This document shows positions 1 through 64,000 of a DNA stretch of 64,000 bases, piece after piece. The stretch is from Candidatus Thorarchaeota archaeon (lineage in GTDB: Archaea; Asgardarchaeota; Thorarchaeia; Thorarchaeales; Thorarchaeaceae). The notes under the pieces were generated by a model, which was not told the origin of the DNA, ran no database searches, and saw only the letters and a list, made by a program, of their open reading frames with translations. A program made the translations under genes and the position numbers. Every line of letters begins with the position of its first letter. Within the stretch, counting starts at the first letter, position 1. The stretch covers positions 1 through 64,000 of the forward strand of contig JBHLQH010000014.1 of the NCBI GenBank assembly GCA_048884965.1, in the 5' to 3' direction.

Positions 1-220
1 GTCCGATGTCTATCGAATATTGAACGTACACTTCCTGCTCTGGCTCAATATCAAGAGGTGTGAAATAATACTCTGGATATTCTTCTACATTATAGGAAGA
101 GTAAGTGTACAGGATGCTGTGTTGACGAGGTAGAGGTACAGTGAGCCTAGCTGAAAAGAAAAGAAGAGAAACGATGACCACTCCCATTATTATGATTGTA
201 GCCAAGTCTCTCCTTTTCAA
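1..220 (-). CDS. Partial CDS running off the window edge; N-terminal signal/TM anchored hypothetical protein
   Basis: Manual translation from TTG at 220: MKRRDLATIIIMGVVIVSLLFFSARLTVPLPRQHSILYTYSSYNVEEYPEYYFTP..., open to position 1. Confidence 0.65.
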   Translation of the reverse strand, partial: MKRRDLATIIIMGVVIVSLLFFSARLTVPLPRQHSILYTYSSYNVEEYPEYYFTPLDIEPEQEVYVQYSIDIG

Positions 221-289
221 ATGCTCCTCTCCATCTAAACGTGCTGCATTTTCACTTGCGAGTTGCTATCTTGATTTCTCATATAAGCT

Positions 290-451
290 CTAAGGAATAT
301 ATATCCAATAGTTACCAAAGAAAAGAATGAGATTCCCTATCATTCCAAAGTTGAACAGTATCCATGAAGGGTCTGGATTTGGAGCTAACACTGCTGAGAA
401 TCCTTCGTGCGTATAAAGGAACAAGTAATACACAATGATGAAAGCTCCGAA
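290..451 (-). pseudogene. Possible remnant or small 2-TM membrane peptide
   Basis: Open frame FGAFIIVYYLFLYTHEGFSAVLAPNPDPSWILFNFGMIGNLILFFGNYWIYIP*, preceded by an in-frame TAA; only an internal GTG (433) as an early start. Confidence 0.25.
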
Positions 452-457
452 TTATCT

Positions 458-700
458 CTAGTCGAGCTTCTTCCTTCCTGATCTCTCATTTCCCCGTTTG
501 AAATTACCAGTGATTTTGGCCATCACTAGTTGAGCTTCCTTCTCACTAGCTATCGAAATCCTTGTGAGAAAAGCTTCTACTTTTTCTTTCTTTAAAGTGG
601 TCACTCTTTGTCCTCGCCAGAAAATATGAACTGCATCTTCGACCAATTTCCAAGAATATGGGGTATCGTCAAGTGAGTGGCTTTCGCGGTTCTCGGCCAT
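458..700 (-). CDS. Small conserved hypothetical protein
   Basis: ORF 458..739, likely start MAENRE at 700; C-terminal QLVMAKITGNFKRGNER motif recalls a widespread small uncharacterised family. Confidence 0.75.
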   Translation of the reverse strand: MAENRESHSLDDTPYSWKLVEDAVHIFWRGQRVTTLKKEKVEAFLTRISIASEKEAQLVMAKITGNFKRGNERSGRKKLD

Positions 701-849
701 GTTTCTTAATTCAATCATTGTTGATGTCCTTATCAACATTTCAAATGGAAGAATGCAGGTATCTCAAATCATTGCCATCCATACTGCTTCAGCGATAATG
801 TAATCAAGAAGTTCATACCATAGACAGACACTCTGTACGAGGTATAGGA

Positions 850-1980
850 ATGAAATTCGAACCTTTTGACCTAGAACGAATCCAATCAATTTGGGAGCAC
901 GAAGTCGAAATCAATCTCACCGAGAGTGGTGTATCTCCAATCACCCTAGGTGAATTGTTGGACGATCCTCGTAGTCGACCTTTCCTATTTGATCAGATAC
1001 TAGGCTATTCACAAACAAATGGATCAATTCCGCTCCGTGAGCGTATCGCTTCAATGTACCCCGGGACTACTGCGGATAACGTGTTGGTCACAAATGGCGG
1101 TGCAGAGGCCAATTTCATTGCCGCATGGAATCTATTTCTCGAGAGCGGTGGCGCTGGTGAGCTTATTGTGATGCTGCCAAACTATATGCAACTGAGCGGC
1201 ATATGGAAAAACCTTGGAGGACGAGTAAAGTCATTCTATCTGAGAATGATTGATGGAAAGTGGATTCCCGATCTCGAACAGCTTAAGTCTATGGTGACTC
1301 GAGAAACTACTGCAATCGCGATTTGCACGCCGAACAATCCGACTGGTGCAATCGTTGATGAATCGGCCATGAAGACTATCGCTAATATTGCAGAGGATGC
1401 AAATAGTTGGCTGATTTCGGATGAAATCTACAGAGGTGCTGAGTTCGAGGATTCGGTTGCTCCATCTGCGTTTGGACGTTCTGACAAGGTCTTGGTAACA
1501 TCCAGTCTCTCAAAGGTTTACGGATTGCCAGGTCTACGAATTGGATGGATCGTTTCAACTGATGCTACTAAGATCCAAGGTCTCTGGGCTTATGGTGACT
1601 ATACGACCATCTGTCCTTCTGTATTGAGTGACTATCTTGCGACAATCGCACTTGATCCTGAGAATCGCGTTCATCTTCAGGAACGAGCTCGTGGAAGAGT
1701 GAGAGCCAATTGGCATGTCATGGAGGAGTGGCTTGAGGCGCATTCTGATATATTCACATACATCCCTCCACAGGCGGCCTCAATGTGTTTCCCCAAGTAT
1801 GATTTGGAGATCAATAGTATTTCCCTAGTGGAGCGATTGAGACTAGAGAAGAATGTACTAATCGTTCCGGGTTCCCATTTTGGCATGGATAAGTTCCTTC
1901 GCATTGGCTTTGGGTATGGGGAGGAGAAGCTTCGTGAGGGGCTGAAACGATTGAGTGATCTAGTTCATACCATAAAATAG
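850..1980 (+). CDS. PLP-dependent aminotransferase class I/II
   Basis: NNPTG, DEIY and SLSKVYGLPGLRIGW (PLP-lysine) motifs. Confidence 0.95.
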   Translation: MKFEPFDLERIQSIWEHEVEINLTESGVSPITLGELLDDPRSRPFLFDQILGYSQTNGSIPLRERIASMYPGTTADNVLVTNGGAEANFIAAWNLFLESGGAGELIVMLPNYMQLSGIWKNLGGRVKSFYLRMIDGKWIPDLEQLKSMVTRETTAIAICTPNNPTGAIVDESAMKTIANIAEDANSWLISDEIYRGAEFEDSVAPSAFGRSDKVLVTSSLSKVYGLPGLRIGWIVSTDATKIQGLWAYGDYTTICPSVLSDYLATIALDPENRVHLQERARGRVRANWHVMEEWLEAHSDIFTYIPPQAASMCFPKYDLEINSISLVERLRLEKNVLIVPGSHFGMDKFLRIGFGYGEEKLREGLKRLSDLVHTIK

Positions 1981-2052
1981 GGTTTCGGATATCTCTGATA
2001 TATTCGCTCAACCTTTTTCAATCAAGGAATTATCAATCGGAAAGGTGTTTAC

Positions 2053-2565
2053 ATGACAAAAGTAACAAGGTCAATGATTACGAAGTTTGACGAATTCGAA
2101 TCCTCATGGAAAAAGGATGCGGGGAAACCTGAGAACACCATCCTGTACTATCTCATAGCAGCATTGAATCTTGAGAAGAATCGGAAGACTGCCGAAACTA
2201 TGATGACCCTTGTCATCACGAAGAATGATTGCAAGGATGATGGTAGCTCTCCCACTGGGCTCAAATTGGGGAATCGGGCTAGCTATTTTGTGGAGCAATT
2301 CCTTGAGAGTAAGCATAATGCTCGTTCCTATGTTGGTGGAACGAACGAGAACGATTACGATATAGATTGGGATAAGCTAACTCTCACAGTAGTGAAGAAG
2401 CAAGACCACATGGGTGGTGTGAAGATCTTCGTACATAGCGGTGGACGTGATAATCCTGTGCCTAGCCAGTTGAAGGAGAATAGCAAAGGACAATGGAAAC
2501 TAACTGAGTATAGTTCCTTCTGTATGGATGTCAAACCTTCAAAGACATCCGAAGGCGACTTTTGA
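2053..2565 (+). CDS. Conserved hypothetical protein
   Basis: 170-aa ORF with upstream AAGGTG RBS; globular composition. Confidence 0.8.
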   Translation: MTKVTRSMITKFDEFESSWKKDAGKPENTILYYLIAALNLEKNRKTAETMMTLVITKNDCKDDGSSPTGLKLGNRASYFVEQFLESKHNARSYVGGTNENDYDIDWDKLTLTVVKKQDHMGGVKIFVHSGGRDNPVPSQLKENSKGQWKLTEYSSFCMDVKPSKTSEGDF

Positions 2566-2582
2566 ACATGCATGATTTATGT

Positions 2583-2610
2583 GGGGTTACATTATTGCTA
2601 CTGTAACCCC
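2583..2610. terminator. 9-bp inverted repeat (terminator or operator)
   Basis: GGGGTTACA-N10-TGTAACCCC just after the stop at 2565. Confidence 0.45.
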
Positions 2611-2684
2611 TCTTGCTCTGGATACTCGTCCCACTAAAGAATTTAAAGAGCTCTTACTGAGGTCACCTATTTGAGGTCTCTAAG

Positions 2685-3383
2685 ATGGCTATCGGTATTA
2701 TTCACATTCTATTCATGGCTGACGCGGCTATTATGACAGTATGCGCCATGCTGATATTTAGAAGGTATTTCGAGCAGAGGAATATTCTGACCTTGGTTTT
2801 CTCTGTATTTCTCTTAACCTTCGCTTTAATGTGCTATTCCTATTTTGGACGGGGCTTATTTGAAATGAATACAGATGGTAGTGTACTACTGTATCGTATT
2901 TCCATACTATTCACGCTTCTTGCACCATTTTTGTTAGCAGTCTTCGGATTATATCCAAAGATATTGGAAGGAGCTCAATCAAGTTCGGGTAATGCCAAGA
3001 TCACTATCATACTTTGCCTAGTGGTCACTCTAATATCGTTAGTTCTAGCATTCCTAGGGGATGTAACATATAGATATGCAGTTGAAAGTATGGATATTTA
3101 TCAGCTTACTTTCGGAGCGATTCCATACCTTGGTATCTTGATTGGACCCGTACTTATTGCGATTCTTGATGCAGGGATATTCCTTCTAATGTATAAACGA
3201 GAAACTGATCCTTTCTACAAGATGCGTGCTATGCTACTTTTCATAGGCTGGGTTTTTGCAATCGTAGGTCAGCTCAGTCTGCTATCGCCTAGCGTGATGC
3301 TGCTCCAGCCATTGCTATTCGCTCTGGGTACGGTAATAATGGCGCTTGCGATCCTACGGCGACCGAACCAAGAGCATCTTTAA
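2685..3383 (+). CDS. Standalone ~7-TM membrane protein
   Basis: Seven hydrophobic segments counted by eye in 232 aa. Confidence 0.8.
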   Translation: MAIGIIHILFMADAAIMTVCAMLIFRRYFEQRNILTLVFSVFLLTFALMCYSYFGRGLFEMNTDGSVLLYRISILFTLLAPFLLAVFGLYPKILEGAQSSSGNAKITIILCLVVTLISLVLAFLGDVTYRYAVESMDIYQLTFGAIPYLGILIGPVLIAILDAGIFLLMYKRETDPFYKMRAMLLFIGWVFAIVGQLSLLSPSVMLLQPLLFALGTVIMALAILRRPNQEHL

Positions 3384-3430
3384 ATTGATGCTCCTCCTAT
3401 TCCCACTGTTTCAACCTACTATCAGAGGAA

Positions 3431-4279
3431 ATGCGAATGTCTACAGGTGAAGACACCGGATTCTATGTGTTCTGCAAGATATGCGGAAGAAATGTTTCCC
3501 TAAACATAGATGAGGATGAAATAAAAAACTCATCACGAGGGACTTCAGCTGTCATGTGTCTTCATGGAGAACCTCAACATGCCATTCTTGTCTACATTGA
3601 TAAGACTCTACGTGTTCGAGGAGCAGAATATCCTTCAGCGTTGCAGATTGAGCAGGTGTCACAGCAACCAGATTATGAGGACGGGCAAACAACGAGAGCA
3701 GCCGAAGTCGCTGATTTTGATATGGGCACATTTGTGGAAGCATTTGGCAAGAATAGGAAGAAGGGTATTGAGATGGTCGCAGATCTGATTCTTCAGGTAC
3801 TGCTTAGCCATCCCGTTTATCTCGTGCATACTAAGGAATCCATTGGGATGCCCATTAAGAAAGCCATGAGTAGTCTCTTCGTTCAGGAAACCTTGATACA
3901 TTTCCTCAGACCCGAGCAACGTAGTGCGATAAAAGGCCCAAAGGAGAGCGTGTTCGATTTGGATTCGAAGCATCTTTTTGTTCTAGGATCCAAGATTGAC
4001 GCCCACTTCTTCAGACAATTAATCAATCAGTGCATTGATGACGCTGATTCATTTTATAGACTACGAAATGAGCTAAGCAAGATCCTTTATTCGTTCTCTC
4101 AGATGATGGAGATCTTGACAAAGGATTCTCGATCCTATACCGACACAATGCTAGCACGTGAGATTTCTATCGAGCTTCCTCTCATGCCCATTCTTCTCAA
4201 GATGGCTGAGAGTAATGGAGTTCGAGTCAATGATCGCATACAACACGATGGTTTCGGGAGTGCATTACGAAGTATCTAG
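3431..4279 (+). CDS. Hypothetical protein: N-terminal CxxC...HxxxxH Zn-binding module, central alpha/beta domain, C-terminal HTH-like region
   Basis: CKIC...CLHGEPQHAILVYIDKTLRVRG; C-terminal DTMLAREISIELPLMPILLKM. Confidence 0.8.
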   Translation: MRMSTGEDTGFYVFCKICGRNVSLNIDEDEIKNSSRGTSAVMCLHGEPQHAILVYIDKTLRVRGAEYPSALQIEQVSQQPDYEDGQTTRAAEVADFDMGTFVEAFGKNRKKGIEMVADLILQVLLSHPVYLVHTKESIGMPIKKAMSSLFVQETLIHFLRPEQRSAIKGPKESVFDLDSKHLFVLGSKIDAHFFRQLINQCIDDADSFYRLRNELSKILYSFSQMMEILTKDSRSYTDTMLAREISIELPLMPILLKMAESNGVRVNDRIQHDGFGSALRSI

Positions 4280-4314
4280 GAGAGAAACTCATGTCATGGG
4301 CTAGTCAGCACCTA

Positions 4315-4530
4315 TCAAAATCTCCCTATTTCATTTGCAAGTGATGTCTCATCAGGATTTGCTACCACAAGGCATATGCCTGCAATGAGGATGAACCCAG
4401 TAACTAGCATAGCATAACCTATCTCAGGTGAGAAACCTTCGACAATGAAGGTTCCCAATATAAGGAATGATACACCTGTCACAATAAGCAGTACTGACCA
4501 CCAATTGATACTCCTCTTCATAGGTTCCAA
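4315..4530 (-). CDS. Small 2-TM membrane protein
   Basis: Two hydrophobic helices in 71 aa. Confidence 0.7.
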   Translation of the reverse strand: MEPMKRSINWWSVLLIVTGVSFLILGTFIVEGFSPEIGYAMLVTGFILIAGICLVVANPDETSLANEIGRF

Positions 4531-4679
4531 CCCATGTTCCTAGGAGTTACAGATTATATAAGATATGCCTGAGCTAATGGATACTTAACAGTGAAAGGGC
4601 AGGGACGAATCATCTAGAGCATGGCTAGCTATATCTATATGCGCACAAAGCTAGTGCCACCTTGTTGATAATCTAAGAT

Positions 4680-5462
4680 TTGGTGCTGATTAACATGATT
4701 GAACGGTTGATTGCTTTGGTCACCTATGCAAATGCGATATTGAAAGGAAGGGCCGATACGTTTGATATTGATATCTTAATAGGGCATCATTGCTACAACA
4801 TGGAATTCATTGAGCCTCATTCATCAAACATCCCAGGATCAACTAAAATCATTGCGGCAAACGCCAACAAATGGATTTCTTATCTGCGAGATGGCAATGC
4901 TGAGAAAGTTCTACTGCATTTTCGAAAGGTCAATCAGTTCTCTCTTCCGGACCATATTACTGCTGCATTTATTGGCGGTGGTAGTGAATGGCTGATTGAA
5001 GTTCGATATCCAAGTGGAAGTAATCTCTACACGAGTGCGACTCAGGGAAGTGGAGGTCGGAAGGACCAAGTAGCTCTAATAGACCGGAATTTCTCACAAT
5101 CTTGGGCATCGCCCAGCGTGATTGAAACGCGACGTGCATTAGATGAGATTTTAGGACTACTCACTGACTTTGCCAAAGAGCATGAACATTCCTCTCACTG
5201 GAGTCGTACTTTCGAGGCTGCAAGAGAAGCATTGGCTGAATCTCAAAATCAAGACCTAGAATTCATTCCAGAGGGGATATATTCATTGGAAGCTCATCAT
5301 TTGATAGCGGCTGGATTTCGTAGCTGGGTCTTCGGAGGGATGGGGTCATGGAATGATATGTCGTTCAATGATGATGCACATGAGAAATATACCGTCCTGA
5401 CTGAACAGCTTTACCAAGCAATATGCTCTGCTTTCGTGGCGGGAGTCAACAGCTTTCCATAA
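4680..5462 (+). CDS. Conserved hypothetical protein (FGGMGSWND motif)
   Basis: 260-aa ORF; SWVFGGMGSWNDMSF near the C-terminus. Confidence 0.8.
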   Translation: MVLINMIERLIALVTYANAILKGRADTFDIDILIGHHCYNMEFIEPHSSNIPGSTKIIAANANKWISYLRDGNAEKVLLHFRKVNQFSLPDHITAAFIGGGSEWLIEVRYPSGSNLYTSATQGSGGRKDQVALIDRNFSQSWASPSVIETRRALDEILGLLTDFAKEHEHSSHWSRTFEAAREALAESQNQDLEFIPEGIYSLEAHHLIAAGFRSWVFGGMGSWNDMSFNDDAHEKYTVLTEQLYQAICSAFVAGVNSFP

Positions 5463-5478
5463 TATTGAGAGAGTCGAA

Positions 5479-6777
5479 GTGAATCCGGTGTCAAAGGAAG
5501 ACGAACCACATAGACATGTAGATGAAAGGACATCTATTCCTTTTACTGCACGTCTTATGGCATATTATCGTGTTCAGGAGTCAAAGCGACCGGATGCGAT
5601 AATCGTCGATAGGTACGCTGAGTTACTGGTCGGTGATTTAGGGGACTATATTGAGCAGCACAAGCGAATCGCAGGCACTGGTGATTATGCTATCGTTAGA
5701 AGTAGCTATATCGAAAGCCAATTGCTTGACCCATGGTGCTTCGGGTATGATCAATCGCAAATTGTGATCCTTGGTGCTGGATTCGATACAAGAGCGTACA
5801 GAATAGAATCTCTTAAACAGAATAGTCATTCAATCTATGAAATTGATTTCCCTATCATAAATCGACATAAAGAAAGAATTCTGAAAGGATTCAAACCCCT
5901 GTGCCAGTTAGTGCGAATTGCGGCTGATGTTTCGAATAAGGATTGGACAATCACTCTAATAGAAAGTGGTTTCAATCCCAATATTCCTACATTTTGGATT
6001 TTAGAAGGTCTCGTATATTATCTTCAGAAGAAAGATGCTAGCCAGTTATTCAGACAACTATCTGATTTGAGTACGGAATCAAGTGAGATGTTCGCTGATG
6101 TATGTGTACCTGCAATCGCCGATATCCAATTCGGACCATTCGCTCCACATTTTGAATGGGGTATTGATATTGAGGAAATCCCTCCTTTCTTCAAATCTCT
6201 CGGCTGGGATGTGTCCTTGTCGTATGCAGATGATCATGATCAAGGGCGGGATGTTGGTCAAAAGGGCATGATTTTCGTTCATGGTAGTCCAACAAGATCT
6301 GAGGTTTTTGAAAGGCAACCTGAGCAGCTGTTTCATGTGGATTATCCGGATCCACGGACTCTATCCAAGGACATCTTTTCAGATGTCGTGAGAAATATAG
6401 AGATGATTGCAAAGGAGTTTCAGAACGACCCGGAATCCGGTCTACAATACTATGTTGAGTATATCAACAAAGTGAAAACACAGATCGCTCACATTGCGTC
6501 TGTCATAGACTACCCCTTGTCTCTCGGACACATCTCTCCCAGACTACTTGGTAACCCTCTCTCTATACTCACAGAAAAAAGCGAGAGATCTCTTGTGGAA
6601 GTGGAAGCATACATTGTTGGTTATCTAAGCGCTATCCTTCTGCTCGTATATCTGGTTTCTAATGACATGGACTCATTTCAATTCAGACAAAGCCGACTCT
6701 ACAATGAGCGAGTCCAGATACAAAAGTCCGGGAAGTTTACAAGTCTTCTTCATTTGATATCTCTTTTATCACCATGA
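5479..6777 (+). CDS. LCM-family (leucine carboxyl methyltransferase-like) SAM-dependent methyltransferase with C-terminal helical extension
   Basis: QIVILGAGFDTRAYR, YEIDFP and PTFWILEGLVYYL motifs. Confidence 0.9.
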   Translation: MNPVSKEDEPHRHVDERTSIPFTARLMAYYRVQESKRPDAIIVDRYAELLVGDLGDYIEQHKRIAGTGDYAIVRSSYIESQLLDPWCFGYDQSQIVILGAGFDTRAYRIESLKQNSHSIYEIDFPIINRHKERILKGFKPLCQLVRIAADVSNKDWTITLIESGFNPNIPTFWILEGLVYYLQKKDASQLFRQLSDLSTESSEMFADVCVPAIADIQFGPFAPHFEWGIDIEEIPPFFKSLGWDVSLSYADDHDQGRDVGQKGMIFVHGSPTRSEVFERQPEQLFHVDYPDPRTLSKDIFSDVVRNIEMIAKEFQNDPESGLQYYVEYINKVKTQIAHIASVIDYPLSLGHISPRLLGNPLSILTEKSERSLVEVEAYIVGYLSAILLLVYLVSNDMDSFQFRQSRLYNERVQIQKSGKFTSLLHLISLLSP

Positions 6778-6802
6778 AGTAGTGTCTACTGAGTGGAGGG
6801 CT

Positions 6803-7318
6803 TCATCTTAGCACATCAGGTATCTCCACTTTGTACCCTGCGTTTGTATGATCGCTTCTCATATCCATAAGTGAGATGCCTAATCCATATACATGGAGTT
6901 TCTTGGACGGTCGCACCTTGATAAAAACCATTTCCGATTCATCATAATCAGAGTTGAGGTTCATTCTTGCAATCCTATTTTGTTGGAATGCTTCTCTTCC
7001 AATAGGGTCCGAGAAGGGAATGATCTCTGCAGTTCCTTGGAAGTGGACAACACTAGCTGGAGCGAATCTAATCCAGTAATGTGGGAATGTTATCACGAAT
7101 GAAACATTGGGGTTATCTCTGATATATTTCGTCTTTCTATATTCTGATCCTGTCAGGATATAGAATTCGAAGGGATTTGGTCTCTTTGGAATTACATAGA
7201 TTACTCCAGTGGAATGCGGTCTTCCTTTTGCATCAATGACGCTAATGACACCAAAGCTCTTCTTCCTCAAGTTCTTCTCAACGAAATCAAATGATTTTGC
7301 TATCACAGGAATCATCAA
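6803..7318 (-). CDS. Pyridoxamine 5'-phosphate oxidase-like flavin-binding protein
   Basis: GVISVIDAKGRPHST...RKTKYIRDNPNVSF split-barrel motifs. Confidence 0.85.
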   Translation of the reverse strand: MMIPVIAKSFDFVEKNLRKKSFGVISVIDAKGRPHSTGVIYVIPKRPNPFEFYILTGSEYRKTKYIRDNPNVSFVITFPHYWIRFAPASVVHFQGTAEIIPFSDPIGREAFQQNRIARMNLNSDYDESEMVFIKVRPSKKLHVYGLGISLMDMRSDHTNAGYKVEIPDVLR

Positions 7319-7573
7319 TTCCTGTTTGTGCTTGAGAGCACTTGAAGATTCCCTTGGTCATAGAAAATGCATATTGAAAGGCTTCAATATTACATCCGGT
7401 AACTAATAGCTCATACTTACACAACTAAATTTCTTAAAATCACGATTATAGACGACAAATCTTACCCAAAGTAGGGTTGCTTAACTTATCATCTTATCTT
7501 TTGAAAAGGCAAACCTATTACCTAATTCATCCATATATTACACGAGTCTTGATGTGGCTCAGAGGAAACACAT

Positions 7574-7828
7574 ATGAAAAGTGAAAAGAAAGAGAGAACA
7601 CTATCCTTCAAATGTTGTGTCCCTACGAATGTTTCTGCCTGTTCAGATGACGACCTAAGACTCAGCTTAGTGACCTTGAAAAACGCTCAAGCCAACGTAA
7701 CTGTTTGTATCAGACGCCTAGAACGAGAACTCAAACGACGAGGTGTTTCACCAAGTCTTCTAGCTAGCGTGAGAGGTGAGCCTTCGCCAGAGATACTGGA
7801 ATTGGTATCAGTAACACCGGAACCCTGA
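7574..7828 (+). CDS. Small hypothetical protein with central coiled coil
   Basis: 84-aa ORF with GAGGA upstream; fills the intergenic gap. Confidence 0.6.
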   Translation: MKSEKKERTLSFKCCVPTNVSACSDDDLRLSLVTLKNAQANVTVCIRRLERELKRRGVSPSLLASVRGEPSPEILELVSVTPEP

Positions 7829-7922
7829 GGGATTTATTCGATTCAGGGAGATTTTTATCAACATGGCTCCCTAATCGCCCAAATATTCAAATTGATAAAG
7901 GGAATGGCATTATAGATTTGTT

Positions 7923-9155
7923 ATGACTCTCAACATTGTGACTTTCTTTTCACCCATAGCAAGCCCGCTTTTCATTGAAACACATCTCGAAAAATTACGA
8001 GAGTCAGGAGCTAGGATACTTTCAGCTCAAGATTTCCATGATGACCTGAAATCTGGTCGTGATGTACTACACCAGAGAAATATCCTCTATATCGCAACTG
8101 GAGGTACTGAGAGGAGAGTAGCTGAATTCGTTCATGACACAGGATTGGAATCCCCCATCGTGTTGCTTAGTCATCCACAACAGAACTCCCTACCTGCTGC
8201 GATGGAGATTAGGACATATCTCAAGCAGCATGGCGCAGAATCTATCATAGTACATGATCCGTTGGCAAAGCTGATTGAAAGGATAACAAGATGGCAAATT
8301 TATGCGACCCATCTAGATAACATTCGAGGACGTAGACTTGGATTGATCGGGAAACCATCATCTTGGTTGATTGCCTCTAATATCGATGTAGATGCGGTAC
8401 GGGAAGTATGGGGGATTGAAATCTTGGAATACGATTTAGCTGTTCTTGAGAGCATCACTACGAATTCAGAAATCTCGGGTGTGTATGCTTCCTATCGTGA
8501 TAACGCCACCGATGTGGCAATTCCAGTAGAGGAGCTAAAGAAGGCATCTCAGGTTGCAGAACTCCTGCATACTCATATCAAAGAGCAACAGCTAGATGCA
8601 GTCTCTGTCCAATGTTTTGATTTCCTAATGAAGACCAAGATAAGTGGGTGTCTAGCTCTTTGCAATGCTAACAACGAAGGCTTTCCTGCTGGTTGTGAGG
8701 GGGATGTTCCAACGACTATCTCAATGATGATAGCAAGGGAACTGACTGCATCTCCAAGTTTTATGGTAAATGTCACAAACGTTGATACTTCCAGCAATTC
8801 TGCGGTCTTCGCACACTGTACTGTTCCCACCTCAATGGTACGCAGTTATGATCTCTTGACACATTTCGAAAGTGACCTAAGTGTTGGCATTAGAGGTGAG
8901 TTTGAAGAACAACCAGTGACTGTTTTGAAGGTGTTCGGTAGGAACATGTTAGATTATTGGGTTGGATCTGGCTCTATTTTAAGGAATATCAAAGATGATG
9001 AAGGGTGCAGGACTCAGATTATGGTCACATTGGATCAAGATGTCAAATACTTCCTCGAAGAGTCTCTTGCGAATCATCATATTATCATTCTCGGAGATCA
9101 TCGTGAGAAGATTCAAGACTTCTTCTCATTTGTTCGGCTTACAGGGTTACACTAA
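7923..9155 (+). CDS. L-fucose/L-arabinose isomerase-like protein
   Basis: GCEGDVP, FAHCTVP, THFES, CRTQI and LANHHII motifs. Confidence 0.85.
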   Translation: MTLNIVTFFSPIASPLFIETHLEKLRESGARILSAQDFHDDLKSGRDVLHQRNILYIATGGTERRVAEFVHDTGLESPIVLLSHPQQNSLPAAMEIRTYLKQHGAESIIVHDPLAKLIERITRWQIYATHLDNIRGRRLGLIGKPSSWLIASNIDVDAVREVWGIEILEYDLAVLESITTNSEISGVYASYRDNATDVAIPVEELKKASQVAELLHTHIKEQQLDAVSVQCFDFLMKTKISGCLALCNANNEGFPAGCEGDVPTTISMMIARELTASPSFMVNVTNVDTSSNSAVFAHCTVPTSMVRSYDLLTHFESDLSVGIRGEFEEQPVTVLKVFGRNMLDYWVGSGSILRNIKDDEGCRTQIMVTLDQDVKYFLEESLANHHIIILGDHREKIQDFFSFVRLTGLH

Positions 9156-9591
9156 GTCCCTCAGGTAATTCTCCTTCATCTAGTGGTAGAACTTGCAGTT
9201 GTACCATCAGATTTTCTAGTATTGACTCCAGTTTCTGTACACTCTTCTGATTGATATCATCTTGAAATGCTTGAACCAAGAGTGTACATATCCAATCAAA
9301 ATCCTCTTGACTTATGGTATCATCAATCACTCTAGCTCTCTTCAGTTCCTTGAATAGGGATTGCCCGTCTTCTAAATCAGAAACCTCGGGAAGATTATAC
9401 TTTCGCTTTAGGGATTTAGATAGAAAGAAGTGCATCATTGCATGACTCACTGCATCATAGTAAGCCGCGACCGCGTCCACATATTGACCTCTTTCACTTC
9501 GCATATCGCCTCCTCGCATATGCAGCTTTGCTCGTAGAAGCGCTTCTTTATCCTTGGGAAGTTCATCCAGGATAAGACCGAAATGTGGCAT
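9139..9591 (-). CDS. Conserved hypothetical helical protein (possibly HEPN-like fold)
   Basis: MPHFGL...LLRAKLHMRGG...AVAAYYDAVSHAM pattern. Confidence 0.75.
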   Translation of the reverse strand: MPHFGLILDELPKDKEALLRAKLHMRGGDMRSERGQYVDAVAAYYDAVSHAMMHFFLSKSLKRKYNLPEVSDLEDGQSLFKELKRARVIDDTISQEDFDWICTLLVQAFQDDINQKSVQKLESILENLMVQLQVLPLDEGELPEGLSVTL

Positions 9592-9840
9592 GGTGATAAT
9601 TCTCCTGTTTCAACGCTCGTGATTAACAATAGTGTATCTGTTTGAGAAATTAAACCTATTTCTATGGCATGTTTGCAGGAAGATACACCATTGAATTGGA
9701 CGATAAGAATGTCAATTTCACCATATACTGCTTTTTTACGACCTCTTTCAAATAAAAAGAACCTCATATAGCTTTTTCTTCTCTTCCAAAAGAACTCTGA
9801 AGGTTGGAGGTATACTAGAAGATGGGCGTGAATTGAATGG

Positions 9841-10218
9841 GTGATAGATATGACAGAAGTAAAAGACTATAATGATCTTGACGAAAGCGAAGAGCCTGCT
9901 GTGATGATTGGTGATATTGTACGGGAGTTAGGTGAACTTGGCCTAGTACCATATGAAATCTGTCCGGGTGTTGGGCATTCTAGTATCCTCTTGGATTCTC
10001 TTTGGAAGCCACGATTTGGTGTGTCCACCAACTCTGAGAAGGAGTCTCACTATATCTTCACGATAGCTGCGATGGCTGGATGGGTTGCAGAATATGATGT
10101 TGAAGGACGCGGTATCCTTCTTCGGAAATCCTTGGAGGGTATGGATGACACATTAGGCGCTTGGTCCCTCTTACTGAATTCGACAAGACTTGTAATGGGC
10201 GAAATTGCCAATCCATGA
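9841..10218 (+). CDS. Hypothetical protein
   Basis: 125-aa ORF; ATG at 9850 preceded by GGTGA is the likely start. Confidence 0.7.
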   Translation: MIDMTEVKDYNDLDESEEPAVMIGDIVRELGELGLVPYEICPGVGHSSILLDSLWKPRFGVSTNSEKESHYIFTIAAMAGWVAEYDVEGRGILLRKSLEGMDDTLGAWSLLLNSTRLVMGEIANP

Positions 10219-10336
10219 TAGAGATGGCGCCGTTTGATGACGATTTTTGAAAGAACCCTATCTGTATATATTGAAGTTCTTTCTTGCACCCCTTGCAGCC
10301 TTAAATGTCTGCGACGTCCGCCGGGAGGACACATAT

Positions 10337-10849
10337 TTGCAGAGGAACGAGCCAAATAGGATTACTTTAGGGACCACGCCCGAAGAAAGAACAATACAAG
10401 CCGCTCAAGAACAGAACCTGCGACTCAGAATCTCAACTTTTCCGAACGATTCACATTCCTGGTTTCTCCTGGGTTGTGTCCTTCGAAAGCAGAAACGCTA
10501 CAAGGAATCAGAGCAAGCACTTAGAAGAGCTGTTACTTTGAATCCTGCACCTACTGTGTTCTGGTCTGAACTCGCTTGTGTCCTGCAAGATCTCGGTCAT
10601 GGAAGAATCGACCCCGAGAAACTCAGAGAACTTGGAGCCGAACGTCCGGAAATTCAGGAACCCGACTCTCTTGGTATGAAAGTCCGACGAATAAGAACTG
10701 ACGATGCTCTCAGGAAGACTGAAGCCATCCCTCGTATCAATGCCCATCTCACATCACCTTGTGTTTCATGTCCGGACTACACGTATTATGGATGTAGAAG
10801 ACAGGAAGCATGTGCAGAACTTATTCAATGGAGAACGCAGCGATCCTGA
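10337..10849 (+). CDS. TPR protein with C-terminal four-Cys motif
   Basis: TPR pattern (WFLLGCVLRKQKRYKESEQALRRAVTLNP); C-terminal PCVSCPDYTYYGCRRQEACAELIQW; GGGAGG RBS before in-frame TTG at 10337 (track start 10247). Confidence 0.75.
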   Translation: MQRNEPNRITLGTTPEERTIQAAQEQNLRLRISTFPNDSHSWFLLGCVLRKQKRYKESEQALRRAVTLNPAPTVFWSELACVLQDLGHGRIDPEKLRELGAERPEIQEPDSLGMKVRRIRTDDALRKTEAIPRINAHLTSPCVSCPDYTYYGCRRQEACAELIQWRTQRS

Positions 10850-11103
10850 TTGCAATATTGAGCAACATTGGGAACACTCGGCATATTTGGGTCTAGTAGC
10901 ATTAGCACCATGAAACTGAGCAATATCGTTAATCAGCGAATTCTCGATTGGATAGCTTTTGTTCGAACGGTCAAACTTTAAATTCATAGATTTCCGACAT
11001 GAGGACAGGAGTCGGGGGAATATCATGATTCTCACTGATTGTGTGAGATAATGGTATGTTGCTTACTCAGGCTTCTTGTAGATTTATTGAGAGAGGAAGA
11101 ATA

Positions 11104-11502
11104 TTGGAGTTTGCGTTGAAGGGGATTAATCCTCGGAGCAGGATTGGGGAATCGTTAAAATACGATGTTTGGTCTTGGCGACCTTTATGGCATATCATTG
11201 TGAATAACTCTGAAATGCTTGATGAGCAAGATCGAGAGATGGGTCAATCGAAAATTCCATTGGAGATTATTGGCACGAAGCATTCAGCTGTAATTGATTC
11301 TCTCTATCGTGTTCTAAAGAATCGCTCTCATGGTGAAGTTGAAAAAGCACTGGATCAAGCTCCCTTCCTAACGGTGGATGGGAAGAAATCGATAGTTGCA
11401 GAATTGAGTCATGAAAGAAAGCAAAGTTACCAATTCAATTGGAATGCAGCTGTAGACCTACTGAGATTCTGCAAATCAAATGAAGGATTTGCCATCGGGT
11501 AA
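11104..11502 (+). CDS. Hypothetical protein resembling a phage-associated WRPLW family
   Basis: VWSWRPLW...FCKSNEGFAI; GAGAGGA before in-frame TTG at 11104 (track start 11056). Confidence 0.7.
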   Translation: MEFALKGINPRSRIGESLKYDVWSWRPLWHIIVNNSEMLDEQDREMGQSKIPLEIIGTKHSAVIDSLYRVLKNRSHGEVEKALDQAPFLTVDGKKSIVAELSHERKQSYQFNWNAAVDLLRFCKSNEGFAIG

Positions 11503-11615
11503 GTTTGGAAATGTTGCGATTGGATACAACTTCATCCTGATTTGCATAAGACGAAATCGTATCATATAGCAAATCCTAAATAGTATAATAAAACTATAGT
11601 TAATTAGGGATTTGA

Positions 11616-12641
11616 ATGACACGCAGGCAAGTATTCCTATTTTTAGCATATACAATAATTGCATCTCTTCTTGTTGTGGGTAGTTCAGCACATGTACCAA
11701 TAATTGGGGATGCTGGAACCTCACCTGAAACAGCGATTGAGATCGAAGATCCTACAAAATCAATCGTTGTTTATTCTGAGCTACACGAAGCTCAGGAGCC
11801 ACAATACTTCTACCTTCACATGGAATCTGTAACAAGACTACGCATCACCATCAACTTGCCTCTGGAATACGAAGGGATTGATTTCAATCCAACCCTTATC
11901 ATCATGGGCCATGACTTGGGGACGAATGATACTATTCCGGAATATGTTGAGCTACCGTCTGGTCTGGAAGCGATGGTTTTTGAGTCTGAAACATCTATTC
12001 CTGTATATGAAGGATTCACTCCTTCCGCTTTTCTAGTAACACTTAATCTTAATCTGCAAGTGTCAGATGTTGATCACTACTATCTAGCAGTATTCGATGA
12101 TTCCATGGGTGGTAGATACTCAATTACACTTGGATACGTGGAAATCTTCACTCTGGAAGAATGGCTCCTTGTTCCTTTCAGTGTGATATCTATCCACCTG
12201 TGGGAAGGACAATCGTTGGCTTTGATTCTTCTACCCATGTTGGTTATACCAGTAATTGGCTTGATACTATTCCAAAGGGGATTCCTGAAAATTGTTAAAA
12301 GAGATAATCCTCTCGTTTGGATTGGTCTTGTTTCAACGTTATTCATTCTTGCGAGTGGTGCAGTAATATTCATGCAAATGATCCTTGCAACAGCTTCAGT
12401 AGGTTTTGATCCACAAATTGTGATTACATTCATCTTTGGATTGCTTCCATTTACGCTTGGATTCTTTGGGGCCCGTTTACTATCCAAAGCTGATGACTTC
12501 CTAGATAGACCTAACGCGATCAGGTTATTTGCCATTGGCATTATATCCTTGTTCGTTTGGGGTGGATACATCATCGGACCTCTTATTCTCTCACTCATCT
12601 CTCTCCTTTCACTTGTAAAATCGTTCGGTACATCTAAGTAA
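11616..12641 (+). CDS. Secreted beta-domain plus C-terminal multi-TM membrane protein
   Basis: Signal peptide ending SSA-HVP; YEGFTPS motif; four to five C-terminal TM helices. Confidence 0.85.
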   Translation: MTRRQVFLFLAYTIIASLLVVGSSAHVPIIGDAGTSPETAIEIEDPTKSIVVYSELHEAQEPQYFYLHMESVTRLRITINLPLEYEGIDFNPTLIIMGHDLGTNDTIPEYVELPSGLEAMVFESETSIPVYEGFTPSAFLVTLNLNLQVSDVDHYYLAVFDDSMGGRYSITLGYVEIFTLEEWLLVPFSVISIHLWEGQSLALILLPMLVIPVIGLILFQRGFLKIVKRDNPLVWIGLVSTLFILASGAVIFMQMILATASVGFDPQIVITFIFGLLPFTLGFFGARLLSKADDFLDRPNAIRLFAIGIISLFVWGGYIIGPLILSLISLLSLVKSFGTSK

Positions 12642-12689
12642 AGTAATCTTCAACCGAAACGCCTTACAACTGCTGTCCTGTGTGCTAGA

Positions 12690-14660
12690 CTAGATACCTA
12701 AGGATTTCAAGAATGCATCGTTGTTGGACTCGCGACCCAGAAATTCCTTCACGATTTCATCTGGATCCTTGCTTCCTCCCGGAGCCAGTATTTTCTGACG
12801 GAATTCCAATCCAGTCTTCTCATCCATGAATCCATTCTTCTCGAATTTCGTAAAAACATCTTCAGCATAGACTTTTGACCACATATAGCTGTAGTATCCT
12901 GCTTGATACCCTCCCATGATATGGTCAAATCCTGCGTCTGGCATCACCCCCTCAGGTATCTCAAATCTTGTGATTTCTTTGAAGAGCTTGCAGAACACAT
13001 CACTTGTATTTTCGATTCTCTCAGTATGATATTTCATATCTATTAGCGAGTAGAAAATCTGGCGAAGCTGAAGAGTTCCAACATTGAGTAGCTTAGCATC
13101 TATCATCCTCTTAAGGAGATTTGAGGGTAGTTTCTTTGACTTATCCTCATAATGCCCAGAGATCAGAGAGAGTACTTCTTCTTTCCAAGCCCAATTCTCG
13201 AACATCATAGATGGCACCTCAATGAAATCCGGTAGGACTCCATCAAGACCAAACCGAGCATATGTTGTCTTATTTGATATCACGTGCATGAGATGCCCAA
13301 ACTCATGGAAGAATGTTACTACCTCACTATGGGTCAATAAAGAAGGCTGGCTCTTGGTAGGTTTCTGGAAATTAACGACCATTGATGCAATGGGCAAATA
13401 GGTCCTACCTTCAATCACTCTCCTCTCGTGTATCGGAAAGACCGCATAGTGTTTAAACTTCCCTTCTCTTGGGTATAAATCTAGATAGAAAACTCCCAGG
13501 ATTTCATCATCTGTTGAATCATAGACCTTGAATTCTCGGATATCACTATCCCAAACTTCTGGATTCTCGGTTTCCTTAAACTCCAGATTCAATACCTTTT
13601 GATATACCTGAAGAACACCTTCAACGACTGACTCCATTGGGAAGTACTTTTTGATCTCATTCTGGTCAATGGAATAATCTTGCTTCTTCAATATCTCGTT
13701 GTAGTAGAATAAATCCCATACCTTCAATTCTGTTTCTTCAAAAGGAATACCAAGTTCATCCGATTTCAGTTGACGCATTCTATCTGCTTCTTTGAGACTT
13801 AGTGGTGTCAGCTTCTCTTTGAGTTGATACATGAAATCAAATACTCTTTCTGGAGTCTTCGCCATCTTTCTGCTGATTTCATATACTGCAAAATTATCAT
13901 GATGCAACAGCTTGGCTTGTCGATCTCTCAACGCAAGAGTATCTATAAGTTTCTCCACATTCTCTTCGCCACCTCTTCGATAGAATGCGAGTTGCATTCT
14001 TTCTCGAGTCTTTGGATTCTTAGCAAACTGAATCACTGGGTAATAGATTGGATAGTCCAATGATAGAAGGTATTTATCTCCCTCCATCTCCAAATCTTGG
14101 AAAATCTCTTCTGGAACTCCTTCGAGTTCCTCTTTCGTACATGGCACAGTGTCAGTAGTTTCATTGAGTGCTCTACTGAAGTCGGACTGGCGAACTGAAA
14201 TGTTATTTGCGATCTCCAAGAATTCCATTCTCATATCCTGCATTAAAGCCGCTCCACGATGTCGGAAATCTTCCAATGTCTTCTTCAGCAGAATCTGCTC
14301 TTCTGCTTCAAACGAAGTGATCTGAGATTCAAGTCTTGCAAGCACATTATAGATATCGTTCCGATTCAACACCTCATTTATGAATTTGAAATACTCCTGC
14401 TCAACCTCATGTCCCGCATCTCGCTGTGCCTTGTTGGTGGATGTGCTTTTTAGAAAAATCAGATGAGCAAGCTCTTCTTTAACAATAGCTAGAACTTCTT
14501 CGAAGGCGAGTAGAGTTTCCAAGCTTGTGTTTTCCTCTGAGGTCTTTGCGATGTCATCTAATGCCTTCTTGGCCTCTTCTATTACTTCCTCCGAAGTGGA
14601 TTGAAAGGTGGAGGGATCTATATTCCAATCCATTTTTCGGATGATACCTTCCTCAGTCAT
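12690..14660 (-). CDS. M3A family metallopeptidase (thimet oligopeptidase-like)
   Basis: FYLDLYPREGKFKH, FHEFGHLMH, DFIEVPSMMFENW and GYQAGYYSYMWS. Confidence 0.96.
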   Translation of the reverse strand: MTEEGIIRKMDWNIDPSTFQSTSEEVIEEAKKALDDIAKTSEENTSLETLLAFEEVLAIVKEELAHLIFLKSTSTNKAQRDAGHEVEQEYFKFINEVLNRNDIYNVLARLESQITSFEAEEQILLKKTLEDFRHRGAALMQDMRMEFLEIANNISVRQSDFSRALNETTDTVPCTKEELEGVPEEIFQDLEMEGDKYLLSLDYPIYYPVIQFAKNPKTRERMQLAFYRRGGEENVEKLIDTLALRDRQAKLLHHDNFAVYEISRKMAKTPERVFDFMYQLKEKLTPLSLKEADRMRQLKSDELGIPFEETELKVWDLFYYNEILKKQDYSIDQNEIKKYFPMESVVEGVLQVYQKVLNLEFKETENPEVWDSDIREFKVYDSTDDEILGVFYLDLYPREGKFKHYAVFPIHERRVIEGRTYLPIASMVVNFQKPTKSQPSLLTHSEVVTFFHEFGHLMHVISNKTTYARFGLDGVLPDFIEVPSMMFENWAWKEEVLSLISGHYEDKSKKLPSNLLKRMIDAKLLNVGTLQLRQIFYSLIDMKYHTERIENTSDVFCKLFKEITRFEIPEGVMPDAGFDHIMGGYQAGYYSYMWSKVYAEDVFTKFEKNGFMDEKTGLEFRQKILAPGGSKDPDEIVKEFLGRESNNDAFLKSLGI

Positions 14661-14774
14661 AGTTCCGCTTCATCTAATCACTATATTTAAAGTTCAAGCT
14701 ATACGCCGATTCTTTTCAGAGATTCAAAGATGTTATATTCTCTCAGGATTAAAATATGATGGAGCAGGGATTTC

Positions 14775-15251
14775 ATGAAGTTCTGGTATACACCAAAAGT
14801 AGCATATTTTCTTCTACTAATCACTCTGGCACTTCCATTCAATATAATGATTCAATTGCTGTCTTCAGAGAGTTATACAGTTGTGATTATGGCTCCATTA
14901 TGGCAGTATATCATGTCTTCCTCCGACTATGTGAATTTCGCGTTTAATCCATTTGGCATAATCTTTGTCATTTGGTTTGGACCAAGTGTCTATATCTCAA
15001 AGGTGGCCTATGATGCTACTACCAAGAAAGACCTCACACGATGGGACTATGGAAAACGAGTCTTTAGTGCAATGGTGATTCAGGTGGTCATAGGACTTGT
15101 TCTACCTCCTGCAAGTGGATATCCCCCTCCTGTAAACCTCCCCATATTCATTACAGGAATAGTCGCATTGCTTCTTACAAGATGGATAGTTCCAATGAGA
15201 AATGAGGTATGGGATGTTGACTCAGCAGAGAATGACGTATTCATCGAATAA
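14775..15251 (+). CDS. Hypothetical membrane protein (~4 TM)
   Basis: Hydrophobic segments with acidic C-terminal tail. Confidence 0.8.
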   Translation: MKFWYTPKVAYFLLLITLALPFNIMIQLLSSESYTVVIMAPLWQYIMSSSDYVNFAFNPFGIIFVIWFGPSVYISKVAYDATTKKDLTRWDYGKRVFSAMVIQVVIGLVLPPASGYPPPVNLPIFITGIVALLLTRWIVPMRNEVWDVDSAENDVFIE

Positions 15252-15260
15252 CTGTGGTTT

Positions 15261-15749
15261 TTATGCTGCCTCTTCAGGCCAGGGTTCAGAGTATTCACAG
15301 GGATAGACCTTCAGAATTACCAACCCCACAATTGCTGGAATCGGAATTGGAATAGCAATAATCAGACCTCCGCCAAATGCCACTCCTAATAGATTGACAA
15401 AGAAGGTGACAATTCCCGGTCCCATACTAAGCCACCCTATTCTCTTTGCAGTCCTCTCCGACGTCCATCCAAGATAATATCCCACTAGTACCAACATGAA
15501 GATGATCATAATCCAATCCATCCAAAGGAAAGGATTTGGAATATAATTCATACCAACAGGAAATGGGGCATCGATAAGAAATCCCATTGAGTTCGATCGA
15601 ATCCAATAGAATGGGGACCTGATCTCATAGGATGATAATCTAACAACTATCATGAATGGAGTGAAAGCGAAAAGAAGCACAAAGACCAAGACCACCAGTG
15701 CTATGAACCTGCCATTCTTGGGAACTACTTCTTGAACTCCCTCGCCCAT
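15261..15749 (-). CDS. Hypothetical membrane protein (~4 TM), similar architecture to its convergent neighbour
   Basis: Hydrophobic segments, IPIP motif, C-terminal PW plus acidic tail. Confidence 0.8.
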   Translation of the reverse strand: MGEGVQEVVPKNGRFIALVVLVFVLLFAFTPFMIVVRLSSYEIRSPFYWIRSNSMGFLIDAPFPVGMNYIPNPFLWMDWIMIIFMLVLVGYYLGWTSERTAKRIGWLSMGPGIVTFFVNLLGVAFGGGLIIAIPIPIPAIVGLVILKVYPCEYSEPWPEEAA

Positions 15750-15909
15750 ACCATCAGCACCGTACTTTTGATACCTGTCATTCTAATAAATTCAAGGTAT
15801 TGAAATACGCGCCATTGGATCTATTGACAGTAAAGAATATACAGGCGTTAGCCGCAATCTTTCGAAACCCATGAATACAGTCAGGTGGTAGCTACTGACA
15901 ACAACATCA

Positions 15910-16575
15910 ATGAATGATGCAGAGTTCTGCGGATATCTGTCCTCAGTTGCGGATGAGATCAAATCCGCCACAGGGGAGAGAAGGCTAACCATAGGATGGC
16001 AATTCTTGGAGAAGATGGGATTAGACGAGTTCTCGGGATGCGATATCGATCTCGTACCTATTTTGGAGCAAATACCTCCAGGGTCTGATTTTGTTGATGT
16101 ACAAAGCTATCTCCAACATACGCTTGTTGAGTCACTGTTCAGTAACATCTCTTCGGGTGGTACATCAATTCTTCTTGATACAGAAAAGATGAGGAATACA
16201 CCAGCAGAAGTTCTCATCCCATTGATTGAGAGGCAAAGAAGAGATGAGCTAAGGAGGGCAAGGTTTCGTCTTAATGGTCGAGAGCTCGTGCAATGTGATG
16301 TCTACATGAATGAGTTGCGCTCGCTCTTTGTTCCAGACTGTGAGAACTATGTCAACTTGGAAGATATTTGGATGACAGCAATGGGGTTTCGAGTGCTATC
16401 TGATTTGGGCTTTGGACTTTTCACCAATGATCGGGGTTTGAAACAGGTCCGAAAGCTACTAGGAATTGCAGGGCTAGGTCAAAAGGAACTACTTTACAAC
16501 CAGCTACCTTCTGACTCGAAGATGTCTCCTGCGATGAAATCGATAATAAACAAGCAAATATGCGATGACTGCTAG
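15910..16575 (+). CDS. Hypothetical protein
   Basis: 221-aa ORF. Confidence 0.75.
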   Translation: MNDAEFCGYLSSVADEIKSATGERRLTIGWQFLEKMGLDEFSGCDIDLVPILEQIPPGSDFVDVQSYLQHTLVESLFSNISSGGTSILLDTEKMRNTPAEVLIPLIERQRRDELRRARFRLNGRELVQCDVYMNELRSLFVPDCENYVNLEDIWMTAMGFRVLSDLGFGLFTNDRGLKQVRKLLGIAGLGQKELLYNQLPSDSKMSPAMKSIINKQICDDC

Positions 16576-16597
16576 ATGTGCACGGAAGTTTTGACCC

Positions 16598-17347
16598 TTG
16601 AAAGTTGGCTTACTCTGTCCTAGAATCAGAGGCAATATTCAAGAGAATCAGCAGCAAATTCTCAGATTTGCGAAGAAAGCTGCAGATGAGGGTGCGGAAC
16701 TCGTGGTATTGCCTGAGGTCGCCGCTACTGGATTAATCAATACCCATGTACCTCAGAATGACTACGAGATTGCTGAGGAACTAATGGGTGTCCTAACTTC
16801 ACAATGGTGTTCTTTCGCTCAAGAGCATGCGATTCACTTTGCTGCCGGATTCTTCGAACGAGATGGTGATTCCATCTACGACTCTGCAATAATGTTTGAC
16901 CCTACTGGAGAGGTCCTTCTTCATTATCGACGGATGGATTCTGGTTGGCATAGTACGTCTGCTAGTTCAATCATCTATCGTGAAGGGGATAGGGTTGTTG
17001 TCAAAGATACAATACTAGGTAGAACTGCATTCTTGATATGTGGGGATCTTTGGAATGATGCGATTCTAACTGAACTAGTTATGCACAAACCCAATGTGGT
17101 TCTCTATACATTCGCTAGGAGTTTCGATATATCGAGCGAAGAGTCCTCAGATTGGACGAGTGAATTGGCTGCATACAAGCAAAGATGGATTTCACTGGAT
17201 GCATCAGTCTTAGCGGTCAATCTATTGGGCGACGGGATGCATGAAACCTCTATTGGCGGTGCATGGGCTTTGGAACGAGGGGGCAACATCCAAGAACTCG
17301 TTCCTATACTCACGGAAGGGTATTCAGTCATTGATTTCTATCCTTGA
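16598..17347 (+). CDS. Carbon-nitrogen hydrolase (nitrilase superfamily)
   Basis: LVVLPE, HYRR and LICGD motifs; the catalytic Lys position reads Arg. Confidence 0.88.
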   Translation: MKVGLLCPRIRGNIQENQQQILRFAKKAADEGAELVVLPEVAATGLINTHVPQNDYEIAEELMGVLTSQWCSFAQEHAIHFAAGFFERDGDSIYDSAIMFDPTGEVLLHYRRMDSGWHSTSASSIIYREGDRVVVKDTILGRTAFLICGDLWNDAILTELVMHKPNVVLYTFARSFDISSEESSDWTSELAAYKQRWISLDASVLAVNLLGDGMHETSIGGAWALERGGNIQELVPILTEGYSVIDFYP

Positions 17348-17395
17348 TTATTAACCACATTTGCAAAAGGTATTGAATTATTAGTAACCTCTGCA

Positions 17396-18106
17396 TTGAG
17401 TGTTCGAGGAATTTGTATGAGCGATGTATCTGATAGGATTAGAACTGTGTCTATATTTGTCTTCATGGGATTTCTGATGACCATTGGAATGGCTATAGGC
17501 ACCGTGACAAGCCCGGAGGGAGGCCAGTTTCATGAGGTGGTTGATCCACAAGTGATTATTGATACACTTGTATCAAGCTCGCCTGCTGACCTTCAAGCGC
17601 GTCTTATAGGAATCGTCTTGGATAATTTCTTCATCTTAGGCTATCTTGCCATATTCTACGGTATCTATCTACTTGTTCAGAACAAGGACCCATTTCTCTC
17701 CAAATTTGCATTTGCATTTGGAATAGGTACTGGAGTCTGTGACATGATTGAGAATGCGATTCATGTTGCACTCATTAACGGTATTCCCGCTGGTTGGACT
17801 CCTGATCCCCTCATCTTTGTCGGATTATGGTCCTTCACCTTCATCAAAGACATCACCAGCTATATGGCAGGACTTGTATTTGTGATCCTTCTTATTCTCG
17901 ATATGAATAAGCCAACAGCACTAAGGTTCTCAAAGATTGTCTTGGCAATCTTAGTGGGAGTGTACGTATCTTTGGGGTCGATAGCAATCGTGATTCCAAG
18001 TGTACTCACAATCAGAAATCTTAGTTTCATGATTGATATGGGGATAGGGAGCTACTTCATGTTTTCAATCTCAAGGAAACTAGATCCTTCTAAGGACGGG
18101 ACCTAG
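17396..18106 (+). CDS. Hypothetical multi-pass membrane protein
   Basis: Five to six TM segments; LDNFFILGY and DMIEN motifs. Confidence 0.8.
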   Translation: MSVRGICMSDVSDRIRTVSIFVFMGFLMTIGMAIGTVTSPEGGQFHEVVDPQVIIDTLVSSSPADLQARLIGIVLDNFFILGYLAIFYGIYLLVQNKDPFLSKFAFAFGIGTGVCDMIENAIHVALINGIPAGWTPDPLIFVGLWSFTFIKDITSYMAGLVFVILLILDMNKPTALRFSKIVLAILVGVYVSLGSIAIVIPSVLTIRNLSFMIDMGIGSYFMFSISRKLDPSKDGT

Positions 18107-18115
18107 TTTCTTGAC

Positions 18116-19090
18116 TTACCTAAGAGTGATACTTATCTCTCTCATCAGGGGTTTCAAACCCTTAATCAACAGCATCAGAGCTAGAAGAATCATTACTCCA
18201 CCTGCTACACCAGTGCTTATTGTTGCACTCCATGAAAGTATCTCTTCGTTTAGGTCGATACCAATTCTTCTGAGTATAAAGGATGTAAATCCAAAGAAGC
18301 TACCACACATCGAGAAGAATGCCGGTACTTTTCTTGAAACACTAATATTCAGTGCGCCTATGTTCAAGTCTATCGGTTTCTTCTGGATGTTCACTTCTGC
18401 CGATTCGATACCAAGAGGTCGGATTTGACCATCCGCTGTTACCACTTGGAACTCGACATTCAAATCATATTTGCCTTCTTTCAATGGGAGTACTTTGAAC
18501 TCAGCTCTTGTTTCATTGTCTAATGCCGATACCTTGAGATCCCGATATGCAGGTGATATATTACAGCCACTACATACTGGAACTACGCGAATATGTCCTG
18601 TCTTCGGAAGCTTGTACGTTTCATCTGATTCATGAACTGAGGAGCCTTCAGGGGTTTTGATCTTGAAATCTGGTCGATGTAGTGAAACGATCAGATCGAA
18701 CTCCTCTTCCAAGCACATTCTCTCCCAATAGATGAGAGATGCCTTTCTCTCTATTATCTCAGCAGCCCCCATTCCCATTATAGGCTCCATCTTATCGGGT
18801 TCTGCAATAGAACTCCTCACATCGAATTCATCATCTCCGCTCCATGCAGAAGAGGGCATGGATTCAGCCATCCTCTTATAACGATCAGGTCCCCTCTCGG
18901 CTTTCATAGGTCCTGACAATTCAACTTCTTCATGTAGGTCTTCTTCAGGATACTCCTTTTGCGGAGTCGGAGCTGGCATCGAAGCAGTCTTTCCTTTCCT
19001 GGCGGAACCTGGTTTTCGTACAGCCGTGAAGGAGTATAGGAGTGTTAGAAATGACACGACTAAGATAAGGAGCGCGATATATTCAAGCAT
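18116..19090 (-). CDS. Membrane protein: N-terminal TM, disordered linker, Ig-like beta domain, two C-terminal TMs
   Basis: Hydropathy pattern; AEFKVLPLKEGKYDLNVEF beta-sandwich-like strands. Confidence 0.8.
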   Translation of the reverse strand: MLEYIALLILVVSFLTLLYSFTAVRKPGSARKGKTASMPAPTPQKEYPEEDLHEEVELSGPMKAERGPDRYKRMAESMPSSAWSGDDEFDVRSSIAEPDKMEPIMGMGAAEIIERKASLIYWERMCLEEEFDLIVSLHRPDFKIKTPEGSSVHESDETYKLPKTGHIRVVPVCSGCNISPAYRDLKVSALDNETRAEFKVLPLKEGKYDLNVEFQVVTADGQIRPLGIESAEVNIQKKPIDLNIGALNISVSRKVPAFFSMCGSFFGFTSFILRRIGIDLNEEILSWSATISTGVAGGVMILLALMLLIKGLKPLMREISITLR

Positions 19091-19187
19091 AGCGAATACC
19101 CACTCACTAGTCTATAGTTGGATGATAAATGCCTTTCTGCAATCTTACTCCTTCCAGTGAGATTACATTCCTCAGCCTTTCACTGCA

Positions 19188-20693
19188 TCAGTTAGTTCTG
19201 AATTTCTTACCCTCCCTCTTACACAGGATCTGTATGACGTTCCTTCCGGTAAAAACACACGAGGGGACTCCTCCGCCAGGAAGGACCCATTGTCCCGCCA
19301 TGTAGAAGTTCCCCAATCCTGGAAGAGTGCGAGAAATCTGGGTCATAAGGGATTCTTTGGTCATCAGCCAACCCATGGGTGATCCCTTATGGTTCAGAGT
19401 ATATCTCCAAGTAGTGTGCGGAGTAGCCACATCGATTACATCGATTTGCCCAGATATGCCTGGATAATATCCTTCTAAACGTTCAAGGATCATCTTAGCG
19501 ATTCTATCCTTTTCCTTCTCATACTCATCTCTATTCTTTTGGAGATCATGCCAATACTCCCATTCAGTTTCAAGCATGATTTGAATCACAGAGCTACCTG
19601 CAGGTGCAAATTCATCACTGTAGTTGAAAACACGAAGTGGTAGGAGTTTGGTCTGTCTTTCTCCATAGACAAGAGGTTCCGAAAGCATGAAGACAGTCAT
19701 TGACGCTTCAGATGTGAACTCTCTCCTTACGCCAAAGCTAACCATAATGGTAGGATCAAAGGATTTCCATTCTCTGTAGATCTTCTCGAGTTTTTCAGAT
19801 ACATACTTACCATCCAATAGCTTGTAAATAGTGTCATATCCATCAGCCGCAGAGACAACGATATCAGCCCTATGCTCACTACCGTCTTCAAGCAAGATGC
19901 CTACTGCCGTATCTTTCTCAACAATGATCTGTTTTACCGTTGACCTGTAATTGATTTTACCTCCTAGCGATTCGTACCTTTCTACAATAGGATCAATGAA
20001 CCCAGGACATCCCTTTGTAAGAAGACCTAGGTATCCACCCGCCACGCAGGCTAGAATCATAATTACGAACCATATTGGCCCATCTGGAGAGAACAGGTTC
20101 ACTACAATTTCTTGCAGCTGAGGACTTTTGAAGCGCTTGACATATTCTTTGCATGATTTATTGAATTTTCCAGTGAAGTACTTCATGAAGCTCCTCATGC
20201 TCCACAGTTCCTTTATCGAGCCCAATCTTCCTTTAATCTCCGGAGGATCAACACTCATACCTAGATCTGTCAGCATTGGTGAATCCTTCATCCAATCGAC
20301 TTCCTTGATGAGCGAACGTATCTCTTCTTCATCCTCTGGAGATAACTGAATGAGGTCTTGTTCTAGTTTCTTCAAATCGTCCGTGAACGCGATCAGATCC
20401 GTTCCGTCTGCATCGACGAATTTGAGGTATGTTTTCATATCTACTGTTGATTGAGGCCTGTTAGTTCCTATCTCGCGATAGACATCTGATATCTGATTGC
20501 CCGGTTTATGAGCTATCAGAAAGTGGATACCTCCATCAATGAGGTACTGCTTCCGTTTCCATGCTGTAGCTAACCCCCCTGGCTTGGAATGGTGTTCGTA
20601 TATCACACTGTCATATCCATTCAGCTGGGCATAGCAGCCAGTAGCGAGACCAGCAATTCCTGCCCCAATAATGATAATTGATTTCTTACTCAT
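19188..20693 (-). CDS. Phytoene dehydrogenase-like FAD-dependent oxidoreductase
   Basis: IIGAGIAGL Rossmann motif, VATPHTTWRYT and FYMAGQWVLPGGGVP. Confidence 0.92.
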   Translation of the reverse strand: MSKKSIIIIGAGIAGLATGCYAQLNGYDSVIYEHHSKPGGLATAWKRKQYLIDGGIHFLIAHKPGNQISDVYREIGTNRPQSTVDMKTYLKFVDADGTDLIAFTDDLKKLEQDLIQLSPEDEEEIRSLIKEVDWMKDSPMLTDLGMSVDPPEIKGRLGSIKELWSMRSFMKYFTGKFNKSCKEYVKRFKSPQLQEIVVNLFSPDGPIWFVIMILACVAGGYLGLLTKGCPGFIDPIVERYESLGGKINYRSTVKQIIVEKDTAVGILLEDGSEHRADIVVSAADGYDTIYKLLDGKYVSEKLEKIYREWKSFDPTIMVSFGVRREFTSEASMTVFMLSEPLVYGERQTKLLPLRVFNYSDEFAPAGSSVIQIMLETEWEYWHDLQKNRDEYEKEKDRIAKMILERLEGYYPGISGQIDVIDVATPHTTWRYTLNHKGSPMGWLMTKESLMTQISRTLPGLGNFYMAGQWVLPGGGVPSCVFTGRNVIQILCKREGKKFRTN

Positions 20694-21199
20694 TTCGCTC
20701 CACCCTCCGAATCCTCTGAAAACCCAACCATTAGATCCTCGATTGCCTTATTCCATATCTGAGCTGCTTCTAACTGGTAGGAAATGGCATTCTTGAGTTC
20801 CGTATCCTTCTCAAGATTCTTCACTTGAAGGACTTCCAAGCGTTTCATAAACTCTTGATTTATAACGATCAGCTGCTGAAGCATAGATGAAACGAGACCT
20901 GAGGATGTGAGAGACCGATAACTGTATCCGGTCTTTCTAGAGCCTGTCTTTTCCACGACACCATAGGTTTCGAGAATCTTAAGAGCTCTATTAACAGACG
21001 ATACTGATGTTGGATATTTGGAGTCGGGGAATATCTCTCCTAATCGCTTGGCAATTCCTTGCTGTGTCCATTCCTTGGACTCCAGTAATAGCAACCCCTC
21101 TATCCATCCACAGTATTCTGGATAGCCATATTGACTATAGCTTGAGCCAATGGTATATAGAAACTCTTGGCGTAGTTTTTCAGATTTCATCAGGATCAC
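20690..21199 (-). CDS. GbsR/MarR-like winged-helix transcriptional regulator
   Basis: YGYPEYCGWIEGLLLL...SVSSVNRALKILETYGVVEK; 4-bp overlap with the downstream oxidoreductase. Confidence 0.85.
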   Translation of the reverse strand: MILMKSEKLRQEFLYTIGSSYSQYGYPEYCGWIEGLLLLESKEWTQQGIAKRLGEIFPDSKYPTSVSSVNRALKILETYGVVEKTGSRKTGYSYRSLTSSGLVSSMLQQLIVINQEFMKRLEVLQVKNLEKDTELKNAISYQLEAAQIWNKAIEDLMVGFSEDSEGGAK

Positions 21200-21229
21200 T
21201 ATGAAGTATTACACGCAAATGGATTTAAG

Positions 21230-21257
21230 TATTTCAGTATTTCAGAATACTGAAATA
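21230..21257. promoter_or_regulatory. Perfect 12-bp inverted repeat, likely operator of the adjacent regulator
   Basis: TATTTCAGTATT-tcag-AATACTGAAATA between divergent genes, adjacent to a TTTAAG box. Confidence 0.75.
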
Positions 21258-21320
21258 ATCCATCGCAAATGATATACGGTCATTTAGAATATCTTGAACC
21301 TATTCAGGAGATGACATAAT

Positions 21321-21701
21321 ATGGCGCGCGTTCCACTTGGTGTAATCATTCTTGGAGTGCTGAACTTTCTAACAGGAATCTTACTGCTAATCGGTTCGAC
21401 TCCACTTCTCGCTGATTTCAACTGGATTCTTCTAACAGGAATAATCCAAGGGCTACCATATGGAGCCATTCTTGTTGGCTTGGCCTATATCCTCCTTGGA
21501 TTTGGGCTACTAAGCTTGGCACGGTGGGCATGGTATGCTGATATCATATTGGCATTGATCAATCTCTTACTCATTGTCGTAGACATCCTTGGAGCTGGTT
21601 CAATCCAGCTAGGCAATATTCCATGGATTTCACTCATTCTCAACCTGATAATAGTGGTCTACCTTAATCAGCGAAGCATACGAAGAAAGTTTGATGTCTA
21701 A
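21321..21701 (+). CDS. Small 4-TM membrane protein
   Basis: RVPLGVIILGVL...WAW...NLIIVVYLNQRSIRRKF pattern. Confidence 0.85.
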   Translation: MARVPLGVIILGVLNFLTGILLLIGSTPLLADFNWILLTGIIQGLPYGAILVGLAYILLGFGLLSLARWAWYADIILALINLLLIVVDILGAGSIQLGNIPWISLILNLIIVVYLNQRSIRRKFDV

Positions 21702-21724
21702 GAAGAAAAAGAGGGCGAAATCTT

Positions 21725-22327
21725 CTATGTTGCTGAAGATTTCGCTTGCTCGTCAGAATATTTATGCGAATCGAGCATCATCATGCCAAGGTCTTTAGCT
21801 CTTTCTAAAAGAGATGCATTCTCAGAGGCTGAATTTCTTGTAGTCATGCTTGTAGCGATTAGTGAGTCGAAGAACTCCATGCCTAGATAGTTTGAGATAT
21901 CCTCGAACATGCCAACGACATGTCGTGAGTAGAAATCATTGCCTCCTCCCATCGGTAGGACCAGCATCAGTCTCTTGCCTTGAAACAGGTTTTGATTCAC
22001 TCCATACCACCGATCAATGAACGTCTTCAATTGAGCTGTTGGACCCCACCAATATATCGGTGTTCCCAAAACCCAGATGTCTGCCTTCTCCATCAAATTG
22101 AGGATCCCTTGCATATCATCCTCATCATGGATGCATTTCCCTTGTCTACGACAAGCATCACATGATTGACATGGATGAATCTTTAGATCATTGAGGATGA
22201 CTTTCTGAACTATAGCCCCGTTCTCGGCAGCACTATTCAACACAGCATCTATTAGAGTCGCTGTGTTGCCGTTCGATCTTGGACTACCGATGATCCCCAA
22301 GACTAGTTTTCGATTCGGGTTGTCTAT
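21725..22327 (-). CDS. Iron-sulfur flavoprotein / multimeric flavodoxin (WrbA-like)
   Basis: GSPRSNGNT, CQSCDACRRQGKC, GTPIYW and KTFIDR; start uncertain (TTG 22300 or ATA 22327). Confidence 0.9.
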   Translation of the reverse strand: MDNPNRKLVLGIIGSPRSNGNTATLIDAVLNSAAENGAIVQKVILNDLKIHPCQSCDACRRQGKCIHDEDDMQGILNLMEKADIWVLGTPIYWWGPTAQLKTFIDRWYGVNQNLFQGKRLMLVLPMGGGNDFYSRHVVGMFEDISNYLGMEFFDSLIATSMTTRNSASENASLLERAKDLGMMMLDSHKYSDEQAKSSAT

Positions 22328-22346
22328 CGTACATCACACCTCAGTT

Positions 22347-23285
22347 CTAGTTTTCTTCATAGGTTAGAATTATTTCAAAGATGTCAATCATTGGCTCTGT
22401 CTTTGCGATAGTTATTGCAGAAGCATCTTGGACCTCAACTCCAAAGCTGGATCTTAATGGAATCTTCTCCCATCCTGCTGAGACCGCTTCCTTTGAGAGT
22501 TCGACAAGGAGTCGTTCCCACGCGAATTTGTATCCTGGTCTTATCGCGACAAATCTATGGATAATCCTCGTCGAGTCAGCTGTCACTACTGATCCATCTG
22601 GCTCAAATCTTAGCAATGCACTGGCTGCTACAGCCTTGTCACCATCAAAGAGAATCACCGCATGACCATCTTTGAGGACTCGTTCTTTAAAATAGGACCT
22701 GGCTGCATCTTCAGTTGGAAGGGCACCTCGAATATTCGGGTCAGAATGCAGGAGCTCAATTAATGTTTCGACATCATCCTCGGTCGCGAGCCTACTCTCC
22801 AGTTTTGCTGCTTTTCCTTCTACAGTCATTTTGCTTGACAGTGAAGTATCGTAGTCTTTGTTATATCGGAGAGCCCGAGATGTTTCAACGAATCCATTCT
22901 TCTCAAAGAATTCTAGCTGAGCATCTGCTGTTTTGGAACCAGTCACTACAGCAGTTCGAAGAATCTTGAAATCATCCTTCGATTTCAGATATTTTAATTG
23001 TTCTTCAAATAGCTTCATCTTCACTTCATTTGGGCAACTAGGAAGAGCCCACGGATATCCAATACCGTAACGACCATCTTCGCTTGAAGACTTCCATGAA
23101 GTAATATACGCCAAAGGTTTTCCGTCCTTAGTTAAAGCATAATGCGTCATGTCTGCTCCACGTTCATCATTGCGCGGACCTATCTGTTCAGGTCTGGCAG
23201 AAAGTCCCGAAACTTCAGTGTAGATTTTTGCTTGGATTTCCTCAAGACCCTTTCCTGATTCCCATTTCTTGTATTCAATTTCCAT
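22347..23285 (-). CDS. Tandem GNAT-like protein
   Basis: FFEKNGF motif B and RLATEDDV start of a second domain. Confidence 0.75.
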   Translation of the reverse strand: MEIEYKKWESGKGLEEIQAKIYTEVSGLSARPEQIGPRNDERGADMTHYALTKDGKPLAYITSWKSSSEDGRYGIGYPWALPSCPNEVKMKLFEEQLKYLKSKDDFKILRTAVVTGSKTADAQLEFFEKNGFVETSRALRYNKDYDTSLSSKMTVEGKAAKLESRLATEDDVETLIELLHSDPNIRGALPTEDAARSYFKERVLKDGHAVILFDGDKAVAASALLRFEPDGSVVTADSTRIIHRFVAIRPGYKFAWERLLVELSKEAVSAGWEKIPLRSSFGVEVQDASAITIAKTEPMIDIFEIILTYEEN

Positions 23286-23469
23286 AAGAACTCCTCATTG
23301 TAATTTGTTATACAATAGTATAACATTAAATCTCTGTATATAAAAAACCTTTGTTCTAAGAATGGTTTATTATACAAACATAAAATAGAAGATGATGGCT
23401 TGGTTATGAGTATTTGGATATCTTCACTCTGCAAATTAGCAATATCATCGAATGACGTTGATAGCTCGA

Positions 23470-23516
23470 TTTATATGTTTGTCATAACAAACAATTATTG
23501 TTGGTATTAACAAACA
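23470..23516 (+). promoter_or_regulatory. TATA box followed by two tandem 18-bp palindromic operators
   Basis: TTTATAT (23470-23476), TGTTTGT-cata-ACAAACA (23476-23493), TGTTGGT-atta-ACAAACA (23499-23516). Confidence 0.75.
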
Positions 23517-23524
23517 TATGTGAG

Positions 23525-24280
23525 ATGAATTCTATGGAAACTCCACTTGGCGACTCTATTGCTGGTATCAAGATTACGAAGAAGGGAAAAGATGCGCAGC
23601 AACAGGCAATATTCCTAACTGATGCAGAAAAGGCATTGGAACTTGATCATCCGGTAAGAAGAGCAATAGTGACTGTAATGGATCGGGGCATTCCGGACCG
23701 GGTGACCATTGAAACAGTGGACGAACTCAGCACAAAGAAAGTAATGGAAAGAGTACCAATAAGTCGGGACATTATGTCAATCACGGAGATAGTCAAGATG
23801 TCAAGAGAGCATCTTGATATTCTATCGCTTACTCGAAATCAAGTCAATCACCATCTCCCTAAAATGATGGAAGAGGGCTTTTTGATTCATTTTGGTACTC
23901 TGAGAACTGGAAAGCGAACTACTGACTATTACAGACGAACTGCCAAGCAATATGTAGTGACTATGGAAACACCCAATCTTGGTGCTGACTTCCTTAGAGA
24001 TCGAGAAGGACACCGATTGAGACATGCATTGAGCCTCTTTGAGATTGAGCTGACGAAGGAGCAATTGACAGAGCTCATCGAGGCGCGAGTCAAACTCGAA
24101 CTCCTACAAGATAAATGGCGAACGAAAATCGCGAACCTGATCAAGAAAGATGTCACTGAACCTGATATCGTTGCGATATACCACTGGATGCTTGAGGCAT
24201 ATTCTATGGGTTCTGATGAATATGTGAGTCTTTTCAGGCGATTTAGAGAAATCCTCTTTGGTGAGATGGAGGGTGAGTGA
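23525..24280 (+). CDS. ArsR-like winged-helix regulator, first gene of the tldD-pmbA operon
   Basis: LDHPVRRAI...QVNHHLPKMMEEGFL...YYRRTAK; start moved to ATG 23525 because the track TTG start lies inside the operator. Confidence 0.85.
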   Translation: MNSMETPLGDSIAGIKITKKGKDAQQQAIFLTDAEKALELDHPVRRAIVTVMDRGIPDRVTIETVDELSTKKVMERVPISRDIMSITEIVKMSREHLDILSLTRNQVNHHLPKMMEEGFLIHFGTLRTGKRTTDYYRRTAKQYVVTMETPNLGADFLRDREGHRLRHALSLFEIELTKEQLTELIEARVKLELLQDKWRTKIANLIKKDVTEPDIVAIYHWMLEAYSMGSDEYVSLFRRFREILFGEMEGE

Positions 24281-25668
24281 GCTTGGAACAGGTTGCGGAA
24301 TTAGCTATTGAAACTATGCAGCAGGCAGGTGCCGATTTTTCAGATATTAGAATCGAAAGAACCCACGTGACTGAACTCGTTGTCGAAAATGGGGATGTGA
24401 CTGAAACAAAATCAGCTCTCCTCATTGGGGCTGGTTTGCGAGCATTTGTTTCTGGCTCCTGGGCGTTTGCTCAGACAACTGATCTTGCCAGATCTGAAAT
24501 TGAAGAAACTGGCAAAGCAACAGTCAGAATTGCGAAGATGCTTTCGGAAAAACGAGAGTCGGCTTTCGAGTTGAGTGCGCAAGTCAATAAAGGCAGCTCT
24601 ACTCATGATTGCAAGAGACCATTCATCGATGTTTCATTTGAGGAAAAGATCTCTCTTCTCCAAGAGCTGAATAAACTTGCGAGATCATATGGAGATTCAA
24701 TCTATCGTAGCCGCCATGCATATGAAGAACAGAAAATCGATGTTCTTATCATGAATTCCTGGGGTACTGCTGTTTCCCTCGATCACTCACTTCCATATCT
24801 GAAGGCATTCTCATATTCGAAGAAAGGTAATACGCTACATCGTGGAGCAAAGATGCTTGGAGGAAGTGGTGGATTCGAGGTCATTTCGGGTAGTCGAGCA
24901 TTTGAGGCTACACAATCTGCTTCCGAGCTTGCTATCGATCTGCTTTCATCGAAACCGTCCAAAGGAGGGGTGCAGGACATTATTGCCGATCCCGACCTAA
25001 GTGGAGTTCTAGCCCATGAAGCATACGGTCATGGATGTGAAGCAGACAATTGGAGTGCAGGAAGTACAATCCTCATTGATAAATATCAGAGGAAGATAGG
25101 TTTTGAGGATATCACAATCATCGATGACCCAACAATGGCTGGATTGAGAGGATCTTTCCGGTATGATTGGGAAGGGACCCACGCTAAGAAACGAGTATTG
25201 ATAAAAAACGGTATAATGAATGAACTCCTCCATTCGCTTTCGACAGCTTCTGAATTGGGTATGGAACTCAATGGCGCAGCAAGGTCGCAGTCGTTCATGT
25301 TCGAACCGATACCCCGTATGGGCAATACGATAATTCAACCAGGGTCCTATTCGCTACAAGAGATGATAGGTGAGATGCAATCAGGTCTTCTCATGTGCGG
25401 GATGGGAGGTGGCTATGCCATTTCCGATTTAGGTCAATACATGTTCCGATCTACTCATGGATATGAGATCAAGAATGGTGAGCTTGGAGATCTTGTACAC
25501 GGAGCCTCAATACTTGGACAGCATTTGAATACGCTGGAGAAGATTGATGCTGTGGGGAAGGACATCGATTTGTTTCCAGGAACTTGCGGAAAGGGGGAGC
25601 AGATGGTGCCCGATATGTCTGGTGGTCCACATCTTCGAATACGTCAGATGAATGTAGGAGGTGCTTGA
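24277..25668 (+). CDS. tldD: TldD metalloprotease subunit
   Basis: HEAYGHGCEAD, DDPT...YDWEG, PIPRMGNT and CGKGEQ...GGPH. Confidence 0.95.
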   Translation: MSLEQVAELAIETMQQAGADFSDIRIERTHVTELVVENGDVTETKSALLIGAGLRAFVSGSWAFAQTTDLARSEIEETGKATVRIAKMLSEKRESAFELSAQVNKGSSTHDCKRPFIDVSFEEKISLLQELNKLARSYGDSIYRSRHAYEEQKIDVLIMNSWGTAVSLDHSLPYLKAFSYSKKGNTLHRGAKMLGGSGGFEVISGSRAFEATQSASELAIDLLSSKPSKGGVQDIIADPDLSGVLAHEAYGHGCEADNWSAGSTILIDKYQRKIGFEDITIIDDPTMAGLRGSFRYDWEGTHAKKRVLIKNGIMNELLHSLSTASELGMELNGAARSQSFMFEPIPRMGNTIIQPGSYSLQEMIGEMQSGLLMCGMGGGYAISDLGQYMFRSTHGYEIKNGELGDLVHGASILGQHLNTLEKIDAVGKDIDLFPGTCGKGEQMVPDMSGGPHLRIRQMNVGGA

Positions 25669-27036
25669 TTGAAGGAGCAACTACTTGAAATCGGTGCAGA
25701 AGTCATTGCGTTTGGCGAGAATGCTGGCGCGGATAAGGTTGAAGTCTTCCTAGAATCGATTAGATCTCTAAAACTCGCGATGGAGGGGAGCAAACTTCAA
25801 TCAGTTGCATCGAAGAAGGATTGTGGTTGCGGTATCCGAGTAATCCTTGACAAGCGAATTGGATATTCCTATGCTACGACAATGGAGCTCTCCTCTGTGA
25901 AGCAGGCAGTAAAGAATGCAATATCGCTTGCTAGGATATCATCTAGGGATGTCGATTTCTTTGATTTGCCATCAAGTAGCGACACCTATCCAGAAGTATC
26001 AGGACTATATGATGAGGACATTTGCAATCTTGAACCAGAGGAAGCAGTCGACCTCCTAATGAGAGCAGTTCAAACTAACCATGAGCACTTGGAACACTTC
26101 ACGCCGTTAAACTTCGCTACACTCCAGTCGAAGGAACTCACTAGGGCGATTACCAATTCAAACGAACTAGTGTGCTCTTCTGAATCGACTTACATCGCAA
26201 TGGCATTAGATGCTACTATCAGAAAGGATGGGCAACAGGGAAATAGTTGGGAATTTCAGCAATCCACTCAGATGAACGGTATAGACCCTGAAGGGCTTGG
26301 GAGGAAGACAGCAGAGTACGTACTTGAAACCCTTGACGCAGCGCAAATTGAAGGTGGGAGGATGCCAGTAATACTATCCCCACATGCAGTATCTCATCTT
26401 ATCAGCAGTCGACGGGGGGGCTCTCTTGCATCTGTTCTTGATTTTCTACAGGTTAGTAAATTAAACTCATACTTGGTTGATATGATTGGGAACAAAATTG
26501 GACCTGATAATCTATCTCTCGTTGATGATGCTATCCTCCCTTCTGGAGTTCTATCCAGATCGTTCGATGCAGAGGGAGCTCCATCTACCAAGACTAGGCT
26601 AATCAAAGAAGGCGTGCTTTGCAACTATCTTCATAATTCGTACTCAGCAAGTAAATCAGGATTGCAAAACACTGGAAATGCTTGGAGGGCCTCTTACACA
26701 TCCATTCCTACGATTGGACCATCTAATCTCATTCTTTCTCCTGGGGATATGAGTGAGGATGAGATTTTATCAGAAACGAGAAGAGGAGTCTATTGTCGTT
26801 TCACTGGTGACCTGCCAAATCCAATCTCTGGTGACCTGAATGCAATTATCATGGAGGGTCACTATGTTGAGAATGGAGAGAAAACACATCCCGTAAAAAA
26901 CACTCTCTTCTCAATGAATATGCTCGAATTGCTGATGAACATAGTGTATATCGGAGATGTATCTACTCCTACTGAAGGTGGTTTCTTCCCGTCAATCATG
27001 ATTGAGAACGCTCAAGTGTCGTCTGGTAAATCCTAA
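25669..27036 (+). CDS. pmbA: PmbA/TldE subunit
   Basis: SRSFDAEG, YLHNSYSA, NTGNA, GPSNL; no HExxxH; directly follows tldD. Confidence 0.93.
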   Translation: MKEQLLEIGAEVIAFGENAGADKVEVFLESIRSLKLAMEGSKLQSVASKKDCGCGIRVILDKRIGYSYATTMELSSVKQAVKNAISLARISSRDVDFFDLPSSSDTYPEVSGLYDEDICNLEPEEAVDLLMRAVQTNHEHLEHFTPLNFATLQSKELTRAITNSNELVCSSESTYIAMALDATIRKDGQQGNSWEFQQSTQMNGIDPEGLGRKTAEYVLETLDAAQIEGGRMPVILSPHAVSHLISSRRGGSLASVLDFLQVSKLNSYLVDMIGNKIGPDNLSLVDDAILPSGVLSRSFDAEGAPSTKTRLIKEGVLCNYLHNSYSASKSGLQNTGNAWRASYTSIPTIGPSNLILSPGDMSEDEILSETRRGVYCRFTGDLPNPISGDLNAIIMEGHYVENGEKTHPVKNTLFSMNMLELLMNIVYIGDVSTPTEGGFFPSIMIENAQVSSGKS

Positions 27037-27063
27037 TGGGTCTACCAGATACGACACTGAGGT

Positions 27064-28782
27064 CTATTGTTTCATCTCGTATCGGCCTTTGAAGGAATAG
27101 ACCTCATCCCAGACCTTCATGAACCTAGTATTATCCACATTTGGCTTCTTGATGCATTTCAGGAGAATCTCTTGTTGTTTCTCCGTGCTTGTGGGCTTGG
27201 AGTAAAGCTGCAAGGCATATCGTGAGAAGTCTCTAATTATGAAGTCAAAGATCTGGTCAAGCACAGCATCCCCGATATCATGGGTCTTGGCACTTTCGAT
27301 AATAAGTTGCCCGTAGACGACCAAAGAGAAAAGCTCCCCAGCGTTCAGGATGAAGTCGAGATCCTGACCCTGCTCATCATCAGGTGTAGCTTCTACCATG
27401 AACTGATTGAACACCTGTACTTGCTCCTTGAAGATATCAAGATTTGGCAGACTAATGCTTTCATACGTCTTTCTATAGTCATGGAATCGTATCTGACCTG
27501 CTCCTCTTGTTGGACCCTGATTGAACATGAATACATCATGCTTTGGAGTGTCAGTAGTCGGAACCTCAGGACTTTCCTCTGCCATGAAGAAGTATGCAGG
27601 CATGAACTTGATGATTTGAGCCATGTTAACATGGACGGTCCCCTCAAGTTTAGGTAGTGCTCGAATATCTCTCGTTGCTGCAGAGAAGTAGGTTTCTGCT
27701 TCAAAACCTCTCGCGGCAATAACATCCCAGAGATGATCTATGACCTTCTCACCTTCACTTGTGACTTTCATCTTGACAAGGCTATTGTAGAGGATATATC
27801 GACGGTCTTCCAATGAAGCTGTGCGCATGTAGTCTCCCGCTCGCATGGCGAAGAGCTTCATCGCTAAAAGCCGAGTATATCCATCTACCAATAATTGACG
27901 GATATGTGAAAAGTCAGTTACCCAGGACCCATAGAGGTTCCTGTTCGCAGCGTGATTAATCGCCTCATAGAAAGCATGGGTACATATTCCAATTGAAGCC
28001 CAGCCTAAGTTATACTTGCACAGGTTCACGGTGTTCAGGGTGCAATCCCACGCATCCCTGCCTGTCGATAGGATGTCTTCTGTAGTGATTGGATAATCAT
28101 TCAGCTTGTACTCCGCGACATACGACTGAACTGCGACTAGGTTTCTGACGCATTCATATTTCTCATGCTGCGAATCAGCCACAAAGAACACGTAGCTTCC
28201 ATATTTTGTATCCTCGGGATCAGATGGAACATCAGTCTTCCCAAATATAGAAACAAGACTAGCAACATTCCCATTGCCAATATAGTATTTACTCCCTCTT
28301 GCCTCGTACTTACCTTCGCCAACTGTCTTTAGAAACATCTCGCTTGAATAAATATCAGCTCCATGTTCTTTCTCACTCAATCCAAATGCGAACACTCCTC
28401 CTTCTTTAAGAAGATGTGCGGTCTTGCGCTTCACTTCCTCGTTCTTACTCATCCAAATGGGACTTAGACCCAAAGCGGTAACTTGCCAAGTATACCAATA
28501 ATGTAGTCCATAGAATGCCAATATTTCATTGAATTCCATATTGCGCCATGCATCCCACCTACACCCCTTCTCTCCATATTCAGGTGGCGTGAGTAGCTTG
28601 TAGAATATCTCCTCTTTCTTTACATAGTCGAGGAAGTCTTGGTACCAAACAAGTGCATGGTCGTCATTCTTGAGCTTGACCTTTCCCTTGTTCTCGAAGA
28701 ATTGAATTGTTCTCAGCATAATCTCCTTTGACTCTTCGTCAGGATATTCTCTGGTATGATTGTTTGGATCGAGTAGAATCAT
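27064..28782 (-). CDS. Acyl-CoA dehydrogenase family protein
   Basis: FAFGLSEKEHGADIY, KYYIGNGN and LPKLEGTVHVN motifs. Confidence 0.93.
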   Translation of the reverse strand: MILLDPNNHTREYPDEESKEIMLRTIQFFENKGKVKLKNDDHALVWYQDFLDYVKKEEIFYKLLTPPEYGEKGCRWDAWRNMEFNEILAFYGLHYWYTWQVTALGLSPIWMSKNEEVKRKTAHLLKEGGVFAFGLSEKEHGADIYSSEMFLKTVGEGKYEARGSKYYIGNGNVASLVSIFGKTDVPSDPEDTKYGSYVFFVADSQHEKYECVRNLVAVQSYVAEYKLNDYPITTEDILSTGRDAWDCTLNTVNLCKYNLGWASIGICTHAFYEAINHAANRNLYGSWVTDFSHIRQLLVDGYTRLLAMKLFAMRAGDYMRTASLEDRRYILYNSLVKMKVTSEGEKVIDHLWDVIAARGFEAETYFSAATRDIRALPKLEGTVHVNMAQIIKFMPAYFFMAEESPEVPTTDTPKHDVFMFNQGPTRGAGQIRFHDYRKTYESISLPNLDIFKEQVQVFNQFMVEATPDDEQGQDLDFILNAGELFSLVVYGQLIIESAKTHDIGDAVLDQIFDFIIRDFSRYALQLYSKPTSTEKQQEILLKCIKKPNVDNTRFMKVWDEVYSFKGRYEMKQ

Positions 28783-28921
28783 TATAGTTCTACTAGTTTT
28801 GGTGTGATGTGTGTAAAATGTCTTCTGGACATCTCCTTATCAAAAACCAGCCTTCCTATTTGCAACTTCATGTACCTAGTCAGGAGGCTCAAATTTGATA
28901 CATGGGATTATCATTGACTCT

Positions 28922-31900
28922 TCATTTCAGGTCTAGTTTCTCGGGATGAGTATCGTCATAGGCACCATCAGCTGCTAGAAGTGCTTCAACATCTCTGATA
29001 AAACGCTCTTTCTCATCGAGATCTTGATCTGAGGTTTTATCTGACTTCTCAAGATTATCTTGGATTTCAGTATCCGAAATCGTGGATTCTGCTAAGGCCT
29101 CAGTATCTTCATCTAGCGCCAAGAACGAAGTCGTTTCTTTCTTTGATTCAGCCTCCTTAATCTGAACAATGTCATTCCGTTCGATTGCATCCATTATTAT
29201 TTTGTACACTCGTGTTTCTTCCAACCCACAGGCAGCGATTTTATTCGCCATTTCTTCTAGCTTGAATCCTTCAGTTGATTCAAGATCTGAGATTACGCGC
29301 TTCAAGCAGATTGGACCTCGAGGTAGGTTTCCAGCATCTACAATCCTGTGTCTATATTGAAGGAACATATCTAGCATCTCGTCAAACAGATTGTCAAACT
29401 GTGCTTCCTTTATACTATCAATCACAAGAAGGGGCACTTCTTCAAATTCACAATCGAAGGTTTCACCAACTGCTTTGGCAAATCGAATCATCCGTTCTTC
29501 CTGAGTTTTTGAGGGACTCCCGCTAGTGATGAATGCGCATACTAGATTGCGAGTTCGAATTGTCCTTATGATGTCTGAAACTGGTGTGATTTCCCATTCT
29601 CTTTGAGAAACATCAAATTCAGATCTGAATTGTGATATCGCAGTTATGAATGCAGAAATTAGGGAACCATCAAATCCTCCCTTCACCATACGTGAATATA
29701 TGGGAATGCCACTAGCTTTGTGAAGCACCACTATACCTAGTGTATTTCGTACATCATCAAATCTTCTCTTTATTGCAAGAGCCTGAATATTCTCTCTTCT
29801 CTTCTTACGTCTGTAAAATCTTCGCCCTACATATCCCATTGCAGCAATTCCACCAATCATAAGGAAGGGACTGAATCGTGTTACAGTTCTTGTTAGAGCT
29901 GCTAGTTCACTCATTGTAGGACTCAAATCAGTTTCAATATATTCTGAATCCGACTCAAGAAGATAGTTAGAGCAGTCAACATAAATTCGAATCCTTACAT
30001 CTGAATCCGCGGGAGGCATGATGTAAGTCGTAGAGTATACTCCTTGCGTATTTGATTCTTCTAAGATATCAGTTCCCAAAGGAACGAGATCCTGAAGTAT
30101 TTGATATGCTACTGTAGCTCCAGATATTGATTCACCTGTTTCACTATCTACTAGTCGCAGACTTAGAATATGTGAGGTGCCCTCTAAACCAGAGCGACCT
30201 TGAATATCTACAATCGATATCAATGCCTCTCTGACATAAAATACCAAGACTGTTTCCTGAGAAATGTACCCAATTTCACTGAAGACCAATGACACCTCAA
30301 ATGAGCCAACTCCATCAGTAGCAATAGATAATGTATAGAAACCAGTTCCGCTCCTAGTCACCATGGCACTTGCAGCTGCAGATCCCGACAGAGTTACGAC
30401 TGCATCTTCTATTCTTGTTCCATTATTCATTGAATATGTGTATGTGAAATTATAGGCTCTTCCAAAAACGAGTTCATCCATAAGTGTAATATCATTCAAG
30501 TTAGTATCAATCGGACCAACTTCAAGCTCAAGGGACAACCTGCTTGTTATATGATTAGTCTTATTGGCTGATATGATGATTTCCCAAATCCCTACTCTAT
30601 CTGCCACGAAGATTATGAGATATGTTTCGATCGACTGAGTTAGAGTATATACTATTCCTTCTCTTGGGTTTGTATACACCTCGAAAGATGCAGAACTAAC
30701 ATTGCTTCCAATATCTGTTCTAACATAGGCTATTGCAAGCTGATGCTTGCTTCCAAAAAGAATTGATTCGTGTGCTTCTCCTTCAATGATTCGGAGTTCA
30801 GTAGGAACGATCTGGACAAGCAGTGAAAACGCAGTCGTTGATTTCTGATAGTTCGTAAGATTCGCTTGAATGGATATTTGGAAGGAAGTAGTATCAGTCA
30901 CTGAGGGAAGCATTGTCATATTATAGAATCCGTTTCCAACTTCAGAAACAAGATACGTCAGTCCCGCTGGAGGATTCACAATTTGAATTGTAGCACCAGT
31001 AATAGGATCTCCATAGTCCTCATTATATCTGAGCTGCAATGTGAAATTCTGATCCAATGAAATGGTTGCATCATTCATGTGACCAGTCAATCTTGTTTCA
31101 ATTGGTACTACAACAAGGGAAAATGAAAGATACTGGGCAACATGATTAGTTATGTTAGCTCGAAGGACAATTGAAAATGTAGTTGCTATCGTTGGAGTGA
31201 ACACAATGGAGTAATACCCTTCACCAAAATCAAGAGTCGTTCCAATACTGATACCTGTTTGAGGTGATATCTCCGCCACCTGAATAGTTGCGCCAGCTAC
31301 ACCTGCTCCTGTGATATTACTATACCTCATCAGAATTGCATAGTCATCTCCATATCCTACCAAATCAGCGGTACTATTCAGGCAGGAGAAAGTAGTTCCG
31401 ATTGGGTTCACTTCAACTTCTAGTTGAACAAGAGCCGTAATAAAACTGGATTTGGTTGCAGTGAGTGTTATTTGCCAGATTCCCGCAGAATCGAATAGAA
31501 AGCAGAGTTGATACGCATCCCCTACGCATTGAAGAGTTGCGAATAGTCCAATTGAGGGTGCTGAGGAAATTGAAATATTGGCTGACGTGATGTTGGCAAC
31601 AACATCAGTTCTGATATATGCTAATGTTACAAGGTATGAATCAGTGATAGAAATGGAGTCGGATGAATGTCCTTGAATCACTATTAGATCTGTTGGAATA
31701 ACCTGTACAAACAATGAGAATGCAACCGTCCCGTTTTGATAATTGGCTCGATTAGCTCTAAATGAAATTTGGAAGGAAGTTGCTTCGCTCACAGATGGTA
31801 TGAGATTTATGCTGTAAATTCCGCCTCCGACCTCAATAGCTTCGAACGATAGACCCTGAGGTAGATCCACAACTGAGATACTCGCAAATGAAATACCGCT

Positions 31901-34726
31901 TAGAGTATCATCTTGGTATGTCAGCTGAATAGTACAGTTTTGGTCTATTGCTATAGTGGCTCCATTGCTATCAGACCTCAGAGATGTGGAGATCTGAGTA
32001 ACGAGAAGACTGAAGGTGAAGTACTTCGTAGCATGATTTGTAAGATTTGCCTTTATCACTAGTGTATAGGTTCCTACTGTCGCCGGAGTAAGGTCAAATG
32101 AATAATACCCATTTCCTTCATCTGTCGAAATCCCTGGAATCAATCCAGAGGGATTGACCTCTACTACTTGCACAGTTGCACCTAGTAGGCCCGCACCCGT
32201 ACTATTTGAGTATTGAACGACAAGGTGAAATGTGCGCCCATATGGGATTAGATTCGCAGTTTCGTTAAGTCCTTCAAATGTTGTTCCAATTTCTCCCACA
32301 ATCAAGTTGAATGACACAGATCGCTCTTCATGGAATTTCTTGGAAGCTGTTACAGTTACCTTGTACTCATGAGAAAGAACACCTGTTATCTCAACAGTAT
32401 AATGTCCATTACCAAGATCAGAGTGATATCCTTCAATCAGACCGAGAACAGGTCCTGAATATGTGACTGTAATATTGGCATCTTCTATTCCGACTCCTAT
32501 GATTTGCTCGTAATCAATATCAATCAGATATACGTCATTCAAGCCTACCTCGACAGGACTGCCATCCACATTGGATAATTGAAGTTCTGTAGCATAAGTC
32601 GATATAACCTCGAATTGGCATGTAATGTTGTTATAATAAGGTCTAGTTACATTTACGGTAACATGATACCATCCCGCTCCAAAAAGGGATGTATCAAAAT
32701 CTGCTTCCCACCAATTCTTTGCAAAGTTTGGAGTAAAGTCAATAGAACATCCTGACCAGTTAGCTATTACAGATATGCTATCGTCAAGAAGATAATTTCC
32801 ATTATCAGAATCCTGGTACGTTATCAGATTGGAAATTGTCAGTCCCCACTCAATTTCTATTGATGGGAATGATACGGTCGCAAACGCTTGATGATACATA
32901 GCGAATGTAGTAACTCCATATGCGATTTCTGTACCATTAGTCCAGAGAAACTGAACTTCCCACTCCCCCGCTGTTGTATTCAAGCCACTCAGAGTTCTCT
33001 CACTCGTATTTACAATTCCATCTATTCCCCCATGAATAATTTCCTCAGACCAAATAGAACCATCCGGCATCACCCATGCAACTTGCACATCATCTGTAAG
33101 CGTCGGTATGGTTTCTTGGGTTCCGATTTCTAGATGTGAACGAGTTCTGTTTCCACTTCTGAAGATATCTGTATCGTGCCAATGACCTGATTGACCGTCA
33201 AACACTTGTGTTGCTAGTCTTCTTGCATAGTTTATTGATTGAAAATCGACCTCCCACCAGCCAAGTCTATCAAGAATTGAAATGGGTATAGATACGAATG
33301 TTGGTTGAATAGAACAGGTACTAGTGACATCATTTGTAAAGGGATCATATATTGTGACATTATCCCAATCTGAGGGCATGTAGATGAAGACAGTGAAGTT
33401 TTCCAACGTCTCCGTCAAATCTCCTCCAATATAAGTGAATGTTGACAAATCTGAACTCTGTCCAGCATCAATCGTATACGCGACTCCCTTTTGTGTAGGA
33501 TGAGTTGTCCACGATGTGTTAGAAAAGAAATGCTGCAGGCTCCACACTTCGTATTCAAAAGAAACACTCACGGTTGAAGTTATACCGACAGACAATGAAT
33601 TTGAGTCCCAATAGTGATTTTCCAAACTTGCAGAATAGTACCCATTGCTTCCAGCTATCGGAGTATCTAGTGTCATTGCATGAAATTGTAGGCCTACTTC
33701 CTCTGGCGTTGGTGGAATATCGCTCAGCAATGAAACATCATCAATAGCCACTTCGAAGATACGTGCGTCCGCTCCATCAATACCTCCATCACCATCATAG
33801 TCACGACCGGGGTTTGTGTCAAAATACCATCCATTGTCTGCTTCTACTAGGAGTCCTATGCTTAATGAAAATTCAGAAGGAGCATTGATTATATTATGGA
33901 AAATAACATCATTCCAGTCATTTTTCTCTGGAGTATCTCTCATGAGATTTACAATATCATATCGCTCACTATATGCTCCGTTCTCAATATATGCGACTAG
34001 CCAGACATCACCGTAGATTGCAAAGTAGCCATTGTCGATTATTCCGCTTAAGTAATTGTACCTAAAAGATAACGTCATACTATCCGAATGCGGGTTGTTC
34101 TGTATTGTTTGGGTCCATAGGTTATACGTGTCGTCATAGTGATAGTACCTGATATACCCGGAGCTAGTATCCATTTCTCCTTGGCTCTCAACAGTTACAT
34201 ACCCCTCTGATTCATCGTATGATGTTATCAGATTCTGATCTCCATAACTTGAATCATACCAATCAACACCCCAGCCTTCTGGATGTGCTGTTATTGCTCC
34301 TGGGTAGATATTCTCACCACTACTACCTTCATCAAAAGTCCCATTCTCTGCGAACTCTCGATTCAGATTCCAAAGGGCAATTTTCGCATTGCTTGCCACC
34401 CAATTACTATCATTGTTTATCGGGATGCTTGTGAACGAATTTTCTCCTGTGTCCGTTCTACTCGATATCACTCCAGTGCTATAGTACCCTGATTGCTCAA
34501 CAATGATAGAATCCAAAACACCTTCTTTAGTCGATTGGGATAGAATCTCTCTCCTCTTTGGTTCACCATCATCTATGTTGCTGAAATCAGGATTGGTTTG
34601 CTTCTCATCACCACATGGATTTCGCGGATTATCCAAGGCTGAAGGATTGCTTGATATGGAGAATAGCATCAAGAAGATAATAGGCAGCATCAACAGATAT
34701 CTTCTAGTATACTTTCTTGGACACAT
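28922..34726 (-). CDS. Giant single-pass surface protein with Ig-like repeats and a cytoplasmic longin-like domain
   Basis: Signal peptide, many NxS/T sequons, ~97-aa beta repeats, TM FSPFLMIGGIAAMGYVG followed by RRFYRRKKRR, ~290-aa cytoplasmic tail. Confidence 0.88.
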   Translation of the reverse strand: MCPRKYTRRYLLMLPIIFLMLFSISSNPSALDNPRNPCGDEKQTNPDFSNIDDGEPKRREILSQSTKEGVLDSIIVEQSGYYSTGVISSRTDTGENSFTSIPINNDSNWVASNAKIALWNLNREFAENGTFDEGSSGENIYPGAITAHPEGWGVDWYDSSYGDQNLITSYDESEGYVTVESQGEMDTSSGYIRYYHYDDTYNLWTQTIQNNPHSDSMTLSFRYNYLSGIIDNGYFAIYGDVWLVAYIENGAYSERYDIVNLMRDTPEKNDWNDVIFHNIINAPSEFSLSIGLLVEADNGWYFDTNPGRDYDGDGGIDGADARIFEVAIDDVSLLSDIPPTPEEVGLQFHAMTLDTPIAGSNGYYSASLENHYWDSNSLSVGITSTVSVSFEYEVWSLQHFFSNTSWTTHPTQKGVAYTIDAGQSSDLSTFTYIGGDLTETLENFTVFIYMPSDWDNVTIYDPFTNDVTSTCSIQPTFVSIPISILDRLGWWEVDFQSINYARRLATQVFDGQSGHWHDTDIFRSGNRTRSHLEIGTQETIPTLTDDVQVAWVMPDGSIWSEEIIHGGIDGIVNTSERTLSGLNTTAGEWEVQFLWTNGTEIAYGVTTFAMYHQAFATVSFPSIEIEWGLTISNLITYQDSDNGNYLLDDSISVIANWSGCSIDFTPNFAKNWWEADFDTSLFGAGWYHVTVNVTRPYYNNITCQFEVISTYATELQLSNVDGSPVEVGLNDVYLIDIDYEQIIGVGIEDANITVTYSGPVLGLIEGYHSDLGNGHYTVEITGVLSHEYKVTVTASKKFHEERSVSFNLIVGEIGTTFEGLNETANLIPYGRTFHLVVQYSNSTGAGLLGATVQVVEVNPSGLIPGISTDEGNGYYSFDLTPATVGTYTLVIKANLTNHATKYFTFSLLVTQISTSLRSDSNGATIAIDQNCTIQLTYQDDTLSGISFASISVVDLPQGLSFEAIEVGGGIYSINLIPSVSEATSFQISFRANRANYQNGTVAFSLFVQVIPTDLIVIQGHSSDSISITDSYLVTLAYIRTDVVANITSANISISSAPSIGLFATLQCVGDAYQLCFLFDSAGIWQITLTATKSSFITALVQLEVEVNPIGTTFSCLNSTADLVGYGDDYAILMRYSNITGAGVAGATIQVAEISPQTGISIGTTLDFGEGYYSIVFTPTIATTFSIVLRANITNHVAQYLSFSLVVVPIETRLTGHMNDATISLDQNFTLQLRYNEDYGDPITGATIQIVNPPAGLTYLVSEVGNGFYNMTMLPSVTDTTSFQISIQANLTNYQKSTTAFSLLVQIVPTELRIIEGEAHESILFGSKHQLAIAYVRTDIGSNVSSASFEVYTNPREGIVYTLTQSIETYLIIFVADRVGIWEIIISANKTNHITSRLSLELEVGPIDTNLNDITLMDELVFGRAYNFTYTYSMNNGTRIEDAVVTLSGSAAASAMVTRSGTGFYTLSIATDGVGSFEVSLVFSEIGYISQETVLVFYVREALISIVDIQGRSGLEGTSHILSLRLVDSETGESISGATVAYQILQDLVPLGTDILEESNTQGVYSTTYIMPPADSDVRIRIYVDCSNYLLESDSEYIETDLSPTMSELAALTRTVTRFSPFLMIGGIAAMGYVGRRFYRRKKRRENIQALAIKRRFDDVRNTLGIVVLHKASGIPIYSRMVKGGFDGSLISAFITAISQFRSEFDVSQREWEITPVSDIIRTIRTRNLVCAFITSGSPSKTQEERMIRFAKAVGETFDCEFEEVPLLVIDSIKEAQFDNLFDEMLDMFLQYRHRIVDAGNLPRGPICLKRVISDLESTEGFKLEEMANKIAACGLEETRVYKIIMDAIERNDIVQIKEAESKKETTSFLALDEDTEALAESTISDTEIQDNLEKSDKTSDQDLDEKERFIRDVEALLAADGAYDDTHPEKLDLK
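30511..32290 (-). repeat. Internal duplication of a three-domain (~296 aa) Ig-like block
   Basis: IGTTFEGLNETANL... vs IGTTFSCLNSTADL...; ATIAIDQNCTIQLTY vs ATISLDQNFTLQLRY; IPTDLIVIQG vs VPTELRIIEG. Confidence 0.8.
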
Positions 34727-35060
34727 TGCGATTGCCTCTTCATAATTAGGTTGTTGGGTGAACGGAGCGTGCGGCCTCCATTAACAAAATCATATCCAAA
34801 GGCTACCGTATATATTGCTAATGTTCTGAAGGACACCGATGTCCAAAATTGTACGTACGTAGCAAGATTATCGGAAAAAATGACGCAAACGTTCAGTTCT
34901 GCACATTATATCCGACGGGGGTTATAGAAATCCCTTGACCCAATGTTCTTGATATGATTTCTTGCATAGACGACGATTATTAGAAAGGTATCACCTGAAT
35001 CGCAAATCGTATTGAAAACCTTTCCTAATGATTTCTTGAAATCTTAAGGGGACTTTCGAT

Positions 35061-35558
35061 TTGATCAGTAGGAAGGATGCAATCGGGGTTATTGTAGCTC
35101 TATTAGTACTCTCATCTTCCATTAGTATCAATCTTCTAACCATTGACCAAGGAATCAATGTTCCCTTTACACTCATCCTTGAAAAATACATTCACTCCAT
35201 GCAAGATGCCCGGACGTTAGTTATCACGGATAATGAAACATGGTCCTCATTATGGTCCGAGATCTATCATGTGAATGGTCCCCCACCGAAGATCCTGTAT
35301 GTGAACTTCACCTGTGAATGGTTGATAGTCGTATGCCTTGGGACACGTCCAATGGGCGGGTATACCCTAAACATTACAAGTATCTCACGGACTCTCCTTA
35401 GCTACAAGGTATTCTATACGGAAACTGGGGGAGGTGCTGGTATAGCTATGGAAATCTATCCCCTGCAGATAGTTAAGATTTCGGAATTTCCTGCTGACCT
35501 GCCAGTTTCCTTCTATTACTCGTATTCAGAATCTCCCGTTCTATCTGAGTTATCCTGA
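35061..35558 (+). CDS. Secreted/anchored PrcB C-terminal domain-like protein
   Basis: N-terminal hydrophobic helix; VNF...IVVCLGTRPMGGYTLNITSI...YPLQIVKI. Confidence 0.75.
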   Translation: MISRKDAIGVIVALLVLSSSISINLLTIDQGINVPFTLILEKYIHSMQDARTLVITDNETWSSLWSEIYHVNGPPPKILYVNFTCEWLIVVCLGTRPMGGYTLNITSISRTLLSYKVFYTETGGGAGIAMEIYPLQIVKISEFPADLPVSFYYSYSESPVLSELS

Positions 35559-35581
35559 ATGTGATTCCTAGCTCTCTGAGG

Positions 35582-36286
35582 TCATAGAGATGTGCCACAC
35601 TTTTTGCATCGCGCTGTGCCAACTGCGTTCAAATAGCCACACTTGCGGCACTTTCCTGATATGAAATCCTGCATTAATTTTGTCGCAGACCCACGGATAT
35701 TGAGGATAATCTTATCTGAGAGGCCGAGTCTCTTCTTCGCCTTCGAATCAATCCGGTCACAATATGCAACAAGTGCTCTCAGTTTTGGTTTGACACGCTC
35801 CTCTCCCTTCGATATGCGTTCTCGTTCATCAGTATTGAGATAAGCTTCTTGCTGCACAAGTTCTTGATAGAATGATTGGATATTATTGAGTGTAGAAAAC
35901 ATCTCTACTAGCATTTCTCCCATATCCTTTGACTCTGGATTCCTTGATGCAAGCGGAATCCTACTTATCTGTTTATCAAGGCTAGCCAGCTCCTTCACTA
36001 CCTGCTTTGCGACGTTACCTGTTTCCGACCCCCCTCCCCGCCTATAGGTACTAGATGTTTGATCTGCTCCAGACGGAAGACGTCTTCCAGTCACTCCATC
36101 TCCAAAACGAATCCTCGAAGAGCCATCATCATCTCGTTGTACTCCATATGCTTTATCGTCTTTCATTGACTGGACTTTAGATCTTGAGAGACCACGTGTC
36201 GTTGAGCTCCCACAATAAGGGCAATCGTTCTCGTTCTCCGGCACCTCTGCGCCACAACTTCCACATTTCGCCAACATTAGCACCAT
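35582..36286 (-). CDS. Double zinc-ribbon protein with baseplate-like internal segments
   Basis: Terminal CGSC...CPYC and CRKC...CKKC ribbons; internal IRFGDGVTGRRLPSG...YRRGGG...GNV. Confidence 0.85.
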   Translation of the reverse strand: MVLMLAKCGSCGAEVPENENDCPYCGSSTTRGLSRSKVQSMKDDKAYGVQRDDDGSSRIRFGDGVTGRRLPSGADQTSSTYRRGGGSETGNVAKQVVKELASLDKQISRIPLASRNPESKDMGEMLVEMFSTLNNIQSFYQELVQQEAYLNTDERERISKGEERVKPKLRALVAYCDRIDSKAKKRLGLSDKIILNIRGSATKLMQDFISGKCRKCGYLNAVGTARCKKCGTSL

Positions 36287-36404
36287 TCCATGTATTCTTC
36301 TTCATATAGTCAGGTTCCTCCTGCTATTAATTTCTCTGGCAATAATGTGAAGTGGGTCAAAGCCCAGAGGCAGTACGAATACCTGAATCGTCAAGGAGGT
36401 AACC

Positions 36405-36590
36405 ATGGACTTCATAGAACCTTTGAGGATTCTAATTATACAACTTACTCGGAAATCGCGAGCTACAAGAACTTGTATCGGTTTGTTCGCGGTCTGTTTA
36501 CTTTCGAGCATCTCTCTGGGTAGAGCGTGTCCTGTAGAGAGGAATATCGTACGCAGGAAGTCCCTAATACTACCTCAGCTCCAGAAGTAG
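36405..36590 (+). CDS. Possible small basic protein upstream of uvrB
   Basis: Strong AGGAGGT RBS before ATG; no recognisable motif. Confidence 0.35.
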   Translation: MDFIEPLRILIIQLTRKSRATRTCIGLFAVCLLSSISLGRACPVERNIVRRKSLILPQLQK

Positions 36591-36668
36591 TGCGGGGTCA
36601 TATGAGAACCATACCATAAGAGTTACTTAGATAGATGTTCGAACAGACGTATTCGAGGTCAGGGTCAG

Positions 36669-38654
36669 ATGTCAGACTTCAAACTAGAGGCTCCTTTCAA
36701 ACCGACAGGCGATCAACCACAGGCGATCAAGAAGCTAATCGAAGGTCTTGAGAGCGGATTGGACCATCAGACACTTTTGGGAGTCACTGGTTCTGGAAAG
36801 ACATTCTCCATGGCGAACGTCGTGGAAGCATACAACAAGCCTACCCTTGTCATCTCTCATAACAAGACACTTGCAGCTCAACTAGCCTCAGAGTACAAGC
36901 AGTTCTTTCCCAATAATGCTGTAGAGTACTTCGTTTCCTACTATGATTATTATCAACCAGAAGCATATGTTCCGAGCAAGGATATGTACATCGAGAAGGA
37001 GGCTGACATCAATGCGGAAATTGAGCGTCTTCGACATTCGACCACGAACTCCTTGCGCTCACGAAACGATGTTCTTGTGGTGGCCTCGGTTTCATGCATC
37101 TATGGTATTGGAGATCCGGAAGCATACGACCATTTCAGGATGTACTTGGAAGTAGGGATGGAGATTGACAGACGAGAGATTCTCGAGCGACTCGTTTCGA
37201 TGCAATATGAGCGCAATGACATGGAGATTAAGCCCGGTGTATTTCGTGTGCGCGGTGATGTCATTGATGTGTATCCGTCAGCTTCAGAGAATAGCATTCG
37301 CATCGAACTTGATGGTACCAAGATTGAGAAGATCTCGACATTAGAGGCATTGACTTCAAAGAGACTCTGGTATAGTAACTGGACAGAGCTCTTCCCTGCA
37401 CGACATCACGTCGCCAGATACGACACGATCCTTGAAGCATTAGAACCGATGAAACAGGAGATGGAAGAGCGAGTTGATTGGTTTAAGAGTCATGGAAAAT
37501 TGGTCGAGGCAGACCGACTGAAGAGGCGGACCATGTTCGATATGGAGATGCTTCGAGAAACTGGCCACTGTGGTGGAATTGAGAACTACTCGCGATTGAT
37601 TGATGGACGCTCACCTGGGCAGAAGCCCTATACACTTCTTGATTACTTCCCTGATGATTTCTTGATGATAATTGATGAGAGCCATATGACCATACCTCAG
37701 GTACGAGGGATGTATCATGGTGACTTGGCTCGGAAGAACAATCTTGTCGATTATGGGTTCCGACTACCCTCCGCACTTGATAATCGACCACTGAAGTTCG
37801 ATGAGTTCGAGCGGTACATGAAGCGGACCATCTACACAAGTGCAACTCCAGGGAGCTATGAACGAAAGAACAGCAAACAGATTGTTGAGCAGCTCCTGAG
37901 ACCTACAGGTCTACTAGATCCTCACATCACCCTCAAGCCAGTCATCAATCAAGTTGACAATCTGATTGCAGAGATTCGCGTTACTGTCGGACAAGGGCAC
38001 CGAGTACTCGTAACGACCCTCACGAAGAAGACCTCAGAGATGCTAACTGAGTATCTTGTCGAGAATGGAGTGAAGGCACGATATCTCCACTCCGATATTG
38101 GCACGGTAGAACGGATCGAGATCATTAGACAGCTACGGCAAGGTAAGTTCAATGTCCTTGTTGGCATCAACCTGCTTCGAGAGGGATTGGACCTGCCAGA
38201 AGTCGGACTCGTTGCGATCATGGATGCGGATAAGGAAGGCTTTCTCAGAACTGATTGGGCTCTCATCCAGACTATGGGCAGAGCGGCAAGAAACGCGGAT
38301 GGTAGAGTCATTCTCTATGCTGATCACACATCCGATGCGATGCAGACTGCTATCGACGAAACAAATCGAAGAAGAGCGTATCAAAGAAAATACAACGAGG
38401 AGCATGGCATAGTTCCTACCTCAATCACGAAGCATGTTCATGACATCGCCATAGGTATCAAGTCGAAGGAGTCTGTCAAGCAAGCAACCATTGAGGAATT
38501 CGACCCACTTGAGGCTGAAGAGATCATGGACTTCATCGTTGATCTGGAAGAGAAGATGAAGGAGGCAGCAAGCAATCTTGAATTCGAAAAGGCTGCGAAG
38601 CTTCGGGACCAGATTGTTATGTTACGAAAGAAGATCGAGGGCAGTATAGCATGA
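36669..38654 (+). CDS. uvrB: Excinuclease ABC subunit B
   Basis: GVTGSGKT, YYDYYQPEAY beta-hairpin, DESH, C-terminal UVR domain. Confidence 0.99.
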   Translation: MSDFKLEAPFKPTGDQPQAIKKLIEGLESGLDHQTLLGVTGSGKTFSMANVVEAYNKPTLVISHNKTLAAQLASEYKQFFPNNAVEYFVSYYDYYQPEAYVPSKDMYIEKEADINAEIERLRHSTTNSLRSRNDVLVVASVSCIYGIGDPEAYDHFRMYLEVGMEIDRREILERLVSMQYERNDMEIKPGVFRVRGDVIDVYPSASENSIRIELDGTKIEKISTLEALTSKRLWYSNWTELFPARHHVARYDTILEALEPMKQEMEERVDWFKSHGKLVEADRLKRRTMFDMEMLRETGHCGGIENYSRLIDGRSPGQKPYTLLDYFPDDFLMIIDESHMTIPQVRGMYHGDLARKNNLVDYGFRLPSALDNRPLKFDEFERYMKRTIYTSATPGSYERKNSKQIVEQLLRPTGLLDPHITLKPVINQVDNLIAEIRVTVGQGHRVLVTTLTKKTSEMLTEYLVENGVKARYLHSDIGTVERIEIIRQLRQGKFNVLVGINLLREGLDLPEVGLVAIMDADKEGFLRTDWALIQTMGRAARNADGRVILYADHTSDAMQTAIDETNRRRAYQRKYNEEHGIVPTSITKHVHDIAIGIKSKESVKQATIEEFDPLEAEEIMDFIVDLEEKMKEAASNLEFEKAAKLRDQIVMLRKKIEGSIA

Positions 38655-41560
38655 AGGCAGCGAAAACAACAAACCCAGATATGGACACCGAAGGTCCGAA
38701 GTCTATAGTGGTAGTCGGAGCTGCTGAGCATAACCTCCGGAATATCAGCGTTGAGATTCCGAAGAATAGCCTGACCGTTGTCACAGGTGTTTCAGGGAGT
38801 GGAAAGTCAAGCTTGGTCTTTGATACGATCTTCGCTGAAGGCCAGCGAAGGTTCGTTGAGAGTCTCTCTGCTTACGCTCGTCAGTTCCTCGGTATGCTCG
38901 AGAAACCAAAGGTAGACTTCATGTCAGGTCTCTCACCATCTATCTCTATTGACCAGAAGAGCGTCGGTCGTAATCCTCGTTCGACAGTAGGTACGATAAC
39001 AGAGATCTATGACTTTTTGCGTCTTCTCTATGCGCGTATTGGTGAGCCACACTGTCCTTCCTGCGGAAAGAAGATCGAACCTCAGACAGCTCAACAGATC
39101 GTTGATAGAGTCCTACAGTTGGATGAGACTACAAAGATTATGATCATGGCTCCCATCGTTCGTGGGCGAAAGGGAGAGTACCGGAAGGAGTTCCGGGACC
39201 TGCTTAAGAAGGGCTTCGTAAGAGCGCGAGTTGATGGCGAGCTCATCGATATCGTGGAAGGTATGTCCCTCGATCGGTATTTCGAGCACACCATTGAGGT
39301 CGTTATCGATCGACTCAATGTAAAGGATTCAGAGCGAGGAAGGATCTCAGAGGCTGTAGAAGCTGCGTTAGATATGGCTGAAGGTGTTGTCACCATCTCC
39401 ACGGATGAAAGGAACCTCACACTCTCAGAGCAGTTCGCTTGTGTGGATTGTGGAATAAGCTTGCCTGAGATGGAACCACGTATCTTCTCTTGGAACACTC
39501 CTCAAGGTGCATGTGAGAACTGCACGGGGATTGGCACGATTCGAGAGTTTGATCCTGACCTCTTCATCAGAGACCCAAAGCTCTCTATTCGTGAAGGTCT
39601 TTTTCTAACTGAGGAATGGAGGACAAAACGGTTCGTCGATGGCCGCTATGACAAGATACTGAAGAAATATGGTTTGACCGTCGACACGCCATGGAATGAG
39701 ATGACAGAGAAGCAGAAGAACATCTTGCTCTGGGGCTCAGGGAAGGAACTCTTCGAGTTCACCTGGGAAGGTGAGAATGAAGAGGTCTCTGCTCAATGGA
39801 AGGGAACGTTCAAGAGACCCTTTGAGGGGTGGGCGGAGCGTTCTACTCGACTCTACCGTCAGACAAAATCCGAGTGGCGAAGGAAAGAGATCGAGAAATT
39901 CATGTCTCAGCAAAAGTGTCCTGTCTGCAACGGTAGTAGGCTTCGAAAGGAAGCGCAGGCTGTTACTTTCAATGGTCGATCAATTTCTGATCTAGATGAT
40001 ATGTCCATCAAGGAAATGCATGAGTTCTTTGGCTCAGTGAAGATCGACCCTCGACTCGATCCGGTCGCACAACCTATCCTCAGAGAGATTCAGGGACGTA
40101 TCGAGTTTCTTGAGGAAGTAGGTCTCGAGTACCTTACTCTCAGCAGGACTGCTCCTACGCTTGCTGGTGGTGAAGCTCAGCGAATCCGCTTGGCAAGTCA
40201 GATAGGTTCGAACTTGGTAGGCGTCACCTATGTCTGCGACGAACCTTCGATTGGCTTACACGCTCGTGACAATATGCGATTGTTGAGGTCTCTCATGCGA
40301 CTTCGAGATGTTGGGAATACAGTACTGGTGGTGGAGCATGACGAAGAGACCATGATGCATGCTGACTACATTGTTGATCTTGGCCCAGGCGCAGGATCGG
40401 AAGGCGGTGAGGTTGTAGTCGCTGGTACTCTCGAAGAGATTCTCAAGTCGAAGAAGTCGTTGACTGCGAAGTACCTTCGTGGAGAAGAACGAATACCTGT
40501 CCCCGGGCAACGACGGAAGCCCAACGGTCGATTCCTTGAGATAAAGGGAGCCCGTCATCATAACTTGAAGAATTTGGATGTCAAGATTCCACTAGGATTA
40601 TTCATCTCCGTCACAGGTGTATCAGGGAGCGGTAAGTCAAGTCTAATCGTTGAGACGCTGCAACGAGCTCTGGCTCGGAAGTTCCATAATGCTGAGGCGA
40701 CTCCTGGCAAGCACGATAGCATCGAGGGCGTTGAGCAGCTCGATAAGGTAATCGTCATCGATCAGAGTCCCATTGGAAGAACACCTCGCTCAAATCCCGC
40801 GACCTATGTAGGTCTCTGGTCGCCCCTGAGGGATCTCTTCGCATCCCTCCCTGAATCTCAGGTCCGTGGTTACAAGCCAGGTAGGTTCAGCTTCAATGTT
40901 AAGGGTGGACGCTGTGAGAAGTGTCAAGGTGCTGGTGTTGAAATTATTGAGATGCAGTTTCTTCCTCCAGTACAGGTGACATGCAGTGACTGTAAAGGGC
41001 GTCGATACAACCGAGAGACCCTCCAGGTGCGCTATAAGGGAAAGAACATCGCAGACGTCCTATCCATGCGAATTGATGAGGCTACCATATTCTTTGAGAA
41101 CGTTCCGTCTGTCTACAACCGATTGAAGACACTATGTGATGTTGGCATGGGTTATGTACAGCTTGGACAACCTGCGACTACCTTGAGCGGTGGCGAAGCT
41201 CAACGAATCAAGCTAAGCAAATTCCTTTCTCGTCCTGCCACTGGCCAGACGTTGATACTCTTGGATGAACCGACCACTGGACTCCATTTCGCAGATATCA
41301 AGAAGCTGCTTGAGGTACTACACCGCCTCGTAGATCTCGGGAATACTGTGCTAGTCATCGAGCATCAATTGGATGTTGTGAAGACTGCGGATTGGGTGAT
41401 TGATCTCGGTCCCGAAGGCGGGAATGAAGGAGGTTATCTTGTTGCAGAAGGAACTCCTGAGGATATCGCAAATGCTCCTGAGTCATATACCGGGAAATAC
41501 CTGAAAGATCTCCTCGAAATGAAGGTTCCACTCAGTGTTCAGAGGAGGTCCACGAAATGA
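38651..41560 (+). CDS. uvrA: Excinuclease ABC subunit A (paralog 1)
   Basis: Two GVSGSGKS Walker A motifs, LAGGEAQR/LSGGEAQR, Zn fingers, IGRTPRSNPATY. Confidence 0.98.
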   Translation: MKAAKTTNPDMDTEGPKSIVVVGAAEHNLRNISVEIPKNSLTVVTGVSGSGKSSLVFDTIFAEGQRRFVESLSAYARQFLGMLEKPKVDFMSGLSPSISIDQKSVGRNPRSTVGTITEIYDFLRLLYARIGEPHCPSCGKKIEPQTAQQIVDRVLQLDETTKIMIMAPIVRGRKGEYRKEFRDLLKKGFVRARVDGELIDIVEGMSLDRYFEHTIEVVIDRLNVKDSERGRISEAVEAALDMAEGVVTISTDERNLTLSEQFACVDCGISLPEMEPRIFSWNTPQGACENCTGIGTIREFDPDLFIRDPKLSIREGLFLTEEWRTKRFVDGRYDKILKKYGLTVDTPWNEMTEKQKNILLWGSGKELFEFTWEGENEEVSAQWKGTFKRPFEGWAERSTRLYRQTKSEWRRKEIEKFMSQQKCPVCNGSRLRKEAQAVTFNGRSISDLDDMSIKEMHEFFGSVKIDPRLDPVAQPILREIQGRIEFLEEVGLEYLTLSRTAPTLAGGEAQRIRLASQIGSNLVGVTYVCDEPSIGLHARDNMRLLRSLMRLRDVGNTVLVVEHDEETMMHADYIVDLGPGAGSEGGEVVVAGTLEEILKSKKSLTAKYLRGEERIPVPGQRRKPNGRFLEIKGARHHNLKNLDVKIPLGLFISVTGVSGSGKSSLIVETLQRALARKFHNAEATPGKHDSIEGVEQLDKVIVIDQSPIGRTPRSNPATYVGLWSPLRDLFASLPESQVRGYKPGRFSFNVKGGRCEKCQGAGVEIIEMQFLPPVQVTCSDCKGRRYNRETLQVRYKGKNIADVLSMRIDEATIFFENVPSVYNRLKTLCDVGMGYVQLGQPATTLSGGEAQRIKLSKFLSRPATGQTLILLDEPTTGLHFADIKKLLEVLHRLVDLGNTVLVIEHQLDVVKTADWVIDLGPEGGNEGGYLVAEGTPEDIANAPESYTGKYLKDLLEMKVPLSVQRRSTK

Positions 41561-44406
41561 CAGGATACATATCTGTTCGCGGCGCTGAGGAGCACAATCT
41601 GAAGCATGTGAATGTCGATATCCCCCGAGACCGCCTGGTTGTCGTTACTGGACCGAGTGGCTCAGGCAAGAGCACATTGGTGTTCGATACGATCTTCGCT
41701 GAGGGTCAGAGACGATATGTCGAATCACTTAGCTCCTATGCACGAAGATTCCTTGGCAGACTCGATAAACCAAAGGTCGAGAAGATAACTGGCTTACCTC
41801 CTGCAATCTCCATTGAACAGAAGGGCCGAACGAAGAACCCTCGCAGTACTGTCGGTACCAGCACAGAGATTCATGACTACTTTCGACTGCTTTACGCCAA
41901 TATCGGAATTCCTCATTGTGTTCAATGCTCACGTCCTATGGAACAGCTAACCCCTGAGTCTGCAGCGCGACTGCTACTTCATGAGAATGGCGGACAACGC
42001 ATTCATGTCCTCGCACCAGTCGTCCGAGATGAATCGGGAAAGCATGAGGATGTGCTAGCGAACCTCCTAGGCAATGGTTTCGCTCGTGTACGAGTCGGCA
42101 GCGAGATTCTAGAGATAGAGGGTATCGAGATAGATGGTCGAAAGAAACATTCCATTGATGTTGTCGTCGATAGATTGGAGCTTGCTCAGAAGAATAGAGA
42201 GCGACTCATTGGTTCCTTAGAGACCGCTTTAGAGGTAGGGAACGGTATCGCGATCGTTCAGCGAGAGGGTACAGAAGACCTCACCTTTGCAGATCAATTG
42301 ATGTGCCCATATTGTGGCATTCAGTATGAGAAGCTCGGCCCCAAAGCCTTCTCGTATAACCGACCTGATGGAGCGTGTCCTGAATGTAATGGACTCGGTG
42401 TCACAATGGACATCAATCCTGAACTTGTGATATATGATGATGGGATGACCGCATGGGATTTGGCTGCGAAAGCATTCATGAATCGGAAATGGCTGATGAG
42501 GAGAATCGATGCGTTGGCTGAGGCTGTCCCCGAATTCGATCCATATATCCCCTATAGAAACCTCCCTGACAACATCAAAGAGCTCTTCCTTTGGGGACAG
42601 CCTGAAGTGCAAATCACCTTCATAGCAGAGAGTGAGACATCCAGATGGGAGGTTACACGCAAATGGAGTGGAGTTATGCCATGGCTAAGGACATCATTTG
42701 AGAAAGGTAATACTAGCACTAAGGCTTGGTATCGTTGGCAGGCGCAACAGATTGGTGAGAAATACGCATCTCGGACAACATGTCGATCATGTAAAGGTCG
42801 AAAATTGAAGCCTGAGGCACTGGCTGTCACAGTCGGTGACAAATCAATAGATGAAGTATCATCAATGACCATTGAGGCTGCTTACAACTTCTTTGACAAG
42901 ATTATACTGAATGAGCGAGACCTTCGTATTGCTGAGCTCGTATTGAAGGAGATCAAAGCCAGACTGAAGTTCCTTCTTTCCGTCGGTCTGGAATATCTGA
43001 ACCTCGATAGACTGTCCATGACCTTGAGTGGTGGTGAGAGTCAGCGTATCCGATTGGCTACCCAGATCGGTTCAGCTCTTACAGGCGTGTTATATTGCTT
43101 GGACGAGCCTTCGATAGGTCTCCATCCTCGTGACATCAATCGGTTGATAGAAACCTTCTACAACCTGCGTAGTCTGGGTAATACCGTCGTTGTGGTAGAG
43201 CATGATAGGGATACTATCGAGGCTGCCGACCACATAATAGACCTGGGTCCATTCGCCGGAGTGCATGGCGGTGAGATTATCACACAAGGGTCTCCAGATG
43301 AGGTGCTTTCGAATAGTGAATCCCTCACCGCTCAGTATCTCTCAGGCTCAAAACAGATAGCTATCCCTCGTGAGAGGCGGAAAGGGAATGGTCATTCCTT
43401 GAAGCTAAAGGGAGCGAAACAGAATAACCTCACCGGGATTGATGTGGATTTTCCACTTGGCAAGTTCATCTGTGTAACTGGCGTGTCAGGAAGCGGGAAG
43501 AGTTCATTGCTGAATGAGACCCTCTACAAGGCACTAGCCCGCGAGATGAACGGTTCCAATGTTACGCCTGGGAAGTATGACTCCCTTGAAGGAATAGAGC
43601 ACATCGACCGCCTCGTTCTTGTCGACCAGAGTCCAATTGGCAGAACACCAAGATCCAATCCTGCGACCTATACGAAGGTCTTCGGAGAAATCAGAAACCT
43701 GTTTGCGATGATGCCTGAAGCAAAGACACGAGGGTATGGTCCGGGCCGTTTCAGCTTCAATACGCGGGAAGGAAGGTGCGAGAAGTGTCAGGGAAGTGGA
43801 GTGCTCCAGGTGGAGATGCATTTCATGTCTGATGTATTCATTCAATGTGATGTCTGCAAGGGCAATCGTTTTGATCGAGAGACCCTTGAAATCGCTTACA
43901 AGGGCAGAAACATCACACAGGTACTATCTATGACGATTGAAGAGGCACTCTTCTTCTTTGGTGAGATTCCAAAAATCGCTGACAAGCTCAGGACTCTGAT
44001 TGACGTTGGCCTAGGATACCTGCAGCTTGGACAGCCTGCGACCCAATTGAGTGGCGGTGAAGCTCAGCGGATGAAACTGGCATCCGAACTTTCACGGCGA
44101 AGCACTGGAAACACGCTCTATATTTTGGACGAGCCGACTACTGGGTTATCAGCTTCAGACGTTGACACACTCTTGAAGGTAATCAATCGCCTACTTGAAT
44201 CTGGCAATACTGTGATCATGATCGAACACAATCTCGAGGTCATCAAGACCTGCGATTTCATTGTAGATCTTGGTCCTGAAGGAGGCGACAAGGGCGGGAA
44301 GCTAGTTGCAACAGGAACTCCGGAGGAAGTTGCAGACATAACGAGGTCCTATACTGGGAATCACTTACGAACTGCACTCTATAGTCCCAATGCAAAGTAC
44401 GAGTAG
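41557..44406 (+). CDS. uvrA: Excinuclease ABC subunit A (paralog 2)
   Basis: GPSGSGKS and GVSGSGKS, LSGGESQR/LSGGEAQR, Zn fingers; UvrB-binding region retained. Confidence 0.97.
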   Translation: MTGYISVRGAEEHNLKHVNVDIPRDRLVVVTGPSGSGKSTLVFDTIFAEGQRRYVESLSSYARRFLGRLDKPKVEKITGLPPAISIEQKGRTKNPRSTVGTSTEIHDYFRLLYANIGIPHCVQCSRPMEQLTPESAARLLLHENGGQRIHVLAPVVRDESGKHEDVLANLLGNGFARVRVGSEILEIEGIEIDGRKKHSIDVVVDRLELAQKNRERLIGSLETALEVGNGIAIVQREGTEDLTFADQLMCPYCGIQYEKLGPKAFSYNRPDGACPECNGLGVTMDINPELVIYDDGMTAWDLAAKAFMNRKWLMRRIDALAEAVPEFDPYIPYRNLPDNIKELFLWGQPEVQITFIAESETSRWEVTRKWSGVMPWLRTSFEKGNTSTKAWYRWQAQQIGEKYASRTTCRSCKGRKLKPEALAVTVGDKSIDEVSSMTIEAAYNFFDKIILNERDLRIAELVLKEIKARLKFLLSVGLEYLNLDRLSMTLSGGESQRIRLATQIGSALTGVLYCLDEPSIGLHPRDINRLIETFYNLRSLGNTVVVVEHDRDTIEAADHIIDLGPFAGVHGGEIITQGSPDEVLSNSESLTAQYLSGSKQIAIPRERRKGNGHSLKLKGAKQNNLTGIDVDFPLGKFICVTGVSGSGKSSLLNETLYKALAREMNGSNVTPGKYDSLEGIEHIDRLVLVDQSPIGRTPRSNPATYTKVFGEIRNLFAMMPEAKTRGYGPGRFSFNTREGRCEKCQGSGVLQVEMHFMSDVFIQCDVCKGNRFDRETLEIAYKGRNITQVLSMTIEEALFFFGEIPKIADKLRTLIDVGLGYLQLGQPATQLSGGEAQRMKLASELSRRSTGNTLYILDEPTTGLSASDVDTLLKVINRLLESGNTVIMIEHNLEVIKTCDFIVDLGPEGGDKGGKLVATGTPEEVADITRSYTGNHLRTALYSPNAKYE

Positions 44407-45039
44407 CTACTTCGAATAATCCAATACAAACTCACTCCACTTCTGTCGCAGCCTCTGATATTGATCATCTCTTGTAAGCGCTGCCTCTCTCATCAATCTC
44501 GAGGCATCCTCTTGTTGTTGCTTTGGTAAAAGGTTCCATGCTTCTGCATCCTCAATAGTGACCTTAGCGCTAATTGTATTCTCCCGCTCTACCAATTTTC
44601 TCAGGAGTTCAATAGCTTCCTCTGTTTTATCACTGGGAATAATGACGCCATAGACTGAGAGTGAAGAGATGATGCTTCGAAGTCTGTCCTCAGCATAGTC
44701 CCTGACCCCATCACCACTTTTCATCATATCAGTGATCCCAAGTCGATACTCTCTGGCTGTAGCCCTGTAGTATCTTTGAACTATACCAGTATTTGTCTTC
44801 TCAGTCCTGACCTGTCGAACGAGTCCTGCATCCTTCAATCTATCAATGTGGCGCAAGACATTTCCGGGATTCTTTCCTATCGCATCTGCAAGCTGTTTGA
44901 CTGTCATCGCTTCGTTCACGAGATATTTGAAGACCAGAACTGCCCTGGTCTTGTCAAATAGAACCTTGATGGTATTGGGATCCGAGATTATCTCTAGATC
45001 TTTCATTTGCAGTGAAGTGTCTTTAGGTGTCATGTTCAA
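44407..45039 (-). CDS. ArsR-like winged-helix regulator
   Basis: MTVKQLADAIGKNPGNVLRHIDRLKDAGLV...YYRATAR. Confidence 0.92.
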   Translation of the reverse strand: MNMTPKDTSLQMKDLEIISDPNTIKVLFDKTRAVLVFKYLVNEAMTVKQLADAIGKNPGNVLRHIDRLKDAGLVRQVRTEKTNTGIVQRYYRATAREYRLGITDMMKSGDGVRDYAEDRLRSIISSLSVYGVIIPSDKTEEAIELLRKLVERENTISAKVTIEDAEAWNLLPKQQQEDASRLMREAALTRDDQYQRLRQKWSEFVLDYSK

Positions 45040-45944
45040 GGTTCCTCCTTTGGTTCCGAAACTTGCTCTTCTGATGTATTTGGGTCAGAGATGAGTAGGT
45101 AGGTCCGAGAGGTTGCAAGGATATGAATAGGTAAGATGATCAATACTGTGATCGCTAGGACGAGAAGTGCATAGATGGATCCCTCTAAAGTGTCTAAGAA
45201 TTCTGATCCCATAACAAGATCAATGAATGGCGGTACAATAAGCAACATTTCGATGGAGATGAAGCTAAGCCATATGGAGAATACTGCGTCAGATCTTCTT
45301 ACACCTAGTGATACGGAGTTCTTGAGTGCTGCGGGAATTGACATACCGTCAATGATGCTAGGGAATGTCATCGAGAGTAACCCCGCACCTAGAATGAACC
45401 ATATGAAAGCAAGTGTTATCAACAAAGACAAGACGGGATCTCCTATCGGATCAGAGTGAAAGTACCATGTTCCGAAGATGTATTCCAATCCAATGGGGGC
45501 GAAAAGTAGGACGAATTGGATTATCCCTCCTCCAGCAAGAGAGAGGAATTTCCTTTTGAACCATATCAACACGCCTTCTGCTTCCGTTCCCCCACTCTCC
45601 AGCAATTCTTGTCCTATACCAAATAACGCTCCGAATCCTATCAAGAGTGGAGCTACTAGCAGACCAATGAAAACCAAAACAATACCAAGTCTACCAATCT
45701 CAGTCGAATCAGTAATCAGCTCGCCAATGACCTCGAAGATTCCAAAGGGGATGTCGATTGGACCGACAACCATTGAGAGATGCAGTGACACGATTAGAGT
45801 GCCTGCAAGGAAGATAACAATAGAAACCACTGCAACTCCCAGGAGTGCTAAGAAGAACGAAAGATAGTTCCTGATCGTGAATCTTGTTGCAACCCGTATT
45901 GTTTCAACATATTCTCCAAATGTCCACTTCTTCAGATCTAACAC
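45036..45944 (-). CDS. Multi-pass membrane protein (~6 TM)
   Basis: Hydrophobic segments; GMSIPAALKNS motif; overlaps both neighbours. Confidence 0.85.
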   Translation of the reverse strand: MLDLKKWTFGEYVETIRVATRFTIRNYLSFFLALLGVAVVSIVIFLAGTLIVSLHLSMVVGPIDIPFGIFEVIGELITDSTEIGRLGIVLVFIGLLVAPLLIGFGALFGIGQELLESGGTEAEGVLIWFKRKFLSLAGGGIIQFVLLFAPIGLEYIFGTWYFHSDPIGDPVLSLLITLAFIWFILGAGLLSMTFPSIIDGMSIPAALKNSVSLGVRRSDAVFSIWLSFISIEMLLIVPPFIDLVMGSEFLDTLEGSIYALLVLAITVLIILPIHILATSRTYLLISDPNTSEEQVSEPKEEP

Positions 45945-47836
45945 ATCCCTCTGTTTGAATCATCACTAGCTAATGTTCGTGCATACCATCTTCGAGAGTA
46001 CGTCATGGAATTAGTCGATACCTGACATTGAATTCTCCTGTATTTGACGATAACCACAGTTGCAATGACAATTATGGCAGGTAGGCCAAGAATCGTGATG
46101 AAGAATGGCAGTTGTGAATAATTGGGAATCAATCCTTCACTAAAAGAATAATCCAGAAGGACATTTGGAATCTCATCCTCTGAGAAAACATCATAGTATT
46201 CCGTTGGTGTGTTAGGTGAGATCACACTGGTAATAATGTACACTTCCTCGATATTACTCCCTTCCACATATTCAGAGAATGAACCTGCTATTGAATAGTG
46301 GATTGACTGCTTGACTGTCCATCCTTCAACATCCCGAATAGCAATCACAATTCCCATGGCATTTGGCCAGGGATTCTCGATCTCAAAGGTGAAATTGGAT
46401 TCAGGTGAATAGATTTTCTTTACATGCATACCGTAGAGGTTATGTCTTACATCTTCTCTCTCGACTGGCCAGTCGCCAAAATATGTAGTATGCGTTTGGA
46501 TGGTATAGTCTTGAGTTTCAAACCCATACCTACCATCCTCGATGTCAGGATTATCGAGCACACAAGCAGTGATCCAATCTAGGTACACATCATTGAATGA
46601 TAATGATTGATTTGCATCAGCTAATGCTTTCTCTACTGCATAGGCTGCATCCTCTTCTAGTGCAACTAATCCCTTAACAAAATCGACGCCGAATCTTTCT
46701 GCAAGATAGGTGACAAAGAGATATGCCTGTCCATAGCTTGCATCCCAAAACCTACTGTAGAACCTATTGAAGTGGAGTAAGGACACCTGTGGGCGAAGTG
46801 TGTACGAAGTAGTTACAGCATCCGTAATGTAATACCAATATCCTGCATAATCAATTGCATAGTTCGCTAGTCCTTCCGTCAAGAAGTCAGCTTCATCGAA
46901 CTCATTATTATCCCAAATCAGATGATTGAACTCATGGATAGTAAGGCAGATTGTTTCATTCATATCCTTCTCCGAATCCACATAGACCATCTCACGTTGA
47001 TTTGAGCGGGAACCCGGAAGTTCATTTCTGATCTCATGAGTACCTAAGTATGCTTGCCCCATTGTTCGTACCAACGGACATAGGTACACGGTCACTCTTG
47101 GATCACTGTCAATGTCACCTAAAGTGCCATCAGGATGCCCAGCTACTTCGACGCCTTTTGGATAGATGATTTCATCAAATGCAATCTGCAACTCTTCGCA
47201 TTTGGAGAATGCGTTTTCCTCCCCGAGTAACTCGATCGATGAATTAGCCATATACACGTAACATGTGCTTCCGACCGCAAGTAGCGTGCCTAATGTCTGT
47301 ATGGATCCCTCCAAGCTTGGTGTCCAGAAGACTACTTGGTTGCCAATACTCTCAGGTTCCTGAGCGATTTCATGTGAGATGTTCTTTGTCGTATCTACTA
47401 CTAGTGACTCACTCTCTAGAGAGAACGGAACATACACGTGAACCACCTTCCTCTTCATATATCCATCTAAGAAGCGGAGAGTAAATTGATATCCCGTACC
47501 TGATTCGAAGTTTCCATGTATATCTAATAACATGTATCCGTTAAACCATTCTTCAAGTGCATTATTGCCTGTGACATTACTTATCGCTTCTAAATTCTCG
47601 ATTACTGGGTCACACTCAACCGCAACTAGTTTCAAATCATCTGAAAATGGGCTGAAGACCGCATCGATTTGAATTAGACCGCTTACCATATAGGAACATC
47701 CGACTGATAGGCATTGGATTTCAGAATCGTTCTCAAACATCGGCATAAGCCATACTGCCGCAATAATGCTACTACAAACCAATAGAACGCTGATTCCAGC
47801 AACGACTTTTCTTGATGCAGTGATCCTACTTGTCAA
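45938..47836 (-). CDS. Membrane-anchored zinc metalloprotease (M30-like), paralog A
   Basis: GDIDSDPRV, HEFNHLI...FLTEGLA; N-terminal signal and C-terminal TM; GGTGGTG RBS before TTG 47836 (track start 47863). Confidence 0.87.
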   Translation of the reverse strand: MTSRITASRKVVAGISVLLVCSSIIAAVWLMPMFENDSEIQCLSVGCSYMVSGLIQIDAVFSPFSDDLKLVAVECDPVIENLEAISNVTGNNALEEWFNGYMLLDIHGNFESGTGYQFTLRFLDGYMKRKVVHVYVPFSLESESLVVDTTKNISHEIAQEPESIGNQVVFWTPSLEGSIQTLGTLLAVGSTCYVYMANSSIELLGEENAFSKCEELQIAFDEIIYPKGVEVAGHPDGTLGDIDSDPRVTVYLCPLVRTMGQAYLGTHEIRNELPGSRSNQREMVYVDSEKDMNETICLTIHEFNHLIWDNNEFDEADFLTEGLANYAIDYAGYWYYITDAVTTSYTLRPQVSLLHFNRFYSRFWDASYGQAYLFVTYLAERFGVDFVKGLVALEEDAAYAVEKALADANQSLSFNDVYLDWITACVLDNPDIEDGRYGFETQDYTIQTHTTYFGDWPVEREDVRHNLYGMHVKKIYSPESNFTFEIENPWPNAMGIVIAIRDVEGWTVKQSIHYSIAGSFSEYVEGSNIEEVYIITSVISPNTPTEYYDVFSEDEIPNVLLDYSFSEGLIPNYSQLPFFITILGLPAIIVIATVVIVKYRRIQCQVSTNSMTYSRRWYARTLASDDSNRGMC

Positions 47837-47878
47837 AATGGTTACACCACCATTCCGATACACGATTGCAGAATATAA

Positions 47879-47905
47879 AAACGTTTGCTATAAGCGCAAA
47901 CGTTT
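47879..47905. promoter_or_regulatory. Palindromic operator upstream of protease A
   Basis: AAACGTTTGC-tataagc-GCAAACGTTT abutting a minus-strand TTTTATAT box. Confidence 0.8.
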
Positions 47906-47991
47906 GTGATGATTACGATAATTAATGATGTTCTAGGAATCTCTTGGCCTATAATGTCGCAATCAGATTTCTTCGGAATGATACTAAGGCT

Positions 47992-49515
47992 TCATCGTTG
48001 GGTACTCTTGCGTCTAAGGTGGATGGCTATTGCCAATACAGCTATTGCTGATACTCCCGAAATCGATAGAATAAAGATTGTCAGTCCTGAAGAATCGGAT
48101 TGGATTCCCTCTAGTATACGATAATCCAAGTCCACAGATGGAATTTCATCAAGATCATAGACATCTCCATATTCTGTTGGTGTGCCATCTGACATAAGGG
48201 AGACTATGAAATAGACCTCTTGTACGTTGGTACCCTCAATGTATTCTGTTATCTCCATCGCAAATTCGGAATGAAGGGTTTGAGTAACGTGCCATCCTTC
48301 ATCATCTAGAAAAGCTGTTGCGATTCCAAGTATCCTTGATGGAGTATTCTCAATCTTGAGTGTCATCTGGTCTAGAGGCGAGTATAGCTTTCTTGCGTGA
48401 ATACCATAGTAATTGAATGTAATATCTGATTTTTCGATTGGGTAGACAGCGCCAATGGAATCTTGGTAATCAATAGTATAATTCACGGATGTGAATCCGT
48501 AGATGCCTTCATAGATATCTGGATTATCTAATGTGATTGCAACAATCCAATCAAGATAGACATCGTTGAAAGTCAAGTCATATCCTCCATTAGATAGTGC
48601 TACATCGACTGCGATAGCTCCGTTCTCGGGAATAGACACGAGACTCTTGACAAAATCAAACCCAAATCGCTCATACAGATAGAGCATAAAGAGATATGAT
48701 TGTCCATAACTCACATCCCAATAGAAATCACTTGAGATTCTGTTAAAGTATAACAGCGAAGACTGTGAATTCTCTGTGTATTTAATTACCTGCCTATCTA
48801 CCATCGTGGACCAGTATCCAGCATATAGGACTGCCAGATTTGCGAGGCCCTCTACGAGAAAGTTTGCCTCATCCAACTCGTGGTTGAACCATATTAGATG
48901 ATTGAATTCATGAAGGGCGAGGCATACCATTTCATCGATACTCCACATTGCATCAATCAGGAACATTTCCCTATAGTTAGAGTATGGTCCTGGCAAGTCA
49001 TTCCTGAAATCATAGTACCCGCCGATGAGATGCTCACGAAATGGTCCAAGAAGCATCGTGACTTTGGGATCTCCGTCAATGTCTCCGAGAGAGCCATCTG
49101 GATTGCCAGCAAGCTCAATGTCCTTTGGATAAATGATGGTATCAAATGCTTCTCTTAGTTCATCGCACCTTGAGATCAAGTTTGATTCTCCTTGAGCCTC
49201 AATGCATGAGTTTTCCATGTATACATAACAATGAGTTCCAACAGATAGTAAAGTCGCGAGTATTTGTTCTTCTCCTTCGGGATACGGTACCCAGAAATAT
49301 TGTTGGTTTCCAAATACTTCAGATGCCTTTGTAATATCCTCGATTGGAGCAGGAAGGGGTCCCACCTCAGGAACCCCCATTTGAGCATGGCTAATTGTAA
49401 GCCAAGAATTGGAGTTAGAAGAAAGGTTAGAAGGAATATAACCCAGACCAATCAAGACTAGTACTACGACAGTCAGCACACCGTGCTTACTGATGCCGAA
49501 TCCTATTCGATTCAT
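47992..49515 (-). CDS. Membrane-anchored zinc metalloprotease (M30-like), paralog B
   Basis: GDIDGDPKV, HEFNHLI...FLVEGLA; signal peptide and C-terminal TM. Confidence 0.88.
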   Translation of the reverse strand: MNRIGFGISKHGVLTVVVLVLIGLGYIPSNLSSNSNSWLTISHAQMGVPEVGPLPAPIEDITKASEVFGNQQYFWVPYPEGEEQILATLLSVGTHCYVYMENSCIEAQGESNLISRCDELREAFDTIIYPKDIELAGNPDGSLGDIDGDPKVTMLLGPFREHLIGGYYDFRNDLPGPYSNYREMFLIDAMWSIDEMVCLALHEFNHLIWFNHELDEANFLVEGLANLAVLYAGYWSTMVDRQVIKYTENSQSSLLYFNRISSDFYWDVSYGQSYLFMLYLYERFGFDFVKSLVSIPENGAIAVDVALSNGGYDLTFNDVYLDWIVAITLDNPDIYEGIYGFTSVNYTIDYQDSIGAVYPIEKSDITFNYYGIHARKLYSPLDQMTLKIENTPSRILGIATAFLDDEGWHVTQTLHSEFAMEITEYIEGTNVQEVYFIVSLMSDGTPTEYGDVYDLDEIPSVDLDYRILEGIQSDSSGLTIFILSISGVSAIAVLAIAIHLRRKSTQR

Positions 49516-49553
49516 ATCCTTCCACCACCTCTTGGATACGAATGGTGAGTTTT

Positions 49554-49578
49554 AACGTTTGCTATTATAGCAAACGTT
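49554..49578. promoter_or_regulatory. Palindromic operator upstream of protease B (divergent from uvrC)
   Basis: AACGTTTGC-tattata-GCAAACGTT; same arms and 7-nt spacer as 47879-47905. Confidence 0.8.
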
Positions 49579-49690
49579 TACACTTATAGCAAATGAACAT
49601 CATCAATGAGAAATTCGCGGGTTTTCAGAGAGTGGGAGATATATACAGAAGGGCTGAAAAGGAGAGTAGATATCATAGAGATGAACACCC

Positions 49691-51502
49691 ATGACTGACC
49701 TTGCGAAATTGGTGCAGGACCTCCCACTTCAGCCCGGAGTATATCTCTGGAAGGATGAGAAAGGAGAGATCCTCTACATTGGCAAGGCAAAGGAGCTCAG
49801 AAAACGAGTTAGCTCATACCTTCGGAATCACTCTGACCGTCGAACTTGGGAACTGATGCATAGAGCCAGAGACTTGGAAACCTTTGTAACGAATACCGAG
49901 CGAGAAGCGCTTATTCTCGAAGCCACCCTCATCAAGATGCATCAACCAAAGTACAACCGTGCACTTAAGGATGACAGGAAACACGCCTGGATTAAGGTTG
50001 ATGTGCAATCAGAGAAGCCAACATTCATTGTAACTAGGGACGTTGATAGGGATGGCTCAAGGTATTTCGGTCCATATAGAAGTACAAAGAGATTGGAGAA
50101 ATCGCTAGACACCATTCGAAAATTCATTCCCATCGCCATGTGTCCTGATCCAGTGAAGGTGAAGAGGGAATGCATGGACTATCATCTTGACCGCTGTAGT
50201 GGAATCTGCAGAGACCATATCTCGAGCGATGAATATCAAGGCCTAGTTGAACAGATGTGCCTCTATCTTGAAGGACGATCTGAGCAGCTAACAGAGATGA
50301 TACAAAAGGAGATGAGAGAAGCATCCGGGAATCTTGAGTTCGAGAAGGCTGCAGAGCTCCGAGATCGCTTAGCAGATATCGAGCTTATTATGCGACGTCA
50401 AAAGGTTATCGATACAGATGGTGGAATATCACGAGATGTTCTTGGTGTTGCTAGAACTGAAGAGGCTGCACTAGTCGAGATGTTGCTGATTCGTGGTGGT
50501 CGTCTAATTGGTCAAGATCATTTCTATTTCGAGGAGAACATGGATTCAACCGATGCTGAAGTATTGACTAGTTTCATTGAGCAGTTCTATTTCATGTTGC
50601 CAAAAGTTCCAGAAGAGATTCTCCTCCCCACTTCGATTCCTGATATGGAACAACTCAGCCTGTGGCTTGAGGAAACAGCATGCTCACCAGTCAAGATTAT
50701 TGTGCCTGAAGCAGGCAAGAAACTTGAGCTTGTGGAGATGGCGAACAAGAATGCATATCGCCAGTTACGAAAGATACTGATCCTAGGTGAGAGTGAGGAA
50801 GAGATCGTTGACGAAGGTGTGAAAGAACTGAAGATTGCTTTGGGACTATCACGCGCTCCATTGCATATAGAGGGATTCGATATCTCCAATATTCAGGGAA
50901 CTGACCCTACAGGCTCTTGCGTAGTGTTTCAAAACGGTGCGCCAAACAATAAGCGATATCGAATATTTAGGATTCGATCGAAGGAAACTCCTGATGACTA
51001 TGGGATGATGAAGGAGGTCATCTATCGAAGATATCGAGGTAGGCTTGAGGAGGGCAAGGCTCTACCAGATTTGATTCTTGTGGATGGTGGGAAGGGACAG
51101 CTGAATGTAGCTATCCAAGCATTGGAGTCTCTAGGACTCGATTATCTCCATGTAGTGGGGATTGCGAAGCAAGAGGAGATTTTGTATACGCGGAATCATC
51201 CAGAGGGAATTGGCTTAGATTTCGGTTCGGATGGATTGCGACTTGTACAACATGTTCGCGATGAGGCACATAGATTCGCACAGAAGTACCATCACAAACT
51301 AAGAGAGAAACGATTCGGTGGGTCAATTCTTGAAGAAGCCCCCGGTATTGGTCCCAAACGGCGCCAAGCTTTGATGCTGGCCTTTGGCAGTTATGATGGT
51401 GTACGGAAGGCTTCTGTTGAAGAGATTGCAGGTGTGGAAGGTATGAATATCTCAAGTGCCAAGGAGCTCAAGGCATGGATTGAGCGAGAGGACCCCCTTT
51501 GA
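49691..51502 (+). CDS. uvrC: Excinuclease ABC subunit C
   Basis: PGVY...YIGKAKELRKRV GIY-YIG, Cys cluster, UVR domain, FDISN/DGGKGQ RNase H-like domain, HhH. Confidence 0.98.
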   Translation: MTDLAKLVQDLPLQPGVYLWKDEKGEILYIGKAKELRKRVSSYLRNHSDRRTWELMHRARDLETFVTNTEREALILEATLIKMHQPKYNRALKDDRKHAWIKVDVQSEKPTFIVTRDVDRDGSRYFGPYRSTKRLEKSLDTIRKFIPIAMCPDPVKVKRECMDYHLDRCSGICRDHISSDEYQGLVEQMCLYLEGRSEQLTEMIQKEMREASGNLEFEKAAELRDRLADIELIMRRQKVIDTDGGISRDVLGVARTEEAALVEMLLIRGGRLIGQDHFYFEENMDSTDAEVLTSFIEQFYFMLPKVPEEILLPTSIPDMEQLSLWLEETACSPVKIIVPEAGKKLELVEMANKNAYRQLRKILILGESEEEIVDEGVKELKIALGLSRAPLHIEGFDISNIQGTDPTGSCVVFQNGAPNNKRYRIFRIRSKETPDDYGMMKEVIYRRYRGRLEEGKALPDLILVDGGKGQLNVAIQALESLGLDYLHVVGIAKQEEILYTRNHPEGIGLDFGSDGLRLVQHVRDEAHRFAQKYHHKLREKRFGGSILEEAPGIGPKRRQALMLAFGSYDGVRKASVEEIAGVEGMNISSAKELKAWIEREDPL

Positions 51503-51561
51503 TTTCAAATTTTCGTAAAATAGAAGAAATCATATGGGTGTTTGTTACAGATAGAAACGCA

Positions 51562-51798
51562 ATGACAATAAGAGTGCTTTTTACCGTCATGTCAAAACCC
51601 GGCAAAGCAGATGTAATCTTGGGTAAATTACGGGCTCAAGAGGAAGTGATCGAGGCACATACCATCTCTGACGGGAAATTCGATGTTATTGCGTGGATTG
51701 GTGTACCGTCACTAGAGGCATATCGGATGTTCATCGAGAAAATGGCTGAGATAAAAGAAATCGATGATTTTGAGTCCTTCATCACTGTTGATGGATAA
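51562..51798 (+). CDS. Standalone Lrp/AsnC ligand-binding (RAM) domain protein
   Basis: EVIEAHTISDGKFDVIAWI pattern; likely ATG start at 51562; convergent with an amino-acid permease. Confidence 0.8.
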   Translation: MTIRVLFTVMSKPGKADVILGKLRAQEEVIEAHTISDGKFDVIAWIGVPSLEAYRMFIEKMAEIKEIDDFESFITVDG

Positions 51799-53146
51799 GC
51801 TCCCCGTTAATTGCTTCCACATGTGTCCTATTCCTTCTCCCACCATATAACCCATAGACAATCAACCCGATGAGTGATAGCAAACCTCCCAGTAATATTG
51901 TATCGAAATGGAGACTTGGTACAAGCAGTAGGCATGTGATTACACCAAGGACCGGGATGAGTGGGAAGTAGGGTGCTTTGAATGTTCCAGGAACATTAAG
52001 GCCCTTATAATGCAACATAATGACTGATGCGTTGACAATTGAGAGCCCTATAAGATAACCAAAATCTGCGAGGGACGCGACAAGAGAAACATCTCCTGGC
52101 AAAGCAAATACGCTGACAAGTATGAGTGATGCAACCAATGCTGGAATCGGGGTCTTGAGCTTTGGATTCACTCGATCTAAGAACTCTGGGAAATATCTGT
52201 CCCTTCCCATCGAGTATGCAACTCTGGCCGTTGCAAGGAACGTTGCATTCAGAGCCGCATAATTCGAGGCTGCCATTCCTGCCAATCCGATGTATCCTGC
52301 TGTTGGACCAAGCATAATCGCATAAACATCAGCAATTGGTGTATTGGAAGTTTCTATATTGGAGTAATGCGTGGCTCCAACAAGAACCAGAGCAGCTGCC
52401 ATGTACACTATGGTCGCGATGCCCAATGTCAACATTATTGCTCGTGGAATATTCCTTGCTGGATCCTTGATCTCTTCCGAGGCTGTTGTGATTAATTCAA
52501 AACCAACAAAGCTGATGTAGATGAATGACACGGCAGTCATGAACTGGGGGATTCCAACGAATTCGGGGATGAATGGGTCCAGATTCGCTGGTTGAATAAA
52601 GAATAGTCCAATTAGAACAAAACCGAATAATACGATGGCTTGGGCGATGTTCAATATGCCCAAAACTCCTGATACTCCCTTTATGCTGATTAGATTGGTG
52701 ACAAATGTGACCATGATAATAATGATCGCTATCAAACCCACTGTCGACTCTGTTGCAGCAGGAATGAAGAATGCAAAGGTGTGCGCAACTGCTAGGGCAT
52801 ATAATCCGCATGCGACGACATTACCAATGAAGAGGAACCATCCAGTGAAGAATCCCAACGGTCCTCCAAAGGTATCTGCAGCAAATGTGTATCCTCCACC
52901 TTGTTTTGGTATTGAACAGGCAAGCTCCGCGTAATTGATGGCAGTAAAAACAGTTAGCAACCCTGTGGCAAGATATGCAATAACGAGTGCTGGTCCGACG
53001 ATGCCAGCTGCAGTTCCTGAGATGACATAGATGCCACCTCCCAGCATTGCACCGAGTCCAATGTTTGTTGCGCCAATGAGACCTAGACGACGTGCGAATT
53101 TGCCGTCTGGACGCTCATCAACGAATGATTCACCCAATCGTAGCAC
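51782..53146 (-). CDS. APC family amino acid permease
   Basis: GAMLGGGIY, YAELACSIPKQGGGY, FVGFE...EEIKDPARNIPRA. Confidence 0.96.
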   Translation of the reverse strand: MLRLGESFVDERPDGKFARRLGLIGATNIGLGAMLGGGIYVISGTAAGIVGPALVIAYLATGLLTVFTAINYAELACSIPKQGGGYTFAADTFGGPLGFFTGWFLFIGNVVACGLYALAVAHTFAFFIPAATESTVGLIAIIIIMVTFVTNLISIKGVSGVLGILNIAQAIVLFGFVLIGLFFIQPANLDPFIPEFVGIPQFMTAVSFIYISFVGFELITTASEEIKDPARNIPRAIMLTLGIATIVYMAAALVLVGATHYSNIETSNTPIADVYAIMLGPTAGYIGLAGMAASNYAALNATFLATARVAYSMGRDRYFPEFLDRVNPKLKTPIPALVASLILVSVFALPGDVSLVASLADFGYLIGLSIVNASVIMLHYKGLNVPGTFKAPYFPLIPVLGVITCLLLVPSLHFDTILLGGLLSLIGLIVYGLYGGRRNRTHVEAINGELIHQQ

Positions 53147-53328
53147 CAGCCTCAGGATTCAAGAAGTATGATTTCTAATTACTCCAGTCGCCGGTGTGCC
53201 CCTTTTGAAGATTCCTACTTGTTCAATCTGAAAATGCTGTTCGGCTCCCAACCCCGAAGTTTAAATGGGGAAAGGTTGCGCACTGCTGATGAAGGACTCA
53301 TTAGAGTCTGAAAGAGAAGTGACCCAAA

Positions 53329-53511
53329 ATGATCTGGAAGGTAACTGACGCTTGTACAGCCTGCGGCACATGTGCGGATGTTTGCCCAGTCGATCCCACC
53401 CTCTATGAGGTTGGCGACAAAGCAGTCTACCAAGTTGCTCGCGCTGATGAGTGCACCGAATGCTATGCTTGTGTTGATTCTTGCCCCGAAGGCGCAATCG
53501 AAGAAGCATAA
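53329..53511 (+). CDS. 2[4Fe-4S] ferredoxin
   Basis: CTACGTCADVCP and CTECYACVDSCP. Confidence 0.95.
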   Translation: MIWKVTDACTACGTCADVCPVDPTLYEVGDKAVYQVARADECTECYACVDSCPEGAIEEA

Positions 53512-53561
53512 CTCAGAGAACATAGACTAGCTATCATCTCCTGATATTGGAGTGGTACACT

Positions 53562-53593
53562 GACATGGGGGTCCTTATAATGGACTCCCTGTC
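53562..53593. terminator. GC-rich hairpin between convergent genes
   Basis: GACATGGGGGTCC-ttataat-GGACTCCCTGTC imperfect inverted repeat. Confidence 0.5.
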
Positions 53594-53605
53594 GTCGACT
53601 CTACT

Positions 53606-53863
53606 CTATCTAATTTTATATGGTTCTCCAAGAATAGAATCAAATTCAGATTTCAGAGATTCGTCCACCAGAACAACCCGAATTGATGCGAGATCATCAG
53701 TCGATGGGTCGAACACCCCCGCGACCAATTCGATTTTGTCTTCAGTATTCAGCGTAAGTGTCGTCCTTGCTTCATCCACATCTTCATTCATGTCAAATCT
53801 CTCCTTGATTATATCTAGGACTTCTCTGTACTTTTCCGGTGTGATTTTATAGAACAACTTCAT
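53606..53863 (-). CDS. Small hypothetical protein
   Basis: MKLFYKITPEKY...; GGAGG upstream of ATG 53863. Confidence 0.75.
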   Translation of the reverse strand: MKLFYKITPEKYREVLDIIKERFDMNEDVDEARTTLTLNTEDKIELVAGVFDPSTDDLASIRVVLVDESLKSEFDSILGEPYKIR

Positions 53864-53957
53864 TAACGAATCCTCCAAGTTTTAATACCATTGAGTAAGG
53901 TATAAGTCTAACCAATTCGTCTGGACCATAGTTCGAATGTGGAAATGAGGAGATATT

Positions 53958-55679
53958 ATGCAAAAAAACCACCACATGATTATTGGAATAACTCTAATAC
54001 TTTTCATGATGATTTCTGTTGTTCCTTTGACTGTTCAACCAGTTTCAGTTCTGGTCGTCGAGGAAGTGTCTTTCACTCCATCTGAAACATATGAGTGGAC
54101 AGTTTTTGAAGAGAACATGAATGTCACAACCTTCGCTTCTCCCGATGGAAGCAAGGATGAGTTATGGCATTTTCTGAATTCAGCTGAAGAGAGCATCTAT
54201 GTTGAAATCTTCGGAATAAATAGTCCATACATACTTGATCTCATCCATGAGCTACATGATACCAAGCCATCTCTAGAGATGAAGTTCCTAATAGGTGAAG
54301 GTAGTATTGGATATTATTCTCAGAATGATTACGTAGCAAACAATCTCACTGAGCTCGGATACGAAGTGAAATGGACCAATGGAGATGATTTCACATATGC
54401 TCACCAAAAATTCGTGATAATAGACAATGAAACTACCCTTATACACTCAGGTAATTGGGCGAAAACCAGTTTTCCAGAAAGTAATGGAAAGGCAAATCGG
54501 GAGTGGAGTATCGCAATGACTAGCACAGCAGTTACTGAGTACTACAGGTCCGTCTTCGATGGGGACTGGATTAATGGTACATATTACAATGCCATAACCG
54601 ATGGAACTGGTGATCCTTTCACCTATACCTATTCAACTAGTACATATCCTCGTCCATTCGCAGAGGCGGGTAAATTCAGTGGCAATATTAAAGTTATACC
54701 CATCTTCAGTCCTGACACAAGCCTAGATGGTATCCTATACTGCATTAACGTGGCTCAAGCAACTCTTGATATCCAGATCCCCTATTTCACGAATGTCGGT
54801 GATGCAGGTGCAGTAGATCAAGTCCTAAATGCAATTCTCGCGGCTAAGGAAAGAGGCGTGACTGTTCGTGTCATCTCAGAGGAAGAATATGACTGGGATC
54901 TTGTGGAAGAGATGTTCCTTGAGCACGATATCCCAATTGTGTGGCAAGATACTCGATGGTTCACAGCTAACCACAACAAAGGTATCATCGCTGACGGGCG
55001 CATTGTCCTTGTTAGCAGTATCAACTATAGCGATGGAAGTATTTCAGAGAATCGTGAGGCTGGTGTGATTATAGAGCATGAAGGTATTGCTCAATGGTAT
55101 CAAGCAATATACGACTTTGATTGGGGGATCGCTGGTGGAGATTCCTTAGATGATGTAAACGTCTATTGGACTCCGAATATCCCTACTAGCACATCTGAAA
55201 TTAACGTGACTGTATATGGTCATATGCTATTTGAAGATACTATTGCTGAAGTAGAACTTGATGTTAAGGTAAATGATGGTGCATGGTCGAATAATACGAT
55301 TACTGCGAATGTCTACGAGTCAGCTGAAGAAGACCCTGAGAATTATTTCTATGTTATTCCTGCACAAGCTGACGGAACGAATATCACAGTTGTTGGTAGA
55401 ATACGTGTTGGTTCGACATGGCACACTGGAGTTCCTATGGTCATTCGAGTTAGAGATTCCATTGCTTCACCAACCTCTACTGATACAACACCTACTACTC
55501 CAACAACCACGACTGATCCTCTTGCTGAATTCCTTGCTGAATTTGGTATATGGATTGCAGTTGCTGGAATAGGTGTGATATGTGGCGGAGGAAGTGCAGT
55601 CGCATACAAGAAGGGAAAGATACCTGGAGTCAGCTCAAAGAAAACTACTCGTCGAAGTAGTAAGAAGAAGAAGAAGTAA
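53958..55679 (+). CDS. Extracellular, C-terminally anchored phospholipase D superfamily protein
   Basis: Two HKD motifs (HQKFVIID, HNKGIIAD), signal peptide, Thr-rich linker, TM, polybasic tail. Confidence 0.92.
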   Translation: MQKNHHMIIGITLILFMMISVVPLTVQPVSVLVVEEVSFTPSETYEWTVFEENMNVTTFASPDGSKDELWHFLNSAEESIYVEIFGINSPYILDLIHELHDTKPSLEMKFLIGEGSIGYYSQNDYVANNLTELGYEVKWTNGDDFTYAHQKFVIIDNETTLIHSGNWAKTSFPESNGKANREWSIAMTSTAVTEYYRSVFDGDWINGTYYNAITDGTGDPFTYTYSTSTYPRPFAEAGKFSGNIKVIPIFSPDTSLDGILYCINVAQATLDIQIPYFTNVGDAGAVDQVLNAILAAKERGVTVRVISEEEYDWDLVEEMFLEHDIPIVWQDTRWFTANHNKGIIADGRIVLVSSINYSDGSISENREAGVIIEHEGIAQWYQAIYDFDWGIAGGDSLDDVNVYWTPNIPTSTSEINVTVYGHMLFEDTIAEVELDVKVNDGAWSNNTITANVYESAEEDPENYFYVIPAQADGTNITVVGRIRVGSTWHTGVPMVIRVRDSIASPTSTDTTPTTPTTTTDPLAEFLAEFGIWIAVAGIGVICGGGSAVAYKKGKIPGVSSKKTTRRSSKKKKK

Positions 55680-55729
55680 TACATTGGTCGGTGGTCGGAT
55701 CATAGTCTGACCACTTCCCTCCCTTTTTT

Positions 55730-56335
55730 CTATGCCATTTCACCTGCAGAACTCTCTGCCATTTGGGCAAATTTCTCACAGCTTTCTGCATCACGAAGTT
55801 CATTCCGCTTCTTATGCAATGCAGCTGCAATGCGATATGCTCTGGCAACCTCAGTCCATTTGGCTTGTGCATCCAGACAAAGTGCCAATGCCTTCCAAGT
55901 TTCCGGATTTTCTGAGTCGTATTTGAGTGACTCATTGAAGGCATCAATTGCTTCTTGAATTCGCATTAGGCTCTCCAATGCCCTTGCCTTCCTCTCAAAG
56001 AGAATAGCACTTGCTGGATTTGATTTCAGACCCGCCTTTGCTGCAGTCAGTGCTTCTTCAAATGCCCCTATTGTAAGAAATGCTTCTACTTTATTAGAGT
56101 GCGCTTCATCGCTATCCGGTTTTATCTTAATGGCTTTATCAAAGACAACTATAGCCTCTGATTGTTCTCCAATGTGAATATGAGCCAAACCCATCTCGTT
56201 CAAGACTTGGATTGAACTTGGATTGATTGTTAGAGCTTTTTTGAATTCCGCGATGGCCTTCTTATTCTCACCTCTAGCTCTAAAATTACGCGCTAGCTTC
56301 ACAATAGATTCAAAGTCTTGACCACTGGATGACAT
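55730..56335 (-). CDS. TPR repeat protein
   Basis: About five TPR repeats (AL..NP, AI..KP, SL..DS). Confidence 0.92.
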   Translation of the reverse strand: MSSSGQDFESIVKLARNFRARGENKKAIAEFKKALTINPSSIQVLNEMGLAHIHIGEQSEAIVVFDKAIKIKPDSDEAHSNKVEAFLTIGAFEEALTAAKAGLKSNPASAILFERKARALESLMRIQEAIDAFNESLKYDSENPETWKALALCLDAQAKWTEVARAYRIAAALHKKRNELRDAESCEKFAQMAESSAGEMA

Positions 56336-56463
56336 ACTTGCTCTTCGGAAAGAAATGGTATTAATGATATTGGCGATGAACTTTTAGACCCTATGATATC
56401 TGACCCCAAGGGTTTTAACGCGGACCGACAAAAAAAGGGTTCAGTTAGAAAGAGGCGAATCAT

Positions 56464-57006
56464 ATGGTCAGAGATGAGGATTTGTTCGATGATGTTGATG
56501 AGGACGAGGAAGACGTTTTCTTCCCTGATGAAGATGAAGAGGAAGTTGAGTATAGGCGTGGAACTACATCTCTGAATGAAATTCCTGACAAGCCGTCCTT
56601 CATGGATGATCCGTGGCCTCCCATTGCATTCATTCTAATACTGATAGGATTTGGATTTACTCTTCTAACTCCTGTTGATATCTGGTCTCAACACGTATAC
56701 TATCTTGTAACAACTTACTTGCTTCTCGTTTTTGTTGCGATCGCCAGCGTGATATCATTGGGTGTCTGGAAGAAAGCAGGTGGATCTCGTCTGCGATTCG
56801 GTGGTATAACTAATCTACTAGTAGTTCTGATATGTGGTGCATTCGGCACCGTTGACACCCTCTTGGTAGTCACTACTGGAAATCCACTGATTCCAGGAAC
56901 AAACACTCCTGTGTTACTGCTAGCGTTCGTTATAGTGATATTCTCTCTCTACAGCCTTTGGCTGATTCAAAGGACATTCGCTACTGACGTTCCCAAACAG
57001 CAGTAA
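56464..57006 (+). CDS. 4-TM membrane protein with acidic N-terminal tail
   Basis: DEDLFDDVDEDEEDVFFPDEDEEE followed by four hydrophobic helices. Confidence 0.85.
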   Translation: MVRDEDLFDDVDEDEEDVFFPDEDEEEVEYRRGTTSLNEIPDKPSFMDDPWPPIAFILILIGFGFTLLTPVDIWSQHVYYLVTTYLLLVFVAIASVISLGVWKKAGGSRLRFGGITNLLVVLICGAFGTVDTLLVVTTGNPLIPGTNTPVLLLAFVIVIFSLYSLWLIQRTFATDVPKQQ

Positions 57007-57010
57007 ATCG

Positions 57011-57388
57011 GTGAGAGTCTTGACTAATGAGAGCCAAACCCTTGAGGAATTGATGGCTCTCATTAGAGACTTCATTCGTGAGCGTGACTGGGAACATTTT
57101 CAGAAACCCGCAGCTTTAGCTATGTCTGCGTCAATAGAAATGGGTGAACTTTTAGAAAGATTTCAGTGGCTCACCAATGAGGAAATCTCTACTCTTCTCG
57201 AGGATGATAGGTATAAGGAGAGCATTGCTGATGAAATTGCTGATATCGTTATCTACATGATCCGGTTAGCTGATACGACAAACATAGGTCTGACTGATGC
57301 AATTCTAGACAAAATGAAAAAGAATGAAGGCAAGTATCCCGCAGACGAATGGAGAGGACGAATTCCCGATAAGGTCAGAAATCCATAG
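57011..57388 (+). CDS. MazG-like nucleotide pyrophosphohydrolase (dCTPase-type)
   Basis: FIRERDWEHFQKP...EMGELLERFQW...DEIADI...KMKKNEGKYP. Confidence 0.92.
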   Translation: MRVLTNESQTLEELMALIRDFIRERDWEHFQKPAALAMSASIEMGELLERFQWLTNEEISTLLEDDRYKESIADEIADIVIYMIRLADTTNIGLTDAILDKMKKNEGKYPADEWRGRIPDKVRNP

Positions 57389-58175
57389 CAAGGCGCTTGT
57401 AAAGTTCTGGTCTTCGATCGCTGAGTCGATGATTCCTTGGTGTGAGAGTCTTGTCATTAGCTTCGCTCAGATCGATATCGACATACTCGACCCCAATTGA
57501 TCCGTTCGGAATTCGGAGGAGGATTCTACCTTTTGTGTCAACAATCTGTGAGTTACCGGAGAATTCTAGGCCTCGTTCAGAGCCAACCCTGTTTGCTGTT
57601 GCTGAGAACACTCCATTCTCCAATGATCGTGTCTTCATTGCGGTTTGGCAGAATTCTAGTACGAGATTCGATGGATGAAGAATGACCTGTGCTCCTTTTA
57701 GTGTGAGAATACGTGCCATCTCAGGAAAAATCCAATCCCAGCAAATCATTACACCAAAATTAGAGTCTTGAAAGAGAACGACTGGGGGCTCATCATTTCC
57801 TGGAATGAACCAATCCTTCTCATCATTGAATAGATGTGCCTTTCGATATGTTGCTAGATGATTCCCATTTCCGAATATTCCTGCGGAATTGTAGAGGCTT
57901 GAGCCATCGTATTCACAAATACCTGAAACAACTAGCCTCTGATTTTTGGACCAAGCGAGCAATTCTTTTGAGAATGGACCTAGAGGTATCGTTTCGGCAT
58001 ATGCCAATACTTCTTCTTTCGATTCAAAGACATATCCAGAATTGGCAAGTTCTGGAAGAACGAGTACCTCAACTTCCTTTTTATCAGCATCGTTCAAAAT
58101 ATCTCTCAAGGTTTCCAGATTCTCTTCCAATGCTCCTATCTTTGGCTCCATCTGCCCAATACCAAGTCTAGTCAT
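57375..58175 (-). CDS. Carbon-nitrogen hydrolase (nitrilase superfamily)
   Basis: VLPELANSGY, YRKAHLF and ICWDWIFPE; Glu-Lys-Cys triad intact. Confidence 0.95.
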   Translation of the reverse strand: MTRLGIGQMEPKIGALEENLETLRDILNDADKKEVEVLVLPELANSGYVFESKEEVLAYAETIPLGPFSKELLAWSKNQRLVVSGICEYDGSSLYNSAGIFGNGNHLATYRKAHLFNDEKDWFIPGNDEPPVVLFQDSNFGVMICWDWIFPEMARILTLKGAQVILHPSNLVLEFCQTAMKTRSLENGVFSATANRVGSERGLEFSGNSQIVDTKGRILLRIPNGSIGVEYVDIDLSEANDKTLTPRNHRLSDRRPELYKRLAMDF

Positions 58176-58200
58176 TGTCCATCACTATCTCCATGAATCT

Positions 58201-58223
58201 CAAATGAGGCTATTACTCATTTG
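58201..58223. promoter_or_regulatory. 8-bp inverted repeat in a divergent promoter region
   Basis: CAAATGAG-gctatta-CTCATTTG. Confidence 0.4.
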
Positions 58224-58286
58224 GTTAGAATTTAGCAGAATATCTTTATTTCAGATGATTAGAATTAATTGAACAGGGTGGTTTCA

Positions 58287-58373
58287 TTGATTAATGACGA
58301 AGGAATGGAAGAGTGGGACGACGAAGACGAGGATTGGGATGATGATGAATGGGAAGATGATGAAGACTGGTAG
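58287..58373 (+). CDS. Acidic Trp-repeat microprotein 1 (28 aa; not in ORF track)
   Basis: GGGTGG RBS, TTG start; MINDEGMEEWDDEDEDWDDDEWEDDEDW*; mixed synonymous codons; alternative ATG at 58305. Confidence 0.8.
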   Translation: MINDEGMEEWDDEDEDWDDDEWEDDEDW

Positions 58374-58382
58374 TATCCAGTT

Positions 58383-59195
58383 CTATCTTTCTTGAATCTT
58401 CCTTCTAGTGCGAAGCATGAAATTATAGACTCGTTTCAACTGCTTCTCCTCATCATAGTGCCAGAGGGCTCGAAGGATCTTATGCCTATTCCTTAGCTGC
58501 TTCAATTTTCGGGATTGATTGGAGTATTGCTCTCGTAGTTTCTTTGTTGAAATCGATGTTTCTTTGATATGGGGTTCAATGGCCTTCAATTTACTTTCGA
58601 TTGATCCTACTTCATGTTCGATCATTCTTTTGTAGGCTTCTTGTATCAGAGACTCTCCTTGCTTATTGACTAATCTTAGTCGAGCCCATCTCTTTACATG
58701 AGCCCCTACACTCCGTGCTTCCTTTGCGAATTCGTTGGAGTCAAAGAGACTTGTGCCATTCTCTTGTGTGAAGTATCGAGCTTTCTCCTTTGCCCGCATG
58801 TGGGGCAGCAGAATCACACCAGGGCGAAGGCGAATGCAGGGTGTTCTATGAATGATTCTTTGCATCTTCTTCTTTTGTTGTTGGGTAGGCTTTTCAAAGG
58901 AGAAGACCACAATGCTATACATGGGTTCCTGATATGGTACCTTTTTCCTGGAATCTCCTTTTGGCATCTCTCGTGCTTTTCTGAATCTCACGTGTGGGAT
59001 ATCCTCTAAGAACTCAATGATTTTCCGCTTCTTCCTCTCAACAATGAAGATACCAGATCCTACCTTCTTGATTTCTGGCAGTTGCGGTAAATTCTTCTTG
59101 GGTGAGATCTCTCTCGAGAGAATGACTAGCCTGCTGCGTTGATCCAGACGCAATGACGGAATTTTCTGGTCATCGACTGCTTCGGAATCTGACAA
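58383..59195 (-). CDS. Highly basic protein with PaaX/ChrB-N/Cas2-like central domain and C-terminal coiled coil
   Basis: YSIVVFSFEKPTQQQKKKMQRIIHRTPCIRLRPGVILLP; strongly K/R-rich; GTGGTGG RBS. Confidence 0.75.
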   Translation of the reverse strand: MSDSEAVDDQKIPSLRLDQRSRLVILSREISPKKNLPQLPEIKKVGSGIFIVERKKRKIIEFLEDIPHVRFRKAREMPKGDSRKKVPYQEPMYSIVVFSFEKPTQQQKKKMQRIIHRTPCIRLRPGVILLPHMRAKEKARYFTQENGTSLFDSNEFAKEARSVGAHVKRWARLRLVNKQGESLIQEAYKRMIEHEVGSIESKLKAIEPHIKETSISTKKLREQYSNQSRKLKQLRNRHKILRALWHYDEEKQLKRVYNFMLRTRRKIQER

Positions 59196-59479
59196 CTAAA
59201 AATCAACCACCACTATATGGTCTTGTGAGTGTATAGGTTTTTCTTTTATTGATTTCTTATACCATGAGGGACAGGCAGGAATCCATTTTATTTTCCTCTT
59301 CTGCATTTTTAAAGGTATAATAGAACTTATTCGTGGAATTGGGGATGTGATTTCCAATATTCTAGAAAAAGGAATGAATAAAGTATTCTGGATTCATATT
59401 CTGGAGTTATTTCTTCCCTTGGTTTTCATACACATCCTTAATTTTTAGTTATCTACACAGGACGTGAGGTGAAATAGTC

Positions 59480-59572
59480 GTGTTTCGTTTCTTTGATGAA
59501 GATGAAGATTTTGATGACGACGACTGGGACGACGATGACGATGACTGGGAAGACGACGACGATGATTGGTAA
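59480..59572 (+). CDS. Acidic Trp-repeat microprotein 2 (30 aa; not in ORF track)
   Basis: GAGGTGA RBS, GTG start; MFRFFDEDEDFDDDDWDDDDDDWEDDDDDW*. Confidence 0.85.
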   Translation: MFRFFDEDEDFDDDDWDDDDDDWEDDDDDW

Positions 59573-59590
59573 GTCGTTTCCTCAGTGATG

Positions 59591-59650
59591 TCTTCAATCA
59601 CTTGAAGAAAACTTGGGGAGCGGGAATATTCTTCGCTCCCTTTGTCTTTG
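59591..59650. terminator. Two hairpins between microprotein 2 and the convergent mtnP
   Basis: TCTTCAA-tcac-TTGAAGA and GGGAGCG-N11-CGCTCCC followed by TTTGTCTTTG. Confidence 0.6.
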
Positions 59651-60514
59651 TTAGAATAAACCGTTTTTCATTGCCGTTTGGCAATCGCAAGATGCGTCTT
59701 TTGGAATATGTTTGATCATCTCGAATATGAGTTTCTTCACCCGCTCGACATTCTGAGACATGGTCCTCAAAACGAGCTCGTGCGTAACTGGGCCTTCCTC
59801 TCCCTGCACGTCATAGTCTGTTGGCATCGACACATTGACGAAGCAAATTCCAGCTTCTCTTGCAAGTGAGGTTTCTGGATATGCTGTCATGCCTATCACG
59901 TCCCATCCATTACTGTTAAAGAACATAGACTCTGCACGTGATGAGAAACGAGGTCCATTAATGCAAACATAGGTGCCACCATTATGAGCTTTGTAGTTCA
60001 GCTTTCCAGCAGTTTCGAAAGCGACTTTCCTCAGTTCAGGACAAAATGGTTCTGCAAATGGCAAATGACCGATTGTTCCTCCTTCGAAAAAAGTATCCTT
60101 TCTCTGACCAAATGTTCTATCGAATATCTGATCTGCCATGACAAACTCACCTAGTTTGATCTTCTCAGGCTGGAGGCTTCCAGTTGCTGCAGGTGAGATT
60201 ATCCTCTTCACACCCAATGCTTTCATTCCCCAAATGTTCGCTCGATAATTGATTGCATGAGGCGGTATGATATGTCCTCGACCATGTCTGGCTAGGAACG
60301 CGATACTTCGTCCTTCTATCTTTCCAATTATGAAATTGTCTGATGGAGCTCCATATGGAGTAAATACCTTGATCTCTATAGGATCCTTAATGACTTCTGG
60401 ATCGTAGTATCCGCTACCTCCGAGTAACCCAATCTCGATGGGAAGCAGTGCTTCCAGTTCATCTCTTTTGCTTCTATCAAGTGGTACAAAATCCAACTTT
60501 GCTTCAAATGCCAT
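59651..60514 (-). CDS. mtnP: 5'-methylthioadenosine phosphorylase (MTAP/PNP family)
   Basis: GGSG, TPYGAPS, LARHGRGH...INYRANIW, GPRFSSRAES, IGMT, TDYD. Confidence 0.95.
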   Translation of the reverse strand: MAFEAKLDFVPLDRSKRDELEALLPIEIGLLGGSGYYDPEVIKDPIEIKVFTPYGAPSDNFIIGKIEGRSIAFLARHGRGHIIPPHAINYRANIWGMKALGVKRIISPAATGSLQPEKIKLGEFVMADQIFDRTFGQRKDTFFEGGTIGHLPFAEPFCPELRKVAFETAGKLNYKAHNGGTYVCINGPRFSSRAESMFFNSNGWDVIGMTAYPETSLAREAGICFVNVSMPTDYDVQGEEGPVTHELVLRTMSQNVERVKKLIFEMIKHIPKDASCDCQTAMKNGLF

Positions 60515-60613
60515 CTCTCTTCTAACTCCTGAAGCTTGCTACCCTTCTTCTAACTAGTCTCTCATTTATAACTGATTTCCAATGGCGAAATAAAACTCGG
60601 ACAAGGACTTCCG

Positions 60614-61294
60614 TTATTGTGTGATTCTCCAGATCTTGTCCAGTGGGTATTGGATCCTCCCAAGGTATCCCATGTGGGCTTTGATCTTGGAGAGATTCTC
60701 ATCTGAGAGTACTATGTTGTTGTATTCTCGGAGATGCTTTTTGACCTCAGGTGTGCTCATCTCCTTAACCTTCTCACCTTCAAAGATCTTCATGATGAGG
60801 GCTGATAGGTCTTCAAAGAAGTTCCATGGCCATATCTCCCACGCCCAAGTGACCTCTACTCCATAATAATCAGGAACGAATTTAGAGCCTGCAATATGCA
60901 TGAGCGTGGCTGTCTTGATCTCAGATGGCTTTCCTGTTTCTTGGATATGTCTGACAGCAGTCATGAGGCTCTCACCAGTATCTGTAATATCATCAACAAC
61001 AAGAACCTTCATTCCTTCAACATCCCCTACTAGAGGGCATGAGAGCTGTGCCTTGCCATCTCTTGTAGCAGTGACTCCCCAGTGATCGACCTTAACTGAA
61101 AATAGATTCTTCACACCCAACAAGTCACATTGAATTCTTGCATGTACCCAACCTCCACGAGCAATTCCAATGATTGCTTCAGGCCGCCAGTTAGACTCCT
61201 TGATCTTATGGGCAGTCTGATAGGCATAGTTCGCAATATCATCATAATCCAGCACGTAGCAGAGAGGTCCTTTGAGCTCCATTGTATCCACCAA
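60614..61294 (-). CDS. Type I purine phosphoribosyltransferase (archaeal HGPRT-like)
   Basis: IARGGW, VLVVDDITDTGES PRPP loop, WEIWPW. Confidence 0.92.
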   Translation of the reverse strand: MVDTMELKGPLCYVLDYDDIANYAYQTAHKIKESNWRPEAIIGIARGGWVHARIQCDLLGVKNLFSVKVDHWGVTATRDGKAQLSCPLVGDVEGMKVLVVDDITDTGESLMTAVRHIQETGKPSEIKTATLMHIAGSKFVPDYYGVEVTWAWEIWPWNFFEDLSALIMKIFEGEKVKEMSTPEVKKHLREYNNIVLSDENLSKIKAHMGYLGRIQYPLDKIWRITQ

Positions 61295-61359
61295 GTCACT
61301 TTCATTTGGAAATGGAATCGGATAAAAGTGTGACTACTGTACCAATAAACGCTACGTAT

Positions 61360-62208
61360 CTAGTTATTGTCAATCCAAAGTAAGCGAACAGAATCGAATT
61401 CGCCAGGTAGATATTCTATCTTGACCTTGACACAGTCCCCTTCCTTAACTTTTCGAGGTATTTCAAATGGTAAAAACAGCTCCTTCCATCCATCTTCCAT
61501 ATCCAAGATAATTTCGTCATCAAGCGAAGCTTGGAACATCCCGCACAGTCCATGAGCAATTCCATCCTGTTTGATATCAAAGGTTAGTGTCTTTCGAACA
61601 CGGTAATCATCATCTAACGATCGGAGGTCAAACTTTACGATTTCTTCTATATCCGACAGCTCTATCCTCTCTTCTGCTCCTACCGTCTGAGGTCGTGATG
61701 GAAATCGAAGATCTTGGAAAGCAAAACGACTCAACATACTTTCGCTCTGACTCAATATTCCAAATATCTGGACTGACTTAGGAAGGAGAATTCCTTCTGG
61801 TTTCAAAACGTGTTTTGTGATATGAAGCGATGCAGGAATCTGCTGCTCGATGAGCATCATTGAGGAAAGCATCTCACAAAGAACTATGTCATACTTCTCA
61901 TGAGGCTTGAACTCAGAGAAGTGCATTGTCTTGAATTCTATCGCGCTATCTAGCTTGTTGTGTTCTGCAGCTTTTTTCGCATAGAGAATAGAGTCTTCAT
62001 GCACATCGATTGCAGTTACTTTCGCAGCTCCTGCTTTCGCTGCCAGCAATGCAAGAATTCCAGTTCCCGTTCCGATATCCGCAACCTTCATATCAGGTTC
62101 AACTATTCGTTCAATCACCTGAGCAAATTTCTGAATCCGCTTTTTTTGACTAAGCAAGCTTATTGCTCCAAGAAGATCGAATGGTGTTGCGTATTTCCTA
62201 CCTGACAT
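61360..62208 (-). CDS. Class I SAM methyltransferase with PRMT-like architecture
   Basis: VADIGTGTGILALLAAKAGA, DIVLCEMLSSMMLIE, LKPEGILLP, C-terminal beta-barrel-like region. Confidence 0.88.
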   Translation of the reverse strand: MSGRKYATPFDLLGAISLLSQKKRIQKFAQVIERIVEPDMKVADIGTGTGILALLAAKAGAAKVTAIDVHEDSILYAKKAAEHNKLDSAIEFKTMHFSEFKPHEKYDIVLCEMLSSMMLIEQQIPASLHITKHVLKPEGILLPKSVQIFGILSQSESMLSRFAFQDLRFPSRPQTVGAEERIELSDIEEIVKFDLRSLDDDYRVRKTLTFDIKQDGIAHGLCGMFQASLDDEIILDMEDGWKELFLPFEIPRKVKEGDCVKVKIEYLPGEFDSVRLLWIDNN

Positions 62209-62262
62209 CTCTTTTTTGCCATAACGAATCCTACTTATAACAAGAATGTTGGCTATTGTCTA

Positions 62263-63477
62263 GTGCCGAAGAGGTCTATTGAGAGGAAAAACCACGATTC
62301 TGGAGAACAAATCGATTTGACTGACGAGAGAATCCGAAAAGCAATAGAAGCAATCGAAGACTCATGCAATGAAGAAGCCATATCAATCCTCGAACCGATT
62401 GCCAAGGATTTGGATCCCGATCCGGATGCCCTCGTCTATCTTGGACTTGCCTATATTCAAGCTGAGCGTCCTGTAGATGCAGTCAAAGTCCTTCGACAAG
62501 CACAAGAGATGGTAGAGGATCATTGTGTACTGGCTCTTTTCCTGGGTCGTGCTTTGAGAAGTCTAGGGAAATATGAAGAAGCTGAGGATGAACTTCGCCG
62601 AGCAATTGAGCTGGAGCCAGAAGATCCAGAAGCCTGGATCGAACTTGGAAAGCTTTTGTATTCCAAGGGGAATTATGGAGAAGCAGCTCGCATCATGGAT
62701 GAAGCAATCATTCTATTCCCTGAGGATCTTTCGCTTCGAGGGACACTTGCTCTTGCGCTGTATAAGCTGGGCGATTTCACCCAAGCTACAAATGAATGGG
62801 CAAACCTTCACAAGTTAGATCCTGACCTCATGGCTGCAATGACGAATCTTGCATATCTACTTCTTTTGCAAGATAGAACCAATGAAGCACTTCCGCTTGT
62901 TGAAGAGGCCTACAAGAGAGACTCTGAGGATTATCGTGCGTTGGTTTTGAAGGGTATGGTTTCATTGACAGCTGATGAGAAAGACAAGGCGAAAATCTAT
63001 TTCGAGAAGATCTTAGAGAACCACTCAGATAATGTTGAAGCACTTTCGCGCCTTGCCGTTATCGAATATGAGAACGGGGATGCTGAGAAATGTACCGCTC
63101 TTCTTGATTACGCTGAGAAACAGATTAACTCAGAACAGGAATGTTGGAGGGGTCTCTGTTTTGCCTATTCACGGTTGGGCCTTCAAGACAAGCATATTGA
63201 ATGCTTAAAGAATTGGACTGAACAAGATCCCGGAGCAGCAGCACCTTGGGTTTCACTCGCAATTGAATATGATCGAGAGGGAAGAAAAGACTTGGCTTTG
63301 GGTGCTTGGCGGAAAGCAATGGAGTTACGGGGATATATCCGAATTCATTGTGCCAATTGCAGGCAGAGTATCAAGTTTGAGATAACCAATGCCTCCGCAT
63401 TCGAACCATATGAACCGCAGAAGTGCGACAATTGTGGGACAAAGATTGAGATGCCTATCGGCCTTCTAGCCCTCTGA
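62263..63477 (+). CDS. TPR protein with C-terminal zinc ribbon
   Basis: Multiple TPR repeats; CANC...CDNC. Confidence 0.9.
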   Translation: MPKRSIERKNHDSGEQIDLTDERIRKAIEAIEDSCNEEAISILEPIAKDLDPDPDALVYLGLAYIQAERPVDAVKVLRQAQEMVEDHCVLALFLGRALRSLGKYEEAEDELRRAIELEPEDPEAWIELGKLLYSKGNYGEAARIMDEAIILFPEDLSLRGTLALALYKLGDFTQATNEWANLHKLDPDLMAAMTNLAYLLLLQDRTNEALPLVEEAYKRDSEDYRALVLKGMVSLTADEKDKAKIYFEKILENHSDNVEALSRLAVIEYENGDAEKCTALLDYAEKQINSEQECWRGLCFAYSRLGLQDKHIECLKNWTEQDPGAAAPWVSLAIEYDREGRKDLALGAWRKAMELRGYIRIHCANCRQSIKFEITNASAFEPYEPQKCDNCGTKIEMPIGLLAL

Positions 63478-63484
63478 TGGAGAC

Positions 63485-63949
63485 TTGAGCATGTCTTCTC
63501 GAAGGTACCCTGAGTTTCCTATACCTGGTGTGGGAGGAGTTGTATTCGGCACGAAAGGTGTTCTTCTTGTGCGAAGAGATAAGGAACCCGGAAAAGGTCT
63601 CTGGAGTATTCCTGGGGGCGGCGTTGAAGTAGGAGAAACTCAACAAGAAGCGTTAGTTCGAGAAGTCCTAGAAGAAACCGGAGTCCGATGTAATGTCCTT
63701 CAATTCATAAGTACAGCTGATATCATCTTTCGTGATAAGAATGGAGATATTGAATATCATTACATTTTGAACCATTACCTAGCTGAGGCGTTATCCAGCA
63801 GTATCAGACCAGAAACACCAGATGCAGAAGTTGGATGGTTTGCTCTAGATCAACTCCCCATAAGCGATATGCCTGAAGCCATAATAGATATCGTCAACAA
63901 AGCTAGTGCAATTCAAAATCCTATGCAAAAAGGCATCCGAGAAACTTAA
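63485..63949 (+). CDS. NUDIX hydrolase (ADP-ribose pyrophosphatase-like)
   Basis: GGGVEVGETQQEALVREVLEETG Nudix box. Confidence 0.95.
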   Translation: MSMSSRRYPEFPIPGVGGVVFGTKGVLLVRRDKEPGKGLWSIPGGGVEVGETQQEALVREVLEETGVRCNVLQFISTADIIFRDKNGDIEYHYILNHYLAEALSSSIRPETPDAEVGWFALDQLPISDMPEAIIDIVNKASAIQNPMQKGIRET

Positions 63950-64000
63950 GAGGTGTCTTTGTTACAGATTGTTAGTTACAACTTGTCATTGACAGGACGT

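What the first reader, a model, noticed from the sequence alone, without database searches (positions are those of the whole stretch)
35582..36286. Zinc-ribbon protein containing two permuted fragments of a contractile-tail baseplate protein
Between two zinc ribbons lie YGVQRDDDGSSRIRFGDGVTGRRLPSG...STYRRGGGSETGNV and DMGEMLVEMFSTLNNIQSFYQELVQQEAYLNT. From memory these match two hallmark motifs of baseplate wedge proteins of phage tails and extracellular contractile injection systems (T4 gp6/Afp11-like): the internal FGDG..G..P.G...Y..GGG..GN motif, and the N-terminal D.G..L.E.F......SFYQ.....EA.L.T motif. Here their order is reversed, the protein is only 234 aa, and I see no sheath, tube or spike genes in the window. 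Inference: a domesticated, rearranged baseplate derivative, possibly an assembly decoy against tailed viruses/CIS or a repurposed scaffold.
Basis: partly seen in the sequence, partly recalled or inferred. Interest (0 to 1): 0.72.

Follow-up and report, generated by a model that had tools for sequence, protein, structure and literature searches.

The report
Orphan baseplate-core zinc-ribbon protein
An Asgard archaeon carries a small, conserved, stand-alone protein in which two zinc ribbons flank two reordered pieces of a phage-tail/injection-system baseplate wedge protein; it looks like a domesticated assembly module, and its new job is unknown.

Summary
Window 35582-36286 (-) encodes a 234-aa protein with a C4 zinc ribbon at each end.

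- **Baseplate match.** Residues ~41-93 match the internal FGDG...YRxGxG element of Cis11/Afp11/T4-gp6-type wedge proteins (hhalign 99.5%, E 3e-22). Residues ~115-180 match their N-terminal core-bundle helices (98%, E 1e-13). Cross-controls score about 0.1-0.2%.
- **Order.** All 77 full-size proteins checked have helices first, then FGDG. Here the order is reversed, and the wing and ring-forming C-terminal domains are absent.
- **Curated model.** TIGR02243 hits at E 6e-10 but 38 bits, against a cut-off of 155.8.
- **Real family.** The same architecture occurs in 9 related Asgard genomes at 34-43% identity, with dN/dS 0.23-0.26.
- **Variants.** There is a short form (ribbon-FGDG-ribbon, ~115 aa) and an expanded form (407-432 aa).
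- **No co-occurrence.** The other 85 genomes of the family lack tube, gp25 and Cis12.

I read it as an exapted wedge-core interaction module. A decoy role is unexcluded and untested.

The scan noted this same stretch once more, in a second reading of the same genome, and not on other DNA.

The parts
35582..36286 (-). Whole ORF, 234 aa plus stop (P0001). The probable true start is the second ATG (M4, 36275-36277), giving 231 aa
   Evidence: Homologues begin 3-4 residues before the first Cys. dN/dS is 0.23-0.26 in orthologue pairs.
36302..36309 (-). TATA-like CTATATGA, about 26-29 nt upstream of the M4 ATG; a possible archaeal promoter for a near-leaderless transcript (inference)
   Evidence: Sequence read. 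Not tested.
36206..36271 (-). N-terminal C4 zinc ribbon (residues 6-27; CxxC-x10-CxxC)
   Evidence: Pfam PF13240 at 7-27 and DZR PF12773. The Cys are invariant in the family.
36008..36166 (-). F module (residues ~41-93): Y.V.RDDDG...RFGDG..G.R.PSG....YRRGGG..GN. It is homologous to the internal FGDG/YRxGxG element of Cis11/gp6-type wedge proteins (T4 gp6 F238-G241 region)
   Evidence: hhalign prob 99.5%, E 3.4e-22. BLASTP. TIGR02243 positions 404-477. PHROG 219. gp6 mapping. The AF2 monomer has pLDDT <50 here.
35945..36007 (-). Linker helix (residues ~94-114), family-specific
   Evidence: AF2 helix 88-108 with pLDDT about 88.
35747..35944 (-). H module (residues ~115-180): D.G..L.E.F......SFYQ.....EAYL.T..R.R.S. 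It is homologous to the N-terminal core-bundle helices of wedge proteins (baseplate residues ~47-117; T4 gp6 ~56-100)
   Evidence: hhalign prob 98%, E 1.4e-13. BLASTP. AF2 helices 120-145 and 152-178 with pLDDT about 90. gp6 mapping.
35657..35746 (-). Two further helices (residues 181-210), basic (pI 10.6), with no baseplate counterpart detected. They are predicted to complete an intramolecular helical bundle
35585..35656 (-). C-terminal C4 zinc ribbon (residues 211-234), L40e-like, basic
   Evidence: L40e E 0.013; PRK04136 E 2e-5. The Cys are invariant.

Best explanation
This is a real gene for a small, soluble double-zinc-ribbon protein of an Asgard (Lokiarchaeota-labelled) archaeon. Its core is an exapted 'wedge core' of a contractile-tail baseplate protein (Cis11/Afp11/T4 gp6 type, TIGR02243). 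Two elements are kept. One is the FGDG...YRxGxG beta element, which in full-size proteins lies after the inserted wing and just before the ring-forming C-terminal domain. The other is the N-terminal helices that in wedges build the six-helix core bundle. They are joined directly, in reversed order. The wing and the dimerisation/Baseplate_J domains are gone, and a C4 zinc ribbon caps each end. The protein is not a component of a contractile machine: it is a stand-alone gene, and most genomes that carry the family have no tube, gp25, Cis12 or full-size Cis11. Shown: the homology of both segments, the reversed order, the loss of the other domains, conservation under purifying selection, and independence from an endogenous CIS. 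Inferred mechanism: the helical half folds on its own into a four- to five-helix bundle, with family-specific helices taking the place of partner chains. The FGDG element is unstructured alone and is ordered only by pairing with a partner. The protein therefore acts as a small adaptor that binds a partner through former wedge-assembly surfaces, while the basic C-terminal ribbon contacts a second ligand. The partner is unknown. It could be a host protein or a wedge subunit of a foreign contractile tail.
For: Homology of both segments, with negative cross-controls; BLASTP; TIGR02243 E 6e-10; 1504 database hits, mostly full-size baseplate proteins matched in two stretches. Native order in 77/77 full-size proteins. 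A baseplate profile maps the helices to T4 gp6 ~56-100 and the FGDG element to ~223-290. The literature places a wing domain between core bundle and trifurcation unit in gp6-like proteins (PMC10996793) and describes a six-helix core bundle (PMC9942802). Family: the same architecture in 9 other genomes of one GTDB family at 34-43% identity, with invariant Cys and motif residues. dN/dS is 0.23 and 0.26, against 0.09-0.19 for neighbours. Independence from CIS: gp19 tube in 0/85, gp25 in 0/85, the Cis12 N-terminus in 0/85 apart from one marginal match (E 0.0096) in a 56-aa frame with two stop codons, and full-size Cis11 in 0/85 of the other family genomes. At phylum level, minis (19 genomes) and full-size TIGR02243 proteins (8 genomes) overlap only in G000. 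No conserved neighbours across genera. Fold: helices 88-210 have pLDDT about 85-93 and residues 30-88 are <50. There is no TM segment and the C-terminus is basic.
Against: No partner is identified and no binding is shown. The assignment of the FGDG element to, or next to, the trifurcation unit rests on sequence position and published descriptions, not on coordinates that I could inspect. The structure model is only moderate (mean pLDDT 70.6, 11-sequence alignment), so 'disordered until bound' may simply reflect a shallow alignment. Structural searches of the helical half return only generic bundles: FlgN Z 10.7, and a pyocin R2 baseplate chain Z 9.2, which is within noise for helical proteins. 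No expression data could be obtained.
Confidence: 0.6

Rival explanations
1. Dominant-negative decoy. The protein binds wedge subunits (gp6/gp7- or Cis11/Cis12-type) of invading contractile-tailed viruses or foreign CIS through the retained core-bundle and FGDG surfaces. Because it lacks the ring-closing domain, it caps the wedge and blocks baseplate assembly.
For: It retains exactly the elements that build the inter-subunit wedge core and has lost everything else (PMC10996793). Its distribution is patchy and accessory-like: within the family, 9 long, 5 short-only and 1 expanded form among 85 genomes. It is nearly exclusive with endogenous full-size baseplates. It evolves faster than its neighbours and shows 5 nonsynonymous / 0 synonymous differences among near-identical strains. 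Its architectures are diversified. Precedents exist for defence by blocking tail assembly (Tab, PMC10884400) and for blocking a T6SS wedge with a mimic peptide (PMC8406304, title and abstract only).
Against: There is no PADLOC hit and no defence-island or mobile-element context. It was not found on IMG/VR viral contigs. dN/dS of about 0.25 shows no arms-race signal. In G000 it coexists with the host's own eCIS, which it would then have to spare. No target virus is known.
Confidence: 0.2
2. An accessory, regulator or assembly chaperone of the organism's own eCIS (contig C12), encoded away from the operon.
For: G000 has a complete eCIS with two Cis11 paralogues (823 and 901 aa). The mini-protein's FGDG segment is 51% identical to the 901-aa paralogue. 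The Cis12-like protein of that locus also carries a zinc-ribbon insert.
Against: Of 86 genomes in the family only G000 has the eCIS, yet 15 others carry a long, short or expanded form. Identity to the host's own Cis11 is no higher than to bacterial baseplate proteins, at 51-53%. The eCIS island has an atypical tetranucleotide signature, which suggests recent acquisition.
Confidence: 0.1
3. A non-functional remnant, a chimeric misassembly, or an over-called ORF.
For: Public gene calling truncated it to 194 aa (P0002). One relative (G363) is frameshifted or full of stops, and one (G318) is split.
Against: The full architecture is conserved in independent assemblies at 34-43% identity, with invariant Cys and motif residues, and dN/dS is about 0.25. 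The contig composition is typical of the genome, with tetranucleotide r = 0.99.
Confidence: 0.03

Closest known systems
Cis11/Afp11/Pvc11/Alg11 and T4 gp6-type baseplate wedge proteins (NCBIfam TIGR02243 'putative baseplate assembly protein'; Baseplate_J superfamily; PDB 5hx2/5iv5 gp6, 6rao Afp11, 7aeb Alg11, 9gtp)
   Same: It shares two homologous segments with conserved signature residues: D.G..L.E....YQ....EA.L.T and FGDG..G..P.G....YR.G.G.
   Different: It is 234 aa rather than 600-1200 aa. The segments are in reversed order. It has no wing domain and no C-terminal dimerisation/Baseplate_J domain. Zinc ribbons sit at both ends. It is a stand-alone gene outside any tail locus. Its score is far below the family cut-off.
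Small double zinc-ribbon proteins of archaea and bacteria (Pfam DZR PF12773 / Zn_Ribbon_1 PF13240)
   Same: It has two terminal CxxC-x10-CxxC ribbons, is small and soluble, and scores above both Pfam cut-offs.
   Different: The about 180 residues between the ribbons are baseplate-derived, which is not a described DZR architecture.
Tab, the prophage-encoded tail assembly blocker (PMC10884400)
   Same: It is only a functional analogy for the decoy reading: a small protein that stops tail assembly of an invading virus.
   Different: There is no sequence relationship. Tab targets the tape-measure pathway and is prophage-encoded with an anti-Tab partner. Here no activity is shown.
Bacterial stand-alone mini-proteins with the same two modules in native order (P0057 cluster, P0139, P0148, P0174; 181-197 aa)
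   Same: They have the helix module plus the FGDG module without the wing or the C-terminal domain, and they sit outside tail loci.
   Different: They have the native order, no zinc ribbons, and a GC-rich bacterial origin (63% GC). They probably arose by independent miniaturisation.

Membership tests
TIGR02243 / Cis11-gp6-type baseplate wedge protein | Full-length match above the curated cut-off (155.8 bits) | tested here: not met
   38.3 bits, E 6.1e-10, partial match in two stretches. For comparison, P0004 scores 208.5 bits.
TIGR02243 / Cis11-gp6-type baseplate wedge protein | N-terminal core-bundle helices (D.G..L.E...YQ...EA.L.T) | tested here: met
   hhalign prob 98%, E 1.4e-13, residues 115-180.
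TIGR02243 / Cis11-gp6-type baseplate wedge protein | Internal FGDG...YRxGxG element | tested here: met
   hhalign prob 99.5%, E 3.4e-22, residues 41-96.
TIGR02243 / Cis11-gp6-type baseplate wedge protein | Native order: helices, then wing, then FGDG, then C-terminal domain | tested here: not met
   FGDG precedes the helices. 77/77 full-size proteins have the native order.
TIGR02243 / Cis11-gp6-type baseplate wedge protein | C-terminal Baseplate_J/dimerisation domain that closes the iris ring | tested here: not met
   No residues are available for it. There is no PF04865 hit. The profile region ~570-800 is unmatched.
TIGR02243 / Cis11-gp6-type baseplate wedge protein | Encoded in a tail/CIS gene cluster with sheath, tube, gp25 and gpI/Cis12 | tested here: not met
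   The neighbours are a surface protein, a PrcB_C-like ORF and uvrB/uvrA. Relatives have unrelated neighbours.
Double zinc ribbon proteins (PF13240 / PF12773) | Two C4 ribbons scoring above the Pfam gathering thresholds | tested here: met
   PF13240 scores 36.6 against 25; PF12773 scores 27.6 against 27.3.
Known anti-phage defence families (PADLOC-DB) | Profile match to a catalogued defence protein | tested here: not met
   No family at E<=0.01 for the long, short or expanded forms. The library dates from 2023, so this does not exclude a new defence.
Wedge 'triplex' core (three-chain assembly) | Self- or hetero-association of three chains through core bundle and trifurcation unit | tested here: inconclusive
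   A three-copy complex prediction returned no verdict. Hetero-complexes were not tested.

The most novel reading that the evidence does not exclude
Asgard archaea have domesticated the inter-subunit core of a contractile-tail wedge protein into a family of zinc-ribbon 'wedge mimics' (long, short and expanded forms). These would act as dominant-negative inhibitors of baseplate assembly of invading myovirus-like viruses or foreign injection systems. That would be a structural-mimicry defence built from the attacker's own part.
Probability: 0.2. Interest if true: 0.85.

Novelty: new variant of a known kind. Interest (0 to 1): 0.6.

Why it matters
Baseplate wedge proteins are known only as parts of phage tails, tailocins, eCIS and T6SS. 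Here their conserved assembly core lives on by itself. It is reordered and capped by zinc ribbons, and it is conserved under selection in archaea that mostly lack any contractile machine. That is a clear case of exaptation of a virus/CIS structural module in the archaeal lineage closest to eukaryotes. It also defines the minimal conserved unit of the wedge (helices plus the FGDG element), and it gives a concrete, testable candidate for assembly interference by molecular mimicry. If the module binds wedge subunits, it could also serve as a tool to block CIS or tail assembly.

Tried and rejected
**Complex prediction.** Three copies of the protein with the family alignment scored 0.00, 'no answer'. 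This is not evidence either way.

**Fold searches of the monomer model.**
- Foldseek against PDB found nothing at E<=1e-3.
- VIA-align wide returned only generic helical bundles: FlgN Z 10.7, and pyocin R2 baseplate chain 6u5b_h Z 9.2, below the noise level for helical proteins.

**Second AF2 model.** The bacterial native-order mini (A5) gave mean pLDDT 46, which is unusable, so it was not searched.

**ESM Atlas.** It returned only unrelated zinc-ribbon clusters, scores <0.8, TM <0.4.

**PDB sequence search with the family profile.** It returned only L40e-like and other zinc ribbons.

**IMG/VR viral contigs.** No relative was found.

**T4 baseplate paper (doi 10.1038/nature17971).** It is not held, so gp6 domain boundaries come from other papers plus my alignment.

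**Rejected origin idea.** I considered that the reversed order arose by an in-frame deletion across the tandem Cis11a-Cis11b genes of this genome's own locus. That predicts an FGDG segment closest to the upstream paralogue. Instead it is closest to the downstream 901-aa one: 51% identity, against 35% over 31 aa. So there is no support from this locus, and the segments are too short for a reliable tree.

**Rejected partner idea.** I considered conserved operon partners. Only genus-level synteny exists.

Full report
**1. The observation**

Pfam sees only zinc ribbons, at residues 7-27 and near 213-233 (PF13240, 36.6 bits against a cut-off of 25; DZR, 27.6 against 27.3). PHROGs gave a first weak hint of 'baseplate wedge subunit' for residues 38-88 (E 0.0023).

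A word-indexed search restricted to longer proteins found about 40 proteins of 800-1000 aa, several named 'putative baseplate assembly protein'. They match at E down to 9e-8 against 5.8 billion sequences.

Pairwise BLASTP shows the geometry. Residues 44-88 align to residues 538-582 of an 819-aa protein (51% identity, E 1e-12). Residues 100-197 align to its residues 46-144 (E 5e-6). The two motifs are therefore real, and their order is reversed.

**2. Statistics and controls**

I cut the mini-protein family alignment into an 'F' part (residues 36-96) and an 'H' part (97-210). I compared each with profiles of the baseplate N-terminus and of the baseplate FGDG region, built from 60 full-size proteins.

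| Comparison | Probability | E-value |
|---|---|---|
| F vs FGDG region | 99.5% | 3.4e-22 |
| H vs N-terminus | 98% | 1.4e-13 |
| F vs N-terminus (control) | 0.1-0.2% | 0.36 |
| H vs FGDG region (control) | 0.1-0.2% | 0.52 |

- The curated NCBIfam model TIGR02243 hits the protein at E 6.1e-10 in two stretches, but with 38 bits against a cut-off of 155.8.
- The exhaustive HMMER search of 1.84 billion representatives returned 1504 hits at E<=1e-3, and most of them are 800+ aa proteins matched in two stretches.

**3. What the two pieces are in a wedge protein**

A profile of 30 full-size relatives (A3) hits several solved wedge proteins:
- a Baseplate J-like protein (9gtp)
- T4 gp6 (5hx2/5iv5)
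- AlgoCIS Alg11 (7aeb)
- diffocin Tri-2 (8v3w)
- Mu gp47 (9ki1)
- Afp11 (6rao)

In T4 gp6 the H segment corresponds to about residues 56-100. The F segment corresponds to about 223-290, where gp6 reads FGEG at 238-241.

[quoted passage not shown] In gp6-like proteins a wing domain is inserted between the two, and C-terminal dimerisation domains close the iris ring (PMC10996793; PMC8894135). In the minimal myophage Pam3 the core is a six-helix bundle (PMC9942802).

By position, H is the core-bundle helix pair. F lies after the wing, at or next to the trifurcation unit and just before the ring-forming domain. That last assignment is an inference from sequence position, because I could not inspect coordinates. 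The mini-protein has neither the wing nor the C-terminal domain.

**4. It is a gene family, not a one-off**

Proteins with the same architecture (ribbon, F, H, ribbon; 219-251 aa) exist at 34-43% identity. All eight Cys and the motif residues are invariant: F61 G62 D63 G64 G67 R69 Y81 R82 G84 G123 E128 Y140 Q141. One of them is labelled Candidatus Lokiarchaeota at NCBI.

Among 400 genomes of the phylum, matches occur in 19, including this one:
- The long form is in G000 plus nine other genomes, all within one GTDB family, across four genera.
- A short form, in which a ribbon, F and a ribbon make about 115 aa (alignment A4), occurs in five further genomes of that family and in three genomes of two other families. 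It is also a second copy in two genomes that carry the long form.
- An expanded form of 407 aa in G322 has a ribbon, a 95-residue F that is 44% identical to this genome's own Cis11b (E 3e-23), a roughly 165-residue insert, H and a ribbon. A 432-aa metagenomic protein (P0062) is a similar expanded form.

Orthologue pairs give dN/dS of 0.23 and 0.26, against 0.09-0.19 for flanking genes. The gene is therefore under purifying selection, though it evolves somewhat faster than its neighbours.

**5. Relation to a contractile machine**

The genome (4.09 Mb, 99 contigs, 95.7% complete) nevertheless has a complete eCIS on contig C12:
- sheath, gp19 tube, Pvc16-type terminator, AAA+ ATPase and GPD hub
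- a DUF4280/PAAR-like tip and gp25
- two Cis11 paralogues (823 and 901 aa)
- a gpI/Cis12-like protein with its own zinc-ribbon insert
- a DUF6519 beta-helix protein
- two eCIS_core (DUF4157) proteins

The flanks of C12 fit the genome's tetranucleotide signature (r = 0.974; genome median 0.981). The island itself is at the low extreme (0.914), which suggests horizontal acquisition.

This eCIS does not explain the mini-protein. Among the 85 other genomes of the family:
- None has a gp19 tube.
- None has gp25.
- None has the Cis12 N-terminus, apart from one marginal match (E 0.0096) in a 56-aa frame with two stop codons in G321.
- The only matches to Cis11b are the mini-proteins themselves, the G322 expanded form, and a short weak F-region match (53 residues, E 4.5e-5) inside a 662-aa frame in G353 that I did not characterise.

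At phylum level, full-size TIGR02243-type proteins occur in seven other genomes. None of these carries a mini-protein.

Neighbouring genes are conserved only within genera. There is no tRNA, no integrase-type context and no PADLOC hit, and no relative on IMG/VR contigs.

**6. Fold**

AlphaFold2 with the 11-sequence family alignment gives mean pLDDT 70.6.
- Helices 88-108, 120-145, 152-178, 181-187 and 191-210 are confident, at about 85-93.
- Residues 30-88, which include the F element, are below 50.

The helical half thus looks like an autonomous four- to five-helix bundle in which family-specific helices may occupy the places that partner chains take in a wedge. The F element may need a partner to become ordered, or the alignment may simply be too shallow.

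Structure searches found only generic helical bundles. The protein has no hydrophobic segment, and its C-terminal helices and ribbon are basic.

**7. Interpretation**

I am confident (about 0.9) of the descriptive conclusion: this is a conserved, stand-alone, exapted wedge-core module, reordered and capped by zinc ribbons, in Asgard archaea.

How it acts is inferred. The most economical reading is a small adaptor that binds a partner through the former wedge-assembly surfaces. The partner is unknown.

The attractive specific version is a dominant-negative mimic that caps the wedges of foreign contractile tails because it lacks the ring-closing domain. In its favour:
- exactly the inter-subunit core elements are retained
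- the distribution is patchy
- the family is nearly exclusive with endogenous baseplates
- several variant architectures exist
- there are precedents for defence by blocking tail assembly (PMC10884400)

No context or activity data support it, however, and the protein coexists with an eCIS in this very genome. I put it at about 0.2. A role as an accessory of the host's own eCIS is disfavoured by the distribution (about 0.1). A remnant or artefact is excluded for the family (about 0.03).

**8. Details**

- The probable true start is the second ATG (M4, 36275-36277). Homologues start 3-4 residues before the first Cys, and a TATA-like CTATATGA lies at 36302-36309.
- The public gene call (P0002, 194 aa) starts at M41 and omits the N-terminal ribbon.

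Noticed in passing
G000 contig C12, about 9.3-38.2 kb (L016:9320-19607; L017:153-18224): A complete eCIS operon: sheath, gp19 tube, Pvc16 terminator, AAA+ ATPase, GPD hub, DUF4280 tip, gp25, two Cis11 paralogues (823 and 901 aa), a Cis12/gpI-like protein with a zinc-ribbon insert at residues 259-279, a DUF6519 beta-helix protein and two eCIS_core proteins. It is the only such locus among the 86 genomes of the taxonomic family, and its tetranucleotide signature is atypical (r = 0.914).
   Followed up: partly
Proteins P0055, P0056, P0059, P0069, P0073, P0081, P0085, P0086 (alignment A4); genomes G337, G350, G354, G355, G374, G108, G110, G280: A short paralogous family of about 111-123 aa made of a zinc ribbon, the FGDG/YRxGxG element and a zinc ribbon, with no helix module. 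It has a wider distribution in the phylum (three families) than the long form.
   Followed up: partly
L036:1291-2511 (+) (G322 contig C55); protein P0062: Expanded forms of 407 and 432 aa keep the permuted order of ribbon, F, H and ribbon but add an extra roughly 165-190-residue region. In G322 it lies between F and H; in P0062 it appears to lie before F (read by eye from the sequence). By eye the extra region looks like a beta-sandwich, but Pfam gives no hit. Their F and H modules are more baseplate-like (44% identity over 95 aa to Cis11b), so they may be intermediates.
   Followed up: partly
L041:5996-6544 (+) and the P0057 cluster; P0139, P0148, P0174: GC-rich bacterial stand-alone proteins of 181-197 aa carry the same two modules in native order, without the wing, the C-terminal domain or zinc ribbons. 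They sit beside GH25 and patatin genes, not in a tail locus. This is apparently an independent miniaturisation of the wedge core.
   Followed up: partly
L032:2524-5937 (G326), L033 (G329), L045:223-2547: In two genomes of the same genus the long form sits directly upstream of, and co-directional with, a DUF4430 / 261-aa / ECF-transporter operon. On a metagenomic contig a short form sits convergent at the other end of the orthologous operon (70-75% identity). The window copy is not next to this operon.
   Followed up: partly
L046:2030-2722, L047:1163-1855, L048:1248-1940: Among three near-identical strains the mini-gene shows 1-5 nonsynonymous and 0 synonymous differences in 693 bp. The two flanking genes (1521 bp together) show 0-1. 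The numbers are small, but this hints at relaxed or diversifying selection within populations.
   Followed up: no
G363:C36:16000-16677 (L034:8001-8484); G318:C116:872-1539: Two relatives look disrupted. The G363 copy reads through 8 stops or two frames, and the G318 copy is split into two frames. This could be decay or assembly error.
   Followed up: no
window 36669-41560 (+): uvrB and uvrA overlap by 4 bp and lie in a stretch of higher G+C (0.47-0.50, against 0.41-0.43 for the flanks). This would be consistent with a horizontally acquired bacterial-type UvrABC system.
   Followed up: no
window 28922-34726 (-) and 35061-35558 (+): The left neighbour is a 1934-aa protein with Ig/filamin/CarboxypepD_reg-like repeats and a C-terminal region after a TM-like segment. 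A 165-aa ORF with an N-terminal hydrophobic segment and a sub-threshold PrcB_C match converges on the mini-gene with a 23-nt gap.
   Followed up: no
window 35585-36166 (-) = P0002: The public gene call for this locus starts at M41 (194 aa) and so omits the conserved N-terminal zinc ribbon. This is a likely start-site mis-annotation.
   Followed up: yes

Follow-up and report, generated by a model that had tools for sequence, protein, structure and literature searches.

The window analysed here, a 64,000-nucleotide stretch of Thorarchaeota DNA, carries at positions 61360..62208 of the minus strand an open reading frame with an ATG start, and its 282-aa product is described below as a compact PRMT-fold methyltransferase. 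The N-terminal helices and the Rossmann SAM-binding domain cover residues 12-143 (61780..62175, minus strand), as delimited by the secondary structure of the predicted model, Pfam matches and conservation. This part contains motif I, VADIGTGTG (residues 42-50; 62059-62085, minus strand), and the double-E loop, CEMLSSMMLIE (residues 111-121; 61846..61878, minus strand). A C-terminal beta-barrel domain, defined from the model strands and from structural alignment to PRMTs, occupies residues 145-282 (61363..61776, minus strand). Inside it are a dimerisation-arm region at about residues 155-181, recognized as shortened from segment lengths in the alignment, and a DGW loop (61486-61494, minus strand). 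A previous sequence-only reading had proposed a minimal PRMT-like arginine methyltransferase here from several short strings, and every one of them was found in the translation; in addition to the two motifs above, these were LKPEGILLP (135-143), GIAHGLCGMF (216-225), DGWKELFLPF (239-248) and VKEGDCVKVKI (254-264). The nine-residue spacing that it gave for the two glutamates, E112 and E121, was likewise correct.

Two further genes lie downstream on the same strand: one for a phosphoribosyltransferase (PRTase; 60614..61294, minus strand; Pfam Pribosyltran, 1.9e-16) and one for S-methyl-5'-thioadenosine phosphorylase (MTAP; 59651..60514, minus strand; TIGR01694, 282.8 bits with a cut-off of 274.85), all three being co-oriented as described before. 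Divergent from them on the plus strand is a gene for a 404-aa protein with Pfam TPR matches (62263..63477) and a C-terminal CxxC...CxxC zinc ribbon (63349-63435, plus strand). Downstream of this TPR gene is one for a Nudix hydrolase (63485..63949, plus strand), with NCBIfam Nudix-family matches below cut-off. TPR genes occur widely in the genome, a further one being located at 55730-56335. No RNA run was listed for the gene; the four sequencing runs listed were all of sediment DNA from one study, and two of them may be the source of the present DNA.

The AlphaFold (AF2) model of the 282-aa protein had a pLDDT of 91.2, with C-terminal strands spanning residues 145 to 279. In a Foldseek comparison with the PDB, only PRMTs were found among the matches listed (TM 0.72-0.82), the best being T. 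brucei PRMT7 (4m38, E 2.6e-24, TM 0.82). All 50 of the 50 entries listed by VIA-align were PRMTs (Z 27.4-28.2, rmsd 2.3-3.2), aligned over 267-281 of the 282 residues. Among the matches listed by Foldseek and VIA, those that were full-length and included the beta-barrel were to PRMTs only. The beta-barrel suggested from the letters alone is present in the predicted structure, where it superposes on those of PRMTs. Using phmmer we found that named arginine methyltransferases made up 58 of the best 60 PDB rows, and the family profile matched the PRMT9-like 8rbk (1.6e-28), 7rbq and 6pdm (2e-27), PRMT7 (1.7e-27) and PRMT8 (1.3e-24, aligned over positions 19-270). The Rossmann part of the protein was also matched by Pfam models of general class I methyltransferases. 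Pfam PRMT_C (PF22528) gave no match to it at E <= 0.01, and PRMT5_C (PF17286; 23.5 bits, cut-off 30.3) and PRMT5 (PF05185; 16.8 bits, cut-off 22.9) remained below their cut-offs. With PF22528, PF05185 or the 282-aa protein as queries, no other PRMT was found in the genome. The Rossmann domain, the double-E loop and the beta-barrel at the C terminus together support the view that the protein is a true homologue of PRMTs and a compact representative of their fold family.

In an alignment of 32 orthologues (45-59% identity), C111, E112, M113, L114, S115, E121, Q122, Q123, D239, G240 and W241 were invariant, as were the motif I glycines G46, G48 and G50; judged from these sequences, the occurrence of the motifs is beyond chance given such invariance. 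HMMER aligned CEMLSSMMLIE with the double-E loops of PRMT7 from T. brucei and PRMT1 from rat, and E112 and E121 were kept in 64/66 and 63/66 PRMT-like rows, respectively. R24, which is also invariant, aligned with the conserved Arg of the N-terminal helix of PRMT7, PRMT9 and PRMT8, and an R was retained in 64/66 of the PRMT-like rows. The acidic post-I residue, position 68, was D in 7/7 Thorarchaeia rows and either D or E elsewhere in the alignment. In PRMTs the SAM pocket is closed by an N-terminal helix with a YFxxY motif; the Thorarchaeia protein has an invariant P9-F10..L13 instead, and the PDB alignments began only at residue 8-19, leaving this motif unaligned. The proposed equivalence of DGW and the THW loop held for the tryptophan, since W241 aligned with the tryptophan of 'HW' in PRMT8 and PRMT9 and with that of THW in the PRMT3 rows, but not for the two preceding residues, where T-H is replaced by an invariant D-G.

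Database names for this family suggest a different, non-guanidino acceptor, which would be a ribosomal-protein lysine or N-terminus (NCBI, 'L11 methyltransferase') or RNA (JGI, 'predicted RNA methylase'). The top Pfam match was PrmA (PF06325, 2.3e-16), and NCBI has given the L11 methyltransferase name to at least 19 among the 120 homologues listed. However, the PrmA match was confined to the Rossmann core, with residues 30-122 aligned to profile positions 153-244 of 296. TIGR00406 (prmA) scored 54.4 bits against a cut-off of 183.15, every other NCBIfam prmA model was also far below its cut-off, and PrmA was 1 of the best 60 PDB rows by phmmer. The class I Rossmann core is common to PrmA and the Thorarchaeia protein, whereas the N-terminal L11-binding substrate domain of PrmA is unmatched and the C-terminal half of the Thorarchaeia protein is a predicted PRMT beta-barrel. 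The structural matches listed, all of them PRMTs, and the invariance of the glutamates expected to hold arginine also argue against a non-guanidino acceptor, which we regard as very unlikely. For this family, the analysis corrects a widespread database name, 'L11 methyltransferase'.

Compared with other PRMTs, the Thorarchaeia protein lacks about 12 residues in its arm region. The segment P143-D192 comprises 50 aa in 7/7 Thorarchaeia rows; it reaches 62-63 aa in the PRMT3 rows of eukaryotes, and its median length is 62 aa among the other prokaryotic rows. The arm region of the AF2 model contains only a 5-residue helix. With an arm of this length the canonical PRMT dimer may not form.

A neighbourhood comparison of 17 orthologous loci identified the TPR/zinc-ribbon orthologue as the best-conserved neighbour, back-to-back with the PRMT-like gene in 17/17 genera. 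The PRTase was kept in 16/17 loci, and MTAP and the Nudix hydrolase in 15/17 each, MTAP being 1.6-4 kb away from the PRTase in three of its 15 loci. TPRs are a class of protein-protein interaction modules. The zinc-ribbon cysteines C363, C366, C388 and C391 were invariant in 15 sequences, and the AF2 model of the TPR/zinc-ribbon protein (pLDDT 91.0) showed 20 helices and a beta ribbon. Furthermore, the best 'longer' relatives of the PRMT-like protein were TPR+PRMT_C fusions (P0280, P0282 and P0283; E 1e-27 to 6e-20, 88-90% coverage), and the Atlas contained a cyanobacterial TPR-fused cluster. By analogy with such proteins, we infer that the TPR/zinc-ribbon protein is a candidate partner or adaptor of the PRMT-like enzyme. 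A functional link to MTAP, for which inhibition of PRMT5 by MTA had been invoked, fared less well. For adenine salvage, MTAP and PRTase suffice as a pair, and methyltransferases release SAH, not MTA, so the link is unsupported. MTAP is also a less conserved neighbour than the TPR gene, and at the locus of the sister family (f2, one genome) the PRTase-MTAP pair is gone while the TPR gene is retained. The PRTase is probably the salvage partner of MTAP.

The fold and the conserved residues are consistent with a SAM-dependent N-methyltransferase in which E112 and E121 would hold the guanidinium group against the SAM methyl. Arginine methylation is the activity that the sequence and the model predict, with an arginine in a protein or peptide as the probable acceptor. 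The divergent TPR/zinc-ribbon protein might recruit or present the substrate, by analogy with the TPR-fused PRMT cores of some bacteria and with PRMT9. By motif only, candidate substrates would be the SSB-like OB-fold proteins encoded in this genome, through their RG-rich tails: at least five RG/GR within 30 aa occurred in 3/8637 ORFs, two of which code for SSB-like OB proteins and the third for an RNA polymerase subunit. RG-rich SSB tails are also present in Asgard families without the enzyme (f12, 7/7 loci; f4, 2/2; and single loci of f6 and f18), so co-occurrence gives an SSB substrate no support. A Tudor domain (PF00567), which reads methyl-arginine, was not found in the genome. The basic 58383 protein, previously put forward as a substrate, is not supported in this role, with no family, no RGG motif, weak homologues in only 6/17 orthologous loci and no PDB relative found below E 0.69. 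It is conceivable, though we think it quite unlikely, that the two divergent genes form a module, a split counterpart of TPR-fused PRMTs such as PRMT9, in which a TPR/zinc-ribbon adaptor guides a minimal PRMT core to methylate the RG-rich tails of nucleic-acid-binding proteins such as the SSB-like OB-fold proteins. If so, an Asgard archaeon would use arginine methylation of proteins by a PRMT-type enzyme as a functioning regulatory mark.

The same double-E pocket could alternatively serve guanidino N-methylation of a small molecule, which might be free arginine, agmatine or another metabolite of this kind; SznE probably has a PRMT fold. According to a published study, the arginine-guanidino methyltransferase SznE/StzE methylates free L-arginine in streptozotocin biosynthesis (PMC11705231), which provides a precedent. 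Among eight loci of the bacterial sister subclade, a pyruvoyl arginine decarboxylase adjoins the homologue in 2/8 (L050 and L045), which fits a small-molecule substrate; the cassette at these loci also includes two unknown proteins (5/8) and a histidine kinase (3/8), and at L049 an NNMT-family small-molecule methyltransferase adjoins the homologue. The short arm would matter less with a small substrate, and the MTAP and CN-hydrolase neighbours could relate to polyamine metabolism, the AguB match of the CN-hydrolase being sub-threshold (113.8 vs 410 bits). However, no PvlArgDC was found in the genome, which is 95.7% complete, nor was a homologue of the cassette protein from the bacterial loci, and the CN-hydrolase scored best, below cut-off, as an archaeal nitrilase. 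No biosynthetic cluster was seen around the gene, and its best-conserved neighbour belongs to an interaction-module class. We therefore consider a small-molecule substrate fairly unlikely and retain an arginine in a protein or peptide as the proposed acceptor.

In the 201 Asgard genomes sampled, the search found full-length orthologues in no group but Thorarchaeia, where they occurred in 40/43 genomes of one family (f1) and in 1/1 of f2; the gene is single-copy and conserved in nearly all sampled Thorarchaeia. Pfam PRMT_C passed its cut-off in 3/400 Asgard genomes, and PF22528 gave 0 matches in the present one. Several Asgard proteins of 550-600 aa that matched the Rossmann part of the profile were rejected as unrelated methyltransferase-CdhD fusions, 2/5 of them also with Fer4. 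In our trees the Thorarchaeia rows formed one clade (support 99), nested in a clade of compact (about 275-300 aa) prokaryotic PRMT-like proteins (96-99, and 93 in another tree). The members or close relatives of this compact clade come from Bathyarchaeota, CPR bacteria, Planctomycetota and Gammaproteobacteria, the hosts of the bacterial sister clade having been named with a 3-sequence alignment query that covered one subclade. The Thorarchaeia family was placed apart from eukaryotic PRMT3, the eukaryotes in these trees being only 6-7 sequences of the PRMT3 type.

An Asgard host raises the question of whether the protein is a vertically inherited eukaryotic signature protein, that is, an Asgard forerunner of eukaryotic PRMTs. 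Eukaryotic PRMTs are the 58 of the best 60 PDB rows by sequence, and a Sigynarchaeota PRMT_C protein outside the Thorarchaeia family, P0132, grouped with the eukaryotic PRMT3 clade (support 92), suggesting that certain PRMT-like genes of Asgard archaea may be closer to those of eukaryotes. Against such a descent, Asgard orthologues are restricted to Thorarchaeia in the genomes sampled, and the trees place the Thorarchaeia clade with compact proteins of bacteria and Bathyarchaeota. In an AU test, forcing the Thorarchaeia and the eukaryotic PRMT3-type sequences into one clade was 37.5 lnL worse, with a marginal p-AU of 0.04. The family profile scored higher with the prokaryotic relatives (87-154 bits among the rows listed) than with eukaryotic PRMT3 (56-80 bits) or with any one PRMT core of the PDB (about 90 bits at most). 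In addition, the one published statement on PRMT origin that was found, from a sequence analysis, traces the eukaryotic enzymes to a radiation in bacteria, with bacterial peptide methylases as their source (PMC3417536). We regard the forerunner scenario as most improbable. The description of the protein as an archaeal relative of eukaryotic PRMTs thus stands as a statement of homology in fold and sequence, but not of special kinship, and the Thorarchaeia enzyme appears from these sequence comparisons to be a prokaryotic side branch that is not on the line to eukaryotic PRMTs.

Taken as a whole, the evidence leads us to favour, by a little, a compact PRMT-fold arginine N-methyltransferase with a putative TPR adaptor, belonging to a Thorarchaeia branch of a short prokaryotic clade and not a eukaryotic forerunner. 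Arginine methylation of the PRMT type is generally regarded as a feature of eukaryotes. A literature search returned no paper on this Thorarchaeia family, none on an archaeal PRMT among the matches listed, and nothing relevant on arginine methylation in Asgard archaea; on bacterial PRMTs, PMC3417536 alone was relevant among the matches listed. A conserved single-copy enzyme with glutamates positioned to hold arginine and a fixed TPR/zinc-ribbon neighbour offers a concrete and easily expressed test case, both for the archaeal use of arginine-methylation chemistry on proteins and for the minimum size of a working PRMT core. The present evidence leaves the picture of eukaryotic PRMT origin unchanged.

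The closest known systems in architecture are the eukaryotic PRMTs (PRMT1/3/8, CARM1, PRMT2, PRMT6, PRMT7 and the PRMT5 catalytic module), which have the same two-domain arrangement of Rossmann fold and beta-barrel. Motif I, the acidic post-I residue, the Arg of the N-terminal helix, the double-E loop, LKPxGxxxP and a Trp aligned with that of the THW loop occur in both. The Thorarchaeia protein differs in having only about 20% identity to them, DGW where PRMTs have THW, and a length of 282 aa with no N-terminal extension. The compact prokaryotic PRMT-like proteins (P0154, P0167, P0257, P0206 and others) share a clade with the Thorarchaeia family, keep the double E and the following Q as it does, and have an equally short arm (median 47 aa vs 50); their identity to it is only 25-32%, however, and they lack the DGW tryptophan. 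Unlike the Thorarchaeia loci, none of the eight bacterial compact-PRMT loci has a TPR/zinc-ribbon neighbour. PRMT9 carries N-terminal TPRs, and PRMT9-like chains were the best PDB profile matches to the Thorarchaeia family. PRMT9 and the bacterial TPR-PRMT fusions (P0280, P0282, P0283, P0162 and the cyanobacterial Atlas cluster) combine a PRMT core with TPR repeats, a pairing that may have its parallel in the two divergent genes here. The bacterial fusions fall in another clade of the tree, and whereas their TPRs are fused to the core, the Thorarchaeia TPR protein is encoded by a separate, divergently transcribed gene and carries a zinc ribbon.

The gene at 61360-62208 on the minus strand encodes a protein of 282 residues. 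The sequence-only reading had proposed an archaeal relative of eukaryotic protein arginine methyltransferases (PRMTs), and all of the motif strings that it quoted are present in the translated ORF, which carries motif I VADIGTGTG (residues 42-50), the double-E loop CEMLSSMMLIE (111-121), LKPEGILLP (135-143), GIAHGLCGMF (216-225), DGWKELFLPF (239-248) and VKEGDCVKVKI (254-264). In Pfam, only generic class I methyltransferase models scored above threshold, the best being PrmA (2.3e-16), whose match was limited to profile positions 153-244 of 296. PRMT5_C and PRMT5 stayed below threshold (23.5 versus 30.3 bits and 16.8 versus 22.9), the Pfam scan gave no match to PRMT_C (PF22528), and no NCBIfam model reached its cut-off (prmA TIGR00406, 54.4 versus 183). 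Among the PDB sequence matches listed, 58 of 60 were named arginine methyltransferases, with T. brucei PRMT7 5eku best (6e-14); the other two were one PrmA and an unnamed PRMT9-like chain (8rbk). These alignments paired CEMLSSMMLIE with SEIFGTMMLGE of PRMT7 and SEWMGYCLFYE of PRMT1. A family profile matched 8rbk at 1.6e-28, PRMT7 4c4a at 1.7e-27 and PRMT8 4x41 at 1.3e-24, the last alignment spanning positions 19-270 and placing the DGW tryptophan opposite the W of 'THW'.

An AlphaFold model of the enzyme, built on an alignment of 32 orthologues, had a mean pLDDT of 91.2 and a pTM of 0.87. Foldseek returned only PRMTs among the PDB matches listed, the best being T. brucei PRMT7 4m38 (E 2.6e-24, TM 0.82 by query). 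When Foldseek's top 1000 were passed to VIA-align, all 50 listed entries were PRMTs (Z 27.4-28.2, rmsd 2.3-3.2 Å over 267-281 aligned residues), with CARM1 and PRMT1, 2, 3, 5, 6, 7 and 8 tied. These matches cover the C-terminal beta-barrel of the model, so the enzyme is predicted to have the domain whose absence the sequence-only reading would have counted against itself. Residues P9, F10, R24, G46, G48, G50, C111, E112, M113, L114, S115, E121, Q122, Q123, D239, G240 and W241 were invariant in the 32 sequences. In a broader 66-row PRMT-like alignment, E112 and R24 were each kept in 64 rows and E121 in 63. The same alignment revealed a short P143 (motif III) to D192 segment, which spans the dimerisation arm: 50 aa in all seven rows of the Thorarchaeia orthologues (Thor family) and a median of 47 (range 45-61) in the compact sister clade, compared with a median of 62 (50-71) in other prokaryotic rows, 62-63 in eukaryotic PRMT3 rows and 63 in TPR fusions. 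The only helix modelled in the arm region is five residues long.

A word-indexed search found 312 relatives, and the 120 listed were 46-100% identical, the 100% row being a 202-aa fragment of the enzyme itself. Those with named hosts came from Thorarchaeota, plus one 'Promethearchaeota'. At least 19 of the 120 carry the NCBI name 'L11 methyltransferase', and three (P0015, whose name is cut short, P0049 and P0116) have JGI names of protein arginine methyltransferases; automatic annotation has already given a few orthologues the PRMT name. Our literature search turned up no publication describing a PRMT-like enzyme in Asgard archaea. We conclude that the enzyme is real and conserved, a compact PRMT-family variant that carries the wrong name, and regard it as of moderate interest.

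The source genome (95.7% complete, 7.2% contamination) has a single copy; two further matches covered only the Rossmann part (E about 5e-6). In a survey of 201 Asgard genomes, the family to which the window belongs had complete or nearly complete matches in 40 of its 43 genomes, a count that includes one cut orthologue (G173); the sister family, represented by one genome, also had a full-length match. One of the 40 orthologues (G155:C4:324415-325195) is matched by two pieces that overlap (positions 19-198 and 180-278) but differ in reading frame, which may reflect a frameshift or a sequencing error. As for the three genomes with no match, a contig end in G185 cuts the orthologue of the neighbouring TPR gene where the enzyme gene would sit, and G152 and G176 have completeness values of 81% and 74%. 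Outside these two families the Rossmann part alone matched, except that a contig of 2 kb in G100 gave a partial match (1.1e-25, positions 50-270). Three of 400 Asgard genomes, from families f29 and f30, had a canonical PRMT_C match above the cut-off, beside genes unrelated to the window's neighbours. Large Asgard proteins matching the Rossmann part of the profile were set aside as methyltransferase-CdhD fusions unrelated to the PRMT-like family (L034-L038, 548-596 aa; two of the five also contain a 4Fe-4S ferredoxin domain, Fer4).

An exhaustive representative search returned 6695 proteins at E <= 0.001 and seven at E <= 1e-30, below which lay many proteins of ~300 aa matching over nearly their full length (1e-24 to 1e-16). 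PRMT_C was present in 16 of 20 such relatives scanned, and hosts of a few were Sigynarchaeota, Polyangiaceae, 'Ca. Hatepunaea', Algibacter and Bathyarchaeota. Atlas clusters were mostly bacterial (~300 aa), with one cyanobacterial TPR-fused and one viral. Longer proteins gave 27 matches, led by TPR+PRMT_C fusions (P0280, 1.4e-27; P0282 and P0283 within the top four) and then by named PRMT3-type proteins from plants, fungi and animals. In a 165-row FastTree, the Thor family formed one clade (99, starred) inside a 25-row compact clade (99, starred), separate from the eukaryotic PRMT3-type sequences (100, starred). A 66-row IQ-TREE quick tree (LG+C20 PMSF) recovered the Thor family (99, starred) and grouped it with compact proteins at 93; the eukaryotic PRMT3-type group stood at 92 with a Sigynarchaeota protein and four unnamed rows. 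With eight long rows dropped (58 rows, IQ-TREE quick; eukaryotic PRMT3-type not drawn), the seven Thor rows (99, starred) joined 12 compact rows at 96, starred. These partners are proteins of ~275-300 aa, one compact row coming from Bathyarchaeota. Forcing Thor and eukaryotes together cost 37.5 lnL (p-AU 0.0398), a marginal result from unrooted trees in which eukaryotes are represented by 6-7 PRMT3-type sequences only. P0128, a 577-aa metagenome protein in the same compact clade, has two profile matches (residues 9-283 and 316-567) and so contains two compact PRMT-like modules in tandem.

The ORF map and family matches bore out that a phosphoribosyltransferase (PRTase, 60614-61294) and S-methyl-5'-thioadenosine phosphorylase (MTAP, 59651-60514; TIGR01694, 282.8 bits, over cut-off) lie downstream and co-oriented with the enzyme gene. 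Upstream and divergent is the gene for a 404-aa TPR/zinc-ribbon protein (62263-63477, plus strand), and next comes a Nudix hydrolase. The TPR protein has four invariant cysteines (C363, C366, C388 and C391) and its model (pLDDT 91.0) combines 20 helices with a small beta ribbon. In one genome per genus (16 genera of the window's family and one of the sister family), the TPR gene stood back-to-back with the enzyme gene in 17 of 17, the PRTase was kept in 16, Nudix and MTAP in 15 each, and the CN-hydrolase in 12. The sister-family TPR protein shares 24% identity, is encoded in the same position and has the same zinc ribbon at its C-terminus. Since the sampled Thorarchaeia genomes are kin, synteny alone is weak evidence; the TPR link, however, outlasts that of MTAP, and distant PRMT clades show it again in fused form. 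Elsewhere in the window, a MazG-like pyrophosphohydrolase (57011-57388, plus strand) and the nitrilase-type CN-hydrolase (57375-58175, minus strand) are convergent, their 3' ends overlapping by 14 bases; two more genes are found further upstream, one for a PLD-like protein (53958-55679) and the other for a second TPR protein (55730-56335).

Methyltransferase reactions yield SAH, and MTA arises from other SAM reactions. For this reason, and because MTAP and the PRTase already make sense by themselves as an adenine-salvage pair that is not kept beside the sister-family orthologue, we did not adopt the suggested functional link between MTAP and the enzyme. The basic 270-aa protein at 58383-59195 (minus strand), once proposed as a substrate, was likewise dropped: it had no relative in Pfam, NCBIfam or the PDB, and weak homologues (27-39% identity) at 6 of the 17 loci.

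The predicted fold, the SAM-binding motifs and the conserved guanidinium-holding glutamates suggest, by the established PRMT mechanism, that the enzyme would methylate a guanidino nitrogen. Gene context points to an arginine in a protein or peptide as the probable acceptor, which the TPR/zinc-ribbon protein may help to present. Free arginine or agmatine is a live alternative substrate, with a precedent for free-arginine methylation in SznE/StzE (PMC11705231). For a protein acceptor, two SSB-like OB-fold proteins of the source genome with long Gly/Arg-rich, RGG-type C-terminal tails are possible substrates, one of 197 aa (L124:2001-2594; G000 C12:86107-86700) and one of 179 aa (L125; G000 C10:42038-42577). 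They match PF21473 (2.4e-14) and Sulfolobus SSB 1o7i (4.9e-14), and the nearest PDB chains are Sulfolobus SSB and human SOSS-B1. Similar tails occur on SSB orthologues in several Asgard families without the enzyme, so this idea is a lead only.

Close relatives of one compact subclade, counted from full-length matches in species genomes, came from three CPR bacteria, three Planctomycetota and two Gammaproteobacteria. A search of the source genome for the pyruvoyl arginine decarboxylase and cassette protein of these loci found neither. The cassette of the bacterial compact-clade members (L044-L051) differs from the Thor locus: in five of the eight loci (CPR bacteria and Gammaproteobacteria), a pair of conserved genes without known function (~265-278 aa and ~95 aa) comes directly after the compact gene, a histidine kinase comes after the cassette in three, and a pyruvoyl arginine decarboxylase adjoins the compact gene in two.
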